Notes: generated by a model from the letters alone, not told the origin. 64,000 nucleotides of DNA from Verrucomicrobia bacterium UBA6982 (GCA_002448475.1 DJYI01000100.1:5154-69153); one strand, 5' to 3'; shown: positions 1 to 64,000, numbered from the stretch's first letter. Program-made: numbers and translations.

Positions 1-14
1 GTTGGTTCAAGACG

Positions 15-1349
15 GTGGAGGCAGGGGCCAATGTGGAGTCTGACAAGATACTCTCAATCCTTGCGGAACGGATGCAAGACGAAGAATCACTTTGGCATGT
101 GGCTGTTGAGAGCAAGGTTGCAACCCTGTCCTCAAAAACCATGTGCATGGGACGGATTACAGACCCTGTCCGCCTTGTGTCGGCGGCATCCGATCCTGAT
201 TGTCCGCGCGATGTGCGCGAGGCCGCCATCAAACGATTGGAAGATTCTGACGACATTCGAAAGGTGTTCCTGTCAAGCCCCGACAAAATCGGGAGGATGA
301 TTTCGTTCCGCCGTCTTGACGCAAACGACATCAAGTCCCCGGAGATCCGGGATCTCATTGTTCCCCTGTTTGTTTCTCTGGGCGAAAACGGCGAAGAACT
401 GGACTGTTCTGCGAAAATTCTCCAGTGGCTCGACCCGGAGTCCAACGTGGACAGTTGGGATGTTCAGATGAAGATTGCGCGAACGCTTGCCTCGTCCGAC
501 ACGCCGGAAAACCGCAGGGCCGCAAGAAGTCTTCTTGTTGATCCGAACTCAATCGAGAATCTCGCCGTTGAACTCCTGGGGCACAACAGTTCTCTTGCAC
601 TTTGGGCAGTTGATCTGATAATCGGAGACGCCGATCTGGTCAAGATTGTTGATCGCGCGCGGGACCGCGATGTGAAATGCGCGGCGGTTTCACGAATCGC
701 GGACGAAACCGAGCTGTCGCACATAGCCCAAAGCGCTGGCTACAATTCATACGCAAGAGCCGTCGCGGCTTCCAGGTTGGGAATAAACCGCGCTGTGCTT
801 CTTGAACGGCTCGCCAGAGGCAAGGATCCCGTCGTCGCCGCTGGCGCGATGTCCGCCCTGCGTCGTGTTAACCCGACAATCGCCAGCGCGATTGATAAAG
901 ACAGAATGACGTCAGAGGCCGTTGAGCGTGAAAAGCGCAAGAGATATCTTGCCGAACGTGAAAGACGTGACCGGGCGGAAGCCGAAACAGAACGTCTCAA
1001 CGACAGAAACAGGCTGAAACTCGAACTTGCCCCGGAGTTTGCCAACATTGACGTTCAGGAGCGCATCAGAAATTGCCGCGCATGGGCAAACCTCGAAAAG
1101 AACGGAATCTCCGTGACAAGGCGCAAAGTGTCGTTCGCCGGACGTGTCACACTCGTGGAAACGCACTGGTTTTCAAGCGATGAACTCGGCATTTCAGTCG
1201 ACGTGTCCGGCGACGCATTTTCCGTCACCGCCCGCATCTGGACGCTTGAAAACGTGAAAGTCGGCGACCGCGTTCGGATCGAAGGCGAGTTCGCCGAAGG
1301 CAATGAAACTTCTGTCACCCTAAAAAATGCGGAATTCTTCCGCTTGTAA
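15..1349 (+). CDS. hypothetical protein with HEAT/PBS-lyase-like helical repeats, a charged coiled-coil stretch and a beta-rich (OB-like) C-terminal domain; possibly 5'-truncated by the window edge
   Basis: 444-aa ORF. Helical repeat-like segments recur (DVREAAIKRLEDSDD, DVKCAAVSRIADETE, DPVVAAGAMSALRR). An E/R-rich stretch (EREKRKRYLAERERRDRAEAETERL) is followed by VSFAGRVTLVE...VGDRVRIEGEF. The frame stays open upstream to nt 3. Confidence 0.6.
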   Translation: MEAGANVESDKILSILAERMQDEESLWHVAVESKVATLSSKTMCMGRITDPVRLVSAASDPDCPRDVREAAIKRLEDSDDIRKVFLSSPDKIGRMISFRRLDANDIKSPEIRDLIVPLFVSLGENGEELDCSAKILQWLDPESNVDSWDVQMKIARTLASSDTPENRRAARSLLVDPNSIENLAVELLGHNSSLALWAVDLIIGDADLVKIVDRARDRDVKCAAVSRIADETELSHIAQSAGYNSYARAVAASRLGINRAVLLERLARGKDPVVAAGAMSALRRVNPTIASAIDKDRMTSEAVEREKRKRYLAERERRDRAEAETERLNDRNRLKLELAPEFANIDVQERIRNCRAWANLEKNGISVTRRKVSFAGRVTLVETHWFSSDELGISVDVSGDAFSVTARIWTLENVKVGDRVRIEGEFAEGNETSVTLKNAEFFRL

Positions 1350-1368
1350 AAGAAAAAAATTAAAACAA

Positions 1369-1929
1369 ATGAGAAAAATCACATTGCATTCGGCTGATTT
1401 TGCTGGAATGAATTTTGAAGAGGTTGAAGCTTGCATTGCAGGCATGCTTCGCCACTATTCGCCAGAGGGGCGGTGGAAGGCTGTTGAACAGATCAGGAAA
1501 GAGGCAGAGCTGCTGCTAGACCAGGAAGCAGCCTCCGCGATTCTGCTGGCGCTGGTGAAGAGTAAGGACATAACAGGAAGCGAAGCAGTAGAGATATGTA
1601 CAGCCATTTCAAAGGAGGGGGGACCTGTTTCTGAAGCCGCTGCGGCTCTAAGAGACGAGGTTGCCTCCTCGTACCATTTAAGCGCTACAATCATTGCAGG
1701 GGTCTCATTTGGCCTGTCGCTCTGTCTATCCTTTTTTGCATTCCGTAGCGATGTCAGTTCAAGATTTGTTTTCTGGTCTTTTGTGTGTTCGCTGTTCGCT
1801 TTTTTCTCAGCGTTCGGGAATTATAGGCTCGCCAATAACAAGTTCGACAAGGTGACACTATTTTTTGCAATCGCCAGTTTCCCCCTGATGGGTATTGGTC
1901 TTCTTGTTGTTCTGTTTTCACGCTTGTAG
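1369..1929 (+). CDS. hypothetical small membrane protein (soluble helical N-terminus, about 3 C-terminal TM helices)
   Basis: ATG at 1369, 20 nt after the upstream stop and preceded by an A-rich stretch; the longer ORF from 1327 overlaps the upstream gene. Hydrophobic segments: IIAGVSFGLSLCLSFFAF, FVFWSFVCSLFAFFSAF, LFFAIASFPLMGIGLLVVLF. Confidence 0.55.
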   Translation: MRKITLHSADFAGMNFEEVEACIAGMLRHYSPEGRWKAVEQIRKEAELLLDQEAASAILLALVKSKDITGSEAVEICTAISKEGGPVSEAAAALRDEVASSYHLSATIIAGVSFGLSLCLSFFAFRSDVSSRFVFWSFVCSLFAFFSAFGNYRLANNKFDKVTLFFAIASFPLMGIGLLVVLFSRL

Positions 1930-1931
1930 GT

Positions 1932-4265
1932 GTGAAGAAATTCTTCGACAGATACCTGTTTTCCAAAACTGGCATGCAGCTAATCATGTCGGTTTTGACG
2001 GTCCTGCTGTTTTCCGCCGTCGCGTCTCTTTGCCGGAGCCGTACTGGCGGAGGCGGGTTCGAGGGTTCGTTTCAGTTTTTCGGCTGGGGGCTTCGGCAGG
2101 TGTCATCCCCGATGGGCGCCGTGGGAACTCTTGAAACCCTCGATGCCATATCAAATCCCGAAGCAAAGTATGCGACACTGGTTGTCGCAATTTGCTGCTG
2201 GATCGTCAGCATCGCAGTTTTCAGTTTCATCACGGGATCTATCGTTAACTGGTTCCGTAACAGGAGCCAGCTGATTGAGGCGGGGAAAGTCCGCTACCGC
2301 TTCCGAAACCATGGCATCATCATCGGCTGGGATTTCCAGGGCGTCGCGACCGTGCTTGCGATGCTCGACCGTTGGAATCTCCGCGAAGTCGTCGTTCTGT
2401 CCAGACTCCTAGCCGCGAATATTCGCGCGGAGTTGGAATCGGAGATCGACGCGAAGACGATGCGCCGAGTGTTTGTCTGCAACGGAGCGGCGGACATGCC
2501 GGACGAATTGGCCTCCCTCCGGCCGGAGAGGGCTCGGGCAATTGTCATTTTGGGCGATGATGATGCGCCGGATCACGATGTCAGGAATCTCCGTCTAGGC
2601 ACAGAATTTAGGCGGACAATCCAAAGGGCCTTTAGGAAGCATCCTCGGAAGTCAGGTTCGCCCCCGATTCGCCTTTTTGTGTCCGTTTCGGATTCCAATT
2701 CTCTTTCGCTAGCCCAATTCTATCCATCCGAAGCGTTGAAAGTGGAAGACGGCATTGAAATGCACGTCGTTAATTTCTGCCAGGCCGTCGTTCGAGATCT
2801 CTTCTCATCGTTTTCCCAGTTCATCGAATGGAACACGGGACGTAAAAAAGGCGTGTACGAAACGCCGTACATGCCACTTGCCTTCAAGCGTGGTGCAGAG
2901 GCCAACGGCGTACACCTAGTCATTTCAGGCATTGGGGACATGGCCAAGGCGCTCGTCCTGGAATTGGTGCCGCTTTTGGGAGGAAATCGCGGCAACGGGC
3001 GCATCACCCTGTTTTCGGACAATGCGTCCGATCTGGGACGTTTCTCCGCATCCCGTCCTTTTGACCGCCTTATCGGAGTGTCGGTCGAGTTTTGCGCAAT
3101 GGCCATTGACTCTCCACAGGGCGTCTCGCGGTTGTCTGAGATCGTTCGCGACGAGTCGTCAAGCGTGACGATTTGTCTGACGGGTGCCAGCCCGGATGGG
3201 ACCTGGTCGACGGCTGTCAGGTTGCTGCCGGTTCTTCGGTTTGAGAACGTCCGGGTCCTCGTCGAACGGAGGACTCCTGCAACGCGGGTGAACAAAATGG
3301 CTCCGCTGGATATGATGGGGTTAAGGAACGTCCACTTCTTCGGTTTCACGGACTGGTTCTTCGCATCGTTCGCAGACCGTCTTGCCTTGGTTAACAAACT
3401 CCTGCCGGAGACGTCGAAATACACGAGCGACCGGTTCTTCGACGAATCGTTTACCGATGGGCTACTGGAAAACCTTTACGCTAACGGGTTTCGGTTTGAA
3501 TACAATCCAAAACGAGTCCGCAAGCCGGTCGCGGAGCTTTCAGATGCCGAGAGCGAGGCCTTGTCCCGATTTGAACACCTCCGGATTTCCAATTGCCGGA
3601 TCCTTCGTGGCGTTGAACCGGGAGATCTGGACGACCCGGTATTCAAGACCTCCACATCCCTTGTTTCATGGGAACACCTGCCTAAAAACGCGCGCGACGG
3701 ATATCTCAGGCGCATCCGGTCTGGACTCGCCGCGCTTGCCGATCTTTACAACTCCGACGATTGCGAATTTCCGTATGTCGTGGAACGAGACGTGTTCAGA
3801 CGCGTCGTGGGCGTCCTACCGGATGAGAACGCATCGGAAACCCTGTCCGAGCGAAGCGCCATCTGGAAGACAATCGTGAAAGTCAGAAAATCGTCAAAGT
3901 GGCGGCAGCCGGACGGGAAGGAAAAGAGCGAGGCGTCTTTTGCCGTAACGCTCGTTCCGGGACCGGGGGTGTCGCGACAGTTGTATCGCCTTTCCTTCCA
4001 GCGGCGCTTTCCGATGATACTAGTTCTTCCGTCTGCGCGGGACGAGTTTCTGGCGCGTTTTCCGGAAGGACCCTCCCGCAACGACATGGCGCGCTGGATT
4101 CGGAATGCAAGCCGTATCGTCATTTTGCCCGACAATTCCGAAAAACAAATCGAATCGACGATTCGTTCGCTGTCGACGGATTTGCTCGTCCGGTCCGCCG
4201 ATGGATGGCGCATCGACACAAACGCCACATCCGAATCAATTGACAGGCAATCTAACAAATCTTGA
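1932..4265 (+). CDS. 2-TM channel-like membrane protein with two RCK/TrkA-N-like (CASTOR/POLLUX-like) Rossmann domains, a RyR-like segment and an unassigned beta/alpha C-terminal domain
   Basis: 777-aa ORF with a GTG start 2 nt after the upstream stop. Two hydrophobic helices (MQLIMSVLTVLLFSAVASL; LVVAICCWIVSIAVFSFITGSIV) flank a Gly-rich loop. HGIIIGWDFQG...AIVILGDDD resembles the ILGWSDK-type RCK start. A second Rossmann-like segment is VHLVISGIGDMAKALVLELV. GFRFEY...LVSWEHLPKNARDGYLRRI resembles bacterial RyR domains. The tail alternates short strands (VVGVLPDE, FAVTLVPGPG, MILVLPSARDE, RIVILPDN). Confidence 0.6.
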   Translation: MKKFFDRYLFSKTGMQLIMSVLTVLLFSAVASLCRSRTGGGGFEGSFQFFGWGLRQVSSPMGAVGTLETLDAISNPEAKYATLVVAICCWIVSIAVFSFITGSIVNWFRNRSQLIEAGKVRYRFRNHGIIIGWDFQGVATVLAMLDRWNLREVVVLSRLLAANIRAELESEIDAKTMRRVFVCNGAADMPDELASLRPERARAIVILGDDDAPDHDVRNLRLGTEFRRTIQRAFRKHPRKSGSPPIRLFVSVSDSNSLSLAQFYPSEALKVEDGIEMHVVNFCQAVVRDLFSSFSQFIEWNTGRKKGVYETPYMPLAFKRGAEANGVHLVISGIGDMAKALVLELVPLLGGNRGNGRITLFSDNASDLGRFSASRPFDRLIGVSVEFCAMAIDSPQGVSRLSEIVRDESSSVTICLTGASPDGTWSTAVRLLPVLRFENVRVLVERRTPATRVNKMAPLDMMGLRNVHFFGFTDWFFASFADRLALVNKLLPETSKYTSDRFFDESFTDGLLENLYANGFRFEYNPKRVRKPVAELSDAESEALSRFEHLRISNCRILRGVEPGDLDDPVFKTSTSLVSWEHLPKNARDGYLRRIRSGLAALADLYNSDDCEFPYVVERDVFRRVVGVLPDENASETLSERSAIWKTIVKVRKSSKWRQPDGKEKSEASFAVTLVPGPGVSRQLYRLSFQRRFPMILVLPSARDEFLARFPEGPSRNDMARWIRNASRIVILPDNSEKQIESTIRSLSTDLLVRSADGWRIDTNATSESIDRQSNKS

Positions 4266-4344
4266 CTCATTTTAAATCCCTGACGATTACACAACTCCCC
4301 TATCTCAAGCTTTCACTCACCAACACACCAAAAACGAAAGATCC

Positions 4345-5520
4345 ATGATGAAAAAGGAACACAACGGCACATCAGACAAAAAGGCGGAGAAAGAAAACAA
4401 GGCGAAATCCCGCAAGAAGAACATGGCCAAATACGAGTCCTACAAACTTGCGTTCGGGCAAATAAAGAACGCAATTGCGAAGGGGTTCCACATCGAGGCA
4501 ATCGCATTGGAGGAAAGCATCATTTCCGATCGACTTCAGTCAGCGGCCGAGGGGATGGGAATTGTGCTGAAATCAACGCGAAATGGAAGATCTGCTGACT
4601 TTTCCGAACTGGCGAAACTGCCTAGCAAAGAACCCGGATTTCAGTCGCTTTGCGATTTGTTTGCCGAGCGGAGTTTGACAACGGCCGCATTGGTGGAGTG
4701 GGGGCTCTCGAGGAATGATTTCATTCACAATGTCGCCCATGGGGCGCCCGGAGGAAAACCGGCGATTCCGGCATGCGAGTTTTCGTCAGTCGGAAAGGCG
4801 ATTGCGATAAATGGCCTCAAACTCGCAAGGACAGTGTGCGACTGGTCAAAGTCCTGCCAGTCGGATCGGCGAAAAGTTGAAGAATCGCGAAAATGTCGTT
4901 TTCGACTGTTTGTGACTGCGTCTCGCGCTGTGGACATCGCCCATTGCGACTACAGTTGTGACTTCGACGATCCGGGCCATCGCGCAAAATGGAGCCCGAG
5001 CGAACTGGTTTCGGAATTTGGAGGAGTTTACGATTCCCATGGAATAGCCATACCGCTGAATGGAAGTTTGCTTCATGTTGAGGCGGGTGACTGCGAAGAA
5101 AAGGAAATCCGGCTGGATGATTCAGAAATCGGGATCGCGTTCATCGAGTCCCGCATTCCTGAAAAGAACAAAGACCCAGTTATGTACGCTCGAGCTACTT
5201 GGGATGATCAAGAATGGCAAATGTCTGAACTGCCTGATTCAACACTGGACATCAACGGGCGATTCGACATTCACAGAATGTCCATTGGAATCAGGCTGGT
5301 TCCGGATATGAAAGGCGGTGTCGAAAAGCTCGTCTCTCACATCCTTTACGCAGGGCGCGTAATACATGCACCATACGTGCAAACAATAGGACGCGGGGCG
5401 AAGTCCAAATTCTGGACGCTTCAGAATGGCAAATGGAAGAAAATGTCAACTTCGCTCTTGAAGATGAAGATCCGGGAGAATGTCGACAAATTTGAGGCCG
5501 CGTCATTTTTCGGAAAATAG
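4345..5520 (+). CDS. hypothetical protein with an N-terminal HEPN-like domain (RNDFIH = Rx4H motif) and an unassigned C-terminal domain of about 210 aa
   Basis: 391-aa ORF with a Lys-rich N-terminus. Helical segment YKLAFGQIKNAIAKGFHIEAIALEESIISDRLQS is followed by LVEWGLSRNDFIHNVAHG, which matches the R-N-x3-H HEPN signature. I recognise nothing in the C-terminal half. Confidence 0.5.
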   Translation: MMKKEHNGTSDKKAEKENKAKSRKKNMAKYESYKLAFGQIKNAIAKGFHIEAIALEESIISDRLQSAAEGMGIVLKSTRNGRSADFSELAKLPSKEPGFQSLCDLFAERSLTTAALVEWGLSRNDFIHNVAHGAPGGKPAIPACEFSSVGKAIAINGLKLARTVCDWSKSCQSDRRKVEESRKCRFRLFVTASRAVDIAHCDYSCDFDDPGHRAKWSPSELVSEFGGVYDSHGIAIPLNGSLLHVEAGDCEEKEIRLDDSEIGIAFIESRIPEKNKDPVMYARATWDDQEWQMSELPDSTLDINGRFDIHRMSIGIRLVPDMKGGVEKLVSHILYAGRVIHAPYVQTIGRGAKSKFWTLQNGKWKKMSTSLLKMKIRENVDKFEAASFFGK

Positions 5521-5586
5521 CAGTAAATGTATTGATGAGGAAAGGAAATGCGATGATGGAAATGGCTCTATTCGTTCCGGGACGCG

Positions 5587-6114
5587 TCACAGGCCCACGC
5601 CGAGGACGCCGCCTATCTCGCAAAGGCGAAGAAGGACGGAACCTACGACCACGCGGCCTACCGCGAGGCCAGCGCGTCGTTCGGGACAATCGTGCTGGAG
5701 TGCGATCTGGATCTGGAGCCGGCGGTCGTCTACAAGATGTACGAGGATCGGTGGCAGATCGAAATCGTCATGCGGCACTACAAGTCCGCGTGCCGGTTCG
5801 ACGAAACGCGGGTCCACAGCGACTACTCCGTGATCGGAAGCGAGTTCTGCGACTTTCTGGCGACCGTGCTGACGTTTCGCCTGATTAGGGAGTTCGACAA
5901 GGCGCGGCTGCTGGAGAAGAGGACGTATTCGCGGACCATGTCCCTGCTGCGCCGCGCCAAGAAAATCCGCATCGGCGAACATGGGGAATGGCTGCCCGTT
6001 CGGATGAATCCGTCAACGGGGAAAATGTTCGCGGCGCTCGGTCTGGACATCGCGGCGTCCGCGACACCCAAACGCAGACCGGGCCGACCGCCAAAAATCG
6101 GAACGCCAGCTTGA
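5587..6114 (+). pseudogene. remnant of an IS4-superfamily (IS1634-like) DDE transposase; only the C-terminal third is present
   Basis: Translation FGTIVLECDLDLEPAVVYKMYEDRWQIEIVMRHYK carries the Y-x2-R-x3-E-x6-K (YREK) signature of IS4-family transposases. No DDE N-terminal part lies upstream; the frame is closed by TGA at 5554-5556. Base composition jumps to high GC at about 5575. Confidence 0.75.
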
Positions 6115-6197
6115 AACCCACCATCGCGCATGGTATTCTTCACGCCAACGCCTCGCCTGTTGACGGGGTATCACCCCAGCCAATTGGGAAAGTTCTA

Positions 6198-6407
6198 ATG
6201 AACACAATGAAAAGAAATCCGAACCGAAAACGACGAATACGAAGAAACCGGCAAAGGCTTCTTTCAGTTCGTCCAGAATTGACTGAATCTTTTGACTGGG
6301 CGCGTCTTTCCGGCGGACAATGGAAGGAGATTCTTGTCCATGCACCACATCTTTCCGGCAAATGCGACTGGGATACATATGACGGCTGTGACTGGTCCGA
6401 CATTTGA
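6198..6407 (+). CDS. small basic protein ending in two copies of the Trp/Cys repeat (paralogue of 7404-9151)
   Basis: 69 aa from ATG 6198. C-terminus FDWARLSGGQWKEILVHAPHLSGKCDWDTYDGCDW matches the repeat consensus of the large downstream protein. Confidence 0.45.
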   Translation: MNTMKRNPNRKRRIRRNRQRLLSVRPELTESFDWARLSGGQWKEILVHAPHLSGKCDWDTYDGCDWSDI

Positions 6408-7315
6408 CGAGCATCCAGATATGGCAAAACACTTGGCCCATCCATAATCGAATCAATGAAATGACAACCATGACGCTTACAGATCGAATTCATCAAGATT
6501 TGGCAGAGCTTTTTGAAAATCGCGAAGTTTCTGCGGCCAAATCACTTCGCGAATTGATTGATGTTTCGACAAGAGGATTGCCACAACATTTTGTCGGTGA
6601 TCAGGAATCGAAAACAATTCTCGTCATGCTCAACCCCGGACAAGACGAAAAGGAAGCGGATCGGTGTTTCCGATGTGTGACAGAGGACTACGATCATTCG
6701 TCCGTTCAAAAGTTCATCAATCGCTACATCAAGGAGAAAACAGATTTCGGGGAAATCCACAAAGACGAGGAAGACCACTTTGACATCAAACAGGCGGCGT
6801 TTCTCAAGGTGTGGAAGGGAAGCGGTATCAACCTGCCCGTCGGGTTTCCAAATGACAAAAAGACATTTCTTGCAGCGAAGAGAAATGTCCTTATGCAGAA
6901 ACTCCAGTTGGAATTGATTCCGTATTGTTCCCGCGACTTCAAGTTCAAGAAACGGGATTTGACGGCGCTTATTCCTTTCATCGAAACGATATTGGAGGAA
7001 ATCTTCAAGAAAAAGCGGAACATCGTGGTTTTTTGCGCGGGGCTTTTTGAGCGTGTGTTCAAAGCATACAACAAGCACGTTGGCGCAAATGTCTTCTCTA
7101 TTGGCGATGCCGCGAAAAGCAAACCGCTCAAGGACGGTGGAAAACTCCGTGGAAGATGCGCGCCGGTCGAAATTTGCTTTCGTGGAAAGAAGCAACAGGC
7201 GCTTATCGCCTACACGTTTGCGTCCCAGGCGTTGTCCCGCGCTTACCGGCTAATGGAAAGATATGGTGAATTCTGCTTCTCAAACTACGGCATCGCACCT
7301 CCAAAAAACACTTGA
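6404..7315 (+). CDS. hypothetical protein in the lowest-GC part of the window
   Basis: 303-aa ORF. TTG at 6404 overlaps the upstream stop; ATG at 6461 is the more conservative start. It contains KTILVMLNPGQDE and LIPYCSRDF. No family is assigned with confidence. Confidence 0.6.
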   Translation: MTSIQIWQNTWPIHNRINEMTTMTLTDRIHQDLAELFENREVSAAKSLRELIDVSTRGLPQHFVGDQESKTILVMLNPGQDEKEADRCFRCVTEDYDHSSVQKFINRYIKEKTDFGEIHKDEEDHFDIKQAAFLKVWKGSGINLPVGFPNDKKTFLAAKRNVLMQKLQLELIPYCSRDFKFKKRDLTALIPFIETILEEIFKKKRNIVVFCAGLFERVFKAYNKHVGANVFSIGDAAKSKPLKDGGKLRGRCAPVEICFRGKKQQALIAYTFASQALSRAYRLMERYGEFCFSNYGIAPPKNT

Positions 7316-7403
7316 CTGAACATGCTGTGGTCAGGTACCGCAACATGTGAGCGCTTCACGCCCGTTCATCCGTTAGGTTCCATTCGCAAACCACTCCACT
7401 CCC

Positions 7404-7862
7404 ATGAAACAGACCAAGACCAAGACCAATCATCCAACAGTCGGAACGACCGGCCGCAAGTCGAAGAAAACCACATGGTCCGACCTCGTCAGGTTGTACT
7501 CGGAGTATGCCGAAAAATCAGATTGGGACGATCTGGATACGGACGACTGGATTCGGATCCTTCGAGGGCATCCCGAGTTCGTCTGTCGGCTATCCAATGC
7601 CCATCCCGGCAGCTGGGCGCGGTCAAAGCTGCTTCAGGTTCTTCCGAGATATTTCAAGGAGACCGAACCCTGGGGGGAGATGGACGGGGAGGATTGGTGC
7701 AATCTGCTGGAACTCCAGCCCCAGCTTTCGCCAATGTGCGACAAGTGGGAAGATATGGAAGGGGAACAGTGGTTCAATCTTCTAGAGAAGTACCCCTATT
7801 TGTCCGCCTTTTTTCCAAATGGTGCGATTTTGGAAAGTTGGACAGGACGGACTGGCGAATGA
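7404..7862 (+). CDS. Trp/Cys 24-25-aa repeat protein, N-terminal segment (upstream part of a frameshifted gene)
   Basis: 152-aa ORF. Repeats include DWDDLDTDDWIRILRGHPEF, WGEMDGEDWCNLLELQPQLSPMCDKW and EDMEGEQWFNLLEKYPYLSAFF. The repeat pattern stops at the T6 run (7809-7814) and resumes in the -1 frame. Confidence 0.7.
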   Translation: MKQTKTKTNHPTVGTTGRKSKKTTWSDLVRLYSEYAEKSDWDDLDTDDWIRILRGHPEFVCRLSNAHPGSWARSKLLQVLPRYFKETEPWGEMDGEDWCNLLELQPQLSPMCDKWEDMEGEQWFNLLEKYPYLSAFFPNGAILESWTGRTGE

Positions 7863-8989
7863 TTCTTGGCGTTCTGCCCCAGTTCGCCGACAAATGCGAC
7901 AAGTGGGATGAAATGTCTTCAGGAAACTGGGCCTATCTTCTTACCGAGCAGCCGCAGTTTGCCGACAAATGCGACAAGTGGAGCGGGATGACCGTTGATC
8001 ATTGGTTGAATTTGTTGAAGAAACAGCCCCAATTTGCGGGCAAATGTGATAAATGGAAAGAATTTGACGGTTACAAGTGGCTGCGTCTTTTGGAAGAACA
8101 ACCGCAATTGGCCGACAAATGCGATTGGAAAAAGTTTGATGACGATGCTTTGACAAGCCTTATACGTGAACAACCTGGACTAGTCGGCAAATGCGATTTG
8201 AAGAAGTTGAATGGGAACAATTGGCGGGTTCTTCTTGAAAAACACCCTCAGTTCGCTGACAAATGCGACTGGGAAAAACTGGATGGAGAAGATTGGTCGA
8301 CACTCTTGCGGACTCAACCACAGTTTTCCGATCGATGCAATTGGATCAAGATGTCCAGCGACGACTGGGCGGAACTTCTGAAATACCAACCGCAGTTTGC
8401 CGACAAATGCGACAAGTGGGGAAAAGTGTCTGCACATGGTTGGGCAGAACTTCTTTGCGAACAACCGCAATTCGCCGAGCGATGCAAGAAATGGAAACCC
8501 ATTGACGAAGACGATTGGCTCTGGGTTCTTTGTTACCAGCCGCAGTTTGCTGACAAGTGCGACAAGTGGAGCAATTTCTCGCCCAACACGTGGTGCAATC
8601 TATTGGGGGATCAACCCCAGTTTTCGGATCGTTGTACAGCTTGGAAGGGGATGACGGCTAGCGAATGGGCCCATCTTCTTGCCAAGCAACCGCAGTTTGC
8701 CGACAAGTGCGGTGTATGGGAACAGTTTTCCGGCAGCGAATGGTCTGATCTATTGCAAAGTCAGCCTCAGCTCGCCGATCAATGTGACTGGTCGAAACTG
8801 GAAGGATGGGATTGGGCTACGCTCTTGAGCAAACAGCCCAAGTTCGCGAATGGGTGTGATTTCGATTGGCTCAACGGAGAATGCTGGGCCTGGATCCTGC
8901 AATTTCAGCCTCAGTTCGCCGATCGATGCGAGTGGCTGAAACTGACCACGAAAGACTGGAAGTCTCTGCTCGAGGAGCGCCCCGAAATG
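7521..8989 (+). repeat. coding tandem repeat, period about 72-75 bp, about 19 units
   Basis: Read from the translated repeats spanning both frames of the 7404-9151 gene. Confidence 0.8.
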
Positions 8990-9151
8990 GAGAAATATCG
9001 GTCGCGCCTGCAAACGGCCATCCAGGAGTTGGATCGTCAGCAACGGACAAAAGGACAAACCGTTTCCAACAAGAAGCCCCCCAAAAAGAAGAGGTCTGCG
9101 CCAGCGAAGAAGTCCGCAGATTCCGAAGAGGAAGACTTCTTCTTTTCATAG
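7859..9151 (+). CDS. Trp/Cys 24-25-aa repeat protein, C-terminal segment (about 15 repeats plus a Lys-rich and acidic tail)
   Basis: Same frame as ORF 7322-9151. About 15 consecutive units fit consensus DKCDKW-x5-6-W-x2-LL-x2-QPQFA. The tail is KKPPKKKRSAPAKKSADSEEEDFFFS. ATG 7859 overlaps the TGA of the upstream segment (ATGA). Repeat homology in this frame already starts at about 7811 (SKWCDFGKLDRTDWR). Confidence 0.75.
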   Translation: MILGVLPQFADKCDKWDEMSSGNWAYLLTEQPQFADKCDKWSGMTVDHWLNLLKKQPQFAGKCDKWKEFDGYKWLRLLEEQPQLADKCDWKKFDDDALTSLIREQPGLVGKCDLKKLNGNNWRVLLEKHPQFADKCDWEKLDGEDWSTLLRTQPQFSDRCNWIKMSSDDWAELLKYQPQFADKCDKWGKVSAHGWAELLCEQPQFAERCKKWKPIDEDDWLWVLCYQPQFADKCDKWSNFSPNTWCNLLGDQPQFSDRCTAWKGMTASEWAHLLAKQPQFADKCGVWEQFSGSEWSDLLQSQPQLADQCDWSKLEGWDWATLLSKQPKFANGCDFDWLNGECWAWILQFQPQFADRCEWLKLTTKDWKSLLEERPEMEKYRSRLQTAIQELDRQQRTKGQTVSNKKPPKKKRSAPAKKSADSEEEDFFFS

Positions 9152-9313
9152 CTCACAAAGAGCAAGGGGTGCATACGCCAAAGCCCAAGAAGCCGAGGTT
9201 CACGCCAGCAACGTTCGCCATCGGTGTCGAGATTGTCGTTGTGTTCGTTCCCATACACGCGTCAATCCGATTGTTCCCGTTCGAAGGTTCACCAAGTCCT
9301 TTTGGAAAACGAC

Positions 9314-9589
9314 ATGAAAGCCGACAACACCGCAATCCCGCCCGAAGTCCGCGAAAAGTTGAAGCAGTCCTTCATTCGAAGCGGGCCGAGCGGCGTGGCG
9401 GAACTGGAAGAGTTCAAGACCCTGGCCGAACTACCCGGCTGGGGCTGGAGCAAGTTGCTCCGCAGTTGGGATGACCTCCCGCTTGGGGCCTACGCGAGCG
9501 TCTGCGATTGGTCCAAGCTTGATGACGACGATTGGGAGCTGCTCCTCGCCTTCTATCACCATTTCGTAAACAAATGCCCGACTTCGTGA
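9314..9589 (+). CDS. small protein with two to three Trp/Cys repeat units (third paralogue)
   Basis: 91 aa from ATG 9314. It contains WGWSKLLRSWDDLPLGAYASVCDWSKLDDDDWELLLAFYHHFVNKCP. Confidence 0.5.
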   Translation: MKADNTAIPPEVREKLKQSFIRSGPSGVAELEEFKTLAELPGWGWSKLLRSWDDLPLGAYASVCDWSKLDDDDWELLLAFYHHFVNKCPTS

Positions 9590-9598
9590 ACTTTTTTC

Positions 9599-9627
9599 TT
9601 GCATTTTTTGCAGAGTTTTGTTATAAT
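9599..9627 (+). promoter_or_regulatory. sigma70-type promoter candidate (TTGCAT - 17 nt - TATAAT)
   Basis: The -35 TTGCAT lies at 9599-9604, followed by a 17-nt T-rich spacer and a perfect -10 TATAAT at 9622-9627. It sits 29 nt upstream of ATG 9656 in an AT-rich gap. Confidence 0.5.
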
Positions 9628-9655
9628 CTCGTCATCGTCGCAACAGCGGCGATCA

Positions 9656-9910
9656 ATGACAAAACCAAGGGAAAACAACACCATGATGGTCGTAAGCCGA
9701 GAATTGTATGAATGGTTGAATCACCCCGAACAAAAGCCACGATGCAAACTGAAGTCGAAGGACATGGTCGCCCGGGACACGTTTGCCCGGGAAAGGATCA
9801 AACTCGTCTCCGCCGCCGAGTTCTTCGGGGAAAAGCCGAAAAGGAAACCCGCAGGCAAGCCGCGCAAATCGTCTCCTTCGGGACGCTGTCAGAGGTGCGC
9901 CGCCACATAG
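9656..9910 (+). CDS. small basic hypothetical protein
   Basis: 84 aa from ATG 9656 downstream of the promoter candidate. Lys/Arg-rich C-terminus ending GRCQRCAAT. No recognised family. Confidence 0.35.
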   Translation: MTKPRENNTMMVVSRELYEWLNHPEQKPRCKLKSKDMVARDTFARERIKLVSAAEFFGEKPKRKPAGKPRKSSPSGRCQRCAAT

Positions 9911-9942
9911 CGGCACGCCCTTGGAGGCGCAGCGTCTCGTAG

Positions 9943-10264
9943 CGCCACTTTTCAACCTTTCAACTTTTCAACCTTTCAACCGCCTGCGGAGGCAGGGCGC
10001 ATGGCGCGGCCGGAGGCCGCAACCCCAGCGTCGCGGGCTGGAGGCCCGCGCTCCCAGGCATGGCGCGGCCGGAGCCCCCCCAGCGCCGCGCCACTTTTCA
10101 ACCTTTCAACTTTTCAACCTTTCAACCGCCTGCGGAGGCAGGGCGCATGGCGCGGCCGGAGGCCGCAACCCCAGCGTCGCGGGCTGGAGGCCCGCGCTCT
10201 CAGGCATGGCGCGGCCGGAGCCCCCCCAGCGCCGCGCCACTTTTCAACCTTTCAACTTTTCAAC
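9943..10264. repeat. tandem composite repeat, about 147-bp unit x 2.2 (four YTTTCAAC octamers plus a GC-rich hairpin block)
   Basis: The unit GCCACTTTTCAACCTTTCAACTTTTCAACCTTTCAACCGCCTGCGGAGGCAGGGCGCATGGCGCGGCCGGAGGCCGC...CGCGGGCTGGAGGCCCGCGCTCCCAGG... starts again at 10090 and 10236 with one or two differences. Confidence 0.9.
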
Positions 10265-10343
10265 TGTCTGCAAATCGACAATTGGCACAATGTTCACAAA
10301 TTCGCATTCGCCGCACTCGTGCCTATTCGTGGAACGGGCTTGC

Positions 10344-11666
10344 CTACATGTCCTCAAGAGAGAGTCCCTTGAACGAAGTGCGGTAGTCCGTCCATTCCGG
10401 AACGGACGCGAGAAACGCCTTTGCCTTTGAGCGGAGGGTCGCCAGAGAGATGCGCGAAGCATCGCGCTTGACTTCGCAGAAGGTCGCTTGACGGTCGATC
10501 TCGTTCGCGGCAATGAGGTCGATTTCGTTTTCACCTTTGCGGTCCCACCACGCTCCGAGGCGGGTCAGGCCGCCGCTTTCGAGGAAACGCTCCCTGAACC
10601 AGCGCTCGAGTGCGAAGCCGCTGAATATCTCGTAGTCGCGTTCCACGAGACGGCGAAGCTCGTCGAACGCCCGCATTTCGATTAGGTGTCCGTAGCGTTC
10701 GACGAACCGGAACCAGAAGAGAAAGAATTCGTCCGCGATGGCGTAGCGCAGGTTCTTGGCGGCCGGTTTGGAAAGAAGGGGCTGTCGGCGCACGATCACG
10801 CCGTAGTCCTCCTCCAGCCGCGTGAGGTAGCCGCCGATCTTTGTGCCGAGCGACTGCTCCAGTTCGTTTCTTGCCGTGCGCCCGCGCGCGATGCCTGAAA
10901 GAATGGAAAAGTAGGTTCCGTAGTCCTTGCCGAACTCGTCCACGAGGACGGCACGGCCTTCGTCGAGGAAGAACGAACTTTCTCGGACGATCTCCCGGAT
11001 CATCCGCCCTCGGTCGGTCGCGTGCGCGTCCATCAGCAGCGAAACGTATTTGGCGACGCCGCCGGTAAAGGCCCAGAGCGCGAGTAGGTCCTCGTTCGTG
11101 GCGGCGGGGGCGTGGTCGCGCAGGATCGTGCGCAGGACGTCCGTCCGGAACGGACGGACGGTCATCATCGCCGTTTGGCGTCCGTAGAGCGGTTCCTTGT
11201 AGTCACGGAATATCCGGGAAAGAAGCGTACTCACGCTGCCGCAGACGACGAGGTTGATCTGTGCAGTCCGCTCGTGGCGCCCCCAGGCGTCCTGCATTTC
11301 GCTGAACACGGCGGGATTCACGCGGCGAAAGTCCTGGAATTCGTCGATGAAGAGCGTGATCGGCCGCGTCTCCGCTGCCTTGAGGATGGTTTCGAAGATT
11401 GGAGCGAAGTGCAGGACGCCGCCCGCGCCGACGGGGATGCCGAGCTTGGTTTCGACCTCTGCGGCGAACGTCTCGCACAGGTCGGCCTCGGCCTTGCGCG
11501 CGACGTAGAAATAGAGGTAGGGCTCGTCGCCGAGCGCCGTTTGGACGAGGGCGGTCTTGCCTACTCGCCGCCGGCCCGTGACGACCGTCCACTGCGCAGT
11601 CTCGCGCGACCGTTCGCGGATGTCCCGCAATTCCCTGATTTCATTCTCCCTGTCGTAGAATTTCAT
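10344..11666 (-). CDS. AAA+ ATPase of the archaeal-ATPase/DUF234 type
   Basis: 440 aa. The N-terminus FYDRENEIRELRD...VVTGRRRVGKTAL carries a Walker A motif and LFIDEFQ is the Walker B motif. The C-terminal part resembles DUF234. Confidence 0.8.
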   Translation of the reverse strand: MKFYDRENEIRELRDIRERSRETAQWTVVTGRRRVGKTALVQTALGDEPYLYFYVARKAEADLCETFAAEVETKLGIPVGAGGVLHFAPIFETILKAAETRPITLFIDEFQDFRRVNPAVFSEMQDAWGRHERTAQINLVVCGSVSTLLSRIFRDYKEPLYGRQTAMMTVRPFRTDVLRTILRDHAPAATNEDLLALWAFTGGVAKYVSLLMDAHATDRGRMIREIVRESSFFLDEGRAVLVDEFGKDYGTYFSILSGIARGRTARNELEQSLGTKIGGYLTRLEEDYGVIVRRQPLLSKPAAKNLRYAIADEFFLFWFRFVERYGHLIEMRAFDELRRLVERDYEIFSGFALERWFRERFLESGGLTRLGAWWDRKGENEIDLIAANEIDRQATFCEVKRDASRISLATLRSKAKAFLASVPEWTDYRTSFKGLSLEDM

Positions 11667-11882
11667 TGCTTTTCTCCCTGAAAGAAAACAGCCGTTGCCG
11701 CAACCGCTGTTTTCTTTCGAGGAGCCTAGCCTTTTCCGAGACTAAAAGCAAGCACTACTTTCAAACAGGCAGGGCCGCGAATAAAAAAACGCGCCCGCCA
11801 TGATGGCGGGGCGCGATTTTATGCGTCTGCCCTGACATCCGGCAGAGATCCCAAATCGTGCGGTCACTATGCTGGCGACCGC

Positions 11883-12318
11883 CGCGGGCAGGATGCCCGC
11901 GCTCCCAGGACGGGCCGCCCGGAGGTCGGCCCCTACCATGTTGCTTTGCCGCGGGCTGGAAGCCCGCGCTCCCAGGCATGGCGCGGCCGGAGGCCGCACC
12001 CATGTTCGCGGGCAGGATGCCCGCGCTCCCAGGGCGGGCCGCCCGGAGGTCGGCCTCTACCATTGTGCTTGTCGCGGGCTGGAAGCCCGCGCTCCCAGGG
12101 GCGACGCAGCGTCGCGGGCAGGATGCCCGCGCTCCCAGGGTGGGACGCGCGGAGGTCGGCCCCTACCATTGTGCTTGCCGCGGGCTGGAAGCCCGCGCTC
12201 CCAGGGCGGGCCAGCGTCGCGGGCTGGAAGCCCGCGCTCCCAGGGGGGAGGCCGCTCCCACCATGTTCGCGGGCAGGATGCCCGCGCTCCCAGGAAGCTT
12301 TCTGCCCGCGCTCACAGG
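11883..12318. repeat. array of about 9 copies of a 27-bp hairpin repeat CGCGGGC(A/T)GGA(T/A)GCCCGCGCTCCCAGG with short, partly repeated linkers (REP/BIME-like)
   Basis: Copies start at 11883, 11950, 12008, 12073, 12113, 12179, 12217 and 12268, with a degenerate copy ending at 12318. Each has a 7-bp stem (CGCGGGC/GCCCGCG). Linker GGAGGTCGGCCCCTACCAT(G/T)T(T/G)GCTT recurs three times. Confidence 0.9.
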
Positions 12319-12517
12319 ACGAACGGCGTGCTCGGAGAGCATGCCCTACTAAAACGGCTCGCCGGGACGGCTCGCCCCTCCCGTATGTGGCAACGACGCA
12401 CACTTTGCGAGCTGTTCTGGCTTTGCGCGATAATGCACGCTTTTTTTTCTTGCCTTTTGCGCGCGTTCATTCTACAGTTGGGGCTGTCACCCGCCATGTT
12501 TCCTTTCTGAAAAAGCC

Positions 12518-13558
12518 ATGCCAGACAATTCAGACGTCCCGGTTTCCGAAAGCAAATTCTCAAAGTTCCCGTTCCGCTTCGTCGGATTGATCCTGATTGC
12601 CGCCGCCGTGCTGCTGCATGTGCGGCAGTCGTCAGAGCAGCGCAACAGGGAACTTGGCGCCGCCAAGGTGCGTCAGAGCGCCGCCGCCGGCGTTTTGGGG
12701 CTTGGCCTGCGCGCCGTCCCGGACGGAGCCTCCCACGAACCGATCTTCGAGCCGTGCTCGCGCGAAGTGGCGTCGAACATTCTGGCGTGTCTTTCCGCGG
12801 CTGCTCCAACTCGCGACGCTCCGCCGGACGGAGCCAAAACATACGATCTGTTCCTCCTGCTTCCAGACAGGGCGCGGGCGTTTTTGCGCGCGCAGCGCGC
12901 TCCGGGCGACGACTCCGCGTTCGTGGCGCTTCGCTCCGTCCAGCGCTCCGGCGCTTCGCCGGTCGAGCTCGACTGCGTTCCGGCCGTTGTCGAGGGGCTT
13001 GGCGCGATTTTCGACGAACTCGACACCGGCGAGGGCGGAGCGCTTCGAAAAACGGTCGAGCTTCCCAATTTAGAGCATTGGAAGTCGGTTTCGCGCGACG
13101 CGCCCGAGTTCTCGCTGTCGCCGGAGGAGCGCTCCTCGACTGCTTCTTCGCTTCGGGCGGTCATAGCTAAGGGCGTGGCGGCGATCGGGGTCTCCTCCGG
13201 ACGCTCGACCCCGGATTCCCCGGTGGCGATGTCCCTGCTGGTCGGGCAGGCGCTCTCCGACGCGCTTGCGACATTCGCGAATGCCGAAGACGTCGATAAT
13301 CCGTCGCCCACAATCGATGGGCGCGGCTGCTCGGCGGCGATTTTCGCGACCGACAAGGTCCGTCTTGCGCTCATGGTTGCAATCCCGGACGAGTCTCCCA
13401 ATGACGCTCTTGTCGGATTTATCGAAACGACCGACAATGGTGGTCCAGACGGGCGCCCGTCCGCGACCGTTTCGCCGCCAGCGCGCGTTCCCGGCCTCGG
13501 CGCGGTGATCGCCCCGGCTCTTGACGCCGCCGGGAAGGTCGCCGGAGCGGCCGAATAA
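12518..13558 (+). CDS. hypothetical membrane-anchored protein
   Basis: 346 aa with a single N-terminal hydrophobic helix (FRFVGLILIAAAVLLHV). The rest is Ala/Ser/Pro-rich. No family recognised. Confidence 0.5.
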   Translation: MPDNSDVPVSESKFSKFPFRFVGLILIAAAVLLHVRQSSEQRNRELGAAKVRQSAAAGVLGLGLRAVPDGASHEPIFEPCSREVASNILACLSAAAPTRDAPPDGAKTYDLFLLLPDRARAFLRAQRAPGDDSAFVALRSVQRSGASPVELDCVPAVVEGLGAIFDELDTGEGGALRKTVELPNLEHWKSVSRDAPEFSLSPEERSSTASSLRAVIAKGVAAIGVSSGRSTPDSPVAMSLLVGQALSDALATFANAEDVDNPSPTIDGRGCSAAIFATDKVRLALMVAIPDESPNDALVGFIETTDNGGPDGRPSATVSPPARVPGLGAVIAPALDAAGKVAGAAE

Positions 13559-14607
13559 TGCGGATTTTACTCGCGCCGCTGCGCGGCGTGACCCTTGCCC
13601 CGTTCCGTCGGACGCTTTCTTTGCGTTTCGGCGGACTGGACGGCGCTCTCGCCCCTTTCGCGGCGCTTGGCGGGCCGGGAAGAGTTCCGGCTAAGATTTT
13701 CGCCGATGTCGCGGCCGACGCGCGCGGCGAGTTCCCGGTCGAACCCCAGGTCATCGGGCGAGACCCGGATTCGCTTCGCGAGGCCGGGCGCATACTGCGC
13801 GACATGGGGTTTTCCCGCATGAATCTCAATTGCGGATGCCCGTGGAAATTCGTCGCGCGGAAGGGGCGCGGCAGCGGTCTGCCGGAAGATCCAGTAGCGT
13901 TCGAGCGAATGCTAGAGGCAGGGTGCGAGGCCATGCCGGGGGGATTTTCTGTCAAGATCCGACTCGGACGGCATTCGCCACGGACGCTCGAAGAAAGGGC
14001 GGAAATGCTAAACCGCCATCCGCTTCGGTGCATCGTGGTGCATCCGCGCACTGCGGATCAGATGTATGGCGGACGCGTGGATCTTGACGCCTTCGGGCGC
14101 GTTTTGCCGATGCTGCGAGCGCCAGTCATCTACAATGGAGACATTTTTTCGGCGGACGACGCGGTTGCCATCGCGGCGCGTTTTCCATCTATTTCCGGCA
14201 TCATGATCGGACGTGGCCTTTGCATGCGTCCATGGCTTGCGGAGGAAATCGCCACACGTCTTTCGGGAAAGTCGCTTTTGCCGTCTCCGGAGCGTGAAGC
14301 TGAAAACCGCGCCCGGGCGTTCCATTTCGCCGAGGCTCTCGCGGAGCAATACTCCAGCCAGCTTTTCGGCCCGGCACCGCTGCTTGGGCGGCTCAAGGAA
14401 CTCTGGAGCTATCTCCACGCCGCCTTTGAGGGCGGCGACGAAGGTTTGCGCCGCATCTTGCGCTCAACCACGCCAGAGGCGCTTCTTGCGGCCGTGCGCT
14501 TCCTTGCCGCTGGCGCCGGAGTTGACGTCACGCAGCCGCGCTTTGCGCGCGGCGGCGAGTTGCGCGATTGTTCGTCAGACCGAATCGACGGGGCGCAGCA
14601 GCGCTAA
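13558..14607 (+). CDS. tRNA-dihydrouridine synthase family protein
   Basis: 349 aa. NLNCGCP motif plus the TIM-barrel Dus pattern (LLAPLRGVT..., VHPRT). The ATG overlaps the upstream TAA. Confidence 0.8.
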   Translation: MRILLAPLRGVTLAPFRRTLSLRFGGLDGALAPFAALGGPGRVPAKIFADVAADARGEFPVEPQVIGRDPDSLREAGRILRDMGFSRMNLNCGCPWKFVARKGRGSGLPEDPVAFERMLEAGCEAMPGGFSVKIRLGRHSPRTLEERAEMLNRHPLRCIVVHPRTADQMYGGRVDLDAFGRVLPMLRAPVIYNGDIFSADDAVAIAARFPSISGIMIGRGLCMRPWLAEEIATRLSGKSLLPSPEREAENRARAFHFAEALAEQYSSQLFGPAPLLGRLKELWSYLHAAFEGGDEGLRRILRSTTPEALLAAVRFLAAGAGVDVTQPRFARGGELRDCSSDRIDGAQQR

Positions 14608-15909
14608 GACGCGAACAGGGAAGCGCAGTCCGAGAAACGGGCAGTTGGACGATTTGGACGCCAAGTCGTCCACGGCGGGAATCCATTCGCAGGGCTGAAG
14701 GAGCGTCACCGCCGCCGGAGAGCCGGCGGCGAGCGTTGGCGGCGGCAGCCCTATGACTGAGGCCGGTCCTGTTGTCCAGCGACGCGTCCATTCGAGCGGC
14801 GACATGCCGGCCTGCTCGACCATGGCGAGCCATGACGCCGGAAGAGCCGTTTCGAGACCGATCACACCGAAGGGGGCGGTTGCGAACCCCCGCGCCTTCG
14901 CGGAGGCGGCGTGAGGCGCGTGGTCCGTCGCGAAGCACGAGACCGTGCCGTCGAGCACCGCGCGGCGAAGAGCGGCGCGACCTTCCCGCGAGGGCAGGGG
15001 AGGATTCATTTTCCAGACGGCAGGGGCTTCGTCAGGAATGTCGTCCGCGCAGAAGAGCAGATGGTGCGGCGTTGCTTCGGCCGAAACGCAAACGCCGCGC
15101 GCGGACGCCGCCGCGACAAGAGCAGGCGATTCCTCGGCAGACAGATGCTGCAGGTGCAGACGCGCGCCGGTGCGCGCTGCGACGGCGATGTCGCGCCGCA
15201 CGGCCTGGAGTTCCGCCTCGTCGGGGAAAATCGCCAGCCCTGCGGCGCGAGCGGCCGCGCACTGGCGAACGACACCGCCTGCGGCAACCGACGCCGCCAC
15301 GGCATGGTCCATTACCGGGACATTGAGCGCGGCGGCACGGCGCATGACCTCTTCCAGCGCCGCTTCAGGCTCAACCGAGGCTCCGTCGTCGGTGAACGCG
15401 ACGGCTCCGGCGGAGGCGAGCGCTTCGATGGGCGCCGCGACGCCTCCGGCGCGCCCTACAGTGCAGCATGCGGAATGAAGGGCGACAACCCGCCTTTCCG
15501 TGGCGGCTGCGGCGAGCGCCGCCTGGTGGCGCAGCGCCTCCGGAGAGTCAACCGGCGGAGTCGTGTTTGGCATCGTCACGACAGTTCCGACGCCGCCGCG
15601 CGCGGCGGCGGCGAGGCCGGAGGCGACGGTTTCGGCGCTTTCGCCGCCAGGTTCACGGAAATGGACGTGCAAATCTATGGCCGGCGGCATCGCCACGAGC
15701 TTTCCGGAGCATTCAATGTCAGGCGCGCCAGGGGCAGGGGCGTCGTCAAACGCGCCGTCGCGGCAGAAAACGTCGCGGACTTGATCCGTGCCGGACGCGG
15801 GATCCAGCGCGCGGACATTGCGCAGAGACCAGGAAGCGGCTGTAAGGACGCCGGGCTTCAATTTGAAGCCCTCCGGCGCCCGAAGCCCACAGTCCGAGAT
15901 CGGCGTCAT
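14575..15909 (-). CDS. pyrC: dihydroorotase (amidohydrolase superfamily)
   Basis: IDLHVHFREPG metal-binding motif, TVVTMPNTTPP and FATDHAPH. ATG 15909 was chosen because the 74-aa extension in the ORF track overlaps the upstream gene and is Arg/Pro-rich. Confidence 0.85.
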   Translation of the reverse strand: MTPISDCGLRAPEGFKLKPGVLTAASWSLRNVRALDPASGTDQVRDVFCRDGAFDDAPAPGAPDIECSGKLVAMPPAIDLHVHFREPGGESAETVASGLAAAARGGVGTVVTMPNTTPPVDSPEALRHQAALAAAATERRVVALHSACCTVGRAGGVAAPIEALASAGAVAFTDDGASVEPEAALEEVMRRAAALNVPVMDHAVAASVAAGGVVRQCAAARAAGLAIFPDEAELQAVRRDIAVAARTGARLHLQHLSAEESPALVAAASARGVCVSAEATPHHLLFCADDIPDEAPAVWKMNPPLPSREGRAALRRAVLDGTVSCFATDHAPHAASAKARGFATAPFGVIGLETALPASWLAMVEQAGMSPLEWTRRWTTGPASVIGLPPPTLAAGSPAAVTLLQPCEWIPAVDDLASKSSNCPFLGLRFPVRVLALLRPVDSV

Positions 15910-15916
15910 GTTTGGA

Positions 15917-17230
15917 TTACCTCTTATCCTCGGCCGCGGCGAACCGGTTCCATTTGGCAAGGGCGCGCAGCGAAAGGCACATGGCGGCGGCAAGCACCGC
16001 GATCCAAAGGGCAAACACCGGGCGCCACCCGGAGAATCGCTCGTGGATTGCGGCGAAGCCGTAGATGGACGCAGCCGCGCCGACGTATGTGAACGCGTTG
16101 AGAATCCCCGAAACCGCGCCCACGCAGCCATATTTGGAGAACCTTCCGGGCAATTCGCCTATCAGCATGAGGTTGGCGCCGTGCATGCAGGCGGAGAGCG
16201 TCGCCAGAACCGGAAGCCCGAACCACAGCGCCCATCCTCCGGAGACGAAGAGCGCGGACGCGCAGACAAGGCCGATGCCGAAGAGCGCCGCGGCGGATTT
16301 TATCTCCCCTCCGAGCGCACGGCGCAGCGCTCTGGCGGCGGCCATGCTCGCGACGCCGAACACCGGGAGAAGCGTCACGGAAAACACGGAATCAGCCGTG
16401 CCAAGGCCGAAAACGTCCCGGACGATGCTCGGGGCCCACACTTCGATGCCGTCGCGCATCACGCCCTGACACGTTATGGCCCCCATTGCGAAAAACATCC
16501 CGGAAGCGCCCAGCAGCGGCAGGATCGGGGTCTTGGAGCGCTGAACGTTACTTCCCCGGGCTGCGCCGCCTTTGGAGCTTTCCTCGGATTCAGCGGATGA
16601 ATCGCCTGAAGGTGGAGTGGCGCGGCGGCTCCGGAACATCGCTCCGCGCCAAATTGCGGCCATCGCGAAGGCCGCGACCGCGACGACGTCGAAAGTGGTG
16701 CGCCATCCAGCGAAGCGAATGCATCCGGAGACAAGCAGGAATACCGCCACGATCGAGGCGTTCGAAGCCACGCTTATCCAGAACACCGCGCTTTTGAATC
16801 GTTCCGGACTAAGGCGGTCTGCAATGATCTTGACGAGCGGTGGCCAGAACATCGCCTGGGAAAAGCCATTCACGGCCCAGAGCGCGGCCATGGCAGGAAC
16901 GCACGCCGCGCCGGCCGCCATTGGCATTGCCAAGTTGCACGACGCGGTGACGAGGAGCGCGAGAAAGACTATTCGCCGCGGGTCGAAGCGGTCGGCGAGA
17001 AATCCCGTCACGAACTGACCCGATCCGTAGAGCGCGACCGCGGCGGTGCTGGCCAGCCCCGCCGCAGTGCGCGCCAGACCCGTCTCCTCGCAGATGGCGA
17101 GAATCGACGCGTCGTAGCCCTTTCGCGTCAGATAGCTTGTGAAATAGACGGCGCAGCACAGCGCGGTCAGCAAAGCGTAGCACGGTCCGTCCCGCGAGTC
17201 CGAACGGGAACTTCCGGAGGGGGCATTCAT
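15917..17230 (-). CDS. MFS transporter (organophosphate/sugar-phosphate-antiporter-like)
   Basis: About 12 predicted TM helices with MFS-like loops. ATG 17230 overlaps the tsaE stop (ATGA). Confidence 0.75.
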   Translation of the reverse strand: MNAPSGSSRSDSRDGPCYALLTALCCAVYFTSYLTRKGYDASILAICEETGLARTAAGLASTAAVALYGSGQFVTGFLADRFDPRRIVFLALLVTASCNLAMPMAAGAACVPAMAALWAVNGFSQAMFWPPLVKIIADRLSPERFKSAVFWISVASNASIVAVFLLVSGCIRFAGWRTTFDVVAVAAFAMAAIWRGAMFRSRRATPPSGDSSAESEESSKGGAARGSNVQRSKTPILPLLGASGMFFAMGAITCQGVMRDGIEVWAPSIVRDVFGLGTADSVFSVTLLPVFGVASMAAARALRRALGGEIKSAAALFGIGLVCASALFVSGGWALWFGLPVLATLSACMHGANLMLIGELPGRFSKYGCVGAVSGILNAFTYVGAAASIYGFAAIHERFSGWRPVFALWIAVLAAAMCLSLRALAKWNRFAAAEDKR

Positions 17231-17700
17231 TCGACAGTGTTGTCTTGAGTCGGGGGCGCGAAGGAAATTCTCCGTGTCTCCGGATCGCCGTCGGAGACGC
17301 GTTCTATCGACACCCGAGCGGTGCGGCGCGAGGGAAGAAACCGCCCGGCGCGCTCGGGCCATTCAACGGCGAGAGTGTCGCCGCTGTCAATGTAGTCGTC
17401 CCAGCCGATGCTTTCAAGCTCGTCGGGGCCGGAGAGGCGATAAAGGTCAAGGTGAACGAGCCGCGGCGAGCCGCCATCGCCGCCGTATTCATTCGCGATC
17501 GCGAAAGTGGGGGAGTAGACGGCGGCGCGGACGCCCAGGCCGTCGCAAAGCCCCTGCACAAAACGGGTCTTGCCGGCGCCAAGGTCGCCCGAAAGCGCCC
17601 ACACGGCACCCGGGCCGCACGCGGCGGCGAGCGTGCGCGCGAATTCGCGCGTCTCGGCCTCGCCCCGGGTCAGGCGGATTTCGGGATCCGGAAATTTCAT
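17227..17700 (-). CDS. tsaE: tRNA threonylcarbamoyladenosine biosynthesis ATPase TsaE
   Basis: GDLGAGKTRFVQG P-loop, SPTFAIANEY and HLDLYRL. Start at MKFPDPEIRL (17700). Confidence 0.85.
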   Translation of the reverse strand: MKFPDPEIRLTRGEAETREFARTLAAACGPGAVWALSGDLGAGKTRFVQGLCDGLGVRAAVYSPTFAIANEYGGDGGSPRLVHLDLYRLSGPDELESIGWDDYIDSGDTLAVEWPERAGRFLPSRRTARVSIERVSDGDPETRRISFAPPTQDNTVE

Positions 17701-17710
17701 TGCCAAGCTC

Positions 17711-18868
17711 CTAGCCGCGCGCCGGGGATCCGGACGGCGCGGACTTGGCCCGGGCCGGGGCCGAGTCTTCCATGACAAGCTGGCCAAGGCTGTCGAAGCA
17801 GCGAAGCGAAACGGAGCCGGACGTGGAAACGCGGACGTCGCCCACGACGTGATAGCGCCGCTCGCGGGAAAGTCGCGAAGAGCAGACGACGGGGCACGGA
17901 GCGCCATAGGAGTCGTGCGGTCCGCCAGGCGGCTCCAGCCAGCATTCGTGCAGATGTCCGGTCAGCATGGCCTGCACTTTCAGCTTTCGCAGGAAGCCGC
18001 ACCAGCGCTTCCATCGCGGCCCCTCGATGTCGAACGGCGCCTCAAGCCGGTAGGGCAGGGGAATGTGGCAGACGACAACGCGCCAGCGCGCTCCCGGAGG
18101 CGGGCCGCGCCGGACTATCGAGCGCAGCCATTGCTCCTGCTCCTCCCGGAACGCCTCGCAGCAGACAGTGTGTCCGTATTCGGCGTGGCTGTCGGCCTTG
18201 TCCTCGCCGCCGTCCAGCACGAGGCCCCAGACGGGACCGGCCCGGAATTCATAATACGAGCGTCCGCCGTCAGTCGGCGTAAGCTCGGCGTAAAGCTCCG
18301 CGGAGACGCCGCGCAGGTCATGGTTCCCGCGCGCGAAAACGCACGGAATGCGGCCTTCGGAGATTCGTCCGGCAATGACGTGCGGAACGGCCATGCGCTC
18401 CGGCGAGCCGCAGTCTTCGGGAATGTCGCCGCCGAGCGCCAGCAAGTCCGGGGGGCCGCCGGCTGCGGCGCAGGCCGCCGCGGCGGCGGATACCGGGGCG
18501 TCCACGAGACTGTGCGTGTCTGCCACATTGAGAACGCGGAGCGAGGAGCCGCGGGGGCGGCAGGGGCGGAAGTCGCGGACTTCAAGACGCCGCACGTCGC
18601 CCGTTTCCGTGAAATAGGGCTTGCGCTCCCGTATTTCGCGCAGGACGACCGTGTAGGCGCGCGCGCGGTCAAGGACGCTCTGGGGCAGAGTCGCCATGTG
18701 GACAGTCCGCCCCGAGCGCAGTATGCCGTTGGCGTGATCGAAGAAACTGCGACCGCCGCACTCCACGGCCATCGTGCACTGCGCGGTAGTAGCTACGCAG
18801 ACGCAGTAAGCGCCGCCAACGGCGTAAACCGATGGCGGCGCGGCGAAAAGTGGCGGAAGACCGTTCAA
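17711..18868 (-). CDS. metallophosphoesterase (calcineurin-like)
   Basis: Motifs VADTH, GGDIPED, RGNHD and GHLHE occur in the canonical order. Confidence 0.8.
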   Translation of the reverse strand: MNGLPPLFAAPPSVYAVGGAYCVCVATTAQCTMAVECGGRSFFDHANGILRSGRTVHMATLPQSVLDRARAYTVVLREIRERKPYFTETGDVRRLEVRDFRPCRPRGSSLRVLNVADTHSLVDAPVSAAAAACAAAGGPPDLLALGGDIPEDCGSPERMAVPHVIAGRISEGRIPCVFARGNHDLRGVSAELYAELTPTDGGRSYYEFRAGPVWGLVLDGGEDKADSHAEYGHTVCCEAFREEQEQWLRSIVRRGPPPGARWRVVVCHIPLPYRLEAPFDIEGPRWKRWCGFLRKLKVQAMLTGHLHECWLEPPGGPHDSYGAPCPVVCSSRLSRERRYHVVGDVRVSTSGSVSLRCFDSLGQLVMEDSAPARAKSAPSGSPARG

Positions 18869-18877
18869 GTCGGCGGC

Positions 18878-19828
18878 CTACTTGTTCTTTTCGATGAAGG
18901 CGCGCGCGTCGTCCACCTGATAGGCGGAGCCGAGGAGGCAGTTCTTCTCGTAGATGAAGTCCGCATATTCCTTCATGAAGATCTTTCCGGGATCGCGAAG
19001 GTCGAACTTCTCCGGCTTGTCGCGGAAGAACTCGCGGTGGACGCGCGTCCAGACGAGGCGGCCGTCGGTGTCGATGTTGATCTTGGTGACGCCGCGCTTG
19101 GCCGCGCCGAGGAACTGCGTGGCGTCCACGCCCTTGGCGCCCTTGATCGCGCCGCCGGCGGCGTTGATGCGGGCCACCTCCCCCGGAGGCACCGATGAGG
19201 ATCCGTGCATGACGAGCGGGAAGCCGGGGAGCTTCTTCTGGATTTCCTCGAGAATGTCGTAGCGAAGCTTCTGATCGCCGGAGAACTTGAAGGCGCCGTG
19301 CGATGTGCCAATCGCGCATGCGAGCGAGTCGCAGCCGGTCTTGGAGACGAAATCGACGACCTCCTCGGGCTTGGTGTAAACATGCTCGGCGGCCGTGACG
19401 TCCTCTTCGACGCCCTTGAGCTGCCCGAGTTCGGCCTCGACGACGATGCCCTTGGCATGGGCCGCGTCAACGACGCGCTTGGTGATGGCGACGTTTTCGT
19501 CGTAGGGGAACGCCGACGCGTCGATCATGACCGAGGAATAGACGCCGGAGGCGATGCAGTCCATGCAGGTCTTTTCGTCGCCGTGGTCAAGGTGGACGGC
19601 GAAGACGGCCTCGGGGAAGATCTCGTTGGCGGTCGTCATCATCGCTTCGAGCATCTTCTTGTGCGTGTAGGAGCGGGCGCCCTTCGAGAGCTGGACGATG
19701 AAGGGGGCCTTGGAGCGGACGTTGCCTTCAAAGAGGCCCATGGTCTGCTCGAGGTTGTTGATGTTGTATGCGCCGATCGCGTATTTGCCGTAGGCGTGCG
19801 CGAAAAGCTGTTTGGTGGTGACGATCAT
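18878..19828 (-). CDS. fba: class II fructose-bisphosphate aldolase
   Basis: 316 aa. The N-terminus AIGAYNINNLEQ, plus HLDHG and GTSHGAFKF, are typical class II FBA motifs. Confidence 0.9.
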   Translation of the reverse strand: MIVTTKQLFAHAYGKYAIGAYNINNLEQTMGLFEGNVRSKAPFIVQLSKGARSYTHKKMLEAMMTTANEIFPEAVFAVHLDHGDEKTCMDCIASGVYSSVMIDASAFPYDENVAITKRVVDAAHAKGIVVEAELGQLKGVEEDVTAAEHVYTKPEEVVDFVSKTGCDSLACAIGTSHGAFKFSGDQKLRYDILEEIQKKLPGFPLVMHGSSSVPPGEVARINAAGGAIKGAKGVDATQFLGAAKRGVTKINIDTDGRLVWTRVHREFFRDKPEKFDLRDPGKIFMKEYADFIYEKNCLLGSAYQVDDARAFIEKNK

Positions 19829-19894
19829 TGCGTTTTCCGTGTTGGATTCGGTATCTGTACCGGCAACCGCCGCGCGGTGCGACGGCGGGAGGGG

Positions 19895-19923
19895 ATGCTA
19901 CGCTCCCCCCCGCCGCAAGTCAA
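19895..19923 (-). promoter_or_regulatory. promoter candidate for fba (TTGACT - 17 nt - TAGCAT on the minus strand)
   Basis: The reverse complement reads TTGACTtgcggcgggggggagcgTAGCAT, about 66 nt upstream of the fba ATG. The -35 overlaps the beta-mannosidase stop codon. Confidence 0.3.
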
Positions 19924-22346
19924 GGAAAAGACGATGAAAGATGCGAAAGCGAGAATGCTCGGCGGAATGTCTCCGCATCAGTCCCATGTCCCTTGGGTGA
20001 AAACACGAGAGTGCGCGGCTCTCCCGGCAGGAGCGTGATGGAGTTGTCGGAAAACTCCCCGGGAACGCCCCTGGCGTTGGCCCAGACGAAAAACGCCGGC
20101 TTGTCGGTCGATAGCGTCACACGGAGGCCGTCGAACTCCGCGGTCACTGACGCATCCGCAATCGGCGCGTCCCTGAACGAGGCGAAGAAGAAGTCGCTCT
20201 CGTGGAGCCACGACATGCCCTCGGTGCGACCGCGCAGTTCCAGCGCCACGAAACGTGCGCCGCGCTCGGCGGCCCCGCCGAAGGAGGCGAGAGGTCTGGA
20301 GCGGAGGAGAGTCGCAGAACCCGGCTGGAGAACGGCGCGGACGGTCTCCGCCCCCGCGACCGAGCCGTCAAACCCGACAAGGCGAACGCGCGCCTCCGCC
20401 GCCACCGTCTGCGGCGTGTCGTTGAGAGCCCATATCTCCAATTCGTCCGGAGAGTCCGGCGATGGCTTTGCCACAATGGCCACGGGGGCGAAAAATCGGC
20501 GGGCATGGTAATGCAGGTGCTTCCACTTGCCGCCATAGTCGATTGAACTCCACGATGAAACCGGCCACAGGTCGTTGAGCTGCCAGTAGAGGGTCCCCAT
20601 GCAGCGCGGACGGAGCGTTCGCCACGCCTCGACTGCCGTCCTGATTGCGAGAGCCTGCTGAACTTGAGAGAGGTAGAGAACGGCGTCCGGGTCGCGGGCA
20701 GGCGGGAAGAGCCTGGCGAGACTGGTCCTGATGCGGTTGTTTCCGCCGATGTTTTTCTGGTGCCATTCAAAGTCCGGCTCGCCGGAGCGGGCCTTTCCCG
20801 GGGGGCAGAAGGTCTGAGCCACTTCGGGCGATGGGAAGCTCTGGTAGCCGAATTCGCTGCAAAAGCGCGGCTTGTAGCGGCGATATTCCGAAAAGTCCTG
20901 AGTCTGGGACCATATGTCCCAGATGTGCATGTCGCCGCGCGAGTCGTCATGCCAGGCGTCCTGCTCGAAATCGGCGACGCCGGGGCAGGGGGAAGAAGGC
21001 CAGAACGCGCGCGAGGGATCGCATCGCCGGACGATCTCGCTCTGGACCGCGTAGCGCGCCTTGGCCTCCGCGATGTAGGAGGGACGCTCCTCCGGCGTGA
21101 TCTTGTCCGCATACCATCGGCTAGCGGCTCCGACGCACTCGTTGTCGCCGCACCATAGCGCGATGCAGGCGTGATCGCGGAGCCTCCGCACCTGATGCTC
21201 AAGTTCGGCGCTGACGCCGTCGAGAAAGGCGCGATCCGCCGGATAGACGGCGCAGGAGAACATCTGGTCGTGCCAGACCAGAAGGCCGAGCTCGTCGCAG
21301 ATGTCGTAGAAGCAGTCCTTTTCGAACTGCCCGCCACCCCAGAGCCGGATCATGTTCATGTTGGCGGCGGCGGCGCTTTCGAGCAGGTCGCGGTAGCGAG
21401 CGGGAGTCTGGCGCGAATCAAAGGCGTCGCACGGAATCCAGTTCGCGCCCTTGACGAAGATCGGGCGGTTGTTGACCAGAAATCGCATCGCTCCGCCGGT
21501 CGTGTCGAGTTCCAGCTTGCGCAGCCCGATGCGGCCGCGAAGAGTCCTGCCCCCCACGGGAACCGCGTATTCGTGGAACCGCTGCGGACCCTGCCCCGCC
21601 GGCCACCAGAGCGGCGGGTCGTCGATTTCGACCGTGTTCACGACATCCTCGCCGGATTCGAGAATCGCGTGGACTCGCAAGGAACAGTGACTCAGATCGT
21701 CGGAGAACGTCTGGTCGCAGAAGACGTAGTCGATGCGGTCGCCGTCGGAGGCGAGAAGCGCCACGTCGCCGCACGGCCCCGTCGTCATCTGCGCAAGCCC
21801 CCAGTCCCAGCCGCGATGGCAGGCTGGCTTGCGGACTAGGGAGCCGTTCTGGAACCATGCCAGCTCGGAGCAGCTCATCGGATACTGGCGCCCGATTGCG
21901 GCGGCCCGTTCGTCGCCCCTGCTCCATGCGCTGGCGAACGCGATGCGGATTTCGTTGCGCCCCTCGCGGACGATCCCGCGCACGTCAAAATCCCAGCGCC
22001 GGAAGCGGTTGTCAGTTTCGCCGACTTTTGCGCCGTTGAGGAAAACCGTCGCGAAGGTGTCGCAGTCCTCGATGCGCAGCACGAGCGATGAATGTTCGGA
22101 AAAGCCGGCTTCAACGTCGAAGGCGCGCGAAAAAGTCCAGTCGCCCTTCGCGACCCACTGAACCCGTTTTTCGTTGTCGCCGAAAAACGGATCCGGAATC
22201 GCATTGGCGGCGAGGAGGGCGGAATGGACGTCTCCGGGGACCATGGCCGGACAAGAAAGAGGCCTGCCGCGCTCGTCGAAACCGTCAAGTCGCCATTTGC
22301 CGCCGAGGTCGAGGCGTGGCGTATTTGGGAAATCTGCCATTTGCAT
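19920..22346 (-). CDS. GH2 beta-mannosidase
   Basis: 808 aa. The N-terminus (LGGKWRL...VPGDVHSALL...IPDPFFGDNE) is typical of beta-mannosidases. The GH2 catalytic region contains WCGDNE and EFGYQSFP. Confidence 0.85.
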   Translation of the reverse strand: MQMADFPNTPRLDLGGKWRLDGFDERGRPLSCPAMVPGDVHSALLAANAIPDPFFGDNEKRVQWVAKGDWTFSRAFDVEAGFSEHSSLVLRIEDCDTFATVFLNGAKVGETDNRFRRWDFDVRGIVREGRNEIRIAFASAWSRGDERAAAIGRQYPMSCSELAWFQNGSLVRKPACHRGWDWGLAQMTTGPCGDVALLASDGDRIDYVFCDQTFSDDLSHCSLRVHAILESGEDVVNTVEIDDPPLWWPAGQGPQRFHEYAVPVGGRTLRGRIGLRKLELDTTGGAMRFLVNNRPIFVKGANWIPCDAFDSRQTPARYRDLLESAAAANMNMIRLWGGGQFEKDCFYDICDELGLLVWHDQMFSCAVYPADRAFLDGVSAELEHQVRRLRDHACIALWCGDNECVGAASRWYADKITPEERPSYIAEAKARYAVQSEIVRRCDPSRAFWPSSPCPGVADFEQDAWHDDSRGDMHIWDIWSQTQDFSEYRRYKPRFCSEFGYQSFPSPEVAQTFCPPGKARSGEPDFEWHQKNIGGNNRIRTSLARLFPPARDPDAVLYLSQVQQALAIRTAVEAWRTLRPRCMGTLYWQLNDLWPVSSWSSIDYGGKWKHLHYHARRFFAPVAIVAKPSPDSPDELEIWALNDTPQTVAAEARVRLVGFDGSVAGAETVRAVLQPGSATLLRSRPLASFGGAAERGARFVALELRGRTEGMSWLHESDFFFASFRDAPIADASVTAEFDGLRVTLSTDKPAFFVWANARGVPGEFSDNSITLLPGEPRTLVFSPKGHGTDAETFRRAFSLSHLSSSFP

Positions 22347-22454
22347 TGTAGGCCGTCGATTCTAGCAAGCCGCCGGAAAGAATGCAAAAAACGGCGCGGC
22401 AGCAACGCCGAGACCTTCGGAGAATCCCCGCGCTGCCATCCGATCCGCCATTTG

Positions 22455-22495
22455 ATTCAAATTGAATTGACTACGGGGCGGCAATGCGACATAAT
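22455..22495 (+). promoter_or_regulatory. promoter candidate (TTGACT - 17 nt - CATAAT) preceded by the 13-bp palindrome ATTCAAATTGAAT
   Basis: Palindrome at 22455-22467, -35 at 22467-22472 and -10 at 22490-22495. It lies in the divergent gap between the mannosidase gene and the T3S-like operon. Confidence 0.3.
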
Positions 22496-22880
22496 GACGG
22501 CCATGAACCCGTCCGACCAAGATTTTGACGAATATCTCGCAAGAATCCGCAAGACGATTGCGGAGTCCGAAAACATGGTTGCCCAGGCCGAACTTCGGAT
22601 GCGAGAGACCGACCGCCTCCTTGAGGCGCAGGGCCTGACGCGCGAACAAGTTCTCGCCCTTCGCTTCTCGAAGGAGCAGAAGCTAGCCGTCAACGAGGAG
22701 CTGCGCCGCCGTGGGCTTCCACCGCTGGAGGACGACGGCGCTGAGCCTGACGACGATCCGGACGCGCCTCCGAAGGTCGGAATCCCCGCCGCGCCGACGT
22801 TCACCGCCGGCGATTCACAGGGCGATCTCGAAAATCGCCAGCGCAAATTCGGGATGATGATGAAACCTTTTTCCATCTGA
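22494..22880 (+). CDS. small helical/acidic hypothetical protein, first gene of the T3S translocon-like operon
   Basis: 128 aa (125 aa if ATG 22503 is used). The helical N-terminal half is followed by an acidic Pro-rich linker. It occupies the position LcrG/PcrG has in lcrGVH-yopBD. Confidence 0.5.
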   Translation: MTAMNPSDQDFDEYLARIRKTIAESENMVAQAELRMRETDRLLEAQGLTREQVLALRFSKEQKLAVNEELRRRGLPPLEDDGAEPDDDPDAPPKVGIPAAPTFTAGDSQGDLENRQRKFGMMMKPFSI

Positions 22881-22977
22881 CGTGTAGCAAGACCGAATTC
22901 ACGAACACCGAAATCCCCGGTGCCAGAAATACCGGCGAAGCGGTTTCACTAACCTCAAAAAGATACAGGAGTCAGCC

Positions 22978-23889
22978 ATGCCAATTGAAGGCAATATCCA
23001 GTTCGCGGCCTCGGCCGCAGCCGCCAGGGCGGCAGTTCAGCAGGAGCAGCCACAGACCGCGCCCACCACGGGCGCCGCCCCGGTCCTCGGCGGTCCCGGA
23101 GTCAGCGTGTCAGTGTCGGGTTCCCAGCTCGACAAACTCGTCGAAAAGGTCAAGGGCGAGAGCGACGACGCCCGCTTGGCGGCCGCCAAGCGGCGAATAG
23201 CGATCGTGCTCACCGTTCTCTCCGCCCTCAACATACAGATTTCCGACAACCAGAAGTCCGCCCTTGCACAACTGGAAGGACTCGGCGCGTTGCTGGACGA
23301 GTTGAACGAGAAACTCAAATCCGGGGATTCCTCGCTTCTGGCGTCCGAAGCGGCGTTGGCCGCGCTGCAGGCCAAGACCGAGGAGCTTGCGGCCGCCGTC
23401 GAACGCGCTGTCAAGGAGGGGGAGGCCCATCGGGCGCAGGTCGAGGAGCTCAAGCGCACCCGCTCGGCCGACGACGCCGAACTGCGCGCCGCCGAAACCG
23501 CACTTGCCAAGTCCGAGGCCGCCGCGACTGCCGCGAAGGCGTCTCTTGACAAGAACCGCGCGGACATCGACGCCGCAAAGACGAACGTTGAAGCCGCCAA
23601 GGCGAACATCGCCAACCTAAAGTCGCAAATCGCATCGACCGAAAAGAAGATCGCGGATTGCACGTCCGCAGTCGGAGACAAGGCCCTGGCCGCCATCGCC
23701 GCCGGTCTTCGCACGGAGTCCGCCAGCCACACCAACGTAGTCGGCGATCGCGAAACCGAATCCGACCGCGAGAAGGCGGAGGCGAAGCAGAAAGCCAACG
23801 ATCCCGTGCGCGCCATCCGAGCCGCGCTTGATCGCATGGACGCCGACATCCTGAGGACCATCGAGGAAAACCGCATGATTCTTGTGTGA
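22978..23889 (+). CDS. Ala-rich coiled-coil protein, candidate T3S substrate (tip or second translocator analogue)
   Basis: 303 aa with AGGAG 7 nt upstream of the ATG. It has a disordered N-terminus and long heptad-like helices. It sits immediately upstream of, and overlaps, the chaperone gene. Confidence 0.6.
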   Translation: MPIEGNIQFAASAAAARAAVQQEQPQTAPTTGAAPVLGGPGVSVSVSGSQLDKLVEKVKGESDDARLAAAKRRIAIVLTVLSALNIQISDNQKSALAQLEGLGALLDELNEKLKSGDSSLLASEAALAALQAKTEELAAAVERAVKEGEAHRAQVEELKRTRSADDAELRAAETALAKSEAAATAAKASLDKNRADIDAAKTNVEAAKANIANLKSQIASTEKKIADCTSAVGDKALAAIAAGLRTESASHTNVVGDRETESDREKAEAKQKANDPVRAIRAALDRMDADILRTIEENRMILV

Positions 23890-24500
23890 CGACAAGCGAC
23901 GTGCGGCGAGCGACGAGCAACACGCGACAAACGACCACCCAGCAACTCAACAACCCCAACCACATCAATCCGAAAATGGAAAACGAAATCAACGAAAACA
24001 GGATCATGGAAGCCGCGCAGCAGTTTGCCACGGGCTTCGCCACGATGCGCGAACTCAAGGGCATCACGTCCGCGGAAATGGAAGCCGTTTACTCCGTCGG
24101 CTTCAACATGTATCGCACAGGACGCTACGACGACGCGGAAAAGATATTCCGATTCCTCGTCCTTTTCGACCATCTCGAACCCAAATACTGGATGGGAGTG
24201 GGTGCGATCCAGCAGGTCCGCAAGGACTGGCAGGGCGCGATAGCCTCCTACGGCTACGCCTCGTTCCTTAACATGAAGGACCCGAAGCCACAGTTCCATG
24301 CCGCGGAGTGCTTCCTTGCGCTTGGCGACAAGCAAAACGCGGCTTCGGCGCTTGTCGCTCTTGACAAATACTGTCCGCCGGACACCACTCCGATCGGCCG
24401 CGAATACCGCGCCAAGGCCGCGAAGCTTCGCGAACTCATCGGCGAGGAGGCCTTTGCGGAAATCGACAAGCCGGATCCGGAACCCGCGCCCGCGAAGTAA
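23886..24500 (+). CDS. type III secretion class II (translocator) chaperone, LcrH/SycD/SicA/IpgC TPR family
   Basis: AVYSVGFNMYRTGRYDDAEKIFRFLVLFDHLEPKYWMGVGAIQQVRKDWQGAIASYGYASFLNMKDPKPQFHAAECFLALGD aligns residue for residue by eye with my recollection of Yersinia LcrH (LYSLAFNQYQSGKYEDAHKVFQALCVLDHYDSRFFLGLGACRQAMGQYDLAIHSYSYGAIMDIKEPRFPFHAAECLLQKGE). GTG 23886 overlaps the upstream stop. ATG 23976 is an alternative start giving 174 aa. Confidence 0.85.
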   Translation: MTTSDVRRATSNTRQTTTQQLNNPNHINPKMENEINENRIMEAAQQFATGFATMRELKGITSAEMEAVYSVGFNMYRTGRYDDAEKIFRFLVLFDHLEPKYWMGVGAIQQVRKDWQGAIASYGYASFLNMKDPKPQFHAAECFLALGDKQNAASALVALDKYCPPDTTPIGREYRAKAAKLRELIGEEAFAEIDKPDPEPAPAK

Positions 24501-24608
24501 CCTTTGGCGTCGGCGCGTGTAGTAGGTTTGACGCCGCCACGCGGCGTTGAACACGAACCACCAAGCAGTTCAGACCGGACAGCAGCGAACAAGAACAGGA
24601 GTCAACCC

Positions 24609-33148: not shown

Positions 33149-35158
33149 TCAGGCCTTGAACGGAAGGCCCTTGTCGCAGAGGACTTTCATCCACAGTCCT
33201 CCCTGAACTGAACGGGCCTGGAATCCGACCTGATGCGCGGTGTCGGTCCAATACCAGTCGGTCATCGGAGTGCGGTCCGGGGTCGTGGAGTAATACGCCA
33301 CAAGGCCTGATACGAGGCGACGGAACGCGGCGCGGTCCTTTTCGAGGCAGCCGGCCCAAACTGTCCAGTCGCTCTTCGTGTAAGTCTTGCGGGAGTCGAG
33401 CGGAACGCCGTAAGGACGCGCCTCCGCCCGATAGCGGCGAAGTTCGGCGTCGAAGACGCCTTCCGGGAAAATTCCGAGCCGGAACACGCGGTCCCAGACA
33501 GCGTTGTATTTGAGGCTGAAGGAGCCTGGCTTGTCAAAGGCAAGCCGGAAGGATCCGTCCGGGTTCTTTGCGCGGCGCAGCCAGCTGCGAGCCATGGACT
33601 TGGCCTCGCGAATACGGGCCGCGCCTTCCTTCTTCCGGCCAAGCATCCCGAGGAGGATGCCGAAGGACGCGACGCCCATAATGGCCTTCAGCGCAAGATT
33701 GCAGTTGTGCGCAAGGTGGCCGGCGAAGTCATCCGTGCACAACTGCTCGCCTGGATCCTCGCCGTTGCGTTCGAGATACTTCACCCAGCCGCTGAGAACG
33801 TCGAGATGCGAAGCGGCGAACGAGGCGTCGCGGGAGGCCAGCGCAGCGGCCGCCTCCATCACGAGCATGTTGCCGCACTCTTCGACCGGCATCTGCTTGG
33901 AGAGCCGCAACTCGCCAGTTTCGCGAACGAGACCGTATGTCTGCCCCGTGACGAGGGGATATGTGCCCGCGTCGTGCGGAGCGAAATCGTAAGGCCACTT
34001 GCCGGAGGCGGCGAAACGGTAGATCGGGCGCATCATCGCGCGCACGAGCTCCGGATTGTAGAGAAGGAAAAGGGGAATGGAAGGGTAGGACACATCGACC
34101 GTGGCGGCCGAGCCGTTGGAGAAATTCTCCTTGCTGATCCAGAGAAGGCCGTCCTCCTCGTCCACCACGAGTTTGTGGGCCGCCACCGTCTGCCTGTAGG
34201 CGAGAGCGAGCATGTCCGCGTATTCCGGGCCGCCGGCCTTCTCGGCGTCGGCGCGGACGCGGTCGTCAAAAGCCTGGCAGCGGGCGAAGTCCGCGACCGC
34301 GCCGGCCGCGGCCTCGGCGAGCGCCGTTTCGAGCGTTTTCCCATCCTTGTTCCAAAGCGACGGAAGGCGCTTGCCAAAATAGTTGATCGACGAGGCCGAA
34401 TCATCGTAGGCGAGCATGAAAAGCGCGTCCGGGGCGGCGGGGGCCTCGACTGAGACGAACTGAAGGTCGGCGGTGGCGTCGAACACCGTGCGGCCGAATC
34501 CTGGGCGATACGCGGAGCGCTCCTGCTCGTCGATGTTGCGCATGAAGAAGTCCACGTTCTTTTCAGCGAAGACGCGGACCTTTGCGCCGGCGGCCGCGGC
34601 GACGAGCGCGAAGCGGCCCCATTCGATTCTCAAATTGTCGCCGCTGCGCTCAAGAACGCGCTGCCTGGAGGAGGCGACTGAAATTCCGCAAAGCCCGCGC
34701 GGGAGCTTGAGTCGCGCCGTTTCGACCGGGGCGTCGCCTTCCTTGTCGAGGCAGAACTGCTCGGAAGCCGAGAGCCGGATGCGCACGGCTGGGGCCTTTG
34801 TCCCGCGCTTAAGCGGCTCGACGCGCGTTTGAACGAACGAGACGGGGCGCGAAAGAAGCTCAAGGTCGTCAGGCAGCAGCGGGGTCCAGAACGCGACGTG
34901 CAGCCGCACGCCTGCACCTTCGAACGTCGCTCGCGTGATGAGCGCCGAGACTTCGAGAGAAGTCTGCTCCAGCGCCGGCTCGGGGCCCCGGCCGATGAAA
35001 CGGTGCGGTTTGCCGTCAATTACGGCCACGCCGCGCAGGATGTTTGCGCGGCCCGTCCAGTGCGTGGTGTCAACGTCGCAAAGTTTGTCTCCCGGGGACC
35101 AAAGCGAAAAATAGGGATCGACTGTGGCGAGCGGGACGGAAGGCGGGCGAATTTTCAT
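33149..35158 (-). CDS. DUF5127/DUF4965/DUF1793 protein (glutaminase A-like, probable glycoside hydrolase)
   Basis: The N-terminus RPPSVPLATVDPYFSLWSPGDKL...THWTG is characteristic of this family. 669 aa. Confidence 0.7.
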   Translation of the reverse strand: MKIRPPSVPLATVDPYFSLWSPGDKLCDVDTTHWTGRANILRGVAVIDGKPHRFIGRGPEPALEQTSLEVSALITRATFEGAGVRLHVAFWTPLLPDDLELLSRPVSFVQTRVEPLKRGTKAPAVRIRLSASEQFCLDKEGDAPVETARLKLPRGLCGISVASSRQRVLERSGDNLRIEWGRFALVAAAAGAKVRVFAEKNVDFFMRNIDEQERSAYRPGFGRTVFDATADLQFVSVEAPAAPDALFMLAYDDSASSINYFGKRLPSLWNKDGKTLETALAEAAAGAVADFARCQAFDDRVRADAEKAGGPEYADMLALAYRQTVAAHKLVVDEEDGLLWISKENFSNGSAATVDVSYPSIPLFLLYNPELVRAMMRPIYRFAASGKWPYDFAPHDAGTYPLVTGQTYGLVRETGELRLSKQMPVEECGNMLVMEAAAALASRDASFAASHLDVLSGWVKYLERNGEDPGEQLCTDDFAGHLAHNCNLALKAIMGVASFGILLGMLGRKKEGAARIREAKSMARSWLRRAKNPDGSFRLAFDKPGSFSLKYNAVWDRVFRLGIFPEGVFDAELRRYRAEARPYGVPLDSRKTYTKSDWTVWAGCLEKDRAAFRRLVSGLVAYYSTTPDRTPMTDWYWTDTAHQVGFQARSVQGGLWMKVLCDKGLPFKA

Positions 35159-35206
35159 TTGGTTGTTCTGGCTTTATGTTCTGAATCCTGAGTTCAGACG
35201 GGTAAA

Positions 35207-36064
35207 TCATCGGGCCGCCGGAGCGCGGCCAAGGCGTGCGAGGACCATTTTGAGGTCGTTCCAGACGATGCGCTTCGCGCCTGGGGTTCGCAAAAGATAC
35301 GCGGGGTGGAATGTCGGCATGAGGGGAATGCCGTCAAAGTCGTCCCAAATGCCGCGGGCGCGCGATATGCTGGCCTTTTCGTCGTTCTTGAGTCCCCGAT
35401 ACGCAGTGGCGCCGAGGGCCACGATCACCTTCGGGCGAACGAGCGATATCTGGCTGCGGAGGAACGGAATGCAGACCGCCATCTCCTCGACTGTCGGGGT
35501 TCGGTTGTTCGGCGGGCGGCACTTGAGGATATTGGCGATGAACACCTCCTCGCGGCGGAAGCCCATTGCCGCGATCATCTTGTCGAGAAGCTGCCCGGCG
35601 CGTCCGACGAAGGGACGGCCGGCCAGGTCCTCGTCGTGTCCCGGCGCCTCCCCGACGAACATCACATCTGGGGCGTTGCCGTTGCCCTCGCCGGGAACGC
35701 AATGGGTCCGGGTCTGGGAGAGCGGGCATTTCGCGCAGTGGCGAACTGCGTCCGCGACTGCTTCGAGCGCCGTGAAGGCCGGAGGGGCCGGGACAGATGG
35801 TTGCGTAGCGGCCAACGGCAGCATGGGAGCCGCGGATGCGGCTTTCTCCACAGGAGCCTGCGGTGCGGCGGGCATTTGAGCGGCTGGCATTGGGGCGGGG
35901 GGTGGCGGGGCGGCGGGCGCCGCGGAGGAACTCGCGCGCTTTTCGGGGACTCCGGCGAACTGCGCCACGAAAGGATCATCAAATGACGCCTTGCGCCGAC
36001 CTGCCAGAATTTCGCATTCCAGCACTTCGCGCAAATCGCGTATGACGCTGCGAACGGAGTCCAT
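35207..36064 (-). CDS. uracil-DNA glycosylase, family 4
   Basis: GEGNGNAPDVMFVGEAPGHDEDLAGRPFVGRAGQLL and ANILKCRPPNNRTP. It has an N-terminal Ala/Pro-rich extension. Confidence 0.85.
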   Translation of the reverse strand: MDSVRSVIRDLREVLECEILAGRRKASFDDPFVAQFAGVPEKRASSSAAPAAPPPPAPMPAAQMPAAPQAPVEKAASAAPMLPLAATQPSVPAPPAFTALEAVADAVRHCAKCPLSQTRTHCVPGEGNGNAPDVMFVGEAPGHDEDLAGRPFVGRAGQLLDKMIAAMGFRREEVFIANILKCRPPNNRTPTVEEMAVCIPFLRSQISLVRPKVIVALGATAYRGLKNDEKASISRARGIWDDFDGIPLMPTFHPAYLLRTPGAKRIVWNDLKMVLARLGRAPAAR

Positions 36065-36100
36065 GGGTAACGGAAAGGCGCTATGTCTTGAGCCGCCGCT

Positions 36101-36982
36101 CTAGCGCCCGGCGGCCTTGTCCCTGAGAGCCTTGACTCTGGCGGCGGCTTCGTCCATCTGTCTGCGGGCTTCGGCCATTTCGGACTGGGCGGAGGACATT
36201 ACGGCCGCTATCTCGCGCGTCGCAGCGCGGCGCATGGCGGCGAGCGACTCGGCAGACGAATCCTTTGCGGCGATGATCTTTTCGCGCCATTCATCCGTCT
36301 TGGCGGAAGTTGTCTTGGCAATGTCGTCGAGCTTCTTTTCGAGCGCCTCGATTCTGGACGACAGCGTGGAAAGCTCCTCCGCCTCCTCCTCCGTGAGATT
36401 CGCCGAGGACGTTTCGCCAGTCTGGTTCGCGACAATGGCCGCAAACTCCGCGGCGAACGACTCCGGAGTCGCGGTTGCCGACGCGCTGAGACGGCCGATT
36501 TCCGAACCGTCGGCGCCAAGCACCACGAACGTTGGGAACCCGCGTATTCCATACTTGCGGGCAAGGGCTTCGTTGCGAGAGCGCCACTTTTCCGGCACCA
36601 GGGACTCGTCGCGAGGAAAATCGACAAGGGCGGTAACGACATTGGACGGGGCCCACGTCTTCCATTCGCTCCTTGAGAACACCCGCGAATCCATGAGTTT
36701 GCACCAGTAGCACCAGTCGCTCCCGGAGAAGTCGAGAAGAACCGGAAGGCCGCTGGCGGCGGCGAACCCGAGCGCGGCGTCGATGTCCTGCGTGAAGGGC
36801 TCCGGCGCGGCGGGGACGGCGGGATCGGCCGGGGCAGGGGCGGTGGCGGCAGGGGCGGTGGCGGCGGAGTCCGCATTCGCAGCTGCGGATGCGCCCGGCG
36901 CCTCTTCCGAATCCGAGGCTCCGGCCATGAGGCACGAGAGTATTGCCGCCGAAAACGCGGCGGAGGTCGCAAGCGATTTCAT
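36101..36982 (-). CDS. secreted thioredoxin-fold protein (Thioredoxin_7-like) with a coiled-coil C-terminus
   Basis: Signal peptide, then LDFSGSDWCYWCKLMD with a CxxC motif. The C-terminal third is helical and charged. Confidence 0.7.
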   Translation of the reverse strand: MKSLATSAAFSAAILSCLMAGASDSEEAPGASAAANADSAATAPAATAPAPADPAVPAAPEPFTQDIDAALGFAAASGLPVLLDFSGSDWCYWCKLMDSRVFSRSEWKTWAPSNVVTALVDFPRDESLVPEKWRSRNEALARKYGIRGFPTFVVLGADGSEIGRLSASATATPESFAAEFAAIVANQTGETSSANLTEEEAEELSTLSSRIEALEKKLDDIAKTTSAKTDEWREKIIAAKDSSAESLAAMRRAATREIAAVMSSAQSEMAEARRQMDEAAARVKALRDKAAGR

Positions 36983-36984
36983 TT

Positions 36985-38154
36985 TCAGATCAGGCCGGAA
37001 GCGGCCTCCTTGACAAGGGCCTTGCCGATGACGTCGCGCTGAATCTGGTTTGTGCCCTCGTAGATCTGCGTGATCTTGGCGTCACGCATCATCTTCTCGA
37101 CGGGATACTCCTTCATGTAGCCGTATCCGCCAAGGGCCTGAACGGCGTCCGTTGTCACGGACATCGCCATGTCCGACGCGAAGCACTTGGCCATGGCGGA
37201 AATCTTGGATATGTCCTTCAGCCCAGCGTCCATCGCCCGTGCGCAGCGGTAAACTAGCGCCTTGGCGGCTTCGACCTTCATGGCCATGTCGGACAGCATG
37301 AACAGATACCCCTGATTGGCGCAAAGGGGCTGGCCGAACTGCCTGCGCTCGCGGGAATACTTGACGGCGCAGGCGAGCGCGCCCTCCGCGATGCCGAGAG
37401 CCTGGGCTGCAACGGAGGGACGGCTCTGGTCGAGCGTCTTCATCGCCACGAAGAAGCCGCGGCCGCGCCCCCAGATGAGATTTTCCTTCGGGACCCGGCA
37501 GTCCTGAAACACGAGTTCGCGCGTCGCCGAGGCGCGGATTCCCATTTTGTTCTCCTTCTTGCCGAACGAAAAGCCCGGCGTCCCCTTCTCCACGATGAAG
37601 AACGACGCTCCGCGCGCTCCGCGGCCGGGGTCGGTCATTGCGCAGACGGTGTAGATGTCCGCTTCGCCGCCATTGGTGATCCACTGCTTGGTTCCGTTCA
37701 GGACGTAGCAGTCGCCGTCCTCGACGGCAGTCGTGCGGACTCCGGCCGCATCGGAGCCGGCATTCGCCTCCGTGAGCGCGAACGCCGCGATCGTCCCCTC
37801 GGCGATGCGCGGAAGATACTTTTTCTTCTGCTCCTCGTTGCCGCAAAGCAGAATCGGAAGGGTCCCAAGGGCGGTGCCAAAGAGCGACAGCGCGATTCCG
37901 GCGCAGTATTTGGAGAGCTCCTCGACGGCGACCACCATGTCCATCGTGCCGCCGCCCATGCCGCCGAATTCCTCGGGAATGAACAGACCGAAAAGGCCTG
38001 CTTCGGCGAATTCGCGGGCGATGTCGGTCGGGAAGATGCCCTCTTCGTCGTATTTTTCGCGGACGGGAAGAATCTTCTTTTCGCCGATTTCGCGGCATGT
38101 GTTGCGGATTTCGAGCTGGAGCTCGGTAAGATCGAGGTCTGCGAGGGATTCCAT
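36985..38154 (-). CDS. acyl-CoA dehydrogenase (short/medium-chain type)
   Basis: Typical ACAD layout, including ...TEANAGSDAAG..., QWITNGG and a C-terminal YEGTNQIQR. Start at MESLADLD (38154). Confidence 0.85.
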   Translation of the reverse strand: MESLADLDLTELQLEIRNTCREIGEKKILPVREKYDEEGIFPTDIAREFAEAGLFGLFIPEEFGGMGGGTMDMVVAVEELSKYCAGIALSLFGTALGTLPILLCGNEEQKKKYLPRIAEGTIAAFALTEANAGSDAAGVRTTAVEDGDCYVLNGTKQWITNGGEADIYTVCAMTDPGRGARGASFFIVEKGTPGFSFGKKENKMGIRASATRELVFQDCRVPKENLIWGRGRGFFVAMKTLDQSRPSVAAQALGIAEGALACAVKYSRERRQFGQPLCANQGYLFMLSDMAMKVEAAKALVYRCARAMDAGLKDISKISAMAKCFASDMAMSVTTDAVQALGGYGYMKEYPVEKMMRDAKITQIYEGTNQIQRDVIGKALVKEAASGLI

Positions 38155-38334
38155 GGACGGAGAATTGTCTGTTTTTTGCGTTCTGTCCGCGCATTTGCGA
38201 ACCGGGGCCGATCCTACCACAACGCCGCGAACCGCGAAAGGGGGGGGACGAAAGTCGCGCACGTCGCGCGCTCGTTGCCAACGCGCGGCCGTTGGGGTAG
38301 TATTGCGCGCGTTTACGCCACAAGGACACAACAA

Positions 38335-39018
38335 ATGCAACTTCACGCGCACTCACGCCTTTCCTTCCTGCCAGCCGTTTTCGCGGCTTTGTCGCTCTCT
38401 CTTTGCGCCGCCGGCGCCGACGGTGCCGCCGCCGTGGCGACTGTCGATATGGAGCTGGCGATACTCGCCCATCCCTCAACCGCGGTGAACCGCGCGGAGT
38501 TGCAGGCCCTGCAGAAGAAATACCGCGCCGAACGCGACGAGGTGCTGAAGCGCGGCGACGCGCTGGCGCGCCAGTATCGCGAGGCGGTGGCCCGCTCACG
38601 CGACGAGGCTCTCAGCGAAAAGGCTCGCAAGACCGCCGACGCGGAGGCGCAGGACAGGGCGGGGGACATCCGGTCGCTGGAGCACGAGCTGCGCTCCCTC
38701 GTTTCCCGCCGCCGCGCATCGCTGCGCAAGCGCGAGATCGAACTCTTCGAGAACGTCATGGCCGACATTCGGCTCAAGCTCGACGCGCTTGCGAAGGAGC
38801 GCGGGGCGACTCTCGTCCTGGACTCCTCCGCCGAACGCGCCACGGCCCCCATTCCGCTGGTGATGTGGAGCTCGGCGCAGGATCTCACGGACGCGCTCAT
38901 CGCCGCCGTCGGGGGCGACCGCGCCGCCGCCGAGGAGGCGCGCGCCCGCGCCGACACGTTCCTGTTCGGCTCGGACGAGGACGAGGAGGGAGGTCCCTCC
39001 GACGCCGGAGACCGCTAG
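38335..39018 (+). CDS. skp: OmpH/Skp-like periplasmic chaperone
   Basis: Signal peptide, then long charged helices (ELQALQKKYRAERDEVLKRGDALARQYRE). It sits directly upstream of lpxD, as in the conserved skp-lpxD arrangement. Confidence 0.65.
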   Translation: MQLHAHSRLSFLPAVFAALSLSLCAAGADGAAAVATVDMELAILAHPSTAVNRAELQALQKKYRAERDEVLKRGDALARQYREAVARSRDEALSEKARKTADAEAQDRAGDIRSLEHELRSLVSRRRASLRKREIELFENVMADIRLKLDALAKERGATLVLDSSAERATAPIPLVMWSSAQDLTDALIAAVGGDRAAAEEARARADTFLFGSDEDEEGGPSDAGDR

Positions 39019-39020
39019 CC

Positions 39021-40091
39021 GTGCGCCTTTCTGAACTTGCCGCCCTAGTGGGGGCCGCCGCGCCCGCCGCCGATTCCGGAGCGGATCCCGAGATCACGGG
39101 CGTCTCCTCTCTGCACGACGCCCTGCCGGGCGACGTTTCCTTCCTTTCCAACCCCAAATACGCAAAGCAGCTCTCGGCGACAAGGGCGACGGCGGTGCTT
39201 GTCTCCTCCGACTGCGAGCTGCCGCCGCCGGCGGCCGGCGGGGCGCTGCTGCGCGTCTCCTCCCCCGATCTGGCGTTCGCCAAGGTCGTTCCGCTTTTCA
39301 CAAGACCGCAGCCGTCGCGCGAGCCGGGGGTTCATCCCACCGCCGTTGTAGATCCGACCGCCCGTCTCGGAAAGGGCGTCCACGTCGGGCCGCTTTGCGT
39401 GATAGGGCCGGACGCCGAAATCGGCGACGGGTGCGTGATTGAGGCGCACGTGGTTGTCGCCGACGGCGCGAAGCTCGGCCGCGACTGCCACCTCTATCCG
39501 ATGGTCTCGATTCGCGAATACTGCCGTCTTGGCGACCGCGTGACGATTCACAACGGCACGGTGATCGGCGCCGACGGGTTCGGCTACAACACCAAGGTCG
39601 GACCGGACGGATCGATCGCCGTTGAAAAAATCCCGCAGCTTGGAATCGTGGAAATCGGCGACGACGTCGAGATCGGCGCCAACACCACCATCGACCGCGC
39701 GCGCTTCGGCGCCACGTCGATCGGGCCGCACACGAAAATCGACAACCTTGTCCAGATCGGGCACAACGTTCGGACGGGGCCGTATTGCGGGATCGTCTCG
39801 CAGGTCGGCATCGCCGGTTCGACCCACCTCGGCGCCGGCGTGATGATCTGGGGGCAGGCCGGCCTGGCCGGGCACCTCACGATCGGCGACCGCGTGGAAA
39901 TTCTCGCGCACGCCGGAGTCGCAGGGGACCTGACGCAGCCAGGGCAGTATCTCGGATCTCCCGCGGTTCCAAAACGCGAGGCCCTGCGAGTTTTCCATGT
40001 GCCGCGCGCCGTGGAGAACCTCAAGGAGAAGATCGCCGCGCTTGAAGCCCGAGTCAGGGAACTCGAATCCGGTGCCGCAAAGGCGCCATGA
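39021..40091 (+). CDS. lpxD: UDP-3-O-acylglucosamine N-acyltransferase
   Basis: GTG 39021. The N-terminus LSELAALVGA...ITGVSSLHDALPGDVSFLSNPKY is followed by hexapeptide repeats and a C-terminal helix. Confidence 0.85.
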   Translation: MRLSELAALVGAAAPAADSGADPEITGVSSLHDALPGDVSFLSNPKYAKQLSATRATAVLVSSDCELPPPAAGGALLRVSSPDLAFAKVVPLFTRPQPSREPGVHPTAVVDPTARLGKGVHVGPLCVIGPDAEIGDGCVIEAHVVVADGAKLGRDCHLYPMVSIREYCRLGDRVTIHNGTVIGADGFGYNTKVGPDGSIAVEKIPQLGIVEIGDDVEIGANTTIDRARFGATSIGPHTKIDNLVQIGHNVRTGPYCGIVSQVGIAGSTHLGAGVMIWGQAGLAGHLTIGDRVEILAHAGVAGDLTQPGQYLGSPAVPKREALRVFHVPRAVENLKEKIAALEARVRELESGAAKAP

Positions 40092-40108
40092 CGAGCCGGT
40101 GAGGCGTC

Positions 40109-41371
40109 ATGTTCCTGCCGGTCGTGGTGCTTCCGCTTCTTGTGTTCGCGCCGCTGCACCTCTCGGTGCTCGCGACGCGGCTTGCGCAGACTCCATCCCT
40201 TGGCTGGCCGGAGTTGGCCCCGGCCGCCCTTTTCGCCGCCACCGTCCTTCTGCTGTGGGCGGCCATGGCGATAGGGCGCTATGGCGGCTCGCCGGCGGTT
40301 CCTTCGGCCGCGATGGCGCTTTTGGGCGTGGGAATGGCGGTGCAATACCGCATCGGCTCGTTTCGCGCCGCCGGATTTGACGCGCCTTCCGGCTGGGCTC
40401 TGCCAGTCGGCGTCCTGCTGATGATCGCGGCCTATTTCGCGCTGCGACGGCGCAGGATCGAAAAGCTGGAGGGCATCTGGCCCTGGACGTTCGCCGCGTC
40501 GGTGGCGGTGATTCTCGCCGTCGTGGTTCTCGGACGCTCGTATCGCGGCGCGAAATACCTGCCCGGGGGCATGAACCCGGTCGAGATCGCGAAGCCACTT
40601 CTGGTGCTGTTCGTCTCGGCGCTTCTTTCCGGACACCGACTTGATCTGCGGCGCGGTCTTCTCGGCGTTCCCCTGCCTCCGCCGAACATTCTTGCCACGG
40701 TGGCGGTGTTCTGGCTTCCGCCAATGCTGCTGCTGGTGCTTCAGGGGGATCTCGGAATGTTCGCCCTGATGAACGCGACCCTGCTCGCGATGCTGGCCGC
40801 AGTCACTCACCGGTCGCTGTATCTCACCGGCGGCCTCGCGGCGCTGCTCTCGCTTGCGGCGGCGGCGATGCCCCTCACGCGCCGCGGGCGAGTGAGACTC
40901 GTGGCGTGGCAGGACCCATTTTCGTGCGCGACGGACGCCGGATGGCAGATTCTGCAGAGCCTCGTCGCGCTCTACACCGGCGGCATCTGGGGAACCGGTC
41001 TGGGAGCCGGCTCGCCGCGCTCCGTCCCGATCGTCGAGTCGGACTTCGCATACGCGATGATTGGCGAGGAGCTCGGTCTGGCGGGATGCTGCGCTGTGGC
41101 GCTGCTCTACGCGGTGCTGGTGGTTTCCGGAGTGCGCCTTGCGTCGCGGGCCCGAAGCGCCTACGCCTCGTGCGTCGCGACCGGACTCGTGGCGTGTCTG
41201 GGGTTTCAGACCCTTCTGAACCTCGCCGGCGTGACTAAGGCGCTGCCGCTGACGGGAATCCCACTGCCGCTGGTTTCCCACGGCGGTTCGTCGCTTGTCG
41301 CCACGCTCCTGTCGATCGGGCTTCTGATGGCAATATCAGACGAGGCGCCGGCCATCCGCGCTCCGCGCTGA
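40109..41371 (+). CDS. SEDS-family peptidoglycan glycosyltransferase (FtsW/RodA)
   Basis: Polytopic, with ESDFAYAMIGEELGLAG and TGIPLPLVSHGGSS motifs. Confidence 0.8.
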   Translation: MFLPVVVLPLLVFAPLHLSVLATRLAQTPSLGWPELAPAALFAATVLLLWAAMAIGRYGGSPAVPSAAMALLGVGMAVQYRIGSFRAAGFDAPSGWALPVGVLLMIAAYFALRRRRIEKLEGIWPWTFAASVAVILAVVVLGRSYRGAKYLPGGMNPVEIAKPLLVLFVSALLSGHRLDLRRGLLGVPLPPPNILATVAVFWLPPMLLLVLQGDLGMFALMNATLLAMLAAVTHRSLYLTGGLAALLSLAAAAMPLTRRGRVRLVAWQDPFSCATDAGWQILQSLVALYTGGIWGTGLGAGSPRSVPIVESDFAYAMIGEELGLAGCCAVALLYAVLVVSGVRLASRARSAYASCVATGLVACLGFQTLLNLAGVTKALPLTGIPLPLVSHGGSSLVATLLSIGLLMAISDEAPAIRAPR

Positions 41372-41453
41372 GTCCGGCGCCCCGTCGTTTCGACGATCCG
41401 CAGTTCGCGAGCGACACGATGGTGCCGCTCGCGAATCCGAACGGGAGAATCGT

Positions 41454-42710
41454 CTATTTGCGCTTGAGCAGAACCTTTTTCTCGTATTCGCGGACGGCGG
41501 CGAGCCACTCCTCGCGCGGCTGGAGCCCCTTGCGGCGGCAATACTCGGCCCAGACGTCTCCGACCGGGTAGTTCTTGGCCTCTTCCTGAAGCACCAGAAC
41601 CTGCGTGAAGTCCCCTTCGGCCTGAAGGCGGGCGAGCTTCTCGTTCGGGAGCAGCAGGGCGGCGAGAAGCGCCTTCTGCATGTTGCGCATTCCGAGGACC
41701 CACGCGGCGATGCGGTTGATCGACGCGTCGAAGTAGTCCAGCGCGAGGATTGTGCGCTCCGGGCCGGCAAGCACGATTTCGCGGGCGATGTCGGCCAGCA
41801 TGTCGTCCTGCCGAATCACGTGGTCGCTGTCCCACCTGACGGGGCGCGACACGTGGAACGCGATCTTCGGCGCGAACAGCAGCAGGGAGGAAATCTTGTC
41901 GGCGACGTTTTCGCTGAGGTGGAAGTGCCCGCTGTCCAGAAGGCAGAGCAGGTTGTTCTTGGCTGCATACTGCATGTAGAACTCGTGCGAGCCAACCGTG
42001 TAGCTTTCCATGCCGATCCCGAAGAGCTTGCTCTCAAGCGTGATTTCGACGAGCGAGCGGTCGTATGGCGTGGCGAAGATTTCGTCAAGGGACTTCTTGT
42101 AGATCGCGCGCGGCGTGGTGCGGTCGGCCGGGATGTCCTTGAGGCCGTCCGGAATCCAGATGTTGAGGGCGGAAGGCGTGCCAAGTTCGCGCGCGAAGTA
42201 TTCGGCGATTCGAATGCAGGCGACGGTGTGCCGGACCCAGAACGAGCGGACGGCTTCGTCGCCGCTGGAGAGCGTGCGCCCGGTCGCGGCGAGCGGGTGG
42301 GAGAAGTATGTCGGGTTGAAGTCGATGCCGACGAGTCCGTTTTTCTTGGCGAAGGCGACCCACTTCCTGAAGTGGCGCGGTTCGAGCGCGTCGCGGTCAA
42401 CCGCCTCGTCCTTGCCGAAAATCGCGTATGAGGCGTGCAGGTTTATGCGATGGTGGCCCGGGATCAGGGAAAGCGCCTTCTCGATGTCGGACATGAGTTC
42501 CTGCGGCGTCCGGGCGCGGCCGGGGTAGTTGCCGGTGGTCTGGATGCCTCCCGAAAGGGAGCCTTCGCGGTCGAAGCCGATTACGTCGTCCCCCTGCCAG
42601 CAGTGCATGGATATTGGGAACTTGTCGAGCGTTTCAAGCGCGGCGTCGGTATCGACACCAAGATTGCGGAAGAGGTTTCTCGCTGATGCGTAGCGATCTG
42701 TTGCTGCCAT
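41454..42710 (-). CDS. rhaA: L-rhamnose isomerase
   Basis: 418 aa. LDKFPISMHCWQGDDVIGFD closely matches the E. coli RhaA N-terminal region as I recall it. Confidence 0.85.
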   Translation of the reverse strand: MAATDRYASARNLFRNLGVDTDAALETLDKFPISMHCWQGDDVIGFDREGSLSGGIQTTGNYPGRARTPQELMSDIEKALSLIPGHHRINLHASYAIFGKDEAVDRDALEPRHFRKWVAFAKKNGLVGIDFNPTYFSHPLAATGRTLSSGDEAVRSFWVRHTVACIRIAEYFARELGTPSALNIWIPDGLKDIPADRTTPRAIYKKSLDEIFATPYDRSLVEITLESKLFGIGMESYTVGSHEFYMQYAAKNNLLCLLDSGHFHLSENVADKISSLLLFAPKIAFHVSRPVRWDSDHVIRQDDMLADIAREIVLAGPERTILALDYFDASINRIAAWVLGMRNMQKALLAALLLPNEKLARLQAEGDFTQVLVLQEEAKNYPVGDVWAEYCRRKGLQPREEWLAAVREYEKKVLLKRK

Positions 42711-42827
42711 GGCGTTTGTGATTGGTTGGTTGTTAATCGGCCGCCAACTTTACGCCATTGCCCAATTTGAATCAACACCCATGAAAGAAAAAATGGGTCT
42801 GACTTGCTAGATTTCCCGGCGGGAGGA

Positions 42828-43979
42828 CTAGAGTCCAAGCACTGGGGTCAGCACCGTTCGCCGCCAGCCGCGCATGAACGGATGGTCTGGGGCGCCGGGG
42901 GCTGAAACCCAGGCCGTCGCGTCGGCGCGGGTGGCGATCAGCGTTGGCGCCACTCCGACCTCGTCGGCGCGTCGGGCCAGTCTTTCCAGAAGTTCTGTCG
43001 CCTTGTCGCGAATGACGCGCGGATCCTCGTCCGGGGCGTTTTTGAGAGTGTGGCCGCTGTCTTCGGTGCCGTCGCCGGCGTCGGATCCAGATGCGCCCTC
43101 GGCGGCTCGCAGGGCGTGGAAAAAACCGGGAACGAACGACGGCGAGATCGCGCGCGGAGGGAGGGCCTGAGGCGAGCGTGGCGGCCGAAGCGCGGCTGAA
43201 ACGAGGACGTCGTCCTCCGCAACCCAGCGGCGCGGCAGGTCGCGCGCTTCGGCCGTCTCCTCGCGCCATGCGGCGAGCGCGCGCAGCCTGCGCCCGGCGG
43301 CGTCGTCGCGACGGATGGCTGAAGGCGCCTTGATCCGTTTCCAGGCATCCGAGAAGGGCGGTGTCGCGTAAAGGGCCGGGTCGTCAAATCTCTCCATTTC
43401 CTCCATCATCCACTCGATGGTGCCACGCTCGGAGGCAAGCGCAACAAGCCGCCGCGCCGCCGGGGCGAGCCATATCACGTCCTGCGCGGCGTAGGTGAGC
43501 TGCTGCGGGGAAAGCGGTCTGCGAAGCCAGTCGGTGCGGGTTTCGGTCTTGGCCAGATGTATGCCGAGGGTTTCCTCGACAAGCGCCGCCAGGGAAAGAG
43601 TCGCCGGAAGTCCGCAAAAGCCGGCCGCGACGCGCGTGTCGAAAACGGAACGCGGAGCGCGGCATCCGGTCCAGCGGCAGAGGTGCTGGATGTCCTGCGT
43701 CGCGTCGTGGAGCAGCTTTACGCAACTGTCGTCTTCAAGCGCGTCGCGGATCGGCGCGGGGTCGGCGGCCAGAGGGTCGAGCAGCAGCGCGCTGCGCTCC
43801 TCTTCCGAGGCCGGGACGAAAGGAATCAGGGATGGCGGCTCCATGGGCAGCCTGGAGCGGTCGAACGCCCCGGAAGGCGCAATTTGAACAAGTCCGAGGC
43901 GCGCGTGGTATGTGCGCGTCCAGACGAACTCCGTGTCCAGCGCCAGGCGCGGACCGTCCGTTACGTCGGAAACATTCAT
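42828..43979 (-). CDS. rnd: ribonuclease D (DEDD 3'-5' exonuclease plus HRDC)
   Basis: LALDTEF, LHDATQDIQHL and YAAQDV (Exo I-III motifs). The length fits RNase D. Confidence 0.75.
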   Translation of the reverse strand: MNVSDVTDGPRLALDTEFVWTRTYHARLGLVQIAPSGAFDRSRLPMEPPSLIPFVPASEEERSALLLDPLAADPAPIRDALEDDSCVKLLHDATQDIQHLCRWTGCRAPRSVFDTRVAAGFCGLPATLSLAALVEETLGIHLAKTETRTDWLRRPLSPQQLTYAAQDVIWLAPAARRLVALASERGTIEWMMEEMERFDDPALYATPPFSDAWKRIKAPSAIRRDDAAGRRLRALAAWREETAEARDLPRRWVAEDDVLVSAALRPPRSPQALPPRAISPSFVPGFFHALRAAEGASGSDAGDGTEDSGHTLKNAPDEDPRVIRDKATELLERLARRADEVGVAPTLIATRADATAWVSAPGAPDHPFMRGWRRTVLTPVLGL

Positions 43980-45157
43980 TTTTCAGGTGGAAGCGGTTTT
44001 TCGATGCGATCCTCGGAGGCGGTGCCGGCGCCTGCGATTTTGAAAAGAGTCCCGGTCGGGCAGGCGAAGCGGCACCATGCGCGAGGCACGAAGGCTGACG
44101 AGACCAGCGACGCAAGCGCGAGAGCGATCGCCAGCGGCGGCGCCGCCCGCCAAGCGAAGGCGGCGAAAGGCTCAAGTTCGGTCCATCCAGTCCAGAGTCC
44201 GCACCATGACGAAAGCATCAGGGCCGCCCAGAGAACGCGGCGGAACGCGGTCAGGCGCCGCACGGTCGCCGGTCCAAGTTTCAGTTTTCGAAACGGAAGC
44301 ATGGCGGCCAGTTCCTGCGCCGCGCCGAACGGGCATACGTGCGCGCAGTAATGTCCGGCGCGGCCGAAGATCGGATACAAAAACGCCATGGCCAGCATCA
44401 GAAGCGCGATCGAGAGTCCGGCGAGATCGCGTGGAATTCCGTTGGAGGCCCATCCCAGCAGTCGCGCCGACGAGAGAAAAGTCCCGCTCCACAGGCCGAG
44501 CACCGCCACGTCCAGCGCCATCTGCGCAACACGCCAGCGGCGACCGCGCACGAAGAAGGGCGCGACTGCCGCGAGCACCAGAACGGCCAGCGCGGCGGCG
44601 GAGCTCGCTGAAATCTGTGGCGTGGCGTTTTCGGCTGGAGGCGGCGCCGCGGCCGCGTCGCGCCCTTCGGCGGAAATCGCCGATATCGCCGCGCGCACGT
44701 TGGCTATTGCGGCAAGCGAGGAGAAAGTTGCGCCGGCCACCGCGTCCACGCGCGCGGTGGCGGCCGCTTCCGTCGAAAGTCCATCCCACGCGCGCCAGAA
44801 TCCGGCTTCCTCAAGCATCCCGAAGAATGTCGGGCTTTCGTCGTTTGGCAGTTTCGGGGACGTTCTCGAGACGCGGCCGTCGGTCACGACGACTTCCACC
44901 GGCACGGGGCCGCCAAATCCGAAAACCGCGACTGGAATCGCCGACGAGTCGGCGATGATCGAACCATCTGCGCCGCGCCGCGTCGCGCCGACTTCGGTTT
45001 GGGCTGCGGCGGCCGGCCTGGTGGCGGGGCCGGTCTCGGCTTGGAGCGGACGGCCGAAGATGCGTCCGCTGCTTGAGGCCGCCGCGGCGGCTAACATCGC
45101 GACGCAGGCGGCGACGCGAAACGCATGCGCTGTCCAGTCGTTTTTTGAATGGTTCAT
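43976..45157 (-). CDS. membrane FMN-binding / 4Fe-4S-binding protein (NosR/NapH-like)
   Basis: Periplasmic FMN_bind-like segment (VDAVAGATFSS), several TM helices, and Cys motifs CAHVCPFG and CRFACPTG. Confidence 0.6.
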   Translation of the reverse strand: MNHSKNDWTAHAFRVAACVAMLAAAAASSSGRIFGRPLQAETGPATRPAAAAQTEVGATRRGADGSIIADSSAIPVAVFGFGGPVPVEVVVTDGRVSRTSPKLPNDESPTFFGMLEEAGFWRAWDGLSTEAAATARVDAVAGATFSSLAAIANVRAAISAISAEGRDAAAAPPPAENATPQISASSAAALAVLVLAAVAPFFVRGRRWRVAQMALDVAVLGLWSGTFLSSARLLGWASNGIPRDLAGLSIALLMLAMAFLYPIFGRAGHYCAHVCPFGAAQELAAMLPFRKLKLGPATVRRLTAFRRVLWAALMLSSWCGLWTGWTELEPFAAFAWRAAPPLAIALALASLVSSAFVPRAWCRFACPTGTLFKIAGAGTASEDRIEKPLPPEK

Positions 45158-45284
45158 GTTGCGAAGCGGCTTTTGATGGCGTGGCAGGGCGGATCATACG
45201 GGAAAGACCCGTCGCAGACAATCCCGGCACGATCACGCCGCTGGCGCTGCGTGTTCGCTGCGAGGACGCGGAGAAGGTGCGGCG

Positions 45285-48047
45285 CTACGGGCGGGGCAGG
45301 CGGACGATTTCGTAGAAGAGGCGGCCCGTGCCGTCGGGGGCACGGGTGGACACTTGGAAGTTGATCCGCGAGAGGGGCGGGGTCCGCGAGTGGGGCGGGA
45401 TCCGCGAGTGGGGCGCTTCGCGCTCCCCCTCGCGGCAGGACGGATCCTTGCTGGGGGGCGGGGCCTTGCTGGGGGGCGGGTCATCTCGGCAGGACGGATC
45501 GCTGCTTGGTGGCGGGCAGAACGATTCTGGCGGGGTTGGGGATTCCACTTCGAAAGGCACTTCCGCCACGCGGCGGCCGGCGGCGTCTAGCGCGAATACG
45601 GCGAAATCATGGGCATCGCCGGCAACGGCGAGGCTAACCTCGGCGGTGGAAGTCTCCACCAGGGTGCCGACGCCCCATTGGAGAAGGACCTGCCGCGTCT
45701 CGTCGGCATACCGCGCGTGCATGCCCTGAATGTCGGCGAGGTGGACGAGCAGGATGCGGGAGGATTCGGCCAGCGGGGCGCCGTCGAGCGAGGATGCCCA
45801 GACGGTGGCGGCAACGTGGTTGCCGCCACCGTCCGTTGAAAGGTTGAAAGGTTGAAAAGTTGACTGCCCAGAAGGTCGAAGGTCTCCGGATGTCGGTTGT
45901 CGAATGTCGGTTGTCGGTTTTTCGACATTCGAGGGCAGACAACCGACAGCCGGGTGCCGACTTTCGACTATTTCGAAGGAAAGCGCCCCGGCGTCGATGC
46001 GTCCGGATTCCGCGAATCCGCCGCAGGTGCGCTCCGTCGCGATGGACATCGATCCGCGCTCGGGATCGAGCGCGAGAGCGTCCCCGTCCGCCGCGTCGCC
46101 GCGCAGGAAGAGGCAGACGGCGGCGCGGTCGCTGGCGGAGACGAGAGGATCGGTCACTGCGTCGAAGTAGCCCATGTTGCCCTTGCCGTCAACCATGTTT
46201 CCGTTGCTGTGCGAATAGGCGAAGCGCCAAAGGCCGTCGAAGCCGTGCGAGGAGGCGAGAGCCCCGGCGAGAATGCCACCGACGCCGCGGTAGCGTCCCG
46301 GGCCGCTGAAGTTCCATTCGGAACTGACGCACGGCATTGGGGAGGCGTTGGCGTCGAGGTGGTGCAGCATCGCCGGGCTTCCGGTGCGCACTGGGTTCAG
46401 GTTGAGGTTTCGGGAGGGCAGTTTCCATGATTGGCGGATGAACTGCGGATGGTCAACGTAGAAGTGGCAGTCGTAGTAGTCGTAGAGCGGAGTGCAGCCC
46501 TTGCCGTGGCGTCCGCCGTTGTTGTCGTTCGTGAGGAGGGCGCGGCATCCGAGCGCGCGGACGAAGGCCGAGCAGCGCTCCCAGGCGCGGCGGGACATCC
46601 AGTCGGAGAATTCGTCGAAGCGCGGTTCGCCGGGAGACGGGATGCGCGTGTCGGGCGCCGTTTCTTCGCTGAATTTCCGCCATGCGGCGACAACGCGCGG
46701 ATCGTCCCGCTTGTCCGCGAAGCCCATCTTGAGCGCGCCTTCGTTGATCAGCGAAACAAGCGGCATGCCGGGTTCGTCCTTGGCGGCGCGGCCGGTGTAT
46801 GGGTTCACGTGTTCAAGAAACGCCGTGGCCCAGCGGCACCAGTCTGCGAACGCGCCGTCGTGGCAGGCGATCAGGGTCTTGTAGAGCTGGAATGGGACGT
46901 TGCCGTCGCGGTCCTCTCCGATGTCGCGCCACGGAACGGGGCGCGAGACGTAGAGGTCGGTCGTCACGTAGATGCCGACCTCGTAGCATTTGGCGAGAAG
47001 ATAGTCGAGCTTGTCGATGTCATCTCCCTTCCACGCCCCGTCGTGATGGTGGATGCGGATGGAGTTGTAGCCGCAGCGGACGAAGCGCTCGACAAGCCTG
47101 TCGGCCAGAGCGTGGTCGGGGTAGTTGGCGGTGAAGCACAGGTTGGCTCCGTAGAAGCGCTGCGGGACGCCGGGCAGCCCCTCGAACTCGAAGCTGCCGC
47201 CGACGGCGCGAAGCCATCCGTATTTGCCGGCGGGGGCGTCCTGAAGCCCCATTCCGGAAAAGTCGAGGGCCGAGCCAGGCTCCGCGTCCTTGTGCCAGTC
47301 GAGCTGCGCCCAGTTCTCGCCGGGGAGGATTTCGACGGGCTTGCCGACGGAAAGCCGCAGCGGCGCGCCTGATGTGTCGGAAATCACGAAGCGCCACTCG
47401 GCGACCTCTCCGTCGGCAAAGGACTGAAGCCGACGATTGTCCCCAAAGCGGACAGTCCACGCGCCGCCCCATTGGCGGGAGTCCTGGGCATACCATCCAC
47501 GCTCGGCGGAAAATGAAAGGCGCAGCGAGCGGCCGCCGCCGCAGGGGATGTCGTAGTCCTTCGCGCGGCCGAGGCCGAGTCCGGAGGCGGGCGGGGAGGG
47601 GCAGCTCACGTCGAGCGCGAGGCACTGCATGGTAACTGCATCCTGCGCCACGGCGCGCACGACGCCGAGGATGGTCCCGTCGTCCCGCGCAGACCAGGAA
47701 ACGCGGCCCTTGAACGCCGCGCCGCCGCCCTTTCGCTCGACTATGAATGGCTTTCCGGCATCGGCGCCGATGATGTTCGCGGCGTCGTCCTCGGCGGCTG
47801 CCAGGTCCGGCCGCACCGCCGCCGTCGCCCAGCCTGGAAAAAAGGCGCACACTCCAATTCCGCCGCCGGGGAATGTCAGGAATCCCTCGGAATCGACGCG
47901 CAGCTCCAGCGGAGAGTCAGCCGACGTCGGCGTGGCTCCTCCAGTGACCGACGCGCTGCAAAGGCCGGTCGCGACGGACATGATGACGGCAATTGCCAAA
48001 ACTTGGTGTCTGGAAGCGGACATAATTGATCTGCAAGTTGTTTTCAT
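45285..48047 (-). CDS. secreted TIM-barrel glycoside-hydrolase-like protein carrying two apparent in-frame repeat-element insertions near the C-terminus
   Basis: 920 aa with a signal peptide. FYGANLCFTANYPDHALADRLVERFVRCGYNSIRIHHHD is GH5-like. The segments translated from 45833-45975 and 45383-45520 are repeat DNA (STFQPFNLST; PPPSKAPPPSKDPSCRE, PHSRIPPHSRTPP). Confidence 0.6.
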   Translation of the reverse strand: MKTTCRSIMSASRHQVLAIAVIMSVATGLCSASVTGGATPTSADSPLELRVDSEGFLTFPGGGIGVCAFFPGWATAAVRPDLAAAEDDAANIIGADAGKPFIVERKGGGAAFKGRVSWSARDDGTILGVVRAVAQDAVTMQCLALDVSCPSPPASGLGLGRAKDYDIPCGGGRSLRLSFSAERGWYAQDSRQWGGAWTVRFGDNRRLQSFADGEVAEWRFVISDTSGAPLRLSVGKPVEILPGENWAQLDWHKDAEPGSALDFSGMGLQDAPAGKYGWLRAVGGSFEFEGLPGVPQRFYGANLCFTANYPDHALADRLVERFVRCGYNSIRIHHHDGAWKGDDIDKLDYLLAKCYEVGIYVTTDLYVSRPVPWRDIGEDRDGNVPFQLYKTLIACHDGAFADWCRWATAFLEHVNPYTGRAAKDEPGMPLVSLINEGALKMGFADKRDDPRVVAAWRKFSEETAPDTRIPSPGEPRFDEFSDWMSRRAWERCSAFVRALGCRALLTNDNNGGRHGKGCTPLYDYYDCHFYVDHPQFIRQSWKLPSRNLNLNPVRTGSPAMLHHLDANASPMPCVSSEWNFSGPGRYRGVGGILAGALASSHGFDGLWRFAYSHSNGNMVDGKGNMGYFDAVTDPLVSASDRAAVCLFLRGDAADGDALALDPERGSMSIATERTCGGFAESGRIDAGALSFEIVESRHPAVGCLPSNVEKPTTDIRQPTSGDLRPSGQSTFQPFNLSTDGGGNHVAATVWASSLDGAPLAESSRILLVHLADIQGMHARYADETRQVLLQWGVGTLVETSTAEVSLAVAGDAHDFAVFALDAAGRRVAEVPFEVESPTPPESFCPPPSSDPSCRDDPPPSKAPPPSKDPSCREGEREAPHSRIPPHSRTPPLSRINFQVSTRAPDGTGRLFYEIVRLPRP
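45833..45975. repeat. dispersed repeat element inside the CDS (GTTGAAAG/GTTGAAAA octamers plus nested inverted repeats)
   Basis: Octamers at 45835-45858, followed by GTTGAC. ATGTCGGTTGTCG occurs twice. Inverted repeats are TCGAATGTCG/CGACATTCGA and CGGTTGTC/GACAACCG. Confidence 0.8.
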
Positions 48048-48718
48048 GGATTCGCGGCGGGGCGGGGCAGGGGAAGCGAGATTCGCTCAACGGAGTCCGT
48101 GGCGACCGGTTCCCGCCTCGTCGAAAGAAGTGCGCGTTCGATTGCAGAAACAGCGCTGGGCGGCAGGTCCGGCGAATCGACGACGACCGTCGGAACAGTC
48201 TGGCCTGCCGATCTGAACAGGAAAACCTCGCCCGATCCGTTCGCCGCGCCTGTCTGGGGAATCGTAGGCAATGGCTCGATCGTTGCGAACGCGCCGGCCG
48301 AAGGCGGAGGGATTCCGCCTGGCGGAATCATGGTCGAAAGCGCGTCGCGCGGGGAATTCGGCTCGGCGGGGACAGGGGTGCGAGTCACCGGATATGACGG
48401 CGGGGTCGATGCCGATGGAGGAGGGACGTCCGTTGGTGTCGGCAGTCCGTCGCGCGCCGCCGCTTCGGCGCTTTCCGGCCCGGGAAGACCAGCCAGCGAG
48501 GGTGCGAACGGTTCAGGCGGAATCGCCGGGACAGATCCCGGAGGCAGGATCGCGATGGAAAACGACGGTGTTGGCCCCTTTGGCGCGACGGCGCGGAGTC
48601 GCGGCAGAGCCGGGGCGAGGAGGAGGGGCGACACGGCAAATGACAGCGCCACGAGGACGATGTCGATCCGCAGCCAGTGCAGTCGCCTGCGTGGTATTCT
48701 GCGCCGTTTTGCGCTCAA
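48044..48718 (-). CDS. proline-rich membrane-anchored protein, possible TonB analogue
   Basis: Follows exbB-exbD. It has one TM helix (IDIVLVALSFAVSPLLLAPAL) followed by a Pro-rich spacer. The TTG 48718 start overlapping the exbD stop is tentative. The C-terminal domain is not clearly TonB-like. Confidence 0.45.
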   Translation of the reverse strand: MSAKRRRIPRRRLHWLRIDIVLVALSFAVSPLLLAPALPRLRAVAPKGPTPSFSIAILPPGSVPAIPPEPFAPSLAGLPGPESAEAAARDGLPTPTDVPPPSASTPPSYPVTRTPVPAEPNSPRDALSTMIPPGGIPPPSAGAFATIEPLPTIPQTGAANGSGEVFLFRSAGQTVPTVVVDSPDLPPSAVSAIERALLSTRREPVATDSVERISLPLPRPAANP

Positions 48719-49209
48719 CGCGCGCCCTCCGCCCCGTCCGCGCCGTCGTCCGGACTCGCGGCGAAGCACACGCTTGTGAAACCGGCCTGACGCAGCAGCG
48801 TGCAAAAGCGCATGGCGTCGCGGTGCTGCAGGCCGCCGTCGGCGTAGGCGAGCGCGACGCGGCCTTCTGGCGGTTCCGAAGATATTGCCTCCGCGGCGGC
48901 GCGCAGGAACGCCTCCTCCTCCGCGCGCGAGCCAAGCGGATAGCGCCCGTCGCGGAAGAACACAGCGGCCGAGGCTCCGCCGCTTCCGCCCGAAGCGCCG
49001 CTCCGCTGCTGGAGCGAGCGCACGACGAACGAGTATTGGGTTCGCACTCCATCCGCGAAAGGCTCACGCGGCAGATCGGCCCGCTGCCCTGGCGATTTGG
49101 CCGTCGCGAAGGCGAAGAACACGGTCGCCGCCGACAGAAGCGCCATGTCAACCCACGGCACGAGCATGGCCCATGCGGCGTGTCTGTCCGACGCTCCGAA
49201 GTCAGCCAC
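48715..49209 (-). CDS. exbD: ExbD/TolR-family biopolymer transport protein
   Basis: GTG 49209 is preceded by GGAGGA. It has one TM helix (MALLSAATVFFAFA) and a periplasmic ExbD-like domain, and lies directly after exbB. Confidence 0.65.
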   Translation of the reverse strand: MADFGASDRHAAWAMLVPWVDMALLSAATVFFAFATAKSPGQRADLPREPFADGVRTQYSFVVRSLQQRSGASGGSGGASAAVFFRDGRYPLGSRAEEEAFLRAAAEAISSEPPEGRVALAYADGGLQHRDAMRFCTLLRQAGFTSVCFAASPDDGADGAEGAR

Positions 49210-49828
49210 GACGATCCTCCTTGCGCAGGGAGTCGAAGAAGAACACGCATTCCGACGCGGCCTCGCGCATGTCGAGTTCGAGTCGGTCCACTTTGTCGGA
49301 GAGCACCGAATGGGCGACGTGGGCCGGAATCGCCACCGCCAGACCGACGGCGGTCGTGACGGCTCCGCACAGCAGCGAGTCGGCGACCCCGGTGAAATCG
49401 GCGAAGGGAAGAGCGGCCCGATAGGCCAGAAGCCCCTTGAGAATGCCAACGGCAGTTCCGAGCAGGCCAAGTAGCGGAGCCACGCGCGCAACGAGGGAAA
49501 GGGCGGAAATGCGGCGGCGCATCCGCGCGGACTCGTCGTGGCCCGCCGATTCTAGGTCGGCGAGCAGTCGTTCGCGCGGCGAGTCGCTGCGCCGGACCGC
49601 CACGAGGGCGATCCGGGCCACAGGACCTGGTGTTTCGTCGCACAGTTCAGCCGCCTCGTCGCGGTTGCCGCGCCGCATGGCGTTGAAAATGCCCTGAAGG
49701 AAGTCCGTGGCGTCAACGCGGGCGCGGTGAAGCGAAAGGGCGCGTTCGAAAAACACTGCGGCGGCGGCCACGGCGAGGGCGCAGAGGAGCCACAGCACGG
49801 GCCCGCCGAGACGGAAGAGTTCTGTCAT
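49202..49828 (-). CDS. exbB: MotA/TolQ/ExbB proton-channel protein
   Basis: Start at MTELFRLGG. It has three TM helices and the signature APLLGLLGTAVGILKGL. Confidence 0.8.
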   Translation of the reverse strand: MTELFRLGGPVLWLLCALAVAAAAVFFERALSLHRARVDATDFLQGIFNAMRRGNRDEAAELCDETPGPVARIALVAVRRSDSPRERLLADLESAGHDESARMRRRISALSLVARVAPLLGLLGTAVGILKGLLAYRAALPFADFTGVADSLLCGAVTTAVGLAVAIPAHVAHSVLSDKVDRLELDMREAASECVFFFDSLRKEDRRG

Positions 49829-51261
49829 TTTCGATCCGATTGGTTGATGGTTGGCGCGGAGCGCCGGGGGGCGCTGGCTGAAGCGCCGGACATGGAGGCC
49901 AGCGGGCACGAGCGACACGCCTGCGGTGATGCGGAGCAGTATCCGTTCCACAGCTCAAGCAGCCCCTGGATCCGTATCGAGCGGGATGCGTAGATTGCCG
50001 ACGGGTTGTGGTCGGGGCCTAGAAGGCGAAGCGCCATTTCGCGACCGGGCGCGCCGACGTCTTCGCCTGGCAGGGCGTCAGCGAGGCGCCAGGCGTCCTC
50101 GTCGAAACGGGCGATCCACGGCACGACGACGTTGGCCAGCGCCGCCATGATCCTCGACGTGCCGAGCGGTGCGCCGGCACGACGCGCCGCCGGAGGAGCC
50201 AGCTCCCGTCCGGGCGCCGCCCCCTCGCGCAGGATTCGCGTTGCGGAACGGACCCATGCGCGGGCGTCAGCGCGCGGGAGACCCTCCAGTCCGGCCAGAA
50301 GGTCGGAGCCGCCGTTGGCGAAAAGAGCGGCGGCCGCCGCCAGTCGGACGCGCGGATGGTTGGCCGGGCGCAGCCCGGAGAGCGACCACGACGAGAGAGC
50401 GTCCGGGTTGTATGACGCACCGGAGGCGAACGCGGCGTCCCATACCTCCTTGATCCATGCCGCCGGAGTGGCGGGGGAAGCGGTTCCAGGAATTAGTCCG
50501 GCGGCGGCGAGGAGCGTCGCGTAGCGAGCGCGGTTGTCCGGCAGACTTGCGAGGCTCGCGGCCGGAACGCGCCTTGCCAGAGCGCGCATTGGCGCGGCGT
50601 TTCGCCGAAAGCCGAGCGCCCCCATGAAAGCTTCGTAGAACGCCTGCTCGCGCGATTCCGCCGCAGTCGCGCGGGCTTCCAGAGCGCGTGCGAATCTCCG
50701 GACGCGGCTTTGTCCGGCGCGTTCGAGCCAGGCGGCGGTTTCGGCCGCGGACAGTCCGGCGAGGGCGTTTCGGCACGGGCGCGCCGGTTCGGCGGCGGCG
50801 CGTTCCGGGTATGCCGACGGATCGATTTGGTCGAAGGAGAATCCGGGACGCTCGAGCATGGCGTCGCGCAGGACGACAAGCGGGATCTCCGGCGCCGCCT
50901 CCACGGAAGAAGGCGGAAACCATGAAACGTGAAGCGCGACATCGCGGTATTCCGGATCGCAGTCGTGACCGTGGTCAAACCAGTCGCCTGGTCGAACGTG
51001 GATTTCGATGGATCCCCGGCGCGCTTCGCCGTCGAGTTCGAATACTGCGTCGTTGAAGTCGGGTCCGGGACCTCCGTTCCAGCGGCCTGGATCCACGACG
51101 CGCACGATCCTTCCCCCGGTAGTGAAGAGCGCCTTCGGCCGCAATGTCGAATCGGCCCAGATGCACTGCAGGTGCCGTTCGTTCCAGGCGGCGCCGTCCA
51201 GCTCGGGCTCGCGGGCCGCGTCCGCCGGGCGATCAAGGCATGGCGGGAGGGGAATGCTCAT
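49825..51261 (-). CDS. DUF2851-family protein
   Basis: ERHLQCIW...GRWNGGPGPDFNDAVFELDG...IEIHVRPGDW is typical of DUF2851. Start at MSIPLPP (51261). Confidence 0.7.
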   Translation of the reverse strand: MSIPLPPCLDRPADAAREPELDGAAWNERHLQCIWADSTLRPKALFTTGGRIVRVVDPGRWNGGPGPDFNDAVFELDGEARRGSIEIHVRPGDWFDHGHDCDPEYRDVALHVSWFPPSSVEAAPEIPLVVLRDAMLERPGFSFDQIDPSAYPERAAAEPARPCRNALAGLSAAETAAWLERAGQSRVRRFARALEARATAAESREQAFYEAFMGALGFRRNAAPMRALARRVPAASLASLPDNRARYATLLAAAGLIPGTASPATPAAWIKEVWDAAFASGASYNPDALSSWSLSGLRPANHPRVRLAAAAALFANGGSDLLAGLEGLPRADARAWVRSATRILREGAAPGRELAPPAARRAGAPLGTSRIMAALANVVVPWIARFDEDAWRLADALPGEDVGAPGREMALRLLGPDHNPSAIYASRSIRIQGLLELWNGYCSASPQACRSCPLASMSGASASAPRRSAPTINQSDRK

Positions 51262-51764
51262 CGCCTGTCCTCCACCGTTGCGGTGGAAATCGTGGAGGAG
51301 CGGATGGTCACCGACGGCAGTCCCATGTCGTTTAGCGCTTCGCGCAGTTCGACAAGGCGCTTCATCGGAACGTTGCCGCGCGCCGCGAGCACGATGGGTC
51401 GCATTTTCCGGTTGCGGCCGCGGCCTGAAACGGATTCCCTTTCGAGCCGTCGCCCAAGGCGGCGAATATCGGTGTAAACGTCGGCCATGTATTCGCAGGA
51501 GCCGTCGGGGTGCACGCGCACCTGCAGGTCGCGTTCCGGAGCGGAGTCCGGGCGCAGGGCGCCGCCGCCGGGCGAAGACTTCAGCCGCAGCTCCTGGCGC
51601 CCCTGGCGCGGTCGCCCGCGGCGCGCCCCGGCGTCGGCCGACGCGCATCCCGCGACAGGCTGCGCCGCCAGCGCCGCAAGAGCGCAGAGCGCGACCGCCG
51701 CCAGAACCGACCTGACCGCGCGGGAAACGCGGTCCGCGAAGTCGGTCTTGCGGCGGCGTGGCAT
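51258..51764 (-). CDS. hypothetical lipoprotein
   Basis: Start at MPRRRKTDF. Lipobox-like LAAQPVAGC. The C-terminal PIVLAARGNVPMKRLVELREALNDMGL is faintly ExbD-like. Confidence 0.45.
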   Translation of the reverse strand: MPRRRKTDFADRVSRAVRSVLAAVALCALAALAAQPVAGCASADAGARRGRPRQGRQELRLKSSPGGGALRPDSAPERDLQVRVHPDGSCEYMADVYTDIRRLGRRLERESVSGRGRNRKMRPIVLAARGNVPMKRLVELREALNDMGLPSVTIRSSTISTATVEDRR

Positions 51765-51795
51765 GGCGCGGACCAGGGAAGAGGCTGTTCGCGCG

Positions 51796-53526
51796 TCAGG
51801 CCGACTTCGGAGCGGCGGAGCGAACCGCTTCGCGCACCTTTTCCTCGCCGGCGCGGAAGGCGTCGGAGTTCCACTCCGTGCCGTTCCAGTCGCGCATAGT
51901 CTGTGTGAGGCGGTGGAAGAACCCGCGCGCCTCGTCGCGCGAGCCGAACTGCATCGGCGCGTCAAGAACGTCGCACAGGACGCCGAAGACGTGGCGCTGG
52001 CGCTCGTCGGACGTGGCGGCGTCCACGGCGTCGAAGGAGTTCTGCTGCAGGTAGGCCGTGTCGATCAGCTCGCTCTTCAGGTAAACGACGAAGTCGTCGA
52101 TGCTGGTGCCTTCCTCGCCGACGACCTTCATCATCTGCCCCACGTCGCTGCCGCGGCGCAGGACGCCGCGCGCCTTTTCAACCAGCGCCGGATCGCAGAC
52201 TCCCGGATATTTGCTCCAGGAGTCCAGAGGGTCGATCGCCGGGTAGCGGCGGGCGTCGGAGCGTGCGCGAGAAAGACCGTGGAATGCGCCGACGACCTTG
52301 ATCGTGGCCTGCGTGACGGGCTCGTCGAAGTTGCCGCCGGCGGGCGACACCGCTCCGCCGATCGTAACGGACCCGGTGGTGCCGTCGTTCAGCCGCACGC
52401 GGCCGGCGCGTTCGTAGAACGACGCCACGACGGACTCAAGGTAAGCCGGGAAGGCCTCTTCGCCCGGAATCTCCTCCAGGCGACCGCTCTGTTCGCGCAG
52501 GGCCTGCGCCCAGCGCGACGTCGAGTCGGCGAGCATCAGGACGTCGAGGCCCATCTGGCGGTAGTAGGCGGCGAGAGTGGCGGCGGTGTAAACCGACGCC
52601 TCGCGCGCGGCCACGGGCATGGAGGACGTGTTGCAGATGATGATCGTGCGGTCCATGAGCGTCTTGCCCGTGCGCGGATCGGGCAGCTCCGGAAACTCGC
52701 GGAGCATCTCGACCACTTCGCCGGCGCGTTCGCCGCAGGCCGCGTAGATCACCACATCGACCTGCGCGAACCTGGAGGTCGTCTGCTGAAGAACAGTCTT
52801 GCCGGCGCCGAACGGGCCGGGGATGCAATACGTGCCGCCGAGCGCCACCGGGAAGAACGTGTCGATGGTCCGAATCTGCGTGACCATCGTCTTTTCCGGG
52901 CGAAGACGTTCGGCGAAGCAGGAGATCGGCACCTTCACCGGCCAGCGCTGCATCATCTGGGCCTTGGCGGTGCGGCCCGATTCATCCTCCAGCTCGGCGA
53001 TGTCGTCGGTCACGGTGTATTGCCCGGCCGGGGCGACGGACTTCACCGTCCAGCGCCCCCTGAAGCCGAACGGGACCATGATCCGGTGCGTGAAGACGCC
53101 TTCCGGCACGGTGCCGAGCGAGTCGCCCGCGCGAACGACATCGCCTGGCTTCGCAACTGGCGTGAAGTCCCACTTCGTATCCCGAGGGAGAGCCGGGAGG
53201 GACGTGCCGCGCTTGAGGAAGAAGCCGTATTCCTCGGCGAGTCCGGGAAGCGGATTCTGAAGTCCGTCGAAGATTTGCCTCAGCAGACCGGGGCCAAGTT
53301 CGATTGACAGGAGCTGCCCCGTGAATTCCACCTTGTCGCCGGCGGAGAGCCCCGACGTGTCCTCGAACACCTGCATGTCCGCGACCGTGCCGCGGATGCG
53401 CACGATTTCGCACATCAGGCGCGTCTGCCCAAGTAGAGCGTAGCCGATTTCGTTTAGCGCGACAGCGCCGTCAAAGGCCACGGAAATCAGGTTTCCGTTT
53501 ACTCCGGTTATTGTTCCTGTAGTCAT
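51796..53526 (-). CDS. atpA: V-type ATP synthase catalytic subunit A
   Basis: 576 aa. The N-terminus ITGVNGNLISV...IVRIRG, the inserted non-homologous region and the GPFGAGKTV P-loop fit subunit A. It is flanked upstream by DUF2764 and subunit E genes. Confidence 0.9.
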   Translation of the reverse strand: MTTGTITGVNGNLISVAFDGAVALNEIGYALLGQTRLMCEIVRIRGTVADMQVFEDTSGLSAGDKVEFTGQLLSIELGPGLLRQIFDGLQNPLPGLAEEYGFFLKRGTSLPALPRDTKWDFTPVAKPGDVVRAGDSLGTVPEGVFTHRIMVPFGFRGRWTVKSVAPAGQYTVTDDIAELEDESGRTAKAQMMQRWPVKVPISCFAERLRPEKTMVTQIRTIDTFFPVALGGTYCIPGPFGAGKTVLQQTTSRFAQVDVVIYAACGERAGEVVEMLREFPELPDPRTGKTLMDRTIIICNTSSMPVAAREASVYTAATLAAYYRQMGLDVLMLADSTSRWAQALREQSGRLEEIPGEEAFPAYLESVVASFYERAGRVRLNDGTTGSVTIGGAVSPAGGNFDEPVTQATIKVVGAFHGLSRARSDARRYPAIDPLDSWSKYPGVCDPALVEKARGVLRRGSDVGQMMKVVGEEGTSIDDFVVYLKSELIDTAYLQQNSFDAVDAATSDERQRHVFGVLCDVLDAPMQFGSRDEARGFFHRLTQTMRDWNGTEWNSDAFRAGEEKVREAVRSAAPKSA

Positions 53527-54077
53527 GTCGTTTGCCCGGATGTCTGTTGCCCGGTTTTTGTTTCCGCAAGCGCGCGGAGGCGCGCCAGACCGGCTTCGGG
53601 ATCGGATTTGGAAAGTTCAGCGAGAATGCCGAGACGCGCGGCGTAGGCGAATAGCGCCTCCGGCGAGAACGGCGAAAGGCCGGCGAGTTCGCCCGCCAGG
53701 TCCCAGCGCAGGCGCTGAAGCGCCTGATGGCGCTCCATGGGGCCGGGCTGCGCGAAGGCGGCGGCCACGCCTTCCTCTATCGACACGCGCCACGGACCAG
53801 TGTGCGGGCGCTTCCATCTGGCGGCCTCGTCCGCCTGCATGCCCAGACGGGCGGCGCGCGCGCCGGCTACCGCGTTGCGAAGCTGAGTCTCCGCCTGACG
53901 CCAGGCGACGGCGTATGGATCGTGGTCTTCCGCGCCTGAAAGAAGCGCGCGCATTGTCGCGATCACGGAGGAGGGAACCTTGCCTTCCGCCGCGTCAAGT
54001 AGTGCCGCTTCGCTGATCGGCGGCTTGTCGCCGAACGAAAGCGCCGGCAGCGAGGCGATAAGGTATTCGCAGGACAT
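53523..54077 (-). CDS. DUF2764 protein (V-ATPase-operon-associated, subunit C-like position)
   Basis: YLIASLPALSFGDKPPIS N-terminus. It sits between the E and A subunit genes, as in chlamydial and Bacteroidota V-ATPase operons. Confidence 0.65.
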   Translation of the reverse strand: MSCEYLIASLPALSFGDKPPISEAALLDAAEGKVPSSVIATMRALLSGAEDHDPYAVAWRQAETQLRNAVAGARAARLGMQADEAARWKRPHTGPWRVSIEEGVAAAFAQPGPMERHQALQRLRWDLAGELAGLSPFSPEALFAYAARLGILAELSKSDPEAGLARLRALAETKTGQQTSGQTT

Positions 54078-54116
54078 CGCGGTTTGAGCTGGAGTCGGGT
54101 GGGGGGACGCGTCCGG

Positions 54117-54710
54117 CTATTTGCCGAAGGCGAGTTTGGCCAGGGAGGGGCGAACGACGCGCGCGAGCGCCTCGGTGACGGCCTCCGCCGTGAAATCGTG
54201 CTCCACCCGCCCGTCCTGAACCATCACGCGGATGCCGGACGTGACGTCCGAGTCGGGTGCGACGCGGACGCCGGCGGCGGCTTCGGAGGCCAGGCGCGAG
54301 CGCAGATATGCGGCGAGCGCCTCGGCGTCCTCCTCCGGAACGCGGAACTCGGCGCCTTCGGAGAACGCCCTGGCCACGCCTTCGGCGTAGCGTCCGAGGA
54401 AATTCGGATCGCGCAGAGTGGCGCGAACGTCGCCGAGAAGGATTCGCTCCAGCGTCTGCTGCACGAACTGGGAGACCTGAAGCTTGACGTCGCGCCCGGC
54501 CTGGGCGAGCGACTGCTCCGCGCGCTGCTTGAGCGTCTCGGCGTCCGCTTCGGCGGCGGCGCGCAGAGCGGCGGCCTTCTTTTCCGCGTCGGCTACGATT
54601 CCGGCGGCCTTCCTTTCCGCGTCGGCGACGATTTCCGACGCGCGCGCGTTGGCCTTGTCCACGCCTTCGGCCTGGATTTTGTCGAGAAGTGACTGCAATT
54701 CTTCGGACAT
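54117..54710 (-). CDS. atpE: V-type ATP synthase subunit E
   Basis: Start at MSEELQSLLDKIQAEG. The long charged N-terminal helix and globular C-terminus are typical of subunit E. Confidence 0.75.
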   Translation of the reverse strand: MSEELQSLLDKIQAEGVDKANARASEIVADAERKAAGIVADAEKKAAALRAAAEADAETLKQRAEQSLAQAGRDVKLQVSQFVQQTLERILLGDVRATLRDPNFLGRYAEGVARAFSEGAEFRVPEEDAEALAAYLRSRLASEAAAGVRVAPDSDVTSGIRVMVQDGRVEHDFTAEAVTEALARVVRPSLAKLAFGK

Positions 54711-54789
54711 GGGAAAAAAGCCCTCTAAAACCAGTGCGCCGTGCGCACCGCGTAACGGGGGCGGATTATGCACGTTCGCCGTGCGAAAA

Positions 54790-55776
54790 TCAACCCGTGG
54801 GCGAGCGCGGCGTCACGTGGTATCCGGCGGCGGCGGCGAGAGCGCGGTCGTCGTCGAAGTCGGCGCCCGGCGTGGTGAGGAGCGGACCCGCGATGCCGGC
54901 GTCCATGCCCGCGCGGATGCAGGCGGCGGCGGTTTCGTCGGACATGTCGCGCCGTCCGCCGGCGAAGCGCAGCGGCGTGGCGGGGTTCGCGAGGCGCAGG
55001 ATGGCTACGGCGTCAATGGCCCGCTCCGGATCGGGCACTCCGCTTTTTCCGAGAGGCGTTCCCTCGATGGGGTGGAGGAAATTCACCGGGATCGAGTCGG
55101 GGGCTATTTCGCGGAGGGTCAGCGCGAATTCGACAAGCTGCTCGTCGGTTTCGCCCATCCCCACGATTCCACCGCAGCAGATTTGCATTCCGAGTCGGCG
55201 CGCGGCGCGGAGCGTTTCGATTTTCTGCTCCTGCGTGTGCGTGGAGCACAGCGACGGAAACAGCGAGGGCGCGGTCTCGATGTTGCAGTGCAGGCGGGCG
55301 AGGCCGGCGTCCCTGAGGCGCGAAAGATCCGCTTCCGAGACTAGGCCGAGGGATCCGCACAGTTCTATTTTAGCCGCCGCGCCCATGGCGCGGAGCGCCT
55401 CGCAGAGCGCGTCTATGTCGGCGGGCGTCTGGGCGCGGCCGCTTGTCACGATGCCGATGCGGTCCGCTCCGTTCGCCTCGGCCTCCTTCGCCGCGCGCGC
55501 GCACTCCTCGGCTCCTACGAACCCATGGGTGGCGCAGCCTGTCTTCCAGTGAGCGCTCTGGGCGCACCATTTGCAGTCTTCGGGGCAGCGGCCCGATCGA
55601 GCGTTCACGATGGAGCAGAAGTCGAAGTGCCTTGGAGCGAACGCTGCCGTCACGCGGTGCGCCGCCTCGCGCAGTTCCTCGCGCGGCGCGTGCTTCAGCA
55701 GCCACACCAGTTCCTCGGCCGTGGCCGGGGCGCCGCCGGCGATCAGCCGGTCGGCAATGTCGTGTGCGGAGATCAT
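54790..55776 (-). CDS. bioB: biotin synthase (radical SAM)
   Basis: CPEDCKWC radical-SAM triad, ICCGGIVGMGE and LRFAGGR align to the E. coli BioB motifs. The residue equivalent to E. coli C97 is not Cys (see findings). Confidence 0.85.
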   Translation of the reverse strand: MISAHDIADRLIAGGAPATAEELVWLLKHAPREELREAAHRVTAAFAPRHFDFCSIVNARSGRCPEDCKWCAQSAHWKTGCATHGFVGAEECARAAKEAEANGADRIGIVTSGRAQTPADIDALCEALRAMGAAAKIELCGSLGLVSEADLSRLRDAGLARLHCNIETAPSLFPSLCSTHTQEQKIETLRAARRLGMQICCGGIVGMGETDEQLVEFALTLREIAPDSIPVNFLHPIEGTPLGKSGVPDPERAIDAVAILRLANPATPLRFAGGRRDMSDETAAACIRAGMDAGIAGPLLTTPGADFDDDRALAAAAGYHVTPRSPTG

Positions 55777-56615
55777 TGTTGCTTTTGCCTTTCGCCTGTC
55801 GCCTGCAACGCCGCCGCCTCGTTGAGGCTTCCCATGCGGTATCCTCGTGGATCGACTTCGACGCGCGTGAAACCGAGAGGAACGAGCCGATCCTCGATGT
55901 CGGCGCGACTGGCCGCGACCCGCGGAACGTCCGGAGCGGACACTTCGACGCGGGCGACTCCACCATGGACGCGGACGCGCAGCTGAGCCAGATTCGGGAA
56001 CATTTCGGATACAAGCCTCTCCGCGCGGTCAACTCGCGCGAGAACAGCTTCGTCGATGCGGTCGCCGTAGGGGACGCGGGACGCCAGGCACGCGGCCGAT
56101 GGCTTGGACGCCGTTGGCAGCCCGAGCTCTAGCGACAGCGCCCTGATCTCGGCCTTCGAGAGGCCGGATTCGCGAAGCGGGCTGCGAACGCCCAGCTCCC
56201 GTATGGCGCGCGCGCCGGGGCGGTAGTCGCGGTCGTCGTCCGTGTTGGAGCCTTCAATCGTGGCCGCGAGTCCCCGCTTCCGCGCGAATTCGAGAATCTT
56301 CGAGAAAAGGGCTTTCTTGCAGTGATAGCATCGGTCCGGCGGGTTTTCGGCAAAGTGCGGAATGCCGGCGATTTCGGCGTCGAGCAGGACGTGCTCCGCT
56401 CCGAGCCGGCGGCAGAACGCGACAGCCTCCTCGATTTCCCGCGCGGAGACAAACGGCGCGCGCACCGTAAGCGCGACGCATTGCCCCCCAAGCTCTTCAT
56501 GCGCGACGCGAAGGAGGAATGTCGAGTCCACGCCGGCCGAAAACGCGACGGCGGCCGAACCTAGTTCGCGAATCGACGCGCGCAGCAAGCTGAGTTTGTT
56601 CGCAGGGGAGTTCAT
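55773..56615 (-). CDS. PP-loop ATP pyrophosphatase, LarE-like (TIGR00268 family)
   Basis: AVAFSAGVDSTFLL PP-loop. The rest of the protein is LarE-like, ending YRMGSLNE. A 4-bp overlap links it to bioB. Confidence 0.75.
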   Translation of the reverse strand: MNSPANKLSLLRASIRELGSAAVAFSAGVDSTFLLRVAHEELGGQCVALTVRAPFVSAREIEEAVAFCRRLGAEHVLLDAEIAGIPHFAENPPDRCYHCKKALFSKILEFARKRGLAATIEGSNTDDDRDYRPGARAIRELGVRSPLRESGLSKAEIRALSLELGLPTASKPSAACLASRVPYGDRIDEAVLARVDRAERLVSEMFPNLAQLRVRVHGGVARVEVSAPDVPRVAASRADIEDRLVPLGFTRVEVDPRGYRMGSLNEAAALQATGERQKQQ

Positions 56616-56759
56616 TTGGCGGGGGATACTACCAAAATCCGCGCGAACGCGCAAAACGGTGGTGTCGGCCGTTGCGCGTGACGGGGGTTTGCGCTAGGAT
56701 TGGCGCGGCCTTCGGCGTCGGAGGCTGAAACAACGTTCAAACACGGGGAAAAAATTTCC

Positions 56760-57434
56760 ATGTCAGTTCACGTCAGCAAGTCTTTGGTTCTTTCCGCGTT
56801 CGCAGCGGCGGCTCTGGTCGCGCAGCCGGCTCTGGCCGGCGGCATCGGCTTCTGGGGCGGTCAGATGGACACCGACACATTCGGTAAGGGCGTGGTCGGC
56901 GGCGGCCAGCTTGAACTCGACGCCGCCCCGTGGGTTTCCCTTCTGGTGCGCGGAGGCTACGCAAGCGGATTCGACGACATTTCCCTCTCCGAGGCCGGTT
57001 TTGTCCCCGGAGTCAACGCCCGTCGCGTTTTTGACACTGTAGGCGTCAATCTGTCGCGCGCGCAGATCGAGGACTTCGCAGTGGCTCCCGTCGAGGGCGG
57101 TGTCCTGCTGCGCCTTCCCGCCATCTTCGACGTTATTGGCATCTACGGCGGCGCTGGCGCAGGATGGTATTTCCTTCCGGGGTTCGACATCAAGTCGGGC
57201 GATCGCAAGGTGTCCGTGGACTCCGTGACGGACATGGTTGGCTTCTGGGCGCTGGGCGGCGTCGATGTCGGCATTTCGTTCTTCCACCTTTTCGCCGAGG
57301 CGAAATACGTCTCGGCCAAGAAGGACGGGGAGACTTTCGACCTTGACTGGGTTCGCGGCGATTCCGGCGCCGTCCGCGCGGACATCGATCTCTCGGGGCT
57401 TACCGTGCTTGGCGGCGTCCGCTTCGAATGGTAG
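56760..57434 (+). CDS. small outer-membrane beta-barrel protein
   Basis: Signal peptide MSVHVSKSLVLSAFAAAALVAQPALA, alternating strands, and a C-terminal GGVRFEW. Confidence 0.6.
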   Translation: MSVHVSKSLVLSAFAAAALVAQPALAGGIGFWGGQMDTDTFGKGVVGGGQLELDAAPWVSLLVRGGYASGFDDISLSEAGFVPGVNARRVFDTVGVNLSRAQIEDFAVAPVEGGVLLRLPAIFDVIGIYGGAGAGWYFLPGFDIKSGDRKVSVDSVTDMVGFWALGGVDVGISFFHLFAEAKYVSAKKDGETFDLDWVRGDSGAVRADIDLSGLTVLGGVRFEW

Positions 57435-58063
57435 AGACCGAGTCGCCGCGCGCGGCCAAGGCCGCCCTTCGCCGCGAGGCCCGCGCGCTGCGCGCCCTGC
57501 ACCTGCGCGACGAGCCGCAGTCGTTCCTTGACGCGCTTCTGAACGTTCCGGCCTGGCGCGCCGCGCGCACGGTGGCCCTCTATCTTCCGCAGCCGGGTTC
57601 GGCCGAGCCGCCGGTGGCGGAACTTGTCGCCGACTGCTGGAATTCAGGCCGCCGCGTCTGCGTTCCGGCGTGGGTTGCGCCATCGGACACCGGAGGCGAA
57701 TGCGCCTTTCCGGAACCCGGCCGCTACTCGCTGGCCCTTTATTCTCCGGGCACGGAACTTGTCGCCGGGCCCATGGGGATTCCGCAGCCGGCGGATCCGA
57801 CGTGGGTTCCCGCTGACGAGCCGGACCTGTTCGTCGTGCCGGGTCTTCTTTTCGACGCGTCGGGCCGACGTCTTGGCCATGGCGCGGGGCATATCGACCG
57901 CATCCTCGCGGGGCGGCGTTCCGGCGCGGTGGTCCTCGGTCTGGCATATCCCTGGCAGATTGCGTCAGCCCCGCTGCCGGACGACCCCTGGGACGTGTCG
58001 ATGGACGCCGTTGTCCTCCCGGTTGACGGCTCCGCCGCAGCGCGTGGAGAGGGCGATTCGTAG
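57428..58063 (+). CDS. 5-formyltetrahydrofolate cyclo-ligase
   Basis: AKAALRREAR N-terminal helix and VVPGLLFDASGRRLGHGAGHIDR, which corresponds to the G-x-G-x-G-YYDR region. Confidence 0.7.
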   Translation: MVETESPRAAKAALRREARALRALHLRDEPQSFLDALLNVPAWRAARTVALYLPQPGSAEPPVAELVADCWNSGRRVCVPAWVAPSDTGGECAFPEPGRYSLALYSPGTELVAGPMGIPQPADPTWVPADEPDLFVVPGLLFDASGRRLGHGAGHIDRILAGRRSGAVVLGLAYPWQIASAPLPDDPWDVSMDAVVLPVDGSAAARGEGDS

Positions 58064-58124
58064 GATTTTTCCGGCGGGCGGGGGGGGCAGCCCTCCGTGC
58101 CAGCCGGCGCGCCGGGTTCCGGCG

Positions 58125-58919
58125 TCAGCGGGCGAATGTCGGAAAAAGCGCTTCGTCGGATTCGACCCCGCGCTCGGCGCCATACCACACCTGCCACAGC
58201 ACAAGACCGCGCGCCGGCGCGCTTTCGACGCGCGCGGTGCGTATCTTCGACTCCAGAACCTCGGTAACGGCCTCCGGCTTTTCCTTTCCTGTGCCGACGG
58301 CGATCAGGAATCCGGCGATGGAGCGGACCATTTTGTAGAGAAATCCGTTTCCGGCCACGCGGATCGAAATCTCCGGGGCGCGGCCTTCCACCTCTACCCA
58401 GAAAACGCGCCGAACCGTGCTTTCGACGGGACGCTGCGGGTTGGCGCAGAACGCGGCGAAGTCCTTTTCGCCGACAAATCGCGCGGCGGCGGCGCGCATG
58501 GCGTCAGTGTCGATTGCCCTGGACACGTGCGCGCTGTAGCGCCTCCGGAGCGGATTTTCCGTTTCGGCGTTCCAGACGAAATACCGGTATTCCTTGGCGT
58601 GGGCGCTGCGACGCGCGTCGAAGTCCGGATCGGCGGGCCGCGCCCGGATCACCCGAACGTCAGGCGGCAGTCGGTCGTTGAGCGCCCTTCGCAGCGAATT
58701 TGGCGCGATTTCGCGCTCGAGATCGAAATGGGCGACCTGCGCTCTGGCGTGGACTCCGGCGTCCGTGCGTCCGCTGCCGTTCACGACCACCGGCGCGCCA
58801 CCCGGGGAGAGTGGCAGAAGCGCTGTTTCAAGCTCCTCCTGGACGGTGCGCATTCCGGCCTGGCGCTGCCAGCCGGAAAAGTCGGTGCCGTCGTATGAGA
58901 CTTCGATTCTGTAGCGCAT
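58125..58919 (-). CDS. truA: tRNA pseudouridine(38-40) synthase
   Basis: Start at MRYRIEVSYDGTDFSGWQRQ, with GRTDAGVHA containing the catalytic Asp. Confidence 0.9.
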   Translation of the reverse strand: MRYRIEVSYDGTDFSGWQRQAGMRTVQEELETALLPLSPGGAPVVVNGSGRTDAGVHARAQVAHFDLEREIAPNSLRRALNDRLPPDVRVIRARPADPDFDARRSAHAKEYRYFVWNAETENPLRRRYSAHVSRAIDTDAMRAAAARFVGEKDFAAFCANPQRPVESTVRRVFWVEVEGRAPEISIRVAGNGFLYKMVRSIAGFLIAVGTGKEKPEAVTEVLESKIRTARVESAPARGLVLWQVWYGAERGVESDEALFPTFAR

Positions 58920-58963
58920 GTGCGTGGAAAAGGCGGATGAGATTTGAGATGGCCGACCGCGCG

Positions 58964-60004
58964 CTACGACCCCGGGATTGAGCGGAAGGCGAAGCGCAGG
59001 GCGTGGCAGAGCGCCGCGTAGATCGGAAAGACGACGAGCGGAGTGCCCGGGGCGGCGAGTCCGAAGATCAGAAACGACGTCTGCATCCAAAGCAGCCCGC
59101 CGATCGCTCGGCCGACCGCGCGGCCGCGCTCGGCCGGGCCGTGCGGCTTTCCAAGCGGGCGCACGGCGCGCGTCCAGGCAAGCGAGGCGCAGAGGGCGAG
59201 GACAACCGGTCCGACCAGCGGCGCGTAGTTTTTGAAGTTCGTCCCCGGGACCCGGGCCACGGCGAACTGGATGACAAGCGCGATGGGCAGGGCCATCGGA
59301 AAGAGCGGGAAAAGCGCGGGCAGGTAGCGGCGGCGGCGCAGCGGCGCGGCGGCGCTCTCCTCGCGCAGTCCCAGGCGCGTGACTGCCGAGGTGTAGGCCG
59401 TGGTTGCCACGCACAGGGAAAGGGCGAAGTGCGCCGAGAAGAGCAGACCGTCCTGCGCGTTGAAGTCTCGCTCCCCAGGCATGACGAGCGTGGAGACCGC
59501 GGCCAGCGCTCCGAGCGCAACGCCGAGCCCCCGGCAAAGTCCCATGAGCAGCACGCCCAGCCCCGGGAGCTTCTCCTTGGCGCGGTTGTAGGCGAGAATG
59601 CACGCCGCCAGTGTGGCAAAGGCGGCCCACCAGAAACCGGGCATCGCGCCGACGAGTCCCGCCGCGGCCGCCAGGGCGAAGCACGCGGCGCGGGCGGCTA
59701 CGACGTCGCGGCGGCGAAGCGCGCCGTCCGCGAGTGGGCGTGACTTGCCGGACGCCCGGTCCGCGATTTCATCCGCAAGGTCGTTGTCGGCAAGGCCGGC
59801 CATGTAGAGAAAAAGTTCCGCCGCTCCCGCGCAGAGCGAGGCCCTGACGAGCGGGAAGAAGACTGGGCCGGAAGCGGCGAACCCGCCGTGCGCCGCCGCC
59901 GAACCGGCGGCGATGGCGAATGTCGCGCCCCCGGCCATCGCGTCGCCGGCGGCGGTGGCGAGGTTGGGGGCGCGGAAGAGTCGAAGCCAGGGCCTAAAGT
60001 TCAT
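58964..60004 (-). CDS. UbiA-family prenyltransferase
   Basis: Polytopic. The Asp-rich motif [10 protein letters not shown] is present. Start at [11 protein letters not shown] (60004), overlapping the ribBA stop. Confidence 0.7.
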
Positions 60005-61181
60005 GCCCCATCTTTGTGCGCTTGGTGTCGAGATACCGCGCGTCGAAGGGCGTCGGGCGAACGATGATCGGGACTCGTTCGGCGATTTCAAGGCCGTAGC
60101 CCTGAAGACCGGAGATCTTCTGCGGATTGTTCGTCATGAGGCGCATTCTTGTGATCCCGAGATCCTTGAGAATCTGGGCGCCAATGCCGTAGTCGCGAAG
60201 ATCGGGCGCGAAGCCGAGTTTTACGTTGGCCTCGACGGTGTCGAGCCCGCCTTCCTGGAGACGGTATGCGTGGAGCTTGTTCGCAAGGCCGATTCCGCGC
60301 CCCTCCTGACGCATGTAGAGGACTGCGCCTCGACCTTCCGCCGCGACCATTTCCATGGCGCGGTGCAGCTGGTCTCCGCAGTCGCAGCGCTCGGAGCCGA
60401 GAACGTCGCCGGTGAAGCACTCGGAGTGGACGCGCACTAGAGGCGGCGGATCGCCGGAAAGGTCGCCCATGAAGAGCGCGAGATGTTCGAGGCCGTCGGA
60501 CTTGGAGCGATACATCCGAAGCCGGAAGTGTCCGTGGCGGGTGGGCATGTCCACCTCCTCGACGCACTGCACGAGCGATTCGGTGCGTGTGCGCCAGGCG
60601 ATGAGATCGGCGATGGAGCCGAGCGGGAGTCCGTGTCGCCGGGCGAACTCCTCGATGTCCGGCAGCCGGGCCATGTTGCCGTCGCTCTTCATTATCTCGC
60701 AGCACAGGCCCACCGGTTCAAGTCCGGCAAGGCGGACGAGGTCCACGGTGGCCTCGGTGTGACCGGCGCGGCGGATGACGCCGCCTTCCCTTGCCTCCAG
60801 CGGGAACATGTGGCCTGGGCGCCGGAAGTCCTCCGGCCTGGCGCCCGGCTCGACGGTCTTGCGCGCCGTGAGGGCGCGCTCGGCTGCGGAAATGCCAGTG
60901 GTCGTCTCCTCGTGGTCGATCGACACGGTGAACGCCGTCTGAAGCTTCTCCGTGTTGTTCGCGACCATTTGCGGGAGTCCGAGCTTGGCCGTCCATTCCC
61001 GCGACATGGGCATGCAGATCAGTCCGCGGGCCTCCGAGGCCATGAAGTTGACGTTTTCGAGCGTGGCGAAGCGGGCGGCGCAGATCACGTCGCCCTCGTT
61101 TTCGCGGTCCTCGTCGTCAACGACGACGACGCATCGACCGGCGCGAAGGGCGTCCAGCAGTTCCGGAATCGGCGAGAACAT
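59994..61181 (-). CDS. ribBA: bifunctional 3,4-dihydroxy-2-butanone-4-phosphate synthase / GTP cyclohydrolase II
   Basis: [14 protein letters not shown] (RibB), and [21 protein letters not shown] and RGIGLANK (RibA). Confidence 0.9.
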
Positions 61182-61185
61182 GGCC

Positions 61186-61473
61186 TTACTTGCAGCAGTC
61201 GCAGCCGATGCCGTGCTTCACGCGCTCGCGCTCTTCGGCGCGCTTGGCGTTGTTGAACCGGTCGAGTGTTCCGACGAGATATCCGGTAATGCGGCGGATG
61301 CGGTCGAACTTTTCAGACGCGAAGTGGTAGGAAAGATCGACTTCGTCGCCATCGACCTTGATGTCGATTGCGGAAGGCATCTCGCCGAACTTTTCGACGG
61401 CGCGCTTTTTGTAGGCTTCGATTTCCTCTGGCGGCAATTCGCCGCCGACGACGTTGATTTTGCAGGTGTCCAT
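61186..61473 (-). CDS. stand-alone glycyl-radical-domain-like protein resembling the NrdD C-terminus
   Basis: 95 aa. [33 protein letters not shown] parallels my recollection of the E. coli NrdD C-terminus (RVCGYLGSPDARPFNAGKQEEVKRRVKHLGNG). It ends GCDCCK and lies 4 nt upstream of ribBA. Confidence 0.55.
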
Positions 61474-61488
61474 GGTTCGTTTCCTCGG

Positions 61489-61573
61489 GTTGAAAAGTTG
61501 AAAAGTTGAAAAGTTGAAAGGTTGAAAAGTTGAAAGGATGGGGGTGGGGTGGGGGTGGTGTGGGGGCGGAGGG
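61489..61573. repeat. six tandem GTTGAAAR octamers followed by a G-run tract with G-quadruplex potential
   Basis: Octamers at 61489-61536. GGGGGTGGGGTGGGGGTGGTGTGGGGGCGGAGGG at 61540-61573. Together they fill almost the whole lpxI-to-small-gene spacer. Confidence 0.85.

Positions 61574-64000: not shown

Follow-up and report, generated by a model that had tools for sequence, protein, structure and literature searches.

Genes for an RCK-channel-like protein and a HEPN-type protein in a low-GC island of an uncultured rumen bacterium, read as a mosaic of two units

Do four tightly packed genes, encoding among others a channel-like protein and a protein with a HEPN-type motif, form one dedicated system, or do they have separate histories? 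The question is raised by the start of a 64,000-nucleotide stretch of Verrucomicrobia bacterium UBA6982 (GCA_002448475.1 DJYI01000100.1:5154-69153; the whole stretch is hereafter the window), where a four-gene conflict or defence cassette, A to D, had been proposed. The features concerned are the following.

1..1349, + strand: gene A, C-terminal 449 codons, ORF open at the left edge of the window
1369..1929, + strand: gene B, 186 aa, with its stop 2 nt before the start of C
1932..4265, + strand: gene C, 777 aa, starting at GTG 1932
1974..2279, + strand: membrane/pore module of C (from identity comparison and motif positions)
2307..3383, + strand: tandem RCK domains of C (from homologue alignment, AF2 and Foldseek)
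3531..3773, + strand: degenerate RyR(R12)-like domain of C (from family profile against PDB RyR domain)
3771..4223, + strand: extra alpha/beta C-terminal domain of the long-form C (from secondary structure, pLDDT ~90)
4345..5520, + strand: gene D, 391 aa, HEPN-type N-domain and rare beta-rich C-domain
~4417-4875, + strand: N-terminal HEPN-type domain of D, with EESIISDRL at 4510-4536 and RNDFIH at 4711-4728
~4900-5517, + strand: beta-rich C-terminal domain of D (~200 aa), found in only 6 proteins
5692..6114, + strand: C-terminal fragment of an IS1634-family DDE transposase, 140 aa (NCBIfam, Pfam)
6404..7315, + strand: gene E, function-unassigned ORF of 229 aa with its called start at 6627
7404..9151, + strand: gene F, 24-aa repeats (QPQFADKCDKW...), two overlapping frames with the same repeat
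9934..10272, + strand: right island edge, 146-nt tandem repeat with (TTTCAACY)n arrays

The four ORFs (15..1349, 1369..1929, 1932..4265 and 4345..5520) share one strand, and their recomputed gaps of 19, 2 and 79 nt agree with the 2-79 nt of the original prediction, as does the GC contrast with the sequence to the right (0.49-0.57 in window 1-5000 against 0.62-0.72 past 10 kb). The low-GC block, however, is not limited to ~5.5 kb but reaches ~window 9,900, and we read window 1-5520 as the right-hand portion of a low-GC variable island, ~13-15 kb as measured on the contig, in a high-GC uncultured rumen bacterium. On the contig A follows two genes of the same direction, encoding 270 and 245 aa; these are U0, a lipoprotein, and U2, a membrane-anchored coiled-coil protein, both just outside the window, with a RelB/YafQ toxin-antitoxin pair upstream of them. 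Because A is open at the left edge and these two genes lie upstream, the "four-gene cassette" is an artefact of the window boundary. From U0 through D the genes are co-directional, with an operon-like spacing of -11 (overlap) to 79 nt.

The transposase described to the right of D as truncated and IS4-type is indeed a truncated DDE remnant, but its best family is IS1634 (NCBIfam, E 1.4e-10), matched at profile positions 363-482 of 483 only; Pfam DDE_Tnp_1 matches with E 2e-4, and no complete DDE transposase was found there. In gene F, a T6 run near 7809-7814 is the site of a frameshift that interrupts the gene. A (TTTCAACY)n array also stands at the contig start, 15.1 kb upstream of the right-edge copy. 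As att sites these arrays were rejected, since they bracket the island yet recur elsewhere in the window and are dispersed genome-wide. In the window, tRNA and Rfam scans found nothing, and promoter and terminator scans gave signals no higher than shuffled sequences; in its island, no TIR gene was called and no signal-generating enzyme is present. The low GC together with toxin-antitoxin and IS debris gives the island a foreign, horizontally acquired look. Proteins A to D gave no match above threshold in Pfam, PADLOC, NCBIfam or PHROGs, and the PADLOC check proposed for the cassette came back empty: with E values up to 1 allowed, no family of PADLOC-DB v2 matched A-D, E, F or the transposase fragment.

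Within this gene group, C could be placed with the most structural detail. GTG 1932 is its true start, which gives back the N-terminus MKKFFDRYLFS conserved in all homologues, and the protein runs in the order TM1-pore-TM2, tandem RCK, RyR(R12)-like domain and extra alpha/beta C-terminal domain. In the AF2 model (pLDDT 82), helices at residues 2-25, 32-44/46-56 and 62-102 make up a two-TM pore module, with which hydropathy agrees. Foldseek comparison of the model returned the CASTOR ring, GsuK (over its whole chain), Slo1, TrkA and MthK (E 1.8e-9 to 1e-6). On the basis of the modelled fold, C can be taken with confidence as a 2-TM, tandem-RCK channel-like protein, and the matches to GsuK, CASTOR and Slo1 bear out the channel reading given originally. 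The cytosolic tandem Rossmann-type domains match the gating rings of CASTOR, GsuK, Slo1 and TrkA (E 1.8e-9 to 2e-6), which points to a putative ring assembly. The pore motif GWGLRQVSSPMGAVGTLETLD (2082-2144) contains no TVGYG, and in place of the K+ selectivity filter T[VI]GYG window C has GWGLRQVSSPMGAVG. Because this filter is missing, C was rejected as a canonical K+ channel and filed as RCK-channel-like. The invariant HG[IV][IV]IGWDFQG of C follows at 2310-2342.

The RyR-like domain, with RFEHLRISNCRIL at 3567-3605, is recognised at the family level: window C by itself has no Pfam RyR match, while a C-family profile matches PDB RyR-domain chains (6uhi, E 5e-7; 6uag/3nrt, E 0.005-0.009) and the family member P0025 has a precomputed PF02026 match. 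This profile, together with AF2 and Foldseek, sustains the RCK/RyR description of C. In the window's clade the RyR pocket is lost (FEHLRIS, with W replaced by I; GW by GV; the second His by S or T), and among the RyR ligand residues window C clearly retains the first His alone. Short-form C paralogues retain all pocket residues (HxxW, GW, second His and Asp). The C-terminal domain of C has no PDB or Pfam match and no recognisable relative.

Comparison with the 26 homologues of C revealed a discordance between its two parts. Residues 1-100 share 64% identity with P0015-21 and 33% with P0002, and the rest, the soluble part, shares 82-86% with P0002 and 25-33% with P0015-21. Judged by these identities, C is chimeric, its pore module having been acquired by swapping from another clade. 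C is also found in arrays of tandem paralogues, among them a Kv-type form (L044:9530-11926, filter TLTTVGYGD) with the same cytosolic module as C (E 1e-30); it is the only member of the family with a T[VI]GYG filter. The C family is a clear natural case of pore-module swapping, in which one conserved gating module carries Kv-type, CASTOR-like and other pores.

The co-occurrence check across ~28 other C loci argues against a conserved A-B-C-D cassette: A and B are never present, and D is present once (L016), 4 kb away and as a fragment without HEPN. Conversely, D homologues are mostly found without C (L009-15, L017, L047). A tblastn search of plasmids with C returned one marginal NAD-binding match only. 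C reads as a new, fast-shuffling, lineage-specific family that moves independently of A, B and D.

Gene B encodes a soluble N-terminal half followed by three C-terminal hydrophobic segments (residues 104-126, 133-151 and 161-186 by hydropathy), as the expected small 3-TM protein should. It has no family match in Pfam, PADLOC, NCBIfam or PHROGs, and no homologue in any other locus examined. B is probably co-translated with C and is possibly an accessory subunit of it.

The protein encoded by gene D carries RNDFIH at residues 123-128, which fits the HEPN Rx4-6H motif noticed at the outset. Across 61 relatives of its N-domain the R and H are invariant and the N nearly so, as are, without exception, an acidic E and an Arg in an early helix. 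The N-domain has 566 relatives, mostly stand-alone proteins of ~160 aa. Among the 61, eight match HEPN_RiboL-PSP (best E 1.2e-4), three HEPN_Cthe2314 and three the Csx1/Csm6 HEPN, all weakly and below the curated thresholds. The window's own D has no HEPN match in Pfam, PADLOC or NCBIfam, and an NCBIfam search with its HEPN family returned no HEPN model. The AF2 model of D, built on a 6-sequence alignment, is helical over residues 9-175 at a pLDDT of 42, too low for a fold search, and neither D, its family nor its C-domain has a sequence match in the PDB. No relatives of D were found in IMG/VR, and tblastn of D against plasmids and phages gave no match. The stand-alone HEPN family is present on three near-identical viral contigs in IMG/VR. 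The conserved residues support a HEPN-type domain at the beginning of D, which would most likely make D a metal-independent RNase acting via an R123/H128 dyad. We rejected D as a C-terminal polymorphic toxin, because its HEPN domain is N-terminal. A minimal nucleotidyltransferase partner, as in HEPN-MNT pairs, was not found among the flanks of D (C, the transposase fragment and E).

Gene A in full encodes 786 aa (L001 4174-6534 on the contig), starting 1,011 nt left of the window. Besides HEAT-like repeats it contains a charged coiled coil, and its C-terminal domain is beta-rich. For the earlier HEAT/OB-like label, the one match obtained was to HEAT_2, below threshold (E 0.006-0.019). A lipobox (..SGC|VS) is conserved in four homologues; by this signal A is an exported lipoprotein and no obvious cytoplasmic sensor or scaffold, contrary to the role first suggested for it. 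A word-index search with full-length A recovered A alone, and the weak relatives (L013_714, L017_863 and L047_688) came from tblastn/blastp against the fetched loci only. Full-length A has no PADLOC match and no PDB sequence match, and an IMG/VR scan gave no relatives of it.

Four diverged contexts contain both an A-like lipoprotein and a D-type HEPN protein, with the following gene orders.

Window contig: U0-U2-A-[B-C]-D
L013: U2-A-49-U0-225-59-D
L017: A-57-U0-234-FtsK-103-533-D
L047: HEPN-U2like-Alike, with gaps of 27-49 nt

The gene linkage originally assumed thus survives for A with D but not for C with A, B or D. A and D are directly adjacent in no locus examined, and B-C may be an insertion within the A…D unit. 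E homologues adjoin D in L009-12 (66% identity) and lie near the D fragment in L016 (97% identity). The related loci all come from a few uncultured rumen lineages and form a small sample with five D contexts, and neighbours may be shared because the loci descend from one mobile element, not because the genes work together. In the window's genome, the genes from U0 to D may be functionally coupled, and their tight spacing, from overlaps to 79 nt, fits one operon. The recurring association of a HEPN protein, a coiled-coil membrane protein and a HEAT-like lipoprotein is undescribed, and through this trio an RNase may be coupled to the envelope.

Taking these results together, we favour, with modest confidence, a mosaic of two units with separate histories over one dedicated four-gene system. 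In the first unit, A…D, the exported lipoprotein A, the lipoprotein U0 and the membrane coiled-coil protein U2 recur beside a D-type HEPN protein, and D would cleave RNA by the predicted R123/H128 mechanism under regulation or targeting by its rare beta-rich C-domain. In the second unit, B-C, C would be a tetrameric ligand-gated cation channel with a 2-TM pore lacking the K+ filter, gated by the tandem-RCK ring and bearing in addition the degenerate RyR/R12 domain and the extra, sensor-like C-terminal domain. In its family one cytosolic gating module has been joined to different membrane modules, and the members hop between islands, where their neighbours are AAA+ ATPases or proteins of the LRR, repeat or TIR kind. 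What the data show is the gene layout, the fold of C, its chimerism, the neighbourhood statistics and the conserved HEPN motif; that C conducts ions and is gated by a ligand, that D is an RNase and that the region has any role in growth arrest or defence is what we infer. We lean slightly towards C and D each being conflict or mobile-element cargo that acts independently, and a defence role for the region is plausible but unproven. The locus also carries a caution, in that close packing of genes where a window ends pointed to a four-gene system which comparison with other loci does not bear out.

Given that RCK channels are classic homeostatic channels, C, perhaps with B, could instead be an ordinary physiological ligand-gated channel in ion homeostasis or signalling, with D as an incidental neighbour and no conflict role. 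Its structural match to RCK channels, the existence of a paralogue that is a canonical Kv-type K+ channel sharing its cytosolic module, and the lack of any defence HMM match are consistent with this, and some C loci hold housekeeping genes such as glycoside hydrolases and dehydrogenases. The partners of C in other loci are a double-AAA ATPase (7 loci), an LRR_5 (BspA-LRR) protein directly upstream (4 loci), 24-aa-repeat proteins (at least 8 loci) and TIR proteins (2 loci), the F-type repeat protein being the commonest neighbour; such genomes encode many LRR, Sel1, Ank and TIR repeat proteins, and adjacency may be chance. The Pfam census of these neighbours is a lower bound, as the ORF caller took antisense ORFs in high-GC loci. 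Against a physiological channel speak the very patchy distribution of the family (6 loci among 185,579 species genomes in a pattern scan), its module swapping and tandem paralogy, the location of C loci in low-GC islands with toxin-antitoxin, IS, GmrSD, DUF4011 helicase-nuclease and TIR genes, and the finding that K+ transport partner genes were seen in no C locus. We regard this account as possible, though rather unlikely.

The A…D unit might also be the backbone of an integrative element or a secretion/transfer system (U0-U2-A…D), with D as an addiction or exclusion module and C as passenger cargo. This reading draws on the FtsK/SpoIIIE and WXG100-like proteins of related loci: in L009-12 and L017 the D homologues are preceded by an FtsK/SpoIIIE ATPase (856-901 aa) and, after it, a 103-aa protein with a weak, sub-threshold WXG100 match (E 0.0086), and RhuM, DUF4417, PIN and toxin-antitoxin genes lie nearby. 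The window's island is low in GC and bordered by repeats left and right, and the contig breaks at the IS. Yet no integrase, relaxase or FtsK gene was found in this island, the dispersed bracketing repeat offers no specific att site, and A, C and D are unmatched in the plasmid, phage and IMG/VR collections, so that we consider such a backbone unlikely.

More speculatively, the C family could comprise RyR-domain RCK-gated channel effectors of nucleotide immune signalling, while HEPN, U2-like and A-like proteins would separately form a new envelope-sensing RNase system; we hold this to be quite doubtful. TIR proteins adjoin short-form C paralogues only, in L008 and L038, where repeat proteins are fused to TIR. 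Since TIR is adjacent in these two loci and RyR domains bind 2'/3'cADPR, ADPR-type signals produced by TIR would open the short forms, whose R12 pocket is intact. The long forms, including the window copy, would have replaced the R12 pocket with a new C-terminal sensor and would have AAA+ ATPase, LRR and repeat proteins as partners. If this is true, Thoeris-like immunity would gain a channel-effector branch, and the regulation of ryanodine receptors by nucleotides a prokaryotic precedent.

Least probable of all is a single abortive-infection system of A-B-C-D, or of the six genes U0-D, in which the envelope proteins A, U0 and U2 act as infection sensors, B/C as a channel that depolarises the membrane and D as a HEPN RNase that stops translation: membrane channels and HEPN RNases are both effector classes typical of such systems, and the operon-like spacing, the toxin-antitoxin and IS elements, the conserved A-D link and the joint presence of C and a D-related gene on contig L016 fit it, but A and B are missing from the other C loci, the L016 relative of D is a distant fragment without HEPN, D homologues occur without C, PADLOC is negative and B has no homologue at all.

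Returning to the two-unit mosaic, each unit can be set beside known systems. The N-domain of D resembles HEPN RiboL-PSP, Cthe_2314 and Csm6/Csx1 in its R-N-x3-H motif and the acidic/Arg pair of the early helix; it spans ~150 aa and is tentatively modelled as all-helical. It differs from them in its fusion to a unique ~200-aa beta-rich domain and has no MNT, CARF or other canonical partner. In membrane-effector defence systems, a channel or pore controlled by a ligand or signal arrests the infected cell. Rex (RexB), type II Thoeris TM-Macro, the CBASS/Pycsar 2-TM effectors and Hailong HalA are systems of this kind that we take to be comparable to C. The likeness is conceptual, with TIR proteins adjoining two C paralogues; C resembles none of them in sequence or profile (PADLOC negative), and unlike in Thoeris, no TIR signal generator accompanies the window copy. 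If C conducts under nucleotide control, this RCK/RyR channel would join the small set of bacterial conflict membrane effectors and would connect a genuine bacterial channel with RyR Repeat12, a domain for which binding of cADPR immune signals has lately been demonstrated in phage proteins.

For RyR Repeat12 (PF02026), known from the B. thetaiotaomicron RyR-domain protein and phage RyDEP, the likeness lies in the C-family profile match to PDB RyR chains noted above. The RyDEP pocket consists of H75/W78/H100/D117 (PMC13232231), and the short-form C paralogues keep the HxxW, H and D that bind adenine/ADPR ligands in RyDEP and RyR3. RyDEP itself, in contrast to C, is a small soluble dimeric glycosidase or sponge with no channel part. 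Among the CASTOR/POLLUX/DMI1 plant nuclear Ca2+ channels, CASTOR is the best structural match to the gating ring of C (E 1.8e-9), and both pores are non-K+. The Asp of the CASTOR filter AD265S(A)GNHA is essential (PMC6697748), and the pore helix of most C-family members is followed by ..ITDGGS.., which resembles this filter, whereas window C has VSSPMG at the filter position and no Asp. Beyond the fold there is no sequence homology, and CASTOR, with four TM segments, lacks a RyR domain. GsuK and MthK share with C the architecture of TM1-pore-TM2 and then tandem RCK in one chain, and the Foldseek alignment covers ~600 GsuK columns including the membrane part (E 2e-8). Compared with these channels, C lacks TVGYG, carries GWDFQG instead of GxGxxG as its Rossmann glycine motif, adds the RyR-like and a further C-terminal domain, and lies in a low-GC island rather than in a homeostasis context.

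The original prediction had described four packed ORFs in a low-GC block beside an IS remnant, and this gene anatomy was in good part reproduced. The ORFs have intergenic gaps of 19 nt (A-B), 2 nt (B-C) and 79 nt (C-D) and are followed by a transposase fragment:

15..1349, plus strand, gene A
1369..1929, plus strand, gene B
1932..4265, plus strand, gene C
4345..5520, plus strand, gene D
5692..6114, transposase remnant, final ~120 positions of the IS1634-family profile

The remnant thus belongs to the IS1634 family and not to an "IS4-type" element as first named. The window sequence was also found on a metagenome scaffold of 80.9 kb (L001; subtracting 5185 from an L001 position gives the window position). 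Gene A proved to be cut by the window edge, with no stop between that edge and its first start codon, and its full length on L001 is 786 aa. The GC step was confirmed (0.49-0.57 over the first 5 kb, 0.62-0.72 past 10 kb), but the block does not end at 5.5 kb; it extends from about 2,000 to 15,000 of L001, i.e. to window ~9,900. Upstream of A on the same strand lie U0 (270 aa) and U2 (245 aa, overlapping A by 11 nt), and farther left, on the opposite strand, a RelB/YafQ pair. Upstream of this pair, left of the island and outside the window, a non-coding 263-nt unit occurs three times in tandem (L001 235-1033, 97-100% identity). The first gene past the right edge, at the step to host-level GC, encodes an ATPase_2/DUF234-type ATPase (window 10344-11666, minus strand). 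Arrays of three to six TTTCAACY octamers form a dispersed intergenic repeat; none appeared in 100 shuffles, so that no occurrence would be due to chance:

window 9950-9980, 10096-10126 and 10242-10264, three arrays at the right island edge, inside a tandem repeat of 146 nt that has a GC-rich palindrome
window 45835-45857, minus strand, one array
window 61489-61535, minus strand, one array
L001 1-31, one array where the contig begins, 15.1 kb upstream of the right island edge

Gene C gave no match above threshold in any curated family, and 26 homologues were found in a 5.8-billion-protein collection. Since every homologue begins with MKKF[FL]DRYLFSR, GTG 1932, 2 nt past the B stop, is the true start. 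An AlphaFold model from the homologue alignment was confident (pLDDT 82, pTM 0.79), and its best PDB matches were tandem-RCK channels throughout: the LjCASTOR gating ring at the top (E 1.8e-9), GsuK (E 2e-8; ~600 columns aligned, membrane part included), and further Slo1, the TrkA ring and MthK. The family profile matched RyR Repeat12-type domains of PDB entries (E 5e-7). Together these matches give an order of TM1-pore-TM2, RCK1, RCK2, RyR-like domain and alpha/beta domain, and the channel-like RCK/RyR nature proposed for C is borne out. The alpha/beta domain (residues ~600-750) is well predicted, and a search for its relatives detected none. The K+ filter TVGYG is absent from the window C, whose pore stretch reads ..GWGLRQVSSPMG..; that of most family members reads ..FWGFRQITDGGS...

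The closest relative of the window C is P0002, with 82-86% identity over residues 101-750, where the short forms, which lack the extra C-terminal domain, reach 25-33%. Over residues 1-100 the window C is 64% identical to the short-form clade P0015-21 and just 33% to P0002. Judged by these identities, the window C is a chimera, and its family swaps membrane modules. At L044 9530-17410, L040 1-4292 and L041, two to three C paralogues with differing membrane modules stand in tandem. In one L044 paralogue the RCK-RCK-RyR module is joined to a six-TM module of Kv type, which contains an S4-like helix and TLTTVGYGD and matches KCNQ and Kv1.2 (E 1e-30); another array paralogue has two TM segments with a short loop alone between them. 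This swapping, the Kv-type paralogue included, confirms the cytosolic part of C as a channel gating module, and the family shows unusual modular diversification.

According to a 2026 preprint, the RyR-domain proteins of phages (RyDEP) either bind the Thoeris signals 2'/3'cADPR or cleave them, using H75, W78, H100 and D117, residues common to animal RyR Repeat12 (PMC13232231). Short-form paralogues retain the equivalent AEHNRWW…GW…HWD…DLD, and the window clade keeps the first His alone (FEHLRIS…GV…S/T). Should the family be nucleotide-gated through the RyR pocket, these residues suggest that the window C is probably not gated that way, and the ligand role may have passed to its extra C-terminal domain. 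The most exciting reading of C, if true, would be an RyR-domain channel effector of TIR/ADPR signalling, which we consider unlikely.

Across ~28 distinct C loci, the idea of A-B-C-D as a conserved cassette did not hold: the sole loci where A and B stand with C are identical copies of this contig (L001, L002, L031). D and C share one other locus (L016), 4 kb apart, where the D-related protein has 225 aa and no HEPN domain. The recurrent neighbours of C are listed here; near C loci, GmrSD and a DUF4011 helicase-nuclease are encoded as well.

Recurrent neighbours of gene C
Double-AAA ATPase (generic AAA similarity to IetA/TRIP13 models), adjacent, 7 loci
BspA-type LRR protein, directly upstream, 4 loci
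Proteins built of the 24-aa repeat of window gene F, nearby, 8 or more loci
328-aa protein, downstream, 4 loci
TIR-domain proteins, nearby, 2 loci (L008, L038)

The TIR proteins are large, adjoin short-form C with an intact RyR ligand pocket, and consist of TIR_2 plus 24-aa repeats and of 2xTIR plus Sel1 (L008 13083-21968, L038 11802-16160); a kinase fused to an ADP-ribosylglycohydrolase is found at the same loci. Gene F itself (window 7404-9151) is spread over two frames that overlap (ORFs 7404..7862 and 7322..9151), each with the repeat, and switches frame near 7809-7814 at a T6 homopolymer (CCTTTTTTCC). The switch may stem from a sequencing error, mark a pseudogene or represent a slippery phase-variable site.

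For D, the AF2 model was unusable (pLDDT 42). A word-index search returned just five homologues and a profile search 566 relatives among 1.84 billion representatives, nearly all stand-alone proteins of 150-175 aa aligned to D residues ~25-185. E57, R63 (EESIISDRL), R123 and H128 (RNxxxH) are invariant across 61 relatives. Weak matches to HEPN_RiboL-PSP (8 of 61 members, best E 1.2e-4), HEPN_Cthe2314 (3 of 61) and Csx1/Csm6 HEPN models converge, and with the invariant RNxxxH we accept the predicted HEPN assignment of the N-terminal domain at the sequence level. Six proteins in all possess the beta-rich C-terminal half; at this level of assignment D forms a new HEPN subfamily, and its fusion is novel. 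Three near-identical viral IMG/VR contigs (L050-L052) carry a stand-alone D-type HEPN (147 aa, 32% identity) directly 3' of a 442-aa ORF.

D homologues lie mostly in loci without C, some 3' of FtsK/SpoIIIE, a 103-aa protein and a coiled-coil protein, others 3' of U2-like, A-like and U0-like genes. The FtsK/SpoIIIE-family ATPase (856-901 aa) precedes the 103-aa protein at L009 4672-7737 and L017 4708-7640; the 103-aa protein has a full-length but sub-threshold WXG100 match (E 0.0086), and the pair recalls a type VII-like or DNA-transfer module. Gene E (window 6404-7315; 229-303 aa; no family match) accompanies D homologues: in L009-12 its homologue immediately precedes D (66% identity), in L016 it is 97% identical, and in the window the IS1634 fragment sits between E and D. 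Two genes downstream of the L013 D homologue, a 229-aa protein (6976-7665) carries a 23S_rRNA_IVP (four-helix-bundle, Avd-like) domain at E 1.7e-6, under Pfam's curated cut-off.

A, L013_714, L017_863 and L047_688 are full-length homologues (E 1.6e-18 to 1e-113), each of which carries a lipoprotein signal terminating in ..GC[VA]S. The signal of U0 is likewise of lipoprotein type, ending ..VAGC|S, and in U2-like proteins a TM segment at the N terminus is combined with a charged coiled coil. Among stand-alone HEPN proteins the closest is P0034, at 52% identity to the D N-domain; it is followed 3' by a U2-like and then an A-like gene (gaps 49 and 27 nt). From such co-occurrences, a set of D-type HEPN, U2-like and A-like genes, with or without a U0-like gene, recurs in four diverged contexts, all from related rumen organisms. 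A and D are directly adjacent at none of the other loci, and on the window contig B and C stand between them; we infer that B-C was inserted into an A…D unit.

The analysis establishes the gene anatomy, the C fold, the conserved D motif, the neighbourhoods and the chimerism. As a working model that goes beyond these, C would be a tetrameric cation channel whose pore opens when a cytosolic ligand binds the RCK ring and appended domains, with B, probably coupled to C in translation, a possible accessory membrane subunit. D would act as an RNase via R123/H128, and the exported A, U0 and U2 would form an envelope complex, possibly signalling to D. By analogy with abortive infection, either effector could arrest growth. 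PADLOC found nothing for these genes, and since the C family includes a canonical K+ channel, a physiological role for C instead of conflict is a serious rival. The conflict interpretation keeps its channel-like and HEPN components and loses the four-gene cassette; A-B-C-D is not a demonstrated new system.

In the literature searched, we found no description of an architecture like that of C, an RCK channel with RyR-like and further domains. The CASTOR filter, AD265S(A)GNHA (PMC6697748), resembles the ..FWGFRQITDGGS.. of most C-family members. The window C would work like RCK channels of the GsuK/MthK/CASTOR type but without a K+ filter, and with two additions, the RyR-like domain and a domain without known relative.
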